Shown here piece by piece: positions 1 through 64,000 of a stretch of 64,000 nt of DNA. The translations under genes were made by a program, and so were the position numbers. How positions within the stretch are numbered: position 1 is the stretch's first letter; every line of letters starts with the position of its first letter. The stretch covers positions 54,994,001-55,058,000 of the forward strand of contig NC_135668.1 of the NCBI RefSeq assembly GCF_964188315.1. Reading direction: 5' to 3'. The DNA comes from Podarcis muralis. Taxonomy: Eukaryota. The notes beneath the pieces were generated by a model that made no database searches, was not told the DNA's origin, and was given only the letters and a program-made list of their open reading frames with translations.

Positions 1-1392
1 GGAGCCGTTTTTAAAGATGGCATCTGGTACCTCCCCGACAAGAGGCTCATAATGCCTAGACTATGGGTGCCCAAACACGTAAGAGTTCTACATCAGTGCA
101 CCCACTGGGGGAGGGATAAGCTTATAGACTCAGTCCAACGCTGCTGGTATGCCCCAGGGCTAGCCCTTGCCGCGAAGACAGCAGTCAAAAACTGCCACAC
201 CTGCCAAACCTTTAATCCAAAGCATACTGCCAGATGTCCGCCAGGCGCTCGACCGTGGGCTTTTGTTCCTTTTGAAAGTCTTCAAGTTGACTTTATAGAT
301 TTGCCCCCCTGCCAGGGCTACAAGCATGCTCTCGTCATTATTGATCAACTGACCGGATGGGTGGAATGCCTCCCAGCCCGGCGGGCTAATGCCCAAATGG
401 TCGCAAAGGCCCTACTACAGGACATAATACCACGCTTCGGAGTCCCACGGCACCTAGACAGCGACAGGGGCTCACATTTCACCTCTGAGATAGTACAGCA
501 AGTTGCTAGAGCTCTAGGGATAAAATGGAAACTGCACACTCCATACCATCCCCCATCATCAGGCCAGGTTGAAAGAATGAATCAACAGCTGAAATCACAA
601 CTAGGAAAACTCTGTAAAGATTCCGGAATCAAGTGGATCAATGCCCTCCCCCTAGTCTTACATAATCTCAGAGCATGCCCCCGAGGGAACCTGAATCTAT
701 CCCCCTATGAACTACTCTTTGGGAGACCCTCCCCCGTATATAACACCCAGTTCCCAACATCCGGGCTAGAAGTAGGCGAGTCAGAATTAACACGATATGT
801 GATACAGCTCCAGAGGCAACTCATTCGTCTCCACAGATATGCTGCCTCAAGCCAAAACATCCCCCTAGATGAAAACATCCACCCGTACCAACCAGGGGAC
901 TGGATACTAGCTAAAACCTACCACAAGGTACCCCTACAGCCCACCTGGGAGGGCCCCTACCAAGTACTTTTAACCACTCCAACTTCTGTTAAGGTAGCGG
1001 AAAAAACAGCCTGGTTGCATCACACCCGCTGTAAGCCGGCCTCGCCACCCGAACCCACTCCGGACGGGTCACCCTACCACATCCCAGGCCGACCAGCAGA
1101 CGACGACGATACCACTGAGGAGACCCAACAGACCGGACCAGATCGGGGCACGAATCGAGCCCAACAGACCGGACCAGATCGGGGCACGAATCGAGCCCAA
1201 CAGACCGGACCAGATCGGGGCACGAATCGAGCCCAACAGACCGGACCAGATCGGGGCACGAATCGAGCCCAACAGACCGGACCCGGCACACCCCACACAT
1301 CTGCACGTTGGACCTCTGAGATCATCCCAACAACCGACCAGGACGACCAACCCCCAATTCGCCTCAAACTTCGTAAAACACACGCAGTTTGA
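1..1392 (+). CDS. pol: ERV pol, 3' part (integrase); open from the window edge, gene start lies upstream of the window
   Basis: Frame +1 has no stop from 1 to TGA at 1390-1392. HHCC zinc finger (HQCTH...CHTC), catalytic D-D-E (QVDFIDL, LDSDRGSHF, SGQVERMN) and GPY/F module (WEGPYQVLLTTPTSVKV), as in class I (gamma/epsilon-like) retroviruses. Confidence 0.95.
   Translation, partial: GAVFKDGIWYLPDKRLIMPRLWVPKHVRVLHQCTHWGRDKLIDSVQRCWYAPGLALAAKTAVKNCHTCQTFNPKHTARCPPGARPWAFVPFESLQVDFIDLPPCQGYKHALVIIDQLTGWVECLPARRANAQMVAKALLQDIIPRFGVPRHLDSDRGSHFTSEIVQQVARALGIKWKLHTPYHPPSSGQVERMNQQLKSQLGKLCKDSGIKWINALPLVLHNLRACPRGNLNLSPYELLFGRPSPVYNTQFPTSGLEVGESELTRYVIQLQRQLIRLHRYAASSQNIPLDENIHPYQPGDWILAKTYHKVPLQPTWEGPYQVLLTTPTSVKVAEKTAWLHHTRCKPASPPEPTPDGSPYHIPGRPADDDDTTEETQQTGPDRGTNRAQQTGPDRGTNRAQQTGPDRGTNRAQQTGPDRGTNRAQQTGPGTPHTSARWTSEIIPTTDQDDQPPIRLKLRKTHAV
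1126..1284 (+). repeat. 36-bp coding tandem repeat (QQTGPDRGTNRA x4 plus partial) in the integrase C-terminal tail
   Basis: CAACAGACCGGACCAGATCGGGGCACGAATCGAGCC at 1126, 1162, 1198 and 1234 (identical), plus a 15-bp partial at 1270. Confidence 0.97.
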
Positions 1393-1574
1393 CAGCTCGA
1401 CAGTTTGACAGCTCCGCGTTTGACAGCTCGGCGTTTGACAGCTCGGCAGTTTGACAGCTCGGCAGTTTGACAGCTCGGCAGTTTGACAGCTCGGCAATTT
1501 GACAGCTCAGCAGTTTGACAGCTCAGCAGTTTGACAGCTCGGCAGTTTGACAGCTCGGCAGTTTGACACCTCCG
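1385..1574 (+). repeat. 15/16-bp tandem array (consensus CAGTTTGACAGCTCGG), 12 units, between pol and env
   Basis: 12 units counted directly; 11 carry TTTGACAGCTC. The first unit supplies the pol stop codon. Confidence 0.97.
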
Positions 1575-1617
1575 ACAGCTCCTCATCTTGACAACCGCGC
1601 TTCACACCACCTCAAAG

Positions 1618-3663
1618 ATGACAACTACCATACCCACCGTAATTATCCTCTCCATTACCTCCTCCCTTTCTCAACACTCCATAACAACACACAGCTCTTG
1701 TCCGGGATTACAAATGGAATACAAATATCTGGACTTTGGAATTGTTGACATGGTAAAAAGGGGGACACCAGACCGCCTAGGGGATTTTGACTTCTGCTTG
1801 CCCGAAACCCGCGTTCTCCTTCGACATGCCATACTGCCAATCCTCAACACTCACCAAACTTGGGAACTGTTTATTCGCTCGCCCACCTACACCCTACTGG
1901 GCAAGCTCACCCTTACCAAAGACGGACCTTGGAATCGAGCCCACTGCCACAATGGGTCTTATGTACTCTTTTCTGATGGCACACCCGAACAAACTCTGAA
2001 CTGGACACTACTAAACAATGGAGGCGGTGACTCAGTTTATACTGACCGAAACCACCCCACAGATCACCTAATTCATGGATTTTATTGCCAACGAGTAGAC
2101 ACTACCCCACGCCAAACCATCTTACAAGGAGTTTGCCTCCGACGGTACTGCTGCGTCTGGGACATCGGACTCGCCTCCGATTGGGACGGGAAAGCGTACC
2201 TCGAGGGCTGGCATTACTCCGTAGCACCACCAACGACATGGGACACTACCGGACCTCAAAGGTGCGGAGGCCTCACCACAAACCTCACCTACCTACTCCG
2301 CCAAGACCCCCTTCACCCCCCAGGCACCGCACCTCGACTAAGGGGGGAACTGTCGATATCCGAGAACTCTGAAAATAATGACTTTCTATCCGCTTGGCAT
2401 TCCAACACCTACGTGAAACTGATCTCCCAAATTGCAAAACAGACAACCACCACAGAGTGTTGGATCTGTGCCAACGCCCCCTCGCACCTCCACAGTGGCA
2501 TACCATTTCTTGGAGTACCTCTCACCCTACAACAACATCTCTCCGCTGACGTGCAATCCTGGAACCTGACTGCCGTGAATCTGACTCACCAGTACATCTA
2601 CTTAACTGGACCCACAACAGGCGACCTCTGCCGGAAATTCAGCGGGAACGACAAGGTCATAGGCGAGAGTACCTGTAAGTACACCATTGATATTTCTTTG
2701 AACGGGAAGATTACCTTATGGCACCGAGGCAACCCCTCTACCCAGCCCAGCCTCACATCTGCATGGAAACACGTCATGACCTTACCCGACTCCTGGGCAC
2801 CCTCCCCTGTCACCCAGTGTTTTTTCCGTACCTTCCTCACTGGGCGCATAGACTCATGCCTACAGGGCTTGTTCTGGGTTTGTGGCCACCGCGGCTATGT
2901 ATGGGCCAGCCCCCACTCCCGCGGCACCTGTTACCTCGGTCTGATCTTGCCTGGAGTCCGGGTCACCCAAGATCTACCCTCCGGAAGGAGGCGCAATAAA
3001 AGGGCAAAAGACTTATCGCAACTCTCCGATGTAGCAGCTAACAGTGAAACGTATGGCCGGGCTCTTTTCCCCGCGTATGGAGCCGGCTCCAACCACGTAG
3101 ACATCCTTAAACTAACAGACATCCTGTTAAATTTCATGGAAGAGTCCAATGCAGCTACCCAAGCTATCCTGACGGAGTTAACGGAAGTCAGGCAGACTTC
3201 GATTCAGAACCGCCTTGCTTTGGACTACGTTCTCGCCTCGACGGGAGGCGTTTGTGCCCTCGTCGGAACCGAGTGCTGCACACACGTGTCCGACCAAACC
3301 CTCAACATTACCGGACACCTTAATAACATCCACAAACTAGCGGACGGACTTAAAGATATCCAACATGAGGGACTCTCAGATATCCAGTTGTGGAGCTGGC
3401 TGCCTGGGTCTGGCTGGCTAAAACAACTCCTAGGAAACGGACTTCTGATCCTCATCACTGTAACCATCTGCATAGCTGTCTTCTGCTGCGCAGTCCACTG
3501 TTTCCCGATGTGCTGTCAAACTTGCGACTCTTGTCTCCCAACCCCTCGCCCGCGATCGGCCACCGTTTACAGACCACCAGCACCAGGGACCCAACCGAAC
3601 TGCATGGAAATGGGACCCCTGGAGGACTTCCAGAATCTGAACTCTAGGTATGACTTCTACTAA
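1618..3663 (+). CDS. env: ERV envelope glycoprotein, intact, 681 aa, gamma-type
   Basis: First ATG at 1618 in the 1588-3663 ORF. Hydrophobic N-terminus, CWIC (2458-2469), furin site RRRNKR (2986-3003), immunosuppressive-domain-like IQNRLALDYVLA, CX6CC (CALVGTECC), membrane anchor LLILITVTICIAVF. Confidence 0.95.
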   Translation: MTTTIPTVIILSITSSLSQHSITTHSSCPGLQMEYKYLDFGIVDMVKRGTPDRLGDFDFCLPETRVLLRHAILPILNTHQTWELFIRSPTYTLLGKLTLTKDGPWNRAHCHNGSYVLFSDGTPEQTLNWTLLNNGGGDSVYTDRNHPTDHLIHGFYCQRVDTTPRQTILQGVCLRRYCCVWDIGLASDWDGKAYLEGWHYSVAPPTTWDTTGPQRCGGLTTNLTYLLRQDPLHPPGTAPRLRGELSISENSENNDFLSAWHSNTYVKLISQIAKQTTTTECWICANAPSHLHSGIPFLGVPLTLQQHLSADVQSWNLTAVNLTHQYIYLTGPTTGDLCRKFSGNDKVIGESTCKYTIDISLNGKITLWHRGNPSTQPSLTSAWKHVMTLPDSWAPSPVTQCFFRTFLTGRIDSCLQGLFWVCGHRGYVWASPHSRGTCYLGLILPGVRVTQDLPSGRRRNKRAKDLSQLSDVAANSETYGRALFPAYGAGSNHVDILKLTDILLNFMEESNAATQAILTELTEVRQTSIQNRLALDYVLASTGGVCALVGTECCTHVSDQTLNITGHLNNIHKLADGLKDIQHEGLSDIQLWSWLPGSGWLKQLLGNGLLILITVTICIAVFCCAVHCFPMCCQTCDSCLPTPRPRSATVYRPPAPGTQPNCMEMGPLEDFQNLNSRYDFY

Positions 3664-3716
3664 TTTGTGCGGAGAAAAGGATTGCGCGGCTTCCCTACCC
3701 TCGCAATCTTATCTCC

Positions 3717-3728
3717 GAAGGGGGGAAC
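3717..3728 (+). other. polypurine tract (PPT)
   Basis: GAAGGGGGGAAC 54 nt after the env stop, followed directly by TG at 3729. Confidence 0.7.
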
Positions 3729-4536
3729 TGTCGCCGGAAATCGCCCCCCCCCTCAGTAACGCGTACTGCACAAGCACCACATTCACATGTACACGTGTCC
3801 CCCCCCCTTTTTTTCCAGACCTAAGAGGTGCCCCTTTAGAGGGCCACCTCTTGAAAGCCTTCCGTAAATAAGGAAGTGCTGGTTTGACAGCTCTCCGCTC
3901 TAGCGCTCCACGCCGCCCTATCCTTATTGCGAGTAGACCGGACGACTGAACTCTAGGTCAACCAGCGACCGCGTCAACCAATCAGTGTTACCGAACAGCG
4001 CCCCTTGTGGCGGCCACGCTGGTACTGCAGGCTGCGAGCGTCTGTTCCCTCCGCTTTTGACAGCTCTCCATTCATTGTTTCCGAGTTCACTGAACCGTGA
4101 CTGATTTAATCAAAATGTTGCAAGTTGTTTCCGAGAAGGGAAAGTGCTTTGAACTTCAGTGACTGTATTCTTTACAAATTCACCAAAAATCAGCCGTACT
4201 ACGGATTCCCACCGGACCACTTTTATTACACTGCATATTACAAGGACTATCAAAGGGGGGTGGATTGGGATTGATCGGCCATAATCCTTGAACCGCGCAG
4301 TCACGTACCAAGCTGCCCTTCTCCGGATGGCGGGGCAACCTTGATAGCCATCGGGAGGGCTCAGACAGCATCCCATCAGAAACACAATAGACTGCATACG
4401 GTAGTGTATTCCACACGACTCCGAATAAAGGGCTCTGGCCGGACCCCCCTCAGGGGGCAGGAAGACTTCGCCCTTTCCTTTTGTTTCTGGGAATGACTTA
4501 TGAGGAGGGGGGAGAGGAGGTCACTGCCAGGTGACA
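3729..4536 (+). mobile_element. 3' LTR of the ERV (right boundary uncertain: 4536, 4723 or 4830)
   Basis: Starts TGTCGCC after the PPT; CCAAT near 3978; AATAAA at 4424-4429; GGTGACA at 4530-4536 is a near-inverted repeat of the start. The 5' LTR is outside the window, so this cannot be confirmed. Confidence 0.55.
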
Positions 4537-4830
4537 GGCTGCTCGGATTACCTGGAAACTCCTCCCCGACTCCTCCTGTTCCTTAATAAAATCATGATGT
4601 AAATATGATGTAATTTTGGGGGTGTAGTCAAGGGGATTAGTGGTTAATAAAAGTTAGGGTCTCCCATTGTTCAGGGCTTCCATTTTGTTTCACCTCGTGG
4701 ACGGTGGGAGCCCTGTCGCGACAGTCTTTTTCTTCAATAAAGACCAGGCCTACAGGCTGCTGTTTTGCTCTGAATTGCTTTGGTTGGTGTCTTTGTTTGT
4801 CCAAGGGAGCCCTCGGATTTTCCTGTAACA
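4537..4830 (+). mobile_element. LTR-like 3' segment (second LTR remnant or extension of the ERV LTR)
   Basis: TATA-like TTAATAAAAG near 4644, AATAAA near 4736, GT-rich tail, ends TGTAACA at 4830. Confidence 0.4.
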
Positions 4831-5496
4831 GTTTCCCCTCTGCAAACCGTCAGATGGGACTGGAGGCTGCTTGCTGGGAAAGTGAAGCCCCTGGAGATCA
4901 GCCAGCATTTTGAATTTGAAATGTGCTGTTGCGCTTCCTTCATCCTCTGCTGTGCCTCAGTCTCTCTTTCGGTCCAGCAGAGGCTCCGGGGAGGAGGGTG
5001 GGGCAGCACAGAGGAATGTTGGCCTCCTCTTCTGCCGCCCCCGAAACAGCTCACAGCTGTAGCAGTCGGAGCCCTTCCTTCCCTCTTTCCCTGCCTGCTC
5101 ATTTCTGGGGCTTTCCAGAGATGAGACTAAGCCTGAGATTTCCATCTCTCTGCAAATAGCTCTCCCTGACCCAGCCCAATGGCAGCGCTGGCTTGGGATC
5201 TGTTTTTGAGTCCCAAGATCCACCCACAGGAGCCTGAAGGATCTGGAGCCCAGATCTGCGAGGAGCAGGAACCACAGGCCTTCCAGGACACAAAAATCCA
5301 CTCCTGGGCTTTATCCTTTTCAGCAGTGAAATTGAGGGGGGTGGGCAACAGGGGAGGGAGGGGGGAGGCTGTCATGTTACTTGAGCTTTCATTAGATGCT
5401 TCTTACAGATGTACTGCAAGCCCTCAAGTCTTGTGCCCACCCCTCCTCCATCCCAGGATCCCCAAATCCAGCTGGGGCTCCCCTGCTTTTTTTGGC

Positions 5497-6040
5497 TAAT
5501 AATAATAATAAATTTTTATTTATAGCTCACCCTTCCCGGTTCAAAAACCAGGCTCAGGGCGGCTAACAACAAATTTAAAACATTTAATTATTAAAGCAGC
5601 ATAAAATACAGTATAAAAACATGAATAACAATAAAATTCAAAAATCAATTTAGGGGAAATAAGCATTAAATAATCCCCAGGGCTAGCTGGCTGAATTGGT
5701 CTACTTGGGCCAGCGAGGAGACCAGGGGAGAATTAGCTGTGTGGTCCCAGAGCGGGTAATCTTCATAAAAGGGGAGGGGGAGGGAAGAAAAGGGAAATAA
5801 AATATCAGGCTGAATTCAAATTAAAGGCCAGGCAGAACTTCTCTGCCTTACAGGCCCGACGGAAGAAGGTTAAATCCTGCAGGGCCCTGGTCTCATTGGA
5901 CAGAGCATTCCACCAGGTCGGAGCCATCACTGAGAAGGCCCTGGCGCTGGTGGAGGATAGTCTGACTTCCTTAGGGCCCGGGACCTCTAAACTATGGACC
6001 TTAAGGTCCTCTGCGGGGCAGACCAGGATAAATCTAGTGT
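5497..6040 (-). mobile_element. L2-clade LINE 3' fragment
   Basis: Antisense of the same L2 3' end seen at 9634-10180 and 18150-18730; (ATT)n tail at the left end. Confidence 0.75.
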
Positions 6041-6854
6041 GTCCGTTGAGCACAAAAGCATTGATGGAGCACAGAAATGGAGCAACAGGAGGAGGAGGAA
6101 CAAGGGGACAAGCAGGATGGGGCCTTTCTGCTGGTGACAGATGCAGCAAGGCAGCTCTAAGCCAGGCCAGCTCAGAATCAAAGGAGGCAGCAGAGAGGAA
6201 GTCTGTGCCTGTCGCTCTCAGATGCCCCCAGTCGACAGGAGGTGGGCAAACGGTGCCAGGGAGCAATGGCCACTGCAATTGTTTTAGTATCTACTTGATT
6301 AACCCTCAAAGCCAATTGATCCCACGGTAGCATTGAGACCGTTTGAGATACTGAACTTCCAAGCCAAAGACCAAAAGGAACCACATGGGGAATTATATTG
6401 TTGTAAAAGCTATTCGGTCATCAATAAATGAGTGCAAAGAATGATCCCTGGGAGATCAATTAATTCACCAGGGTTTCGCCCCCCCCAGTTGTTTACTGGT
6501 GCCCCAGCTTCCCTTGGGTGGGGTCCCAGAAGAGCAGCCCAGAGCAAGGTCAGATTAGCTGGCTTGGAACATCCAGGGGACCTCCCCCGAGCTGGCCTGC
6601 AGATCAGGTCCTGGCGGTCCAAGTAACACCAGAAACTGTCATGGGCCAGGAGTTGGCTTCACCTGCTGAGCAGCAGCCTGAAGGAGCAGAAGGCAAAGTG
6701 ACTCTGCCTGCTACTGATTAGCCTTCTTGCTCCTGATGTGAATCTGCTGGCTCCAGCTTCTTCAGCAGGGTTTGCAGCCTCAGTCAGTTGCTGGAAACAA
6801 CATTCGTCGTTCCTGGCCAAACCTTGCTGCTTCTTGCTCCTCGTGACCTTGGAC

Positions 6855-7369
6855 CAGGGGTCAGCAAACTTTTTCAGCAGAGGGCCGGTCCACTGTCCCT
6901 CAGACCTTGTGGAGGGCCGGACTATATTTTTTTTGGGGGGGGGGAATGAAGAAGAAGAAGAGGAGTTTGGATTTGATATCCCGCTTTATCACTCCCCTTC
7001 AGGAGTCTCAAAGTGGCTAACATTCTCCTTTCCCTTCCTCCCCCACAACAAACACTCTGTGAGGTGAGTGGGGCTGAGAGACTTCAGAGAAGTGTGACTG
7101 GCCCGAGGTCACCCAGCAGCTGCATGTGGAGGAGCGGGAAAGCAAACCCGGTTCACCAGATTACAAGTCCACCGCTCTTAACCACCACACCACACTGGCT
7201 GTCCAGTGAACAGATTCCTATGCCCCACAAATAACCCAGAGATGCATTTTAAATAAAAGGACACAATCTACTCATGTAAAAACATGCTGATTCCCAGACC
7301 ATCTGCAGGCTGGATTGAGAAGGCGACTGGGCCAGATCCAGCCCCCGGGCCTTAGTTTGCCTACCCATG
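6855..7369. mobile_element. hAT-family MITE with nested SINE
   Basis: Flanked by 8-bp target-site duplication CCTTGGAC (6847-6854 and 7370-7377); homologous to 52656-52903. Confidence 0.85.
6949..7200 (-). mobile_element. tRNA-derived SINE with (TTC)n tail, inserted in the MITE
   Basis: Minus strand begins AGCCAGTGTGGTGTGGTGGTTAAGAGC with A/B-box-like motifs; (GAA)n tail on the plus strand near 6949-6960. Confidence 0.75.
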
Positions 7370-8367
7370 CCTTGGACCCTCGGGTTTCTTGACCCCTGGA
7401 CCGTCCGACTACATGAACTGAGATAGTCTTGACCTTAGGACTGGACTGGACCTTGTAAATGGACTCTGCCTCCAGGCCAGTTCCCCCCTGAGACTTGGCT
7501 GGTTGGCTCTGCAACAAAAACAAATGAATTGCTGCACTGCAATGTGCCTTTCCTTCTTATGTGCCTCCCAGTTGCTACGTGGCAAATATTTTTTATCCTT
7601 TCCAGAACAATGTGAGCCACAGAATGCCTGGAGGAACAGGAAGCCGCTGCTTCCCTCCAGAGACGGGTTGTGGGTTGTTCCCCTCAACCCCTCCAGTGTG
7701 GCCTGCTCTGACTGGCAGCAGCCCTCCGGGGTCTCCTCTAGCAGAGAACAGCCTTTCCCACCCCAGCTCCGAGAAGATAGAAAGACAAGGGTGAAACAGT
7801 TCTCAGGAATTCCTCTGGGCAGCGCCAGCTTCTGCAGGGTGAGGGAGTGCCAGCAAGCCGCCTGCCAGTCACCCAAGGCAGGCTGCAAAGGCAGAGTCCA
7901 TCCTCCTGCTCTGCCCGAATTCTCTGGCTGCCCGGGAGGAGGGAGGGGCTGGCTGGCTGGCTGGCATCCCGTGCTATTAACTGCAGTGGGAGACTCTGCA
8001 TCCGCAGCTGGCTGGGGGGACATTTTTATCTTTGGGCATTTGTCAGGCAACAGTATCCGCCATCGTGGTGGGCTTGGCCGGCTGGGCCGCATGCCGAGAC
8101 TCAGCGGAGCCCCTCAGCCCCCAGGCCCTGCTTCAGCAAACCCTAGCAGCCCCTGCCCCATGGAAGGGCTTGCCCTATGGAGAAGGGGCACTTGCCCAGC
8201 CTCCTGGACCCCCCCCCCTGCAAAGGAGCTCATCTTCCTCTCTTGGGCAGTGGGCTCTGTATCTGCAGTCTTCTAGGCTCAAGGCAGACCACTGCTTCTA
8301 CCAAATGGATGCATTTATTGGGTAAAGCATTCTTGATAGGGCCAGGGAAACCGACAGGCACTGAGGG

Positions 8368-8386
8368 AAAGAAGAAGAAGAAGAAG

Positions 8387-8416
<30 letters not shown>
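8368..8416. repeat. (GAA)n microsatellite
   Basis: Direct observation. Confidence 0.95.
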
Positions 8417-8417
<1 letters not shown>

Positions 8418-8419
8418 GA

Positions 8420-8720
8420 TGCCGTGGCTTCCAACCAATTATTAAAATACAGTGGTCTGTTAAACATTAAAAGCTTCCCTAAAAAGGGCTGCCTTCAGAT
8501 GTCTTCTAAAAGTCTGGTAGCTGTTCTTCTCTTTGACATCTGGTGGGAGGGCGTTCCACAGGGCGGGAGCCACTACCAAGAAGGCCCTCTGCCTGGTTCC
8601 CTGTAACTTGGCTTCTTGCAGGGAGGGAACCGCTAGAAGACCCTCAGAGCTGGACCTCAGTGTCCAGGTAGAACGATGGGGGTGGAGACGCTCCTTCAGG
8701 TCTACTGGACTGAGGCCGTG
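8420..8720 (-). mobile_element. L2 LINE 3' fragment
   Basis: Near-identical to the 3' end of the 32225-33194 element (antisense frame LQGTRQRAFLVVAPALWNALP). Confidence 0.85.
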
Positions 8721-8989
8721 ATCTAAAGATGAAGAATGAAATCCAGGAAGCATCCGAAGGAGGAACTGAGGCAGTAAAGGCGGCGTTTCAGTCACTGGGT
8801 ACTTGTGTGCTCAAGTCAGGGCAAAGGGATAAAATTTCTTATTTGACGGAGCAGTTATTGGGTGTTTATGTTTAATACTTTTTATTAATTTTCGGAAAGG
8901 ATTCATTCTCTCAAACAGGATCTGATGATACAATTACGGTTCACTGTTGAGCAAATGCAGACACGAAACAAAACCAGGGTCAGTAAAGC

Positions 8990-9480
8990 CGAGGTCTGTG
9001 CCTGGATGCGCGGATGCCGAGAGAGGCCGGGATTCCGCGCAGCCTTCGGGGTTGCCCCGGCTCCCCCCGGCAGGGGGCGCCCCGACGGACTCGAGGGGGC
9101 GGAGACCTCGAGGGGGCGGGACGGCCAGAATCCCCTCCCTCTGGCGCAGCCATGCCGGGGCCGCAGAAACGGCTTCCTCGCGAGCAGGAGGCGGAGGCAG
9201 CGGCAGACGGGCCCCTGGCCAAGGCGCCCTCCCCGCCCCGCCTGGGCGCCGCCTTCTTCGACCAGCCGTGCGTCCGCCTGGCCAGGGCGCTGCTCGGACA
9301 GGTGAGGGACGGGGACCCCGCCGCTCCTCGGGGGAGGCGCCCTGGCCGGGCGGGCACGGCTTCCTTCGCCGAGGAGGCGCCCCCGACGGCGGGGCCGAGC
9401 CGAGACCCTCCGGCTCCGAGCGGGGCCTGGCCAGGGCAGGAGCGAAAGCGCAATTACGCATGCAGAGAAGCGCATGCCTG
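8990..9480. promoter_or_regulatory. CpG island / MPG promoter and first coding exon
   Basis: Dense CpG, GC boxes, CTCF core CCGGCAGGGGGCGC at 9067-9080, NRF1-like GCGCATGC near 9469-9477. Confidence 0.7.
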
Positions 9481-10140
9481 AATTCTACTCGTGTTTCATT
9501 GTTTCACAATTGTGTCCCACCCCGATGATTTTAGCTGCTTCTGTTTTATCTGTAAGACGCCTTGGCTCCCCGTGTGGAGAAAAGGCAGTACTGTATATAA
9601 ATTTTATGATGAGAATAATAATAATTATTAATACAGGGTCCTCGCCACGCAATCACATTCACCCAGTTCTATACCAGCTGCACTGGCTCCGGGTGGAGTA
9701 CAGGATCAGGTTTAAGGTGCTGGTTTTGACCTTTAAAGCCCTATGCGGCCTAGGACCCTCGTACCTACGGGACCCTCTCCTGGTATGTCCCACAGAGGAC
9801 CTTATGGTCTTCAAATAAAAACATCTTGGAGGTCCCGGGCCACAGGGAGGTTAGGCTGGCCTCCGCCAGGGCCTTCTCAGTGATGGCTCCCACCTGGTGG
9901 AGGAGATTAGGGCCCTGCAGGACTTGACATCTTTCCACAGGGCCTGCAAGACGAAGCTGTTCCACCAAGGCTCAGTCTGACCCCCTCTCCTTCTGTAATC
10001 TTCATAGAACTCTAGCCCAATGATTGCCATTAATTTGATTTTGAATTGATTTTAGAATGAATTGATTTTGGAATGCTGGGTTACTTTTATTGTTGTTAGC
10101 CGCTCTGAGCCCGGCTTCGGTTGGGGAAGGCGAGATATAA

Positions 10141-10171
<31 letters not shown>

Positions 10172-12753
10172 CATTATCATTTAATATTTAGCCATGCAGC
10201 CCCCTTGTGCCTCAGTGCTCCTGCCCACTCTTCCCACCTGGTAATGCTTCTTCCAATGGGGGGGGGGGCACCTGAGACCTTCTGCATGCCAGGCAGGTGC
10301 TCCTCCGCCCATCTAGGGTGCCAGAGGTCCTGCAGCTGTTGGGGCGATGCCAGGGTTGGACTCCTCCTGCTTTTTTTTGCACAGCTTCCGGCTTCCTCTA
10401 CGGAGCGTCTTCTTGCTATGCGGCCAGGACTCTGTCAGATCTCGGAGGTCAGGGTGGGAGCCTCCCTGGTGGTGGGACCTCTGCTGCCAGGGCTGAGCCG
10501 CAGCCACCTCTTCCGAACCCATCACTCGCCCCCAGAGCTGTGCCTTCCATCTTTGCAACCACATGGGGAGTCTCTGTGCGCTGCCCGCAAGTGTTTTGGG
10601 GCCAACCGTGGCAGTGGCTGCAAGAGTTGGCTTTCTGAAATGTGGAAGAGGTGCTGGCATGCCCTCTCCAGGCGGCTCTGGGGGCTTGTGGGGCTCAGCC
10701 TTTGCTCTGCTTCCCAGATCCTGGTCCGGAGGCTTCCAGATGGGAGAGCGCTCCGGGGGCGCATTGTGGAAACGGAGGCCTACCTGGGAGGAGAGGACAC
10801 CGCCTCCCACTCCAGGGGCGGGCGGCAGACTGCCAGGAACACGGCTATGTTCATGGCGCCGGGCACTCTGTATGTGTACCAGATCTACGGGATCTACTTC
10901 TGCATGAACATCTCCAGCCAAGGTAAGCAGGTGGCCGTCCTGCAGGAAAGCCCTGAGCCCTCCGGGGGAGTTTGGGGGGCCTCTCCTGCCCCCAACCCTC
11001 ATCCGGCAGGCACACAGGCCCTGGGGGGGGGGGAGCGAGGGGGCTGTGCTTTGTTCTGAGGATCATCAGAAGAGAGCCAAATGGATGGATCCGGCCAACA
11101 TTCTCTGTGTCCATCCAGAAACTCAAGGGAATAATAATAGTAATAATTTATTTATACCCCGCCCATCTGGCTGGGTTTCCCCGGCCACTCTGGGTGGCTT
11201 TCAACAGAATATTAAAATACAATAATCTATTAAACATTAAAAACTTCCCTAAACAGGGCTGCCTTCAGGTGTCTTTTAAAAGTAAAATAGTTGTTTATTG
11301 CCTTGACATCTGGTGGGATGGCGTTCCTCAGGGCAGGTGCCAACACTGAGAAGGCCCTCTGTCTGGTTCCCTGTAACCTCGCTTCTCGCAGGGAGGAAAC
11401 CGCCAGAAGGCCCTCGGAGCTGGACCTCAGTGTCCAGGCAGAACGATGGAGGTGGAGACGCTCCTTCAGGTATACAGGACCGAGGCGGAGACCAAAGCAC
11501 TTGGGCTAACTTTCTGCTCCCCAGACAGCCTAGTCCTTTCTTCAAGGTGGGGGGGTCCAGGCATGGTTGTTGCTTGAAAGTGCTCCCCCCCCCCCAGATC
11601 CTGGCTTCTTTGAACCAGGGGAATATGGTGTGGCCTCCATTTCTGCCCCTCTCCCCCAGACAAGTGTCCCAGGTCGGGTGCGGCTGCCGTGTCCTTGCCT
11701 GTGGCAGTGGGCAAGGGGATCCCTTCCGGGAAGGGGCGGGGGGCTGACTGTGCATGCCCCAGGGCCGCATCCCAGTCCTGCCTCCGGCCCTCGCAGCAGC
11801 CAGCCAGGGCCCCTCAAGGACCAAGGACCAAGGGCTAGTGGCCTCACTTGGGATTCCCAGCACCTCATATTCACAGGCATTTGATCCCCATTGAAAGCCC
11901 TCCAAGTTGGAGGCCATCAAATTCGACGGTTTATTGAGGTGAGAAGTCTCCTCTTTTGTCTGTTCTGACGCTTCCAGAAGAACAATAAGAATAATTTTCC
12001 TCCCTCTCGTACTAGTACTTGGCAGGAGATGGAGGAAAACGCCTCTCTCTTCATTTTCTGCCCACCATGCCTGATTTTGTACCCCTCTCTAATCCCCCTC
12101 CGTACTCGTTTCCTAAATGCTCCAGCGCTTCCTCCTCAGAGAGCTGGTCCAGGCAACTTCCAGATCCTCTTGGTTGCCCCTTTCTGACCCTTCTTCACCT
12201 TTCAAGGTGAGATGACAGAACGGCACACGGTCTCCCCATAGATTGGTAGAAGAGCATTAGAATACGGGAGGTTTTCTTGCGACCCCCTTCCGAAAGATCC
12301 CTTGAGCTGGGACTGTCCTGCCCTGACCTTTGCCCCCTCCCTTCTCTCTCGCCAGGGGAGGGGGCGGCTGTCCTGCTGCGCTCCTTGGAGCCCCTGCAGG
12401 GCCTGGAGGCGATGAGAGAGCTGCGCCTGGCTCAGCGGAAAGGGGCCACCCGCTCCCTCAAGGACCGGCACCTGTGCAACGGGCCTTCCAAGCTCTGCCA
12501 GGCCCTGGCTGTGGACAAGACCTTTGACCAGCAGGACCTGGCCTGCCATCCGGCCGTGTGGCTGGAGCCTGGCCTGGACGTGCCCAGGGAGGAAGACGTC
12601 ATCTCCGCTCCCCGCATTGGCATCAGCGGCGAGTGGGCACAGCAGCCCCTGCGCTTCTACGTCTGGGGCAACCCGTGCGTGAGCGTGATGGACAAGGCGG
12701 CCGAGGGGGCCAGAGGCAGCCGGCCGCCAGCGGAGGCCTCTCCCTGCTGCTGA
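9152..12753 (+). CDS. MPG: N-methylpurine DNA glycosylase; join(9152..9301,10718..10922,12356..12753), 250 aa (296 aa if the in-frame ATG at 9014 is used)
   Basis: GT-AG introns with consistent phase; motifs FFDQPCVRLARALLGQ, GRIVETEAYLG, YGIYFCMNISSQG, LCNGPSKLCQAL, PLRFYV; position next to NPRL3 matches conserved synteny. Confidence 0.95.
9634..10180 (+). mobile_element. L2 LINE 3' fragment in MPG intron 1
   Basis: Encodes HIHPVLYQLHWLRVEYRIRFKVLVLTFKAL; ends in an (ATT)n tail. Confidence 0.85.
11130..11485 (-). mobile_element. L2 LINE 3' fragment in MPG intron 2
   Basis: Same family as 32225-33194. Confidence 0.85.
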
Positions 12754-12834
12754 TGCCCAGGAACCGGGGGGTCAGGAGGCTTCCCAGGATGGGGAGAATA
12801 ACAGGGAAGGCCGGGACTTTTTCAGCCTTGTGCA

Positions 12835-12855
12835 TTTATTTATTTCCAAAATAAA
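12835..12855. terminator. Back-to-back polyadenylation signals for NPRL3 (-) and MPG (+)
   Basis: TTTATT at 12835-12840 and 12839-12844 (AATAAA on the minus strand); AATAAA at 12850-12855 on the plus strand. Confidence 0.65.
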
Positions 12856-13625
12856 ATAGTTTGTTTTGCTTTGAGGCTGGTGGTTGTGGCTGCGGGAAAG
12901 CCTTCCTGCCTGCAGCATATTGAAGGAAGGAAAAGCCTGCAAAATGCAGAATTGGAAGGAGGAAGGACCCCCCTCCCCCACGATGTGGGGAGATAAGAGT
13001 TCCTCCACTGCTAGGAAGAGGTACCAGAATCGCCCCAACAAATTCTCCCCCCATTCCCCATGTTAAATCTGCTCCTGCCCCTGGTCCTTGTGGAAGAGAG
13101 AGGAGCTACCTGATTGAGCAAGCAGGATGCGGCCAGTTCAGGTGGCTTGAGAGAGGAGGCCAAGCCAGTGGTCACCTGCCCTTCAGAAGTGAGGAAGGTA
13201 GGTCTGTGGGTCACGGCAGGGAGGAAGAGAGCCGGTACTTTCACAACAGACTTGTTCCCTGACTTAAGAGGAGAAAGATTTCACATTTTCCAGCATGTGG
13301 TTGTAATTGTGCAACGGTGGGTGAACAGTCTGAGGCTTGCCTGCAATTATCAAGACACAGTTTCCCTCCCCACCAGCTATCCACCCCCCCCACCCCAGAG
13401 AAGTGTCCAGCAGATGGATCGCCATGTCTGCAGCCGTCGGCAGAGGCCCAGAAGCAGCACCTGAGGCCTGGCAGTGCCAGGAGCGTGACCGAATCAGGCG
13501 TCTGTGCACAAGGCCCCCAAGTCCCCTCCTTGCCCCCCACGTGGCTGCAAGAAGGGGGTGCCTTCTTCCCCCGTCCCGAGGGCCAGCAATCCTCCTTCGA
13601 AGTCCTGGGCAGCGGCCCTTTCTCC

Positions 13626-30926
<17,301 letters not shown>

Positions 30927-31244
30927 CCTCGCGCCCCACCGAGCGGACACAGGGCACTGCGCATGCGCCGGCGGGTCACGTGGCTCGCCGGAGGAGGAGG
31001 AGGAGGAGGAGGAGAGCATGCGCGGTCCCCGCCTCTCTGGACTACGGCTCCCATCGGCCAGCGCGGCTGGCGGCAAGGCACGCCGGGAGTGGTAGTCCAG
31101 AGAGTGGGGAGGGCGCGCTCCCCGCCGGGCGCGTTGCCTTCAGCAGCTGGGGCTGAGCGAGCTTCCCATACGGGGCAGCTTGAAGCTGATTTCCCAATAA
31201 TTTCCCATGGTTATTCATGCCACTCTGGGCAGCTTCCAACACAC

Positions 31245-31291
<47 letters not shown>

Positions 31292-31440
31292 TATTATTAT
31301 TATTTATGATTTCTACCCTGCCCATCTGGGTGGGTTTCCCCGGCCACTCTGGGCGACTTCCAACAAAAGATTAAAAATACATTAAAACACCAGTCATTAA
31401 AAACTTCCCTAAACAGGGCTGCCTTCAGATGTCTTCTGAA
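31245..31440 (-). mobile_element. L2 LINE extreme 3' fragment
   Basis: (ATT)n tail and 3' UTR shared with other copies. Confidence 0.75.
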
Positions 31441-31804
31441 TAATAATAATAATATTTTAGATGCCACCCTTCAGGCGAGGATTGCAGGTTGGTATGCAGT
31501 ATGGAAACGCAAAATGCAAAGCACCATCGCGCAAAGCAAGAACACACAAGACCAGCCCCTCCCTGGACACGCACAGTTGAAAAGGCCCAAGGCCCGGGAG
31601 AAGAGTTTTCGCCTGGCGCCTGAAGGCAGGTAAAGAAATGGCAGGTTACTTTATTGCATTTTAAATTACGTTTATTGCATGTGAAAAAGCAACAAATTAG
31701 ATCTGTAAAAAAGAAAAGAAAAAAAGCATCCCAAAGCTAGGGACATTGTCACCCAGAGCTGCTCTTTGGCATTTTTTGGCCCCCATGGCAGAGGAGGATT
31801 TGCA

Positions 31805-31807
31805 CCC

Positions 31808-31846
<39 letters not shown>

Positions 31847-31880
31847 TTCATTCATTCATTCATACATACATACATACATA
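31805..31880. repeat. Compound tetranucleotide microsatellite (TTTA)(TTCA)(TACA)
   Basis: Direct observation. Confidence 0.9.
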
Positions 31881-32224
31881 CCCTGCCCATCTGGCTGGGT
31901 TGGGCAGCTTCCAACACACATAATCATCATCATCATCATCATTATCAAACATTAATAGTAACGATCGGATCCTATATTAAAAGTCACAATAACTTTAAAA
32001 TAAAAAACTTATACCAAATAAAGCAGTATGCAATAATACAATAGAATCCAATAGTAAACACTAAAATTAAACGTCAGCAAGTAATAATTAAACAGTTTAC
32101 ACTTATCAATTACAATCATTACTCATCTAAATTGATAAAAATAGGAGCAAATCACAATACAGTACATAAAATACCACAAATCATACAAAACAATGTAAAA
32201 TGATTAAATTCCCTGCCAGTTGGA

Positions 32225-32275
<51 letters not shown>

Positions 32276-33194
32276 TTATTATTTATACCCCGCCCATCTG
32301 GCTGGGCTTCCCCAGCCACTCTGGGCGGCTTCCAAAAGAATATTAAAATACTATAATACATCAAACATTGAAAGCTTCCCGAAACAGGGCTGCCTTCAGA
32401 TGTCTTCTAAAAGCCTGGTAGTTGTTGTTCTCTTTGACATCTGGTGGGAGGGTGTTCCACAGGGAAGGCGCCACTACCGAGAAGGCCCTCTGCCTGGTTC
32501 CCTGTAACTTGGCTTCTCTCAGTGAGGGAACCGCCAGAAGGCCCTCGGTGCTGGACCTCAGTGTCCAGGTAGAACGATGGGGGTGGAGACTCTCCTTCAG
32601 ATATACTGGACCAAGGCCGTTTAGGGCTTTAAAGGTCAGCACCAACACTTTGAATTGTGCTTGGAAACGTACTGGGAGCCAATGTAGGTCTTTCAAGACC
32701 GGTGTTATGTGGTCTCTGCGGCCGCTCCCAGTCACCAGTCTAGCTGCCACGTTCTGGATTAGTTGTAGTTTCCGGGTCACCTTCAAAGGTAGCCCCACAT
32801 AGAGCGCATTGCAGTAGTCCAAGCGAGAGATAACTAGAGCATGCACCACTCTGGCGGGGCAGTCTATGGGCAGGGAGGGTCTCAGCCTGCGTACCAGATG
32901 GAGCTGGTAAACAGCTGCCCTGGACACGGATTTAACCTGTGCCTCCATGGACAGCTGTGAGTCCAAAATGACTCCCAGGCTGCGCACCTGGTCCTTCAGG
33001 GGCACAGTTACCCCATTCAGGACCAGGGAGTCCCCCACACCTGCCCACCTCCTGTCCCCCAAAAACAGTACTTCTGTCTTGTCAGGATTCAACCTCAATC
33101 TGTTAGCCGCCATCCATCCTCCAACCGCCTCCAGACACTCACACAGGACCTTCACCGCCTTCACTGGTTCTGATTTGAAAGAGAGGTAGAGCAC
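32225..33194 (-). mobile_element. L2-clade LINE, 5'-truncated, with an open 277-codon 3' part of the RT ORF
   Basis: WMAANRLRLNPDKTEVL, LGVILDSQLSM, SRLDYCNALYVGLP, LHWLPV are L2-type RT C-terminal motifs; (ATT)n tail. Confidence 0.92.
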
Positions 33195-33479
33195 CTGATG
33201 TTTCCGTGGAAGTCCATGAAAGGTTCTGTCACATTAAATCTGTGGGAACCTGTAGCGCCACAAAACTTGGGTGCTTTCTCTGCAGCAGACAAGCACGCCC
33301 CCCTTCTTTCGACATTCTTGCCGCCTGCTGCATTTGCCCCCCACCCCCTAACAGAGGAAGGGGACACAACTCGTCCTCCCGTGCCCACCCTGCCTGGCCC
33401 TGGCAGGAGACTTGCCTGACCCGCTGGGCTCCACCTGTTTCCTCCAAACCCCAAATGTGATCTTCTGGCTGATGAATGA

Positions 33480-34120
33480 TGCCATGAACTGGTTGGATGC
33501 AGAGGAATGATGGCAGGAACCACCTGGGGAACCATCAAGGGAAGAAGGCTCAGAGCCCAGGGACTGGTGGTGGGACAGCATGACTGGTAAGAGGGAGGAG
33601 ACTTGGAAGAGGAGGTATCAGAAGCGGAAGAGGTAACAGGGTTTAGCGAGCTGGGAAAGTCTGTGGCAGAGAGAAGAAGTCCAGAATCAGAGGCAGAAGC
33701 TGAAACAAGGAGAGGAGGGAGGCCCAGAGGCAGAGATGAGTCCACCTGGTGAAGAGGCACAGGGGTCTCCCTCTCCTGCTGCAACTCCTGCTGGTCTCCC
33801 AGAACCAGGAGAGGCATGAAGAGGGCGGAAGAGAAGTTAGCTTCACATAGGCTTAGTATCAGATTGCTTGGGGGAAACCCTGGAGAGGAGGAGACATAGT
33901 CAGATGTGGGGAGGTGGGGGCCTTTAGTATCAGCAAGTGATCCATGAGGGGCCAGACCTACTGGAGATGAGTCACTGCGGTCATTGGGCTTGACACTCCT
34001 AAACAGATCCTGTTTTTGCTCGGTGTGATGCTCCTGTCAAATGAGGACCAGGTCTGGTCTGGGATGTTCTCATTAAGAGTAGCAGCTCAAGAGGGCCCAG
34101 GGAGGGTGTGGGGAGGCTCA
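33480..34120 (+). mobile_element. Probable solo-LTR-like interspersed repeat
   Basis: Purine-rich block starting TGCCATG that resembles LTR-type lizard repeats from memory; termini and TSD not resolved. Confidence 0.35.
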
Positions 34121-35109
34121 CCAGCCCCACCCTTTATCCCTCAATTGCCAGGCTAAAGAAACTAGAATAATTACAGGAGATGGTATGGGGAGGTGGAATC
34201 CCCAACTGCAGAGTCCCCCAGAAGAGAAGTTCCCATCTGAGATCCTCAGGGAAGTCTGGGAGGACAATGCCTGTGTGGTCAGAAAAACAAGGAACCACAA
34301 TGCAGTCAGCAAAAATGGACTCTGGTGGAATTTTAATTAATTCTTTCACTGCGATGTATTCTCCTGACTGCTTAAGAGGCAGTCAGAGCAGCACTGGACA
34401 GATTGAGGAACGGATCCTGCCCTCCTGGGTTCTGCCCTAAAGCAGAGCTCCGCTGCCTCCACGAAAAGACATCTCTCTGCACCCAAAGCAGCAGGGAGCG
34501 CAGAGTCCGTGCCTGCCAGTTTGTGAGAAGGCAGGAGCATCCCTCAGGATGAGGCCAGGGTGGCTTTCTGCGCAGAGATCGGGGTGAGCTGAGAGCCCAG
34601 GCTCCTTCTCCGCCTATCAGCCTGGCCACCCCCTGCAAGCTGGAGGATAAGGCAGGCTGTGTCTCTGAGGATATAGCTGAGGGGAGGGGACTTTTGGGGC
34701 AGCTCCCTCCTTCAGGCCTCCAGGCTCTTTCTGCCGGCCAAAGAGTAAAATTCTTCTCTGGGAAGGAAATCAGCAGCAGCAGCAGCAGAATGGATGGGGA
34801 TGAGGACTCCTAAAGGGGCTGCCCTAGAAGGGGAAAGGGAAGGGCCCTTCCTTGCCCCCAGGCCTGCTGTCTAAAGGGGTCGTGCAGAGGGGAATCAGGG
34901 GGCTTGGAGGACAAGAAACACCCAGGCATTTCTGTGCTGTTTGGGGGGGACTTTCCAACCCACGCTTCAAGCTCAAGCAAAAATAAACAAGGAGCTCTTA
35001 ATCACTTGCACACTTGCAGCACCCGTCCCTAGGTGTGCATTGAGACCAGCAAACCAAGGGGAGTTGTGGTGGTTGTTTGTGATTTAGGACTCCGAATGAA
35101 TAAATAAAT

Positions 35110-35462
35110 ACATATATCTTTTAAAAAAATATTTATATTTGATTTTAAAAAATATATAAACACACAACAAACATCAATTCAACATCCAAATATTGAGATC
35201 ACTCTGAATCTCTTGACTTCCCTCCATCCCTTCCATGGGTCCTAGTAAAAATAAATACATCTGCATATCAATATTTATGCAAATATTTTCTTTCTGAATT
35301 ATCCACAGTTTGTGTTACTTTACAAGTGTAATTAAAATCCTTCCAGTGTTTTAACCTGCTTGCAGTGGTCTCATATATAAATATAAACTTTTCCCATTCT
35401 TTTTAAAAGTTATCGTATTCTTGCTTTCTGAGCTTTCCATTTAATTTTGCCATTTTGGCATG
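35110..35462 (-). mobile_element. L1-like LINE 3' end
   Basis: Antisense reads MAKLNGKLRKQE...EWEKLYLY, homologous to 19700-19800. Confidence 0.6.
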
Positions 35463-36619
35463 GAGAGTTCTGAGGATGCACTCACAGGCCTCTTTGGCAA
35501 TTGGCAGCAGGGAAGCAGGCCCCCAGGTGCCCTTAATGAGCCCGGTTGGTCCCAGAAGCCCATGAGTTTGGGCACAGACATGTGGATCCTCACAGCTGGA
35601 AAGGCAGCTTTGGAGAGGGCCTTTCTGGAACAGAATATGGTGGATAAAGGGTTAAGCACACCCCCCTCCTGCTTCTCTGCTCAGAATTGCAGCTCCCCCT
35701 TCCCCAGGAGGCCTGCTTTTCTGAACAACATCTGGCAATAAATCCATGAAATATTAAGTTCCCTTCCGGCATTGGCCAACCCAGGAGGAGCCGCACAGGA
35801 CCTCCTCCAACACAGCAACTCATGAGGACTCTTCAGGAAGAGGATGTCAGGGGAAATGGCATGGAAGGCTGTGGAGAGGCGTCAAAGGGAAGTCGCCCTC
35901 ACCCTGCCCTTCTCTCAGCAAACACCTGAGGCAGCAGGACAGCCAGGCAGTGACCAGGGCAAAGTGAAGAAGTGAAGAAGCAGCCTGCCTCAGGCGGAAG
36001 AATCCCACAGGGCCTGCCGCCATACTGCCAGGGTCCTGCAGCTGTGGCGGCTGCTTCCAGGGAGATCTCACCAAAAGTCACTGCACAACCAGGCCTGCAA
36101 CACCTTCCCTTTTTTGCCTCAGGTGGCGAAGTGGGGTGGGCTGTCCCTGACGGTGACTGTTCCAGAATCAGACCTGAACCCAGACTTGAATGGATGGAGA
36201 AAATAAGTTTCAGCCAAGAGTGTCTGGAGCTGGCCAGTGCCCGGCTCCCTCTTCACCTGAGATTCAGGACAGAGAAACTCTTCTTCACACAGTGCATGGG
36301 CACCAACTCCTAGGGTTTGAGGGCTCTTGGACCCCCTAAAAATATTTTGAGGGGCCACCCACCCCCAGTTGATGAGTATTGCCGTTGGCATTGCCCCGGT
36401 GTGAAAGAACCCAGAACACTACTGCTGCCTGGCCCTCCCTCCCACTCTTCTTCCCCCTAAGGCAGAGACAGAAAGGGAATGTGCCTGTGTAAACATGCTC
36501 ACCTGGTCCCAGCAGCAACCTCCCCTCTTGCTGCCCCCATTGCAGCTCTGTTGCCAGGCCTGGCATGTGTCCATGGTATGTGTGTGCCACTTCTGGGAGC
36601 GGCCACCAAGACCATATAA

Positions 36620-37037
36620 CATTGGTCCTGAAAGACCTGCATTGGCTCCCAGTACATTTCTGAGCACAATTCAAAGTGTTGGTGCTGACCTTGAAAGCCC
36701 TAAACGGCCTTGGCCCAGTAGACCTGAAGGAGCGTCTCCACCCCCATCGTTCTGCCCGGACACTGAGGTCCAGCTCTGAGGGCCTTCTGGCAGTTCCCTC
36801 CCTGTGAGAAGTGAGGTTGCAGGGAACCAGGCAGAGGGCCTTCTCGGTGGTGACACCCGCCCTGTGGAACGTCCTCCCATCAGATGTCAAGGAAATGAAC
36901 AACTATCTGACTTTTAGCAGACTTCTGAAGGCAGCCTGTTTAAGGAAGTTTTTAATGTTTGATTTTTATTGTGCTTTAAATATTCTGTTGGGAGCTGCCC
37001 AGTGGCTGGGGAAACCCAGTCAGATGAGTGGGGTATA

Positions 37038-37082
<45 letters not shown>

Positions 37083-37095
37083 TACTACTACTATT
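36620..37095 (+). mobile_element. L2 LINE 3' fragment
   Basis: Same family as 32225-33194; (AAT)n tail. Confidence 0.85.
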
Positions 37096-37114
37096 AGAGA
37101 GCCCACATGATGGT

Positions 37115-37410
37115 GATAACAACAACAACAACAACAATTTATTTATACCCCACCCATCTGGGTGGGCTTCCCCAGCCACACTGGGTGGCTTCCAACAAAA
37201 TATTAAAATACCGTAATACATCAAACATTAAAAGCTTCAGGGCTGCCTTCAGATGTCTTCTAAAAGTCTGGTAGTTGTTCTTCTCTTTGACATCTGGTGG
37301 GAGGGTGTTCCACAGCGTGGGCACCACTACCGAGAAGGCCCTCTGCCTGGTTCCCTGTAACTTGGCTTCTCGCAGGGAGGGAACCGCCAGAAGGCCCTCG
37401 GCGCTGGACA
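37115..37410 (-). mobile_element. L2 LINE 3' fragment, tail-to-tail with the previous copy
   Basis: Same family, opposite strand. Confidence 0.8.
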
Positions 37411-38131
37411 AGGGCTCAAGGCACAGCACGGCAGGGCAGGAGGTGCCAGAGGTCCATTTGGTTCTGGCTAGGGCTGCCTGACGTTCCCAGGTCACCTGTT
37501 GCTTGGCTCTCTGTTTCCTCCCCCTGCCTCCCCATATCAACTTTAAAAAACAACCCCAGAATCACTCACTTAATGTAATGTGCAGTTAGGTCCTCAGAAT
37601 GTTTAATTCCAGAGATTTTTATGCTCTTTTTCCTTTTTGCTACAGTGTATTTATTTATTTCACGAATATCTCCCAAGGATCTCTAGGTGCTCTACACGGT
37701 CCTCCTCCTCTCCACCATTTAATCCCCACCACAACCCTGTGAGGACGGCTAGGCTGAGAACCTCCTGGCACCACGTGGGGGAATGGGAGGGGGGAGCAGG
37801 GGGAGATCGGGATCTACTGAGTGATTCGCGGCAGATCTCCGATAGGTCTTTGTTTGTTTCATAACATTGATATACCGCTTGGTTGTAGAAAACAAAACCA
37901 GCGCTTTTTGTGGTCCCGAATTGTTTAGCAAGAGCTGTCAAATTAAGGCTCTAGGAACAAATAAAGGCTGGTTTTGGTGGGGAGGAAGAACCAGGAATAG
38001 CTCTCTGCGCGTGAGAAAGAGGAGCTGGTTTCTGGGACTGAAGACACATCCTCGGCCTCGGCATGTGTCTCCTCGTTGCCTTTCAAGGATTTGTGGACCC
38101 CTTTTCCTGAGTTGGAGGGAAAAGCCACGTA

Positions 38132-38353
38132 CAGTGGTACCTCAGGTTAAGCACTTAATTCCTTCCGGAGGTCCGTACTTAACCTGAAACTGTTCTTAAC
38201 TTGAAGCACCACTTTAGCTAATGGGGCCTCCTGCTGCTGCCGCCGGAGCACGATTTCTGTTCTCCATCCTGAAGCAAAGTTCTTAACCTGAAGCACTATT
38301 TCTGGGTTAGCGGAGTGTGTAACCTGAAGCGTATGTAACCTGAGGTACCACTG
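38132..38353. mobile_element. Tc1/mariner (Tigger-like) MITE
   Basis: Terminal inverted repeats CAGTGGTACCTC / GAGGTACCACTG flanked by TA; second copy at 51475-51700. Confidence 0.9.
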
Positions 38354-39009
38354 TACTGCAGTTCTCTCCAGCTTGATCTAAAGCGGAAAAACACCTTTTC
38401 CTGCCCGGCTGAACTTAGCAATATGCGCTTTACGCATCAGCCTGACGCCAATTCGTCTCCTGCGTGGCCCTCATGCCACCGACTGGGGCGACTCGAGAGT
38501 TTTTTTAGACGGGTACCGTCAATCCCCTGCGTGTTTGATTTTGGGATGGGGACCTGCGAGGCCATGAAATGGGGGGGGGGGGTCGGATTTATATGCCGCC
38601 GGCCTCTCCCGCGTCGCGAAAAGACTCGGGGCATCCTCCCGGGTTCTTTGGTCGTCTGAACTTTGGCAGCGCCTGAAGTCCCGTGTCCTCTCCACTTGCC
38701 ACGTGCCCCAGCAGAAGGCTCCCTCGGTCCAAGTGGGATGGCTTTAAACAAGGAGCCGAGAAATTCAGGGAGGAAGAGAGGGCTAACGGTGGAGGCATAA
38801 AGGCTTCTGAAGGGCAGCCGCTGTTTGGAGCGGGAGGCGCTCTTGTGCTCGGATGCCGCTTGCGCGTTTCCTGCAAGAGGCACGTGAAAACAGGAGGCTG
38901 CACGGATCCAGCCGTTTCTTCAGCAGAGACGGCTCTTCCCCCGTAGTACCGGCTCTTTCGGCCGCCAAGGCGAGAGCTGAGCTCTGTCCGCCGTCGCCGA
39001 GGCCCCTCC

Positions 39010-39125
39010 TTGCGCCATTAGTGGGCTTGGCTGCTCCGCCGCGCAGCCGACCTCTCCGGCAGTCCCGGGGCGATAAGATAAGCGGGGGCGGGCCGAGGAG
39101 GGCAGCGCGGGCCGCTATAAAAGCG
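39010..39125 (+). promoter_or_regulatory. alphaD-globin promoter
   Basis: Tandem GATAAGATAAG at 39072-39082, GC box, TATAAAAG at 39116-39123. Confidence 0.8.
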
Positions 39126-39201
39126 GCGGCCTCTGCAGGGCTCCCAGCTCCGCCGCCTCCTGGGACTTACAGAGCAACTCGACCTCCTGCCTGCTGCCAA
39201 G

Positions 39202-39843
39202 ATGGGGCTGACTGCTGACGAGTGCAAGCTGATCAAGAGCTGCTGGGCCAAACTGGCCCCCGAGCACGAGGATATGGGCGGCGAAGCGCTGACCAGGTAG
39301 GCTCGAGGGGGCGGCCAAGGGAGAGAAGCCCAGTCTGGTTCCTCCCGCCCCGTCCCTTTTCCTGACGGCCCCCTTCCCTCCCCGCAGGCTTTTCCAGGTC
39401 TACATGCAGTCCAAGATCTACTTCCCGCACTACGACCTGTGCCCCGGCTCCAACGACATTCACCGCCAAGGCCAGAAGATCATCAAGGCCCTCGACAGCG
39501 CCATCAAGAACATCGACAACATCCGCGCCTGCCTGTCCGACCTCAGCGACCTGCACGCCTACAACCTCCGCGTGGACCCCGTCAACTTCAAGGCAAGCGC
39601 GCCGACGGGGCGGACGAGGGCCAGGAGGGGCGCGCCTTGGGTCTTCCCTCGACCCTCCCCCACCTGACCGACCCCCCACCTGACCCCCCGTGTCTCTCTT
39701 TCTCTCCTTTGCAGTTTCTGACCAGATGCCTCCATGTGACAATCGCTTCCAGCCTCCGCGGAGACTACAACGCCCTGGCCTACATGGCCTTTGACAAGTT
39801 CTTCTGCCTGGTGGGCGAGGTGCTGACCGAGAAGTACAGATGA
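39202..39843 (+). CDS. HBAD: alphaD-type hemoglobin chain; join(39202..39296,39388..39592,39715..39843), 142 aa
   Basis: 95/205/129-nt exons typical of alpha globins; alphaD hallmarks [23 protein letters not shown]; GC donor at intron 2; AATAAA at 39926. Confidence 0.9.
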
Positions 39844-42039
39844 GCCCCCCGCTGCCCGCCCCCTCGCCTCGGAGCTGCCGTTTGCCCCCCGTCTCGGGCA
39901 CTCCGCCTCCGCTGTGCCACTGAGCAATAAAATGCGTGAACCTCGCTCCGGCGTCCTTCACTTTTCTGGCGTGGGGAGGGGGGTCCCATGCGTGGGAGAC
40001 GCGGGGAGGGGTCTCAGGGGGAGCAGATACGCCAAGGGGGCAAAAAGCCTCAAGTGAGCATCGCAGGGAAGAGGGTGGGGGAGACCGAGAAGAGACAGCC
40101 ACCGCCGCCTCGGCAGTTCTCCCTTCCACTTCCGAGGGAGCGCACGCCACAACCGCCTCCCCTACTCCCCCGTAGCCCCGTCCGTCCCGCAGGCACCTCC
40201 GAGAGGGGGGAGGGGAGGGAAGACGGAGTCCAGTGCCCGCTGAGACCCCTTTCTCCCCACCGCCACCCCGCCATGTCCTCCGCGTTCTTCGCTAAACCAA
40301 CGCAGCGGAGCCCGGGCAGAAACTCGACGGAGAGGCAGTCTGACCCGGCGGGGAGAGGGCTCTCCCGGGGATCCCGTCGAGGAGGGAGCCCTTACCCCCA
40401 GGTGTGCGAGTCTGCCCCCAACATCTGGGGAGGGCAGGAGAAGAGGAAGGCGGGGATGGGGATGGCATGAAGGAGACCCCAGGCTCCTTGCTCTGCGGCT
40501 TCTACGGTTCCGATATTGCAGACTACAGAGGGCGAGGCTTGCCAACTCCTGGCCCTGTTTAAAAGAGCGAAGTCCTCTATGCACATTTTCTACTTTTTCC
40601 TGCCCTGAGGCACCGGGGAATAAGCAGACTTTTATGGGGGGGGGGAGGATTATCGGATGCTTTCAGAGTGAACACAACGAAGTTATCGCGCGGGGAAGCG
40701 CCTGGCCGCTGCCTGTTAAAAGTTGTTTTTAAAAATACGAATAAAATAAGGAAAGAACAAAGAAAGGTCGCCGGGGCGACCGCCGCCTGCTCAAGTGGGG
40801 CCCCGAAGCCCACACCTGTCCCGGGACGGAGGCGCCCGCCCTCCCAGCCGTGGGGCCAGGACTCCGCCCCCCAAGTGGGGGAGGGAACGGCCAGCCGCCC
40901 TACAACACCCGTAACCCCCCCGCCCCCGCCGGGCCCTTGACATGGAGCAGCATGAGTCCTTCGGTGGGCGAGAGGGCCGCCCGTCCTTCCCGCCAGAGCT
41001 GCTCCAGACCACTCTGCACATGCTCACGTGCACCCGCCCCATCGCCGCCTGGAAAAACTCTCCCTCTCCGAGGGGACGGCACTCTGCCCCTGCTCAGAGG
41101 CACTCCCGCCTTGGCTCCGCATGGGCCCGCCCGCACGAACGGCCCTCTCCTCCCGTGGGGCTGACGCTTGTGGGGCGGGGAGTTGCAGGGTGCAGGGTGC
41201 GCCTGTCTCCGGCTTTTGTGCTTTGACAGGGCCAAGTTCTCACGTCCCAGGGACCCTCACACACGTGTCATCTTTAATGGCGTTATGCAACGTCAAGTTA
41301 GACACCCTCTTCTGGAGCTCAGGCGCAAAACACCGAAGGAGAGCAGCACAGGGTACCGAGCCGAGGGGACGCAAAATAATGATGATGATAATGATTATTT
41401 ATTGAATTTATATACCGCCCTATACCCAGAGGTCTCAGGGCGGTTCACAGAAAAGATCAACATACAAACCACAATATATATAATCAAAATAAAAACAACC
41501 CAATAATACCCTCCCAAAATCAGAAAGAATGAATGAAATTTTTGTAATGTAATTTTCAGTGAGCCTATTGAGAAGATCCGTAAAAAAAAGCGGCTGTACC
41601 AAAAGGAATTATTGTGAAAATAATATATATTTAGGGGACAGTGGGCTACTCCGCAAGCGGGTTGTGAGAACTACCCGGAGCAGGCATGGGCCCTCCCAGG
41701 CAGAGCACAGTTCACAGACTCTGGAGCGCCTGTTTGGGGGCCGAGAGGAATGTGGGGGGCAGCTGTAATCCTCCCCTGGTCTTGCGCGGGGGGCGCATCC
41801 CCAGCAACGGTGACGGGGATGGGCGCTGCTGGACGGCCACGGGCCACGCCAAAGAGGCCAGCGAGCCTCGCCCAGGCAGGGACTCGCAGAGTTGAGCGAC
41901 TGGGGAGGGTGAGAGCCTGCTCCGCCGAACCCCCGAGGATGGAGTGAGGCGCGTAGAGGAACGGAGAGAGAAGGCAGCTGTCCTTGGGGGCGCCGGCGAG
42001 GAAAGACGAATGTAAGAACATCACGAAAGCCAACCAGGT

Positions 42040-43160
42040 GCCCGGAGGAAACCAGCAAGCAGTTTCCGAGCCCAGGAGCGAGGGCAGAGACGAGCCTTCG
42101 TGGCTGGTGGCCCTCGATAGGCCCGCTCCTCCTCCTCCTCCTCCATGAATTTATATGATCTTTTTGTCAAGCCGCCCAAGCTGGTGCCCCTCGCCTGCCT
42201 CCTGTGGCAGCGAGTTCCATAGTTCAACTCTCGCGCAGCGTGAATAAGGACTTTCTTTCTGTCCCGAATCTTCCAACATTCGGCTCCCGTTCGAGTTTCG
42301 TGAGAGAGGCAGGAAAAAACTTTCTCCAGGCCGTGCGTAATATTATAAACTTTCCCCATGTCTCGTTTTATTTGCCTTTTCTATAAACCAAACAGTCTCA
42401 AACACGCAACTTTCTCCCATAGGGGCGTCGCTCCAGCGCCTTGACCATTTTGTGGCCCTATGCTGAACATTTACCAGCTCTACAAACAATACCCTGCGGT
42501 CGCCCCATAGGGTTGAATAATAGCATTATGATACGGGCAGCATTATTGTCAATAATGATCCTTAGCGCGAAGGTTGCCTTTTTCCACAGCTGCCGCGCGC
42601 AGAAGGCGCATCTTTATCCGTATCTCCACTAGGACCGCAACGTCGCGATCCTGGCCAGTCTGCCAGTTCAGACTCCATAAACAGATGTGACATTAAGACT
42701 TTTCCAATCCGAAAGATTGGAAGACGGGACTTGTGAACATCAAAGCAGCAGAAATATGAGAGAATTGGACCCTTCTGAGCTCGAAGCATGGGTACCCCCA
42801 ACAAAAATTTAAAAATTCGGCAAAATATTTGGACCTTATGATATGTATTGGCATAATTTGGATTAATGAATGAGACATGATTGGATTGTTAAATGGAAAT
42901 TTAATAAAAATTAAATTTTTTTTTTAAAAAAGACTTTTCGCCCCCGTGTATTGTAGACACTTGTCTACAATGAATTGCCTTTGTCATTTTGCCGCCCATT
43001 CGCTCCGTTTGGAGAGGTCTTTCTGTAGAGATTCACAATCCCCCTTGGTTACAACGACCCTGAACAGTTTAGGGCCTCCAGCAAACGTGGCCACTTCGCC
43101 GCTCATCTATAACTCTAGGGTCGTTTGGAAAGCACAGGTCCCGATCCTTGGGGGACTCCA
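42040..43160 (-). mobile_element. Degraded CR1 LINE 3' portion
   Basis: Antisense frames give CR1 RT-like peptides (PKLFRVVVTKGDCESLQKDL...EWAAKWQ; KVYNITHGLEKVF) with stops; interrupted by an AT-rich piece. Confidence 0.75.
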
Positions 43161-43447
43161 CTTTCTACATCTCTCCATTGGCGGCCGGATCCATTTATCC
43201 CTGCTACCAGAAACTTGGCCAACTCCTGATCCGGAAGAGGACCTCTCTGCTCTTAGAATCATGGAATTGATTCAACCCCCTGCGATGCGGGAACCGCAGC
43301 GAAAGCCGCTCCTCTTATTCCTTCACTGCTAAGCTTACACGGGAGTAGTTGGTGAGGTACTTTGTCGAAAGGCTCTTGAAAGCCAGCGGACGCTTTGAGA
43401 GTGGGGCCCAGGGCCACCCGAGGCGCGCCTGTTATTCGTTTGCAGAG

Positions 43448-43657
43448 TCAGGGAGGTAGCCGTGTTGGTCTGACGCAGTACCTCTACAAACGAAATAATT
43501 TTTAAAAAAATAATAATCCAGTAGCACCTTAGAGACCAAGTAAGTTTGTTCTAGGTATAAGCTTTCGTGTGCATGCACACTTCTTAGTATCTGAAGAAGT
43601 GTACATGCACACGAAAGCTTTTTTAATTTTTTTATTTCGTTTGCAGAGGTATACTGC
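43448..43657. mobile_element. Penelope-like element remnant (inverted pLTR pair) with hammerhead ribozyme cores
   Basis: GTAGCCGTGTTGGTCTG...CCAGTAGCACCTTAGAGACC; palindrome AAGCTTTCGTGTGCATGCACACTTCTT / AAGAAGTGTACATGCACACGAAAGCTT; CTGAAGA at 43591 and GAAA at 43613. Confidence 0.75.
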
Positions 43658-43899
43658 CCCTCACCGTGGACGCTCAGTTTAGCCACGGAGAGACCTTAGG
43701 ATAGAGGAGATTGGGGCCGGCCCCAGGCTGCTGGGGAGCTTCGCGGCTGAGCCCGGCTGCTTTGAAGCGGCTCCTCCATGTCGCAAAGACGCAGCCGCGT
43801 TAGCTTCGCCAGCCTCCGCACGCCGGGGATGCGGCGGGATAGGAGCGGCGCTCCCGGGCTTGCCTGGAGCCCAGCCAGCTGATGGGGGTAGTTGGCGCC

Positions 43900-44015
43900 C
43901 CCTCCCTGTAACAGACTGCGGGCGTGGCCCCTATCCCTCCCCTCCAGGAGGTGCCCAGAGGCGGCGCTGATGGGCGGAGAGCCCCAGGCGGGGCGGGGCG
44001 CCCCCGATAAAAAGG
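43900..44015 (+). promoter_or_regulatory. alphaA-globin promoter with GATA-type TATA box
   Basis: GGGGCGGGGCGGGGCG boxes, then GATAAAAAGG at 44006, 52 nt before the ATG. Confidence 0.7.
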
Positions 44016-44057
44016 CCGCGCGCGCTCCGACGGCACCCGAGACTTTGAGCTGCCAAG

Positions 44058-44857
44058 ATGGTGTTGACCGACGACGACAAGAGCCACGTGAAGCACGTTT
44101 GGAGCGTGGTCCAGCCCCACGCCGGGGACATTGGCGCCGATGCCATCACCAGGTAAGTCCGCCCCGTCGGGCAGGGACCCTCTCCCGGGCAGTTGCGTAG
44201 CGTGGGGGGTGCGGGGGGCCCCGGCAGCACAGGGAGCAACATCTGGGGGGGGCGCTCGCACTCGCAGCTCTCTGCCCCTAGGGCAGAGGGGGCGCAAATT
44301 ACTTGCCTTGCCCCGGGTGCTGACAACCCACGCTACGCCACTGCCCCCGGGGACGAGGCCGCGGGCAGGGCGGGAGTCGGACCCTCGTCTTCCTGCTCCT
44401 CTCCGCCTCCTCTTCCCGCAGGATGTTCGCGGCGCACCCCACCACTAAGACCTACTTCGCGGACAAAGACGTGAGCCCCGGCTCCGCCGACATCAAGGTG
44501 CACGGCAAGAAGGTTGCGGCGGCCATCGGCGAGGCCGTGGCGCACATCGACAACATCGCCGGCGCCCTCGACAAGCTCAGCGACCTGCACGCCCAGAAAC
44601 TGCGCGTGGACCCCGTCAACTTCCCGGTGAGTCTCTCTCGCTCCCGGTCGGGGCTCCGGGGCGGGCGGGATCCCTGCTTCGCTCCGTCCGGGGCCCCGTC
44701 TAACGCTCCCCCTCCGCCTCTCCCGCAGCTGCTGGGCCACTGCTTCCTGGTGTCCATCGCCGCCCACCACCCGGAGCTCCTCCAGGCCAGCACCCTCGTC
44801 TCCATGGACAAGTTCCTGGGCCGCGTCGGCGCCGTGCTGACCTGCAAGTACCGCTAG
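44058..44857 (+). CDS. HBAA: alphaA-type hemoglobin chain; join(44058..44152,44422..44626,44729..44857), 142 aa
   Basis: 95/205/129-nt exons, GT-AG; [40 protein letters not shown]; AATAAA at 44926. Confidence 0.92.
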
Positions 44858-47423
44858 GCCCCACGAAGCCCAGGCCCGCCGCAGAGGAGCCGCCTCGATG
44901 CCGCCCTCCGACGCCCAAACCCCACAATAAACCTGCTCTTGACTCTCCCCGATCTCTCGCGTCTTCTTGGGCTGACCTGGGGGCGGGCGGGAAGAAGGGA
45001 GAGGTGGACTCCGGGGCCTGGACGGCTCTGGCGAGGGAGACCCCGTCCCGCGGGATGGTCCCTAACTTGGCGCTCCTTGAACCCGCGGCACTTGGACCGA
45101 GTCGCCTGCTAGGTGGGGGCCCTGAAAGAGCCGCAGGACAGGGGCGCAGAGTCAGCCCCAGAAGGGCTCCCTCTCCTTGGGGGTCTCCCTTCCAGTTCCC
45201 TTCGGGGGACTTGTGGGGTGGGGCTCCCCAGGCCTTTGCGCCCCTGGCTGGACTGACTGGGATGAAGCAGACGAACTATTCGGAAGGGCCGGTCTCGGCG
45301 TGGGGTTGTGCTCGCAGAAGGGGCCCGCCCGGCTCCGTCCAGCCCGAAAGCCCCGCGAGCCACAGCTGCCAGCCCGTGTAGGCAATACGGGTTGGATGCA
45401 ATGGAAGGCAGCTTCCTAGGATCCTGCGCTCAAGGGCAGAGGCAGCCCCCTCCCCACAGCCAAGGCCGGGGGGGGGGCAGTGCCAGGGGTCCCCTCCACA
45501 CCCGCACTGAGAGGGCGCGGGAAGAGGCCCGCAAGCAGGAACCCTGCCCCCTCGACTCGGGCTCTGAAACCACCGCCAGCTCCTGAGATCCCGAGGACCC
45601 ACCAGAGCAACGGGAAGGGCGCATGGCAAGGGCGGGTGCCCTCCCTTACAACGGAGGAGTGCACTTTTGGGGGTCAAGTCAAACCGTTGGAAGGTTGCAG
45701 CGCCTGCTGTGGCTGCAGAGGCCGATATGGGAGAGACAGGTTGTGTTTTGCTGCAGTTGGGGGCCGGGGCAGCGGAAGATGTCCGGCTGTGCTGCTGCAG
45801 ACGCACCAAGGCATTTCTTCTCTCTGTGCTCCCCGCGGAGGTTGTTCCTTCTCTGCTCGTTGCTTTGGATGCAGACTTGTCTACCTGTCTCTGGGGAACC
45901 AGAGACCCTCTAAGAAATACCCACAGCCCCGGCAGAGAGAGGGGGCAGCTTCCCGCTCCCCTCCCCTTCCCCGCTGCTGCTCTCTGAGATGATGCTCTAA
46001 GAAGCTAAGCGGAGCCCGCTGGAGGATCAGGCCAAATGCCCATCTAGCTCCGCATCCTGTCATCACAGGGGCTGCCCAGGCAAGCTCCTTCCTCAGCGCC
46101 CCTCGGCCAGGAGGCGGCTCCCGGGCTGGCTAGTCAGGAAGGCAAACTTGTCGCACCTTTGCGGCAGAACCGAGTTGGCTCTGGGCCCCAAGGGGTTAAC
46201 CCCATGTGGGGCCTCGGGGCAGCCGCTGGATTCCCTGCGCGCAGGCGCCCCCTGCTGCTCCTGGGTGGGAATGGCAGGAAGGACAGCCCTTTGGGAAGCG
46301 AGGCCTTGGTCTGGTGCCCCCCATCAGCTCATGCGCCCCACGGAGGGGCTGCAGAGTCCTCAGGCCAGCCAGGCCGTTGTCTCCTCCCCTGGACTGCTGG
46401 GCCAAAGCCTTTGGGCAAAGGAGGGCTGTGGGGGTTCCCTAGAGGCTTCCTGCCAGCGTGGAGGGCAGGTGGTGGGTGCTGTGGGGGGGATTAAAGGGCT
46501 GGCAGCAAGGCTGGGGGGGGGGTGCTACTGCTGCCTGAGCCAGCAGAACCCCAGGGCAGGGCAGGGCAGGGCAGGGGGTGTGCATCGTGTGGCCATTCGC
46601 CTGTGTGAGTTGTGGGGCTCCGGAGATTCTTCAGAGAAGGCTGCTCTGAGCTGCAGAAGGGCAATGGGAAGGAATGGCGCTTGCCTGCTCTCCTGCCCCA
46701 GACCAGTCCAAGGGAAAGGCCGCAGCTGGGAAGCTGCCTGGTGTGGAGAAAGGCCTACGTGGGGAAGGAAGCTGGGAACTTCTGCATGCCAAGCAGCTTC
46801 TCTGTTGCAGAGCTGTGGCTGCTGACTGGCAGGCATGTGGGCAGCCACCCAAGTGCCCACGGCACAGCTCAGGCCTGGGCCGCCTCACCCTTTCATGCCA
46901 AAGCTGCCCTGGGACGCCACCAGCCAGTCGTCTCCCACCATCCTGCCTTCTCTCGCCTGCTTCTGCAGGGCATCTTCCTGGACTCTTCCCATCCTGCCAG
47001 CTTCTTCTGACTTTTGCCTTGGCCCAAGAAGTCCCAAAGGAAGATGGGAGCCTGCCAGGGGACAGGCCAGACTGGCTCATTACTGCCTTGACGGACCTAT
47101 GTATCTCCAGGTTGCCATGCAGGGGGTCTCTCTGCCAGCAGGACCTGGCGATTCCTTCTGCACGCAAGGCAGGTGCTCAACCCCTGAGCTACATCCCTGC
47201 TCCCTTGCTTGACCCCTTGCTATGGCCTTAGGCACGCTTCTGCACCTATGGAGAAGTGGCCCCAATCCTGCAAGGAACCCGTGGCACCACAGAATTGACC
47301 AGGCATCCAGGACAGAGGTCCAAAAAGTAAATGCTGCCCTCTTTATTCCATCAATACAAATGTAAGAAGGGGAGGGGGGAAGAGAGCGGGGAGCAGGGTA
47401 CCCGGGGGATGCCCCTCCTTTCT

Positions 47424-50400
47424 CTAGGGCGGAAGGGGGCGACTGTAGGCGGCTTCTACTTCTGCAAAGACGGCGTCAAAGAACTTTTCCCAAGAGAGCT
47501 TCACGTCGTTGGTGAACTCATCTGCCAGGAGTTCTTGGAAAACGCAGAGAATGGTCTGAAACAGAAGCTGGGCAAGGAGGGCACCATTCAGCGGGTAGCT
47601 TGGGATGCATTCCCAGTGACCCCCAAGGCTCTAACCACTAGGCTCCCTTTCCAAAAGCCCCTGCTTGAGCGCCCCATAGATTCCCTGCCTGGCTCAGCCT
47701 GCAGGAGACAGCCCCAGGAGAGGCATTAAGCCTGAAGGGGGGAAAGGGCAGCGGAGGAAGCCTGTGGTTTCTCTTGTGGCAAAGGGCAGTGCTGAGGAAG
47801 CCCAGCTGGGCTCCCTGTCTGGCCCCTGAGCCATTTCCCCCCATGCTGTGCCCACCTGCCCCACACCTGATGCCACCTGTGCCGGCAGGTGTGGCCAGGG
47901 AAGAACACAGTGGCAAAGGGATGCTTGCACGCTTTCATGGGGCCTCCTTGCAGGGGAAGCTGGCTGGCAGCTCCAGTCAGCTGGGGTGGCTGCGCCAGGG
48001 AGTTCCTCGCCTGGAAGGTCCTGTCTGGAGCCCCCTGGTGCCTTCAGTGAGACCTGCTTGGCTTGGCTTCAGAGCTCCCCATAGCCAGACTGGCTCTGCG
48101 GTGAGCCCCACTGATGTGGCCCCCTGACCTCAAGGCAATGCCAGGAGAGTGGCAGCTGGTGGCCTGCTGGGGATGCCAGGATCAGACCCAGGTTCCCCCC
48201 CTGTGGGATGTCTCTTCAATGATGCAGTCAAGTGCAACATTTCCTGTTGCCTAGAATGGTGGGCGCACGGGGGAACGTGGCTCCAGACCGGGGGGGGGGG
48301 GGACTTCCTGCCATACCTGCTCTGGAGCCTCCTCCCCCTGAGTGTGACCAGGTAGATGGGCGTGACCTTAGCAGACCCTACAAAAGGGCTAGCCATGCAG
48401 GCATCTTCCTCTTGGGCTCTCTGATGGCTCTTAGCCAGCAGCACATGGCTCATCCTTACAGAGGGACGAAGCCACAAGGTGGAAAGTCTGAGGCCCAGCT
48501 CAGACCTCTTTTCTCTACAAAGGTAACTGTAGCCGAAAGATAGAGCCTGCCTTCAGAATTCTACGGTGAACTGAATGTAAGTAAACTTTACCCTTACTTT
48601 TAAACAAGACTGTTGTGTTGTTATTATTATTTTAAGCGGGAAATAAAAGGGGAAACTTACCAGCAACAATCCCGACTGGCTTGCATAACTTCAATGATTC
48701 TAACGAATCCATCAACTTGGCAGTGCGCAAGGGAATGTGCTTGCTCACTAGTGAGCGAGGAGGGATGTTTAATCAATATATCCTCTCCTACTTTCCTCAA
48801 CATTCCCACACCCCCTATCCCCCCCCCTCCTGTTGGAAGGATCCCAGCTGCTCCGAGGGCAAGCTGCCAGCCCAGCGGCTCCTGTGTCCTCCCTGCTTGC
48901 TCGCCCCCCCCCCCCATACCTGGAACATCCCTGACGGCACTTGGTGGACGTTCTTGTGGTTATCCACCAGGCGCTCCAGCAGCCGGCAGCCCTGCTTCCG
49001 GTTGTCCAGGTTTTCAACCAGCTGGTTGAGAGCCACCATGACCTTCCGGCCGTGGGAGCCCACCTCAGGGTCCCTCAGCAGGTCGCCTTCCGTTGGGATG
49101 TTCTTGAAGTACTGCTTGCTGTCAGGGTAGTCTGTGAAGAACCTGCAGGCGGAACAGCGAAGGCTCGCTTTGAGTGCAGAGCTCGGATTTTGTACTGACC
49201 CTTCTGAGTATCGCTGCAAAAGGCTGTGTGGGGAGCAGCATTGGACCCCCTTCTTAACCCCCCCCCCTTCTCTGGGCTGGCTGAGGAGGACAACATGGCC
49301 TCCAGGTCTGCAGAGTCTGCTTTGCTCAGGAGCTCTGTTCTTGGAAGGGTCTGCTGCCGGCTGCTCCCTCCCTGACCGCCCCACTTGATCCCCTGTGGAT
49401 TTGGTTTGCACAGATGGTGCACTCACTCAACTCTGTCTGGTGGGTGGCAGTGATGCCCAGTGGCCTGTTTATTTCACTGGTCAAGAGGCCCCTCGACCAC
49501 AGAAATCTCTGCTTCCAAACCTTGACAAAATAGCATTCACAGAAGTCTGATCTTGGTTGCCTTGCCCCTGTTCCTCCACCACTTAATTCCAGAAAGGAAT
49601 TTGTTGATGGCTTTCAACCACACACCCATCTGGGACAGGAAACTGCCTCCTGTCACTTTCTCTGCTCCTGGGAGACAACGGCACCCTCGACTTCCCCTGC
49701 CTTCTGTCTCTTTTTGTCTCTGATGTACACCCAAGTAACACCCAAAGGACCCTGAGCGAGTGGAAGAGGAGGAGGAGGAGAGGATGGTGCCCTCCATCTC
49801 CTAACTCTTTCTAAAAGCCATTCTGATCTGGCTCCAGGAGGTGCTCAGGTCTCCTAAATTGGTGAAATCAAATTATGTGAACACTTAGAACTAGAAAAGA
49901 TGACAGAGGCAATCGGAAACCAAACAAACCAAAAGTTCAAAACTGAATGGGAGTGTTTCAGAGTATATTTAGGGGGGAAAACATTGTTCCCAAACAAAAT
50001 CCTTAACATGCCTTGGTTAACTTTTGCAAATTAGATAACAGACAGATAATGTACGTCATGTAACAGCAATGAGCTAAAAAGAATTAAGGGCCCGCCGGGA
50101 GGTGGAGGGAAGTCATTTTTGAAGTATGCATGTAGAAGTGTTACTTGATGTTGATTATTATTTTTCTTTATGTATGTCAGGCATCCCAAACTTGGCCATC
50201 CAGCTGTTTTGGGACTACAACTCCCATCATCCCTAGCTAACAGGACCAGTGGTCAGGGATGATGGGAATTGTAGTCCCAAAACATCTGGAGGGCTGAGTT
50301 TGGGGATGCCTGATGTATGTTAATGTTTTTTGAGTAATGAATGGAAATAACAGTACTAATAAGCAAATTTAATAAAGGATATATTTATATACATATGAAA

Positions 50401-50555
50401 AAGAGAAAGGCCAGGCTGGGAGAAATTGCCCCAGGCCAACAGACCGCAGCACCAGACCTGATGATAATGAGCCTGCCATTCGCTTCCGCGTCCTCAAAAG
50501 CCTTTAGCCAGCACGTTTGAATGTGCAGCTGCTGTCGCTCTGTCAGAGGCACCAT
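47424..50555 (-). CDS. GBY: Globin Y; complement(join(47424..47567,48920..49142,50458..50555)), 154 aa
   Basis: 98/223/144-nt exons with globin intron phases; [35 protein letters not shown] match GbY; minus-strand AATAAA at 47342-47347; lies 3' of the alpha cluster. Confidence 0.9.
49830..50400 (+). mobile_element. L1-like LINE 3' end in GbY intron 1 (interrupted by a MITE)
   Basis: Encodes [28 protein letters not shown]; AT-rich tail. Confidence 0.55.
50178..50312. mobile_element. Palindromic hAT MITE
   Basis: CAGGCATCCC...GGGATGCCTG ends; 8-bp TSD ATGTATGT on both sides. Confidence 0.9.
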
Positions 50556-50739
50556 GGGCTCCAGAATGGGCAGCCTGGGGAGGGGACAAGGAGGAGGCAG
50601 GTGAGCTGGGCCTCAGGACCTTGGATTCACCCACAGACCAAAATGGACCTTTCTGCCTGAGAGCCTGGGCTTGGAGGCCAGCCAGCAGCAGCCCCTGGGA
50701 CCCTGAGGGGGAGGCAGGCCCTGGTTCCTTCTGCAATTC

Positions 50740-52210
50740 CAGGTGGGCCTCGGTGGTGCTGATGGAGGACCTTTACGGCAAGGAGGGCAGCGGGATTGTG
50801 TGCCTAAGATTCTCCCGCTTTTTTCATCCTACTTTCATACAGAGTTTGTGCAGAGCAGTAGAAATATTACTGATACGCCAAACCTACATCAAGGCACAGT
50901 CACTGAGAGCTCCGACTCCTTTTGAATTATTGTTGGGATTTGCTACGAAGGCAGAACAGGGTTGGGAGTCCAGACTCTAAAGTATGCTAATCCTAGTGGA
51001 TATGGGTACAGCAGATGGCTTAAGGCAGATGTGGGAAGCTGATTGGCAGATGACTATCAACAAAGAGGTGTGGACCTCAATGTGCAGAAGGGAATTTCCT
51101 TTTAAATCAGCCTTGGCCTCAACAAGAAAATGGCCTTGCATACCTATACAGTTAGCCCTTACTCGCTCCTCCTACTCGCCTGGAGGAGACCAAGAGGAGA
51201 TATTAGAGACATCTTCAAGTATCTGAAGACCTGTCACATGGAAGAGGAAGCAAGCTTGTTTTCTCCTGCTCTGGAGGGCAGGACTTGAACCCATGGCTTC
51301 GAGTTACAAGGAAGGAGATTCTGACTGAACATCAGGAAGACCTGACAGTAAGAGCTGTACCTTTCAATTCTAATTCTATGGCTAAACTGCTGGAGTATCT
51401 CCGGTTCTAACCAAACCATGTGGTGGATGTGCGGGAAAGTGGCTCAGTTCTGGAAGGAAGCATTTGTCCAAATACAGTGGTACCTCGGATTACATACGCT
51501 TCAGGTTACATACGCTTCAGGTTACAGACTCCGCTAACCCAGAAATAGTACCTCGGGTTAAGAACTTTGCTTCAGGATGAGAACAGAAATCGTGGCAGCG
51601 GGAGGCCCCATTAGCTAAAGTGGTGCTTCAGGTTAAGAACAGTTTCAGGTTAAGAACGGACCTCCGGAACGAATTAAGTACTTAACCCGAGGTACCACTA
51701 TAAAAGCAACTACCAGACAAATGCCTCTAAATGTCTGGAGCTGGCTCTCCGCAATCTTTTTACAGGAGGGAATATTAACTTACAGCTTAACCCTTTAGTA
51801 AATCTTTTTCCAGCAGCCAGGCTCATAAGAACACGATACGGGAAGAACTTCACGGAGGTTTCTCTGACAAATTGGTTCAACTAAGTACGGCGAACTGAAC
51901 TTGTGGGCGTATAAAGCAATAAAATAAAATTGCCACAAGGCTCGAGGCACAAAGATTCTCTTGCAGCTGATTAGCTCAGCTTTATTATGCACATGGCTAA
52001 ATATAAACTCCCTTCACATTACAAAACTTTTTGGTTACCTTAAACAGTTTTTTTGCCTGCCATACAAACAGAATTTGTTTTGATAAGAACTTACTATGCT
52101 ATTTGTTTGTTATTCTGCATGTGCTGTCTAAACCCCAGCTTCAGGGTTGGGCTGAGATATTTAATGATTTATCTATATGACGTTGTTATATGTTGAAATA
52201 ATACAAATTA
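50740..52210 (+). mobile_element. Degraded L1-like ORF2 3' region, interrupted by CR1-like and Tc1 MITE insertions
   Basis: Peptides LRQMWEADWQMTINKEVW, HMWWMCGKVAQFWK, AARLI...W resemble L1 ORF2 C-terminal motifs. Confidence 0.6.
51475..51700. mobile_element. Tc1/mariner (Tigger-like) MITE
   Basis: Inverted copy of 38132-38353; TA flanks. Confidence 0.88.
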
Positions 52211-52655
52211 GTTAAAAAGTGGGGACTTTTAAAAAGAACTCACACACACACAATCTGCACGGTTGCTCTGTAGAATTTGCTCCCACAAGATGTATTAATG
52301 GCCAGCAGCTTCGACAGCTTTAAAAGAGGGATGGGGAAATTAATGGAAGATCGCCATTGCAGCTAGCGGCCATTATGTTCTACTTCCACAACTGGAGCTC
52401 ATTTGTCTCTGAATTCATTGTTGGCGAGAGCAGTTTTGCACTCGGGTCCTGCTGCCGGACTTCCCTTTTGAGACATCTGGTCGGCCACTGTGAGAACAGG
52501 AGGCTGGACTATGATGGCCTTAAATTTGTGCTTCCAGATTCATGGCACTTAAGAGGGCATTGTGAAAACTTAAAATTGTGTTATGAGCTGTATTGTACTC
52601 ATCTATGGCACGGCCAAGATCAAGTTCTTTTTATTCCACTTTCCAGGATGTAGTG

Positions 52656-52903
52656 CAGTGGTCAGCCAACCTTTTCAGCAGGAGGCCAGTCCACTGTCCC
52701 TCAGACCTTGTGGGGGGCCGGACTGCATTTTTTTAAAAAAATGAACAGATTCCTGTGCCCCACAAATAACCCAGAGATGCATTTTAAAGAAAAGCACACA
52801 TTCTACTTGTGTAAAAACACACTGGTTCCTGGACCATCCGAGGCCAGATTTAGAAGGCGACTGGGCTGGATCCGGCTCCCGGGCCTTAGTTTGTCTACCC
52901 ATG
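52656..52903. mobile_element. hAT-family MITE
   Basis: Homologous to 6855-7369 without the SINE; TSD ATGT[A/C]GTG. Confidence 0.85.
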
Positions 52904-53582
52904 ATGTCGTGCATACAGTTCTGGTTACCTAAAAAATATTTTAAGGAGAGGGCAGTGGCTGGAGGAGCAAGTTCCCCAAAAGGAAAGAGAACAATTTGAG
53001 TGCCATCAGGCCGAGACAGCTCAACAGGAACCACTGCTACAGTCACAGAGGCCAGGGGTGGGGAGCGGGTGTGACGAAAAATTTGGTTTTGCTGGACAGG
53101 TTTCTTTTTTCTTTCTTTCCTTGCCAGCAAATGGTTCACAAACAGCAGCCTCTGACGGGCTGTGGTTCCAGGAGGGAGAGTTTAAAAGGAGAGGATCTGA
53201 AGAGAGACAGGGAGGTGTGGTTGGAATTGAGGGTGGAGAGGTTGGGAGACAGGTAGGGAGACAGGTGGAGATAAAAAGAGGGAAAGGGAGAAAGAAAAAG
53301 AAAAAAAGAACTTCCTCTCTGAGCGTATTGTGAAGGAGTGTGTGTGGTGTCCTGTAGGAGGAATAGACCAGGATTTTACTGGGAGGCAGAGGTTGAGCCA
53401 GGAGAAGTAGGAGCTGGAAAGGAACAGCCTCTTTGGGACTCAATCCAGTCCAGAGGGGAGAGATTCTTCTGAGGAAAAGAAGGAACTCCCAGACCCAGTG
53501 AAAGGAGAGAGCCCTTGGGGCTATTACTTAAAGTACTTCGGGAGCTGGATTGTTAAAGGGGGTGGGTAACTGAAAGGAAGTA

Positions 53583-53931
53583 AGGTAAAGGGTAAAGGTA
53601 CCCCTGCCCGTATGGGCCCTTGACAGACTCTAGGGTTGTGCACCCATCTCACTCAAGAGGCCGGGGGCCAGCGCTGTCCGGAGACACTTCCAGGTCACGT
53701 GGCCAGCGTGACAAAGCTGCAACTGGCGAGCCAGCGCAGCACACGGAAACACCGTTTACCTTCCCGCTAGTAAGCGGTCCCTATTTATCTACTTGCACCC
53801 GGAGGTGCTTTCGAACTGCTAGGTTGGCAGGCGCTGGGACCAAACAACGGGAGCGCACCCCGCCGCGGGGATTCGAACCGCCGACCTTTCGATCGGCAAG
53901 CCCTAGGCGCTGAGGCTTTTACCCACAGGCA
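53583..53931 (-). mobile_element. Sauria SINE, slightly 5'-truncated
   Basis: Near-identical to 28505-28867; flanked by an identical 30-bp duplication (53553-53582 and 53932-53961). Confidence 0.9.
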
Positions 53932-53974
53932 TTAAAGGGGGTGGGTAACTGAAAGGAAGTATCACCTTATAAAG

Positions 53975-54110
53975 CAGGCATGGCCAGACTCAGCCCCCCA
54001 GAAGGTTTGGGGCTACAATTCCCATCATCCCTGACCACTGGTCCTGTTAGCTAGGGATGATGGGAGTTGTAGTCCCAAAACATCTGGAGGGCCGAGTTTG
54101 GCCATGCCTG
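53975..54110. mobile_element. Palindromic hAT MITE
   Basis: Same family as 50178-50312; 8-bp TSD TTATAAAG. Confidence 0.9.
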
Positions 54111-55164
54111 TTATAAAGGAACCAACTTAGAATGCAACCAAAAACAACTGAGGACGAGTTAAAGTAAAATAGCATTGTATTCCTGAAGTAACCTAAGTTT
54201 TTTGCATTTGTGTTATATACGATCTTACCTAAAATAAAATAATAATAATAACAATAAAATTTATTTATATCCCGCCCTCCCCAGCCGAAGCCGGGCTCAG
54301 GGCGGCTAACAACAATAAAACAGTACAAAAGTACAGCATAAACAACATTCTAAAATCATTCATTATAAAATTAATTAAATAAATCATTATTGTTTATTTA
54401 AAGAAAACCCACCTGAGACTCCAACTTACTAGTTATCCCCTCACAACGGTCCCCCACAGGATAATCCGGGTTGGAATTTTGAGAGAGAAAACCTTCAGGT
54501 AAAAGGGTTGTTCCGTGAGGTGGGGGCAAATTATCTGAGTGAGACGGGGCCCAACGGCTTGAGAGGGAAAAGTAGCTTGCTGTGTTTGTGCTATTGTTGG
54601 CAACTGCCTTGAACATCACTCGTCATGGGCTTGACTTACTAATAAAGTATACCTGCTGCAGGTATTTCTGTTAGATCAGGGCCCTCTTGTATGATGCTTG
54701 TTACCCATGTGGATTTTAATGAATAGCACAAAACGTTATGAGTCACAGGGTGGGTGGGAGATGCCATGGATTTAAAAAAGAGTACATTCGTAGGGTTTAG
54801 CTTATTTTTTAGTTGCTAACTTGTTAATATTGCTTCATAGATTATAAATGTCTACTTGGTGATCTGTTAATCACATGACCTATGCTGCATTTATGATGTT
54901 TAGCTTATTTTTTAGTTGCTGGTTTGATAATGGTGCTTTCATAGATTACAATTATGTTACGGACGATTTTCCATTTCCATTCCATTGCTGTACTTCTGTT
55001 ACTGTTATGTATTGTTTGGGTAGAAAATGGCACCCAGTTGGCAACTTTAGAGTCTGTTTAGAAGAAAGGCAAGTGACATGGACATGTTCCCCCCTCTCTT
55101 CTGTAATAAATAAGAACTTGAGGCTACTCAATCAAACTGATTGGCAGCAAATTCAGAAGAGAGG

Positions 55165-55330
55165 CCAGTTCTTCTTTAGGGAAGTTTTTAATGACTGATG
55201 TTTTGATGTATTTTTAATCTTTTGCTGGAAGCTGCCCAGAGTGGTTGGGGAAACCCAGCTAGATGGGCGGGGTAAAAATACTACATCATCATCATCATCA
55301 TCATCATTATTACTACTACTACTACTACTA
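55165..55330 (+). mobile_element. L2 LINE extreme 3' fragment
   Basis: 3' UTR shared with other copies; (CAT)n(TAC)n tail. Confidence 0.7.
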
Positions 55331-55399
55331 CTTCTTTACACAATGTGCCATTGGTGCGATCTATCTGCACGGACTCCCTTGGCTTAAAAGGCGAGGAGT

Positions 55400-57250
55400 C
55401 AAATCCACGGAGAAGCGCTCTCCGCAGCGCCAGGCAGGCGTCTCAGTGGAGCCTCCCTGCTCGGGCGCAGTCCACCTGTTCGGCTCCCTCCCTTCCCGGG
55501 CCCGGCCCCGTCCCTACCCCACTCACTCGGGGGGCGCCCTGGATCCGGAGCGCCCGGGGGAAGCCATGCCTCTGCCGGGCCGGGCCTCGCTCGCCCACCA
55601 CCGAACTTTCGACCGGCAACGGCCGCGGGGGGCGGTTGGGGGGCGCTTCGCGAGGCGCGCCGGGGAGACGCTGCCGCTCGCCATGGGGGGTGGGGTGCAA
55701 AGCCCCCCGGGGCTCCCGTCGGGGGCGAGCCGGGGGAGGCCCCTTAGGACCCGCTGGCGCGGGGCTGCCCCCCAAAGGGCCAGGGGGCTCCGCGCAAGAG
55801 GCGCACGCGCGCCGGCTTCCCGGCGAGGCCCCGGGGATGGGCCCCTCGGCTGGGGGCCCGGGGCGGAGAGGAGGGCCGGGGGCGCCGCGCATCCCTCGGT
55901 CCCGGCAGGCGCGAGGAGGGAAGCGGCGGCGGCGGCCTCTGCGGAGCTCCCTAGCCGCGGAGCTCCCCGTCCCCGGGCGGTGCAGCGGTGCCAGGCTCGG
56001 CGGCGGCGGCGGCCGGTGGCTCGTGCCCGTGTCCGGGAGGAGGGCGGGGCGCAGCCAGCAGCAGCAGCAGCGGCCGAGGCGCGCGCCCGCAACCGCCTCC
56101 CTCCCTCCCCCTCGGGTGTCCCCGTGACGTCAGCGCCCCGCCAGGGCCGGCCCGGGGCCTCCGCGGACGATGGCGACGCAGGAGGGCGAGGAGGAAGGCG
56201 CTCCGGGCTGAGGCGCGCCTGCTGCTGCTGCTGCCGGCTTTCTCTGGCCCCGGGGGCCGCCGCGGCTGCCATGGCGCCCGGCCCGCTGGTGCTGGCGCTG
56301 CTGGTGCTCCTGGCCCCCGCCGACCCCTCACCGCCGCCGCCGCCCGCCAAGGAGGTGCGGAGCAGCAACGGCGGAGGCGGAGGTCCCGATGGTAAGTAAC
56401 GGACGGAGGCAGAGCCACTTCCCGGAGCCGCACTGCGTAGGAGCGGGACGGAGTGGCACTCTGCGCACGCCTAGAGGACCGCTGCTCCGACGCCTTCTGC
56501 CCTGGGGTGTGTGGACCGTTTCCCTCTTGCTGACCCGACAGCACTGAAGAGAGAGAGGGGTTCCCACTTTCTACAGGGGCCGCCCCCCCCAGCTTTGGAT
56601 GCGCGCTCGAGTTTGAGCCCGAGGAGGGGCGCAAGGAGCCGTTCAGCCCGGGCGCAGGTGGCCTTGAGCGACCTCGGGGAGAGGCCCGCGGGCCGCCCCG
56701 TCTTCAGTCTTCCAGCGTTTGCTTTGAACCCCGGCCCCTTTTAGCCCCGGAGCCAGAGAGAAGGCGCTTGTGGGGTCCCCAGCAGTCATTTGGCGAAAGG
56801 GCCCCCTCCCATCCTCGGTTTGCCTGGGGGGCCGCCGTGTTTTCGTCTCCCACTTGGGGAAACGGAAGGTTCGTCCGGTTCTGGCTTGGGGCGGGGGGCG
56901 GTGCCGCGATGGAAAAGCGCCGCTGCCAGGCTGGGGCGGCGCCCGGGTCACGGAGTCCTTGCTTCGCCCGGGGAGGCCGATGGCGCAACGCCCGCTTCCC
57001 AGTTACCCGCCGGGCAGCCTTTGCCTTTCCAGCGAATGGCGCGGGCGGCGGGGCGGGACGTTGGCTGAGCATCACTTGTGCGCGTGGAAAAGCGGCGGAG
57101 GGGGTCTCTCTCCTCGCCGGATGAGCGTCGGGTGGCTGGACCGGTCAGGCAGGCTCCCTCCCTCCTTCCCGCCCGGCGGCCAGCCGGCTTGTCCGCATTC
57201 TCTCGCGTGTGCGCCTTGACTCAGCGCCCCCTGCTTCCTCTGCCTTGGGG
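55400..57250. promoter_or_regulatory. CpG island / PGAP6 promoter
   Basis: Very high GC and CpG density; palindromic CRE TGACGTCA at 56125-56132. Confidence 0.75.
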
Positions 57251-60200
57251 GCGCCCCTGTGAGAACCAGCAACCCCCCCCCAGCGGATTCCTTTCCTTTT
57301 AGGGTCGGTCAGCTGAACCTCCACTTGATCTTGTTGTGTGAGGGGCTGAGCTCCTGGCTGCCTCTGTGCTGAGCTTGGGGTGCAGGGGGTTGGCATGGCA
57401 CATCCTGCCCCTTCCCCATCCCTGCCCATCACACCTTTGTTTGTCAGTCACTGCGCTGTGCGCTCAGCAAACAGGCAGGTGCCTGGCACCCTGGTCCCCG
57501 TAGGCCAATCCCCTGGGCTTGCCGGCTCAGCCCTTTCAGGAAATGCCAGTCCTTGTGGCAGGCTGTGTGCCAAAGTCCACAGCTCTCGCTTGGCAGAGCT
57601 GCCTCCCCATGACCTCTCCTCTCCTGACCTCCCCTTGACCTTGCTGCACGGCAAGGCTGGGCAAGACCTTCCTGGTCTTCAGTGGGAAGGGGCAGGCAGC
57701 AGCCCAGCTTCTATTGCCTGGAGGCCAAAGAGCTTCTATTGCCTGGGAGCTCCTTGTGGGAAGCCAGAGACATTGAGGGGGGCACTGCCTGCCCCTTCAT
57801 GCTGCTGCACTTGGCAGAGACTTGGGGGGGGGACTGGCTGCTGATGCCCCTGTGGTGGGAAGCACCACCTGCCCAAGGCTGGCTGGACCTGAATTCTTTC
57901 CCCTGCACAGTTCCTGACGCCCTGCCCCCTACTCTCCCCCGCAGACCGGTCCTTTGTGGCGGAGTATTTCGTCCAGGGCGCCCAGAAGCTCTCCTTCTAC
58001 AGCTGGTATGCCAACGCCCGGCTCTTCCGCTTCCGCGTGCCAGAGGATACCGTCCAGCTGCGCTGGCTCCTTCAGGCGTCCCAGGGAAGGGGTCCCGACT
58101 GCGGCAGCACAAACGTCACCGTGTGCGTACCTACCCCCCCTTCTCCCTGGGAGCTCAGCCTGCCGGCTTCCTCCTGGAAAGAGGGTGGCCGTCTCCCCTC
58201 CTTCTGCCCCACTCACCCCTGTGTCTCCTGCTGCCTTCCAGCCACTTCCGCCACGGTGCCCCTCCTGTCATCAACCCCCTGGGCACGCAGTTCCCGGCCA
58301 ACACAAGCGTCCGCCTCGCCTACAATCTGACCACGACTCTGGCCACGCTGGTGCAGAACACCACCTTCATCAATGTCACAGGACCTGCCGCAGGCGACTG
58401 GTTCATGGTGGCCCACCTGCCCAAGGCCGCAGGGAAGATTGAGGTGAAGGTGAGAGCAGGCCGCCTCCTTGGCTGGAGTCTGTGGTGGTGGGGACGGACG
58501 GACAGGGGAGGATCCTGCAGCTGCTGCATTGGGACTTGGCTGTGCCCGACCTGGCAGTTTCTGGAGGATCTTCTGCTGTGCCCAGGGCTGCAGGTGGAGG
58601 CCCCTGAATGTCCCCTTGTGCCAGGTGTGGCCTCTTCCTGCCAGCCACGGTGGTCCAGGAGGCTGGCAGTGATGCGTCCCTCCTCCCTCCCTGCAGGGCA
58701 TCTCAACGCCATGCACCTACAGCTTCCAGCCGGACATGTTTGTGCTGCGCGTCATCGACTCGCTGATTCTTGAGCCCGACACTCCTGCGCAGCAGACCAT
58801 TGCCCAGCCCGCCAGGCCCCTTCATGCCAAGTGAGTTAAAGCAGGCGAGAGGGTGGGCCCGGTGAGTGCCCCCCATCTCCCTGGGCACCAAGGCCTGCCA
58901 TGTCCTGGCCAGCGGGAGTCAACTGCTCCCCCCTCTCTTCCCCCCTGCAGGATCTTTGTCCCCGGCTACAGTGCTGCGCTGCACTTTGAGCTGGGCGGCT
59001 GCAAGGTGAACACTTCAAGCCCCTGCGCCCTCCGTGTCACACTGGGCTCTGCCACGCTGCCTTCGCGCTCCCAGAAGGTGCTCAACTGCTCCGGGGACTG
59101 CAGTGGCGTCCTTGCTTCACCGCCGTGGGAGAAGTGGCTGCCCATCACGGTGGAAAGCCTCAGCGGCCCTGGGACCAGCGTCTCCTTTCAGCTGAAGGCC
59201 TCCTTCACAGGTGTGTGCCAGCTGCGAGAGGGGGGGGCAAGGGCAGGGTGCCAAGCTGTGTCAGCTCGCCAGTTCCTGAGTCTCTGCTGCGGATGCCCTA
59301 GCTTTGGGTCAGGGGGTGGGTTGCCCTGCCCTGCAGCCTTCTCGTCCTGAGGCCCTCGCTGACCTTGCGCCGTGTCCTTTGCAGTGTGCAAGCCTGACAG
59401 GGCCAGCTCCTTCCTCAGCTTCTATCACAGCCTGAACCGGAGCCAGGAGGCACCTTTGCCGGGAGGAAGTCCCAACGCCACCCTGCTCACGGGAGCCGGG
59501 GCAGCGCATAACCCCCTTGGCCAAAGCAGCCGCTGCCTGCGCAACCAGCCTGTCATCCGCGAAGACCTGGACGTGGTGTCTCTGCATTTTCGTGTCCTTG
59601 GAGACGTTGGTGTGCCTGTGCAGGCCGAGCCCCCAGCTTTGCTCCTCTTCAACCTGAACTCGGGCATGGATAGCGGGGGGACCCTGGTGCTGAATCTGGC
59701 CCTTAACCAGGTAAGAGGGTTGACCTGGCACTGCCCCTCTTGGGGCACTGAAGCCGGACTGCTAGGGGAGAGGCGCCAACTGAGTCTCTTTCCTGCTTTG
59801 TCCTTGCAGACCGACTGGAGCCTTGGGAATGCCTCGGTGTGGGCCTGCTTGAGTGCCAGCTCCCCTGTGCTCTCTGTGAATGCCACGAGGGGCTGCCACA
59901 CAGGTATGGTTCTCTGCTTGTTGCACCCGAGCTCTGGGAGGGCATTGACACTGGCAGGCTGGGTGCTGGTTGCTGACAGAGTGTGGGCACTAACGGAAGG
60001 CCTGCCTCTCTTCCCTGCCCCACAGCTTTCTCCCAAGGCTATCCGCTGAACGTATCCACCTCTTCTCCAGACGCTACACTCATCATCCCGTACCCAGAAA
60101 CGGCCAACTGGTTCCTGTCCCTGCAGCTCCTCTGCCCGGAGGGTGTGGGGTGAGTCCTGTCACTCTGGTGCTGCTAGCCATACGACCAGGGCTGGGCCTT

Positions 60201-62942
60201 TGCTGCAGTAGCGGTGGCAGAAAGGCCTCTGGGGCCAGGGTTCCTGAGCATCTCTCAGGCAGGGGTTTCTGCCACCTGGTCCTCACCTTGCCTTGGGCAT
60301 CTCTGCCTTTGCATGTTGGTGCCAGGTGGGCTCAGCGTCCTTGGCGGCACATGGGCTCTGTCTCTCTCTCTCTCTGCAGGGAATGTGACAAAGCCAAAGC
60401 CCAGGTGTCCGTTGTGACCTTGCTCAGCCCCTGCTTCGATAACTGCGGGACGTATGGGCAGTGCAGCCTCCTGGGCCGCAGTTACCCTTATGCCGGGTGC
60501 AGCTGCAAAGCGGGTAAGAGCTTCTCTGGACTGCCTGGGGCCGAGGCCACCAGGGCCTGTCCCTCCTCTACCCTCCTTTCCTCCCCTTTGGCTTCCTTCC
60601 CTGGGCAGGGCCAGCCATAAGCAGCACCTGTTCTCCTCATGCCTCACATGCCCCAAGCCCAGAGTGAAAAGGCCACGGGGTGGTATCCTGCACACCGGTC
60701 AGCCCCTTAGAGAGTGAGCCTAGCTGGAGGGGGCCCATCCTGGGGGCTCTGGGGGATGCTGCGCAAGATGGCAGCCTTAAGGATGGGCACTCCACTTCCC
60801 ACCTGGCAGAGGCTGCGTTGGTGCGATGGGCTTTGTTCTTTTGATGTGATGCTCCCAATAGGTAACCCTGCCTCCCCTTCCTCCCCTGGCAGGCTGGAGT
60901 GGCTGGAGCTGCACGGAAGACACCAAGGCCCAGCCCGTCGGCACGCAGATCCTGGCCACGCTCCTGCTGACACTCAGCAACCTCTTCTTCCTGCCAGCCA
61001 TCGCTGTTGCGCTTTACCACTACCACCTGGTGGAAGCCTCCGTTTACGCCTTCAACATGTTCTTCTCCACCGTAGGTCCAGGCTTCCCCCTCAGCGGGAT
61101 GGGTGCTGAACGGGATCTCAGCCACCCGTTGGGGTGGGGCAAGGCCCAAGCAGGCCCTTCTCTGGGGAGCAGGGCAAGCAAGCCAGCCCAACCCTCCACT
61201 TTCTCTGCCTGCCTCTTTCTGGTAGTGGGGCGGCTGGGGAAAAGCGGAGGGCTCCTTGATCCTGGTTCAGTGCCCCTTGCACTGCCCTGTAGCATCCTCA
61301 GGCTGCTGTTGTGGTTGTGTGCCCAGTGGGGCCCTGGCACCTCCAGACTTTGGGCTCAGGTGGCTAAGAGCTGCACAGTGGGAGTGGTGCCTTCTGACTG
61401 GCACCTTCTCTCCCCTCTGTGGCTACAGTTCTACCATGCCTGTGACCAGCCCGGCATTGCAGTGATGTGCATCATGGATTACGACACGCTGCAGTTCTGC
61501 GACTTCTTTGGCTCTGTGGTCTCCATCTGGGTGACCGTCCTGTGCATGGCTCGACTGGAGAAGACCCTGAAATATGTACGTTGGGGGCAAGCAAGCAAGA
61601 GGGGTACTGCATGGGAGGGGGCTGTTGTTTGCAGCAAGCCCCGCTAAAGCCAGGGCAGGCCCAGTCCTGAGCTCACACCTTGAATGTCGCCAGCACGACT
61701 TCCCCTGGGGCAGGAGGCTCTGAATAATAAACAAAATGGATGCAAGAAAATGAACGCTGTGCATTTGCCCTGTGTATCTTGCGGGTTTCCCATCCTGGTG
61801 TTGCCAGGTGGACTGAGAGCCAGAGTTGGGCCAGAGAGGCGGACAGGCAGGCTTCCAGTCTTCCTGGGCGTCCGCTGCAGTTTCTCACTGAAAAGCAAAG
61901 GTGTCAGTGGGCGTTAGAAAAGGTAAAGATGCCAGCAGCATGGCCAAATGTCCCAAAGGCGGCAGGGGCTGCATGAGGACTTGAGGCCCCATTTGGCCAA
62001 AAGGCAGAATGCAGAGTTCAGAAACGAACTATCTCAGCAGGGTTTTGTGGCTGGGAGCTCCTGTCTTTGCCCTTGGCATCTTGAAGTGATGCCAGAAGGT
62101 GAGTTGGAGTGGCCCGGGCTGCCTTCCTCATCCACCAGCCACAGACTCCCAAGGAGGTTCCAAGGGCAGCTCTGACTTCTCCTCTCCTCCCTTGCAGGTC
62201 CTCTGTGTGCTGGGGACCCTGTTCATCGCCATGTCACTGCAGCTGGACCGCCGAGGGGTTTGGAACATGATGGGGCCCTGCCTCGTTGCCCTCCTCATCA
62301 TGATTGCAGCTTGGGTAGGTGGCTCCTGCTCTCACCCTTTACAGATCAAGACTTGAGCATCTCCTGGCTCAGGTTGCAGCTCTTAGCAGTGGGCTGGGCA
62401 GAACCTGCAGCAGGTATTTTACCTTTAAGGTGTGGGCTTCCCCCGCCCTTAACTTCATCACCCATCATGCGCTTTTGGAGTGTAGCCAGCTGAAGAAAGA
62501 CCCAGCTGACTTCTCCCAGAGCCTTGGGGTGGGTGGGTGGGTGCATCTGGTCTCGGTGGATGGGCAGAGCCCACATCTAGAGACCCTCTGTGGTTGCCCT
62601 CTGCCCCACCTGGGATGGCCCGTAACCCCCACCTTCCTCCTGCAGGTTCACCGTGGCGTGACCCGGCGCGACTGCTACCCGCCCTCCTGGAAGCGCTGGG
62701 CTTTCTTCCTCTGCCCTGGGATCACCCTGGCTGTGGTGGCCATTATGGTGTATGCCTTCATTCAGACCAAAGAGAACTACTTCTACACGCACAGCATCTG
62801 GCACATCCTGGTGGCCTCCAGCGTGGCCTTCCTCCTCCCACCTGGAGACAAGCTCCAGAATCCGTGGGACTGGTCCCGCAAGCTGCTCTGCCGCTACCAG
62901 ATTTGCAAGAACGACCGCGAGGAGCTCTACGCGGTGACGTGA
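56271..62942 (+). CDS. PGAP6: PGAP6/TMEM8A (GPI-anchor phospholipase A2); join(56271..56391,57945..58122,58242..58449,58697..58830,58951..59210,59385..59710,59810..59903,60026..60149,60380..60513,60893..61071,61429..61575,62198..62314,62646..62942), 772 aa
   Basis: 13 GT-AG exons in phase, 2319 nt; signal peptide, LSFYSWY, APPVINPLGT, EGF-like CFDNCGTYGQC, FYHACDQPG, YTHSIWHIL, C-terminus YQICKNDREELYAVT. Confidence 0.97.
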
Positions 62943-64000
62943 CAGACTGAGAGGGGGCGGACTCTTGTGAGGCTCTGGCCCCAAGTGCCTCCCTCTACGC
63001 TTCTGGGTCGGCTTGCCAGCCGCTTTCTAGGGCCACTTGGGCGTGCAGGGAGAAGGCCAGGAGAGACCATCATGCTGGCCGGGTGAAGAACAGGGAGCTG
63101 CAAGGGTCCATAAGACAGATGGCTCACTAGTCTTCACCCTAACCTGAGAGGTCACCCACTCATGAAGCAGGTCTCTCCTCCAGTGGAAACAGCAGGGCTT
63201 TCTGGAGCCTTCCGGTGCATCGCCACAGCCTGCTTTTATTGAATCTGCGTGGCTGGGAACTGGGAACCAGGCAGTTCTGCAATCCTGGGAGTGGGGGTGG
63301 AGTGACAACTAGAGTCAAGTGTTCCTTGTGGGGCTTGTAGTGTGGTGGGCGATCACAAGACAGGAGGCTGGTGTGCAGCTCTTGGCACCCTCACTCCTGT
63401 TAATGTGGGAAGAAGAAACAGGGCTGCTCAAACCCGGGAGGGGCGTGTGAATGGTAAGAGTGCAAGGGACACACCTGGGCTGGGCGGGGAGGAGAGGCGT
63501 CCTTGCTGGCCGTGGTTGGAGAAACCATGTATTGCTCAGGGAGGTGCCAACTTTCTGTGTCCTGAACTAAAAAGCTGAGCTGGAGCAGCCCAGTTCTGTT
63601 CCTCTGCCTGTAGGTGCCAAGCGAGCTCTGCCACTCTTTGCCAGGCCTGAGACTGACTTGGTCACGTGATACTGCTGAATGAAAACCTCGTGGCACTGTT
63701 GCCATTCAGCGGTGTGCATCCACCAGCCAGGTTGTTCAAGATTCTTCAACTGCTGGTGGGCTTTGGACTTGGGTGCAAGCAGGGAGATCCTGTTCTTGCA
63801 TCTTTCTCTCCACCACTTTGGGGCTACTCCCCCTGTTTTGGGGGAGCCACAATGAATGTAAAAGCCCTCAGCCAAATGACTGAGCTCTTTGCAGTCCCAG
63901 AGCTCTTAGTCCTTGTGGCCAGGCAAGAGCCCAGCACTGTTTGCTCACCTGTCTTCTGGCTCTCGCAGCTGGCACTGCTGGGCCAGGATAAGACCATGAC

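Follow-up and report, generated by a model that had tools for sequence, protein, structure and literature searches.

The window (the whole 64,000-nucleotide stretch of Podarcis muralis DNA analyzed here) opens within the pol gene of an endogenous retrovirus (ERV). Two tandem repeats, designated array 1 and array 2, lie in the pol tail and between pol and env, respectively. The features that bear on them are listed below; lineages A and B are described in the next section.

1..1392, plus strand: 3' part of pol, encoding integrase (zinc finger, rve, MLVIN_C) and a tail with repeats; its stop is the TGA of array 2 unit 1
872..1617, plus strand: ATG-free zone (integrase CTD, tail, both arrays), with the last upstream ATG at 869; putative 5' leader of the env mRNA
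1124..1283, plus strand: array 1, a 36-bp repeat in 4.4 copies in the pol tail, reading QQTGPDRGTNRA; core CAACAGACCGGACC conserved at the nucleotide level in both lineages
1383..1574, plus strand: array 2, 12 units of 15-16 bp; core TTTGACAGCTC
1618..3663, plus strand: env ORF, 681 aa, gamma-type (CWIC; CX6CC), with a TLV_coat match; ATG at 1618
3729..4830, plus strand: 3' LTR, 99.9% identical to the 5' LTR over 1001 bp (BLAST value)
3883..3893, plus strand: U3 copy 1 of the array 2 core, directly after an invariant ATAAGGAAG; opposite-strand TGACAG in one sub-lineage
3933..3941, plus strand: U3 motif GTAGACCGG, invariant in 8/8 lineage-A LTR types; AGACCGG in common with array 1
4056..4066, plus strand: U3 copy 2 of the core; TTTGACAG invariant in 8/8 lineage-A LTR types

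As judged from its RT, capsid, integrase, and Env, the provirus is a class I gamma-like ERV. The best solved relatives of its RT were the p80 RT/RNase H structures 4hkq, 5dmq, and 4mh8 (XMRV/MLV) and the MMLV RT, which scored well above Pr125Pol (foamy) and HIV RT. The Gag_p30 and MLVIN_C domain matches fit this assignment, and the Env frame contains CWIC (CXXC, SU) and CALVGTECC (CX6CC, TM). Both gag and pol are spread over two frames in this copy. The near identity of its LTRs implies that the insertion is young. All Env relatives bearing names come from lacertid lizards (Podarcis and Zootoca). In L031 and L081, gag and pol are in frame with one stop between them, TGA-CAATTA, and the stop context is identical in L080 and L082, so that the array clade shares its gag stop with the array-less lineage (L031:6528-6536; L080, L081, L082). 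We take this stop to resemble a CARYYA-type readthrough context and not the MLV amber signal.

TRF placed array 2 at 1384-1572 (period 16, 11.9 copies, 93% matches). The core TTTGACAGCTC occurs exactly 11 times across 1388-1556, with a 12th copy at 1562 containing one mismatch, and exactly twice more at 3883-3893 and 4056-4066, both in U3 of the 3' LTR; in all, 16 core matches were found in the window compared to 1.71 expected from shuffles. Unit spacing is 16, 15, and 15 nt followed by eight steps of 16 nt, the unit TGAs occupy all three frames, and the pol frame closes at the TGA of unit 1 (1390-1392). These results confirm the description in the sequence-only reading of this DNA, namely a 12-unit array of about 16 bp with 11 exact 11-mers, two further 11-mers in the presumed LTR, and a TGA that drifts through all three frames.

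Several other structures were observed in and around these proviruses. The U3 of the very young 5' LTR of the window's provirus carries an 815-bp insertion (L031:1439-2253) that ends in inverted repeats (CAGTGTTTCCCAA) and seems to have duplicated 8 bp of its target, presumably a hAT-type DNA transposon. Primer-binding sites differ among lineage A, lineage B, and the array-less lineage (L031:3248, L081, L082, L080). The 5' leader of L045 contains a 28-bp repeat in 10 copies that are 99% identical (1093-1375) and a longer repeat of ~120 bp at 569-826. An rDNA cluster with 13 scored 18S copies lies at C14:55.80-56.07 Mb, ~0.8 Mb from the window.

Distribution of array 2 and conservation of its core

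A DNA search returned 49 matches, and a search with integrase, whose outcome does not depend on the array, returned 67 matches at at least 66% identity, 55 of which were examined. Together with three outgroups and one pol-less copy, these gave 59 loci, after three duplicates and two upstream stretches were dropped. Array 2 is present in 52 of the 59 loci, with 3-26 exact TGACAG each (median 12). The seven array-less loci are L046 and L060, where the pol-env junction is lost; L055 and L057, which form a separate lineage; and the three outgroups, at 40-43% identity. Array 2 occurs in 51/51 lineage A and B proviruses with an intact pol-env junction, including 30/30 integrase-defined lineage-A copies. 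Likewise, it is present in 12 of 16 further clade loci taken from the integrase list, where the remaining four are L046, L060, L055, and L057. The sequence-only reading would have been contradicted by family members with one unit; the copies carry 3-26. The array-less lineage consists of these two copies, and its placement has only 80% support in a quick tree; a tail of the L055 type is also present in a Zootoca Pol model.

Relative to the window's copy, lineage B is different at ~33% of residues in integrase and ~48% in Env, and the two LTRs cannot be aligned. Between lineages A and B, integrase identity is ~67%, and four-fold sites are 28-33% identical, i.e. saturated. Over this distance, TGACAGCT occurs at least three times in 22/22 sub-lineage representatives, as determined by an anchor-free k-mer count. 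Positions -2 to +8 of the core carry 1.0-2.0 bits (four of these positions served as the anchor) compared to 0.1-0.5 bits directly outside. Only YTGACAGCT(C) is kept, while spacers and periods turn over freely within 12-31 nt; periods are mostly 12, 13, 15, or 16 nt, with 23 and 31 nt in higher-order repeats. Among 688 units, each allowed one mismatch, deviations numbered 13 in TGACA, 17 at the following G, 18 at the C, and 87 at the T, and position -1 is only T or C. Because an 8-mer core is kept across a distance at which silent sites are saturated, these comparisons argue strongly against a neutral repeat and imply that the motif is under selection. In the best-supported reading, array 2 is a cis-element that this clade of lacertid gamma-like ERVs keeps by selection and whose copy number varies. 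The earlier description of an unstable VNTR stands for copy number, which varies from 3 to 26, and fails for the core, since this persists between lineages whose silent sites are saturated.

Elements that share the lineage-A leader and lack pol or env were also searched. Among 33 loci with this leader that are absent from the integrase list, 20 were fetched and none contains array 2 (0/20), which implies that the array is not a general packaging signal. Array 2 goes with env-coding proviruses. The 20 elements (L083-L102) are a ~7-kb non-autonomous family with the lineage-A leader and R-U5 and no long ORF; their interior is 4-5 kb of conserved non-coding sequence (mostly 84-92%) with two conserved strong acceptors. 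A second species appears to carry the array, as suggested by two Podarcis lilfordi protein models that read FDSSP three times and LTARR twice where array 2 would be translated (protein evidence only).

Other loci differ in composition. L002 and L003 match the window's copy (L001) at 97-100% in Env and the array flanks and at 79% in integrase DNA, and this pattern is that of recombination near the pol tail between sub-lineages. L041 has array 2 and env, and its upstream 3 kb are unrelated to pol. A second, larger ERV family gave ~75 near-identical integrase matches at 46%, and the one copy checked (L061) has no array.

Array 1 and the env leader

The array 1 repeat is 36-39 bp long, occurs in 2-7 copies across lineages, and is absent in the array-less lineage. 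Fixation at the third codon positions of CAA CAG ACC GGA is 94-100%. All representatives except L055 (21/22) have CAGACCGG as a recurring word. AGACCGG is also found in U3 of lineage A and in several lineage-B LTRs. Array 1 RNA folds better than shuffles (z -2.78), and a 4-bp stem is paired in 39/39 units, where the 39 tested were among 58 complete units from 88 distinct ones and first units without a 5' arm were excluded; covariation was not above shuffles (249 of 500). From these properties, array 1 could represent either a hairpin loop or another factor site. Of 142 additional protein representatives, only one, named from Podarcis, contains the repeat.

Both arrays lie in a region from which ATG is missing. 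In the integrase CTD, there are no ATGs in any frame compared to 17.4 expected in 10 lineage-A representatives and 14.3 expected in 8 lineage-B representatives; the representatives within each set are related to each other and the zone boundary was chosen post hoc, and the two lineages agree. The linker and post-repeat segments are likewise ATG-free, with one exception each. ATG counts are normal in the integrase core, and L055 has 4 ATGs compared to 4.8 expected. This pattern implies that the env mRNA likely begins near window 870-885, which would place array 2 inside the env leader.

In L055 and L057, the pol-env gap contains a long pyrimidine tract followed by TACAG, and L055 also has an ATG in a good Kozak context 10 nt further on. 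The L055 tract has 15/16 pyrimidines, 12 of which are T, whereas no unit of the window's array 2 reaches 12/16. By these sequence features, the gap contains a textbook env acceptor at the position where the array clade has array 2. We found no conserved strong acceptor in array-bearing copies, including the integrase linker and CTD. Of the 11 lineage-A-side representatives shown, 8 retain an acceptor-like site at window 836, which is not kept in lineage B. The leader donor GTGAGTA is kept in 47/47 and 16/16 pattern matches, and no spliced retrocopy was found among these 47 and 16 matches (the patterns end in a non-C base and do not cover other donor contexts). The array-less L057 has a lineage-A-like LTR (65% identity) inserted just inside env.

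Transcript data gave no splice joint. Contig runs X1, X4, X7, and X12, whose RNA status is a guess, contained no leader-to-env joint, and the depth of these contigs does not allow pol and env to be ranked. In raw runs X19 and X21-X23, of which 6-13% each was covered, no joints occurred and depth over the internal region was near zero. No junction at the unit AGs was seen in the eight runs, where raw-read depth is near zero at these positions. A contig in run X4 passes through several array 2 units into env. A joint at 7418-7578 corresponds to the unit series of another lineage.

TALE-factor sites and alternative functions of array 2

In a structural study, the canonical TGIF1 probe is ATTGACAGCTGTCAAT (reading ATTGACAGCT...) with an 8-bp footprint, and TGIF1 contacts TGACA in the major groove and the flanks through its N-terminal arm (PMC6158717). 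A ChIP motif common to MEIS1 and TGIF2, grCTGACAGCTg, is given in a preprint (bioRxiv 2025.11.09.687492). When compared to these published sequences, the conserved footprint of the units equals the TGIF1/MEIS site, units with C at position -1 match grCTGACAGCTg, and the T or C before TGACAG corresponds to the two published forms. The gradient of tolerated changes over the 688 units fits the TGIF1 structure, and we count it for binding by TALE homeodomain factors.

The U3 sites lend moderate support. TGACAG occurs 2-3 times per 900 bp compared to 0.3-0.5 expected in 8/8 LTRs from two unalignable LTR families, an excess that is modest for each LTR (matched by 0 to 14 of 150 shuffles); no TGACAG is present in the LTR of the array-less L055. 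Mis-called or missing LTR starts led us to leave out L069, L070, L072, L074, L040, and L057, and L055 and lineage B were re-cut. The U3 sites are on the plus strand in lineage A and mostly on the minus strand in lineage B, where they read TGACAGG/T instead of TGACAGCT and are not invariant. In the L043/L079 type, a lineage-A sub-lineage, site 1 is flipped to the opposite strand, which takes one substitution in this nearly palindromic motif. The support is only moderate because 51% of lineage-A U3 columns are invariant and because the flip is a single substitution. The ATAAGGAAG next to U3 copy 1 is ETS-like. About 2 kb upstream of the array-less provirus and outside its LTR (L080, reverse strand, 427-452), we observed a small cluster, TTTGACAGCT...TGACAGCTGTCA, with a full TGIF-type palindrome.

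We give a probability of about 0.5 to array 2 being a homotypic cluster of host TALE homeodomain sites (MEIS/TGIF/PKNOX) that acts on proviral DNA. Of the three functions put forward by the sequence-only reading, this one is the best supported, with the factors named from the motif match. Host TALE factors would bind array 2 on proviral DNA, making it an intragenic enhancer for env-coding proviruses; units would expand and contract by slippage or by template switching in reverse transcription, and selection would act on the number of sites and not on their spacing. Array 2 probably forms one module with array 1 of the pol tail. Activation would be the favored sign of the effect, since a replicating family keeps many copies. 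An enhancer role alone does not explain the missing strong acceptor.

A smaller but considerable chance falls to array 2 acting in RNA, as a multi-copy element of the env leader and pol 3' UTR to which a small RNA or an RNA-binding protein of the host would attach; such an element would govern export, stability, translation, or splice balance and would have replaced the proximal acceptor. Array 2 is always in sense orientation, starts at or just before the pol stop, and lies within the ATG-free leader in the slot of the L055/L057 acceptor; a sense-only array in a transcribed leader right behind the pol stop fits an RNA element equally well. Moreover, the gamma-CTE of MLV/XMRV pol requires at least four tandem copies, according to PMC4174252, and the neighboring array 1 has the folding and the paired stem described above. 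By contrast, array 2 itself folds worse than shuffles (z +2.0), has no Rfam family match, and has a core that differs from the AAGACA loop motif, array 1 covariation is at chance, and the U3 sites occur on both strands. Pairing with 18S rRNA was ruled out, as the host 18S contains no complement of at least 7 nt to array 2, and in the one microRNA match checked, AGCUGUCA equals nt 10-17 of miR-888, outside the seed. TGACA fits the m6A motif DRACH; clustering of m6A was rejected, since the D and H positions are fixed too and the footprint would be left unexplained.

It is improbable that the units are tandem modules of a branch point and an AG (YTGAC, then AG) that jointly make up the 3' splice site of env. 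Only T or C occurs at position -1, in line with the branch-point consensus yUnAy, the leader donor is kept, a conserved strong acceptor was not found at other positions, and some long spacers are C-rich. However, the C-T after the AG is conserved (94% and 89%), where acceptors favor G, the spacers are not T-rich, and A at -4 and G at -5 are fixed. The avoidance of ATG begins ~500 nt upstream of array 2, which would be pointless for an exon starting in the array, and the eight runs, of thin coverage, gave no leader-to-array joint, while the X4 contig reads through units into env. The tandem splice acceptors of the sequence-only reading are poorly supported: T-G-A fixed at -6 to -4 and C-T at +1/+2 are not an acceptor-type constraint.

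Neutral slippage of a VNTR that was seeded by the pol stop context and homogenized by recombination is very improbable. Copy numbers of 3-26, lineage-specific higher-order repeats, and the repeat-prone nature of the element, which also has the 28-bp leader repeat, would be expected from slippage; the core is nonetheless unchanged across saturated lineages next to spacer bases of 0.1-0.5 bits, and the array persists in every examined copy whose junction is intact. This explanation appears largely refuted already by core conservation. We consider least probable of all that array 2 is kept as a three-frame stop block or as a leaky stop yielding a Pol-Env fusion. Stops in all three frames, noted in the sequence-only reading for the window's array, are real in 51/52 arrays, but three stops suffice, TAA or TAG never substitutes for TGA, and no upstream ATG needs a stop; as a function the block is poorly supported, and the stops appear to be a by-product of the TGA inside the motif. 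The TGA-CAG-CT context resembles the clade's gag stop TGA-CAATTA, itself similar to a known readthrough context, but its sixth base is C and not A. Pol-Env readthrough was ruled out, because the env frame is random relative to pol (20, 14, and 17).

Regulatory design and comparison with known retroviral elements

The TALE-site reading can be extended to a broader proposal, which is speculative and, taken as a whole, unlikely. The clade would have given up the classical env acceptor and would express env through an expandable two-array module (YAGACCGG and TGACAGCT repeats) that multimerizes two motifs of its own U3 into an internal TALE-driven promoter-enhancer, where site number would be a heritable dial on env or provirus output. 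The genome holds a natural allelic series for such a dial, in which site number runs from 3 to 26 over dozens of young copies and which includes a sister lineage lacking the array as well as env-less derivatives. If the proposal is true, each insertion would bring a dense MEIS/TGIF cluster into the host genome.

Related elements are known from other retroviruses. As reported in PMC3505963, the HIV-1 5' LTR contains a functional Meis site, TGACAG, that is bound by Meis1/PBX1 and represses via Sin3A. This site has the hexamer of array 2 and is likewise retroviral; it differs in being one repressive site in U3, whereas the lizard clade has 3-26 between pol and env in addition to U3 copies. A single TGACAG represses in HIV-1, as reported there, so the effect of array 2 may also be repressive. 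HIV-1 intragenic regulatory elements drive LTR-independent env/nef transcripts, according to PMC8746790. These elements, the foamy-virus internal promoter, and the HTLV-1 intragenic enhancer are cis-regulatory DNA inside the provirus near env, as proposed for array 2. They are single, composite, and in coding sequence, whereas array 2 is homotypic, variable in length, and in a non-coding gap.

Among elements that act in RNA, the gamma-CTE and pol segments of MLV/XMRV are gamma-type pol cis elements whose activity grows with tandem copies, as given in PMC4174252. In RNA, the gamma-CTE folds into a stem-loop that has AAGACA in the loop, whereas array 2 has no structure, has another core, and is naturally multimerized. 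HEMO/ERVMER34-1 env is transcribed from a CpG-rich promoter, as given in PMC8978518. The likeness lies in env expressed from a CpG-rich region and not by the usual route; CpG o/e is 0.8-1.1 in many of the arrays and spans 0.31-1.1 overall. HEMO/ERVMER34-1 is a domesticated single gene with a cellular CpG island and a lost LTR, whereas the family here is young and multi-copy with LTRs and a donor.

In the literature searched, subscription papers, supplements, and Repbase/Dfam notes excepted, we found no description of an array that repeats one motif between pol and env and is conserved yet variable in length. Intragenic retroviral elements (PMC8746790) and Meis sites in an LTR were already known; new here are the nucleotide-conserved array 1 in the pol tail and the ATG-free zone from the integrase CTD to env. 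Neither array 1 nor the env acceptor of the sister lineage figures in the sequence-only reading.

Unstable U3 repeats are also well known. Tandem enhancer repeats occur in the U3 of ERV9 (40-bp units), PERV (39-bp), MLV (75-bp), and HTLV-1 (21-bp), and like array 2 they are unstable and multiply transcription-factor sites. They differ in lying in the LTR, whereas array 2 is internal, with one short motif per unit and free spacing. In simple retroviruses, enhancer repeats are normally confined to the LTR and env is expressed by one splice. An internal, freely expanding array of a host-factor motif that takes the place of the env acceptor would be a different regulatory design.

Follow-up and report, generated by a model that had tools for sequence, protein, structure and literature searches.

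A copy of the 3' polypurine-tract junction within env of a young lizard class I endogenous retrovirus, probably a selected, off-centre second plus-strand primer

While internal second polypurine tracts (PPTs) have so far been described mainly for HIV-like and foamy viruses, an endogenous retrovirus (ERV) of the lizard Podarcis muralis carries within its env gene an exact copy of its own PPT/LTR junction, and the question raised by this locus is what that copy is for. Here we analyse the 64,000-nt stretch of genomic DNA that holds the 3' part of the provirus (hereafter the window), together with related elements elsewhere in the genome. We consider the internal copy, with a probability of about 0.75, to be a second primer of plus-strand DNA that is under selection and lies off-centre. 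The features of the window on which the argument draws are as follows.

1 to 1392, plus strand: 3' end of pol, encoding integrase (zinc finger, core and MLV-type C-terminal domain) whose tail is a 36-nt tandem repeat; open reading frame 1-1392, Pfam rve, MLVIN_C and Integrase_H2C2
1384 to 1577, plus strand: pol-env spacer array of 16-nt units, AGTTTGACAGCTCGGC, seen as repeat families
1618 to 3663, plus strand: open gamma-type env of 681 aa, from the ATG at 1618 to a stop codon ending at 3663; TLV_coat, E 1.6e-8
1774 to 1786, plus strand: site homologous to the internal PPT copy of the sister family, degenerate here (CGC CTA GGG GAT); family alignment
2340 to 2353, plus strand: internal copy of the PPT and PPT/U3 junction, AAGGGGGG/AACTGT, the putative second plus-strand primer; the match extends to 2355 in the window copy
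2458 to 2469, plus strand: CWIC (CXXC) motif of SU, aa 281-284, from the sequence
3717 to 3728, plus strand: 3' polypurine tract and the AAC preceding the LTR; comparison of junctions among copies and the start of the 5' LTR
3729 to 4830, plus strand: 3' LTR, TG...CA, 1102 nt; over the long segment its identity to the 5' LTR is 99.9%

The 16-mer AAGGGGGGAACTGTCG occurs at exactly two sites in the whole 64-kb window, 2340-2355 and 3718-3733, as a sequence-only reading of this DNA had noted, and a search of the window for a third site with up to two mismatches found none. In 100 dinucleotide shuffles the mean number of matches was 0.05, and two matches were never seen (0/100). When the 3.7-kb body was shuffled 2000 times at constant base composition and compared with the 22-nt junction, the longest match was 13 nt (1/2000) and matches of 14 nt or more never arose. 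The internal copy sits in the env reading frame, beginning with the last base of L241 and continuing as R-G-E-L-S, so that the in-frame L-R-G-E-L-S translation claimed earlier holds within the 681-aa product; the 3' copy covers the PPT and the opening bases of the LTR. The 5' LTR of the provirus begins TGTCGCCGG (L087:2324), which sets the 3' LTR at 3729-4830. The length of the repeat had to be narrowed: bases 15-16 differ between copies (CG, CA, GG, TG or CC), and because the exact window 16-mer is present at the internal site in 12/32 copies, the family-wide conserved unit is the 14-nt AAGGGGGGAACTGT, PPT plus junction, instead of 16 nt.

By its sequence, the element is a young class I provirus. 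Its reverse transcriptase (RT) finds its best PDB matches among MLV-type RTs (E ~1e-88; foamy enzymes reach 1e-46 and lentiviral ones 1e-15), its integrase carries MLVIN_C, and its Env shows the gamma-type motifs, CXXC in SU and CX6CC in TM. Following the layout given in PMC9967133, the domain order of Env is an N-terminal domain (likely the receptor-binding domain, RBD), a proline-rich linker, CWIC, a furin site and a TM with CX6CC; database matches include syncytin, ASLV, MLV and filovirus TM, and among named proteins the nearest belong to the lizards Podarcis and Zootoca. Upstream of the window is the 5' LTR (L087:2324-4242); leaving aside an 807-nt insert in that LTR, the provirus measures ~11.7 kb. 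Searching the genome with the env region gave 31 near-full matches and 6 partial ones; the env of family copies is 72-100% identical to that of the window copy, most of their env frames are open, and the ten copies with a long LTR alignment have LTR pairs 99.6-100% identical, with 4-bp target duplications. The window provirus is frameshifted in gag and in pol and is itself recombinant, its gag-pol being 91-95% identical to L054 and its env 98-99% to L052, with a crossover near 1100, away from the repeat. Recombination is frequent in this family, as this recombinant and the disagreement in topology between LTR and env trees show.

Several further properties of the provirus were observed. The 807-nt insert (L087:2439-3245) has terminal inverted repeats CAGTGTTTCCCAA and an 8-bp duplication, which we take to be hAT/MITE-like; it is younger than the provirus, whose LTR identity is 99.9%, and its end is also present in L172. 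The target duplication of the window copy has one mismatch (4831-4834 GCTT vs L087:2320-2323 GTTT) next to near-identical LTRs. A 36-nt tandem repeat at 1124-1290 lengthens the integrase C-terminus in frame. The core of the spacer array, TTTGACAGCTC, recurs twice in the LTR, at 3884 and 4058, and its TGACAG resembles a TALE-homeodomain site; the 16-nt array is a possible candidate for an internal enhancer or promoter of env.

The two repeats flank the C-terminal, CWIC-to-TM module of env, and it had been suggested that this module was captured by template switching at an ancestral 3' end now marked by the internal site, leaving the first 240 amino acids as a domain of separate origin. Congruent trees, a collinear sister env and missing joints led us to reject such a chimera. 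Nucleotide trees of the two SU halves (1700-2337 vs 2430-3030) agree save for L064, a node with support of 60 and 52, and FastTree protein trees of aa 30-238, 255-440 and 441-630 recover the same three families in every partition, with only two decayed copies (L114, L116) changing place; the halves on either side of the repeat thus share one history, and the expected discordance is missing. In the sister family both env halves are collinear, and a PPT is absent at the site where the window family has one. The search for elements running from 2355 straight into the LTR likewise drew a blank: the 31 sites with internal context and the 72 PPT-LTR sites in the genome never coincide, and the 2355-to-3734 joint was seen neither in the genome nor in four contig sets, which drop rare variants and leave its absence unproven. 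Capture of a new module at this site is extremely improbable, and the ordinary layout that had been mentioned as compatible with the protein is what we find, with the repeat inside the proline-rich linker of an RBD-PRR-CXXC gamma-type Env.

The internal site is strongly conserved within the window family. The exact 14-mer is present in 28/32 copies that cover the site, over an env identity of 72-100%, and the other four (L072-75) carry AAAGGGGGAACTGT, a single G-to-A change that replaces R by K and leaves the purine run intact. One copy beyond the 32, L084, has a deletion that begins within the site. Among 13 representatives, one copy per lineage, aligned over 986 shared columns, the 14-mer is the longest invariant run, the runner-up being 9 nt. 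None of its five third-codon positions varies, whereas in the background 14/72 two-fold and 12/102 four-fold sites are invariant, and the product of these background rates puts the chance of five invariant third positions at ~1e-4; G-ending four-fold sites elsewhere are invariant in 0/14 cases. The codon that follows changes freely (S, W, L), and bases 15-16 vary even non-synonymously. The check on synonymous sites proposed with the sequence-only reading therefore came out in favour of constraint on the first 14 nt and variation in the last two. Nine GGGG-containing purine tracts of at least 9 nt lie in the mapped part of the provirus, and only the internal copy and the 3' PPT are invariant. 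The internal copy is thus near-exact to the element's own 3' PPT, and its conservation goes beyond what the protein needs. Counting against the primer reading, two other 14-nt invariant runs (2671 and 3214) tie with the internal site in a set of nine full-length lineages. Bases 15-16 match the start of the LTR in 6/14 rows, with 3.5 expected (permutation p = 0.03), and L077 has GG at both sites; the rows are related and CpG decay confounds the comparison, so that this co-variation is suggestive only.

Could the repeat be a neutral scar, pasted into env when RT switched templates at G-runs and since kept by protein constraint on R-G-E-L? The window family's linker is 3 aa longer than the sister family's, consistent with a small insertion, and QRGEL persists in database relatives with identity as low as 64%. 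The outgroup, however, has a longer linker, which leaves the direction of the indel uncertain. Protein constraint, moreover, does not fix synonymous positions, and the sole change observed is non-synonymous and yet keeps the purine. The proline-rich region between RBD and CXXC is, in addition, described as poorly conserved in gamma-type Envs (PMC9967133). A neutral origin and persistence of this kind is quite improbable. Preferring the primer reading, we note that it is supported by purifying selection at the nucleotide level and by the matching copies that two related groups, of which one is non-coding, carry elsewhere.

The first of these groups emerged from 37 of the further env-related loci, retrieved for comparison. 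A sister family, ~50% identical to the window family in env, differs in its 3' junction, GAATGGGGGAC/TG, and repeats that junction internally as CGAATGGGGGACT, ~1950 nt upstream, where it occupies env codons 57-61. Of 18 sister copies, 15 have the 13-mer in full and all 18 have its core, AATGGGGGA; two four-fold positions within it are invariant, against a background of 12/153. Each family is degenerate at the other's internal site. The sister site overlaps DR[LM]GDFDFC, a motif that the proteins of all families conserve; part of the match may be attributable to protein constraint, and the evidence from this family is weakened because of that overlap. Seven copies of three more distant ERV families gave no internal match longer than 9 nt. 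A decayed more distant relative, L116, carries TGAATGGGGGAATT at the sister family's internal site (L116:6006); a search for its own 3' PPT found none.

The sister family also bears on the possibility that the conserved element is selected in cis for something other than priming, be it an RNA signal (nucleocapsid binding, packaging or export), an integrase att-like site or a GGAA transcription-factor site. Conservation runs on through TGT, an att-like start of U3, and we assume that the purine-rich GGAA core could serve as a transcription-factor binding site. The sister copy nonetheless tracks its own, different PPT, with neither GGAA nor TG (GACT-TT), and integrated elements beginning at the internal TG number zero among 37 matches to 2100-2600. 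We regard a non-primer role of this sort as improbable, and return to second-strand priming.

The second group is non-coding. About 40 more elements in the genome carry the window family's PPT, and the 20 such satellites examined lack pol and env and share the same 3' junction. LTR pairs of ~700 nt were found in 15/20, 14 of which are 99.6-100% identical. An internal G5-8-(A)ACTGTA is present in 17/20, in non-coding DNA 2.2-2.75 kb ahead of the LTR and without homology to env; the other three are short or only partly aligned. Not all of this speaks for selection: the satellites are 86-99% identical to one another and their internal site, embedded in a GA microsatellite, is no more conserved than its surroundings, as would be expected of a neutral scar. 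A further set of 18 satellites was also considered, 14 of which have a different junction (a G-run followed by ATAA/TG). At the same locus the letters AACTGTAG are absent from 13 of these 14 ATAA-type elements and present in L184; this presence and absence is probably one gain or loss event, because the copies are related. ATAA-type satellites are young and numerous (43 sites) with an 11-nt match to the PPT core at best, and a full junction copy is therefore inessential. Both satellite types have AAAGGGGGG tracts 1.0-1.4 kb ahead of the LTR.

The satellites merit description in their own right. L147-L184 (e.g., L147:1802-9522) represent large, young families of non-coding LTR elements, ~7-9 kb long with LTRs of ~700 nt. 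They retain at most a decayed start of gag and have PPT, leader and primer-binding site (PBS) features in common with the ERV, and are likely mobilised by ERVs of the window type. At least two LTR types swap on one satellite internal body.

If the internal copy does prime, RNase H would spare its purine tract as at the 3' PPT and would cut at the G-run/AAC junction. Starting from this primer, RT would then copy the final 1.4 kb of env, run on through the 1.1-kb LTR and likely displace the strong-stop plus strand, so that second-strand transfer and completion of the 3' LTR would become independent of the 8-kb upstream strand. Such an element would likely have originated when a short stretch of the 3' junction was duplicated into the proline-rich Env linker, a tolerant region, and selection would then have retained it. 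In HIV, bases +1, -2 and -4 are reported to influence RNase H cleavage at the PPT (PMC3185511), and in foamy viruses the strand started from the internal PPT is described as displacing strong-stop DNA (PMC4070436).

The internal copy had been called central-PPT-like, and here the earlier proposal of a functional internal primer stands in part: nucleotide-level selection and the copies elsewhere in two related groups support it, but the site is not central, and the priming itself is what we infer. It lies in env, at ~79% of the provirus, and not centrally within pol or integrase; the corresponding positions are 73% in the sister family and 53-63% in 15 satellites. Halving of the genome is therefore not the common feature, which is instead a location 1.4-2.8 kb before the LTR. 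Lentiviruses have a central termination sequence ~100 nt beyond their internal primer. A stretch of conserved A residues that might terminate synthesis downstream of the site was sought by eye in 12 lineages and not found, the A-rich stretch at ~2429-2445 varying among them. A G-to-A hypermutated copy, which would allow an editing gradient to be examined, was met in 0/47 copy comparisons. In four RNA runs env depth was near zero and splice joints were not seen, the depth being too low to show splicing.

Dual plus-strand initiation is described as characteristic of lentiviruses and spumaviruses (PMC1635257). The internal PPT of HIV primes plus-strand DNA (PMC1635257; bioRxiv 10.1101/2023.06.12.544617), and its purpose is still debated between speed, protection from editing and nuclear import (bioRxiv 10.1101/2023.06.12.544617). 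Like the HIV-1 cPPT/CTS, the lizard site is an internal copy of the 3' PPT inside a coding frame; unlike it (central, within integrase, followed by a termination sequence and giving rise to a DNA flap), it lies in env at 79%, in an element with an MLV-like RT and no CTS recognised by eye, and changes position between sister lineages. The internal PPT of foamy viruses is a short exact duplicate of the 3' PPT (PMC4261875), as here, but it is central in pol, and the lizard ERV combines a class I RT with an MLV-type integrase C-terminus and a gamma-type Env. Extra plus-strand starts are represented by the HIV altPPTs and by multiple gaps in Rous sarcoma virus DNA (bioRxiv 10.1101/2023.06.12.544617), likewise off-centre and purine-rich, and the satellites, too, have several AAAGGGGGG tracts; those starts are purine-rich sites, whereas the lizard ERV has one exact junction copy under measurable selection. 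The element is otherwise like class I (gamma/epsilon-like) ERVs in its MLV-like RT, gag stop followed by in-frame pro-pol, 4-bp target duplications and RBD-PRR-CXXC-CX6CC Env, and would differ from those described in its putative second PPT. In sequence and selection, then, the putative primer resembles a lentiviral or foamy cPPT; its position differs, and it is not classed as a central PPT. A literature search, in which older and subscription papers were thinly covered, brought up neither an env-located internal PPT nor one in a class I ERV. Walleye dermal sarcoma virus is said to have a second PPT. In the text available, PMC12789967 and PMC8278194 mention the 3' PPT only.

On a wider view, we judge the odds to be about even that this lizard class I clade practises dual plus-strand priming from a relocatable second primer, gained at least three times (env linker, env N-terminus and satellite DNA), each time matching the 3' PPT of its own lineage. 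Lying 1.4-2.8 kb before the LTR, such a primer would serve strand displacement across long LTRs and not the halving of the genome, as a central primer does. An off-centre copy that moves between lineages, in a class I virus without a sign of G-to-A editing, separates the competing explanations of the cPPT and suggests that it serves to displace a strand or to complete the LTR.

Two other regions of the elements vary, or are kept, in ways worth recording. The PBS differs among close copies (L087:4243-4265; L128-L143), where TGGCGACC is followed by ACGAAGGGAC, ATTCTCAGGGAC, GCGCTCAGGGAC, GTACTCAGGGAC or CAGATGGGAC, and the gap from the CA of the LTR to the PBS is 5 nt in most copies and 2 nt in others. 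The 50-60 nt ahead of the PPT (3664-3717; TGCGGAGAAA...ATCTCCG) recur in the satellites as well as in the window family and its sister, and may form a hairpin or other cis element.
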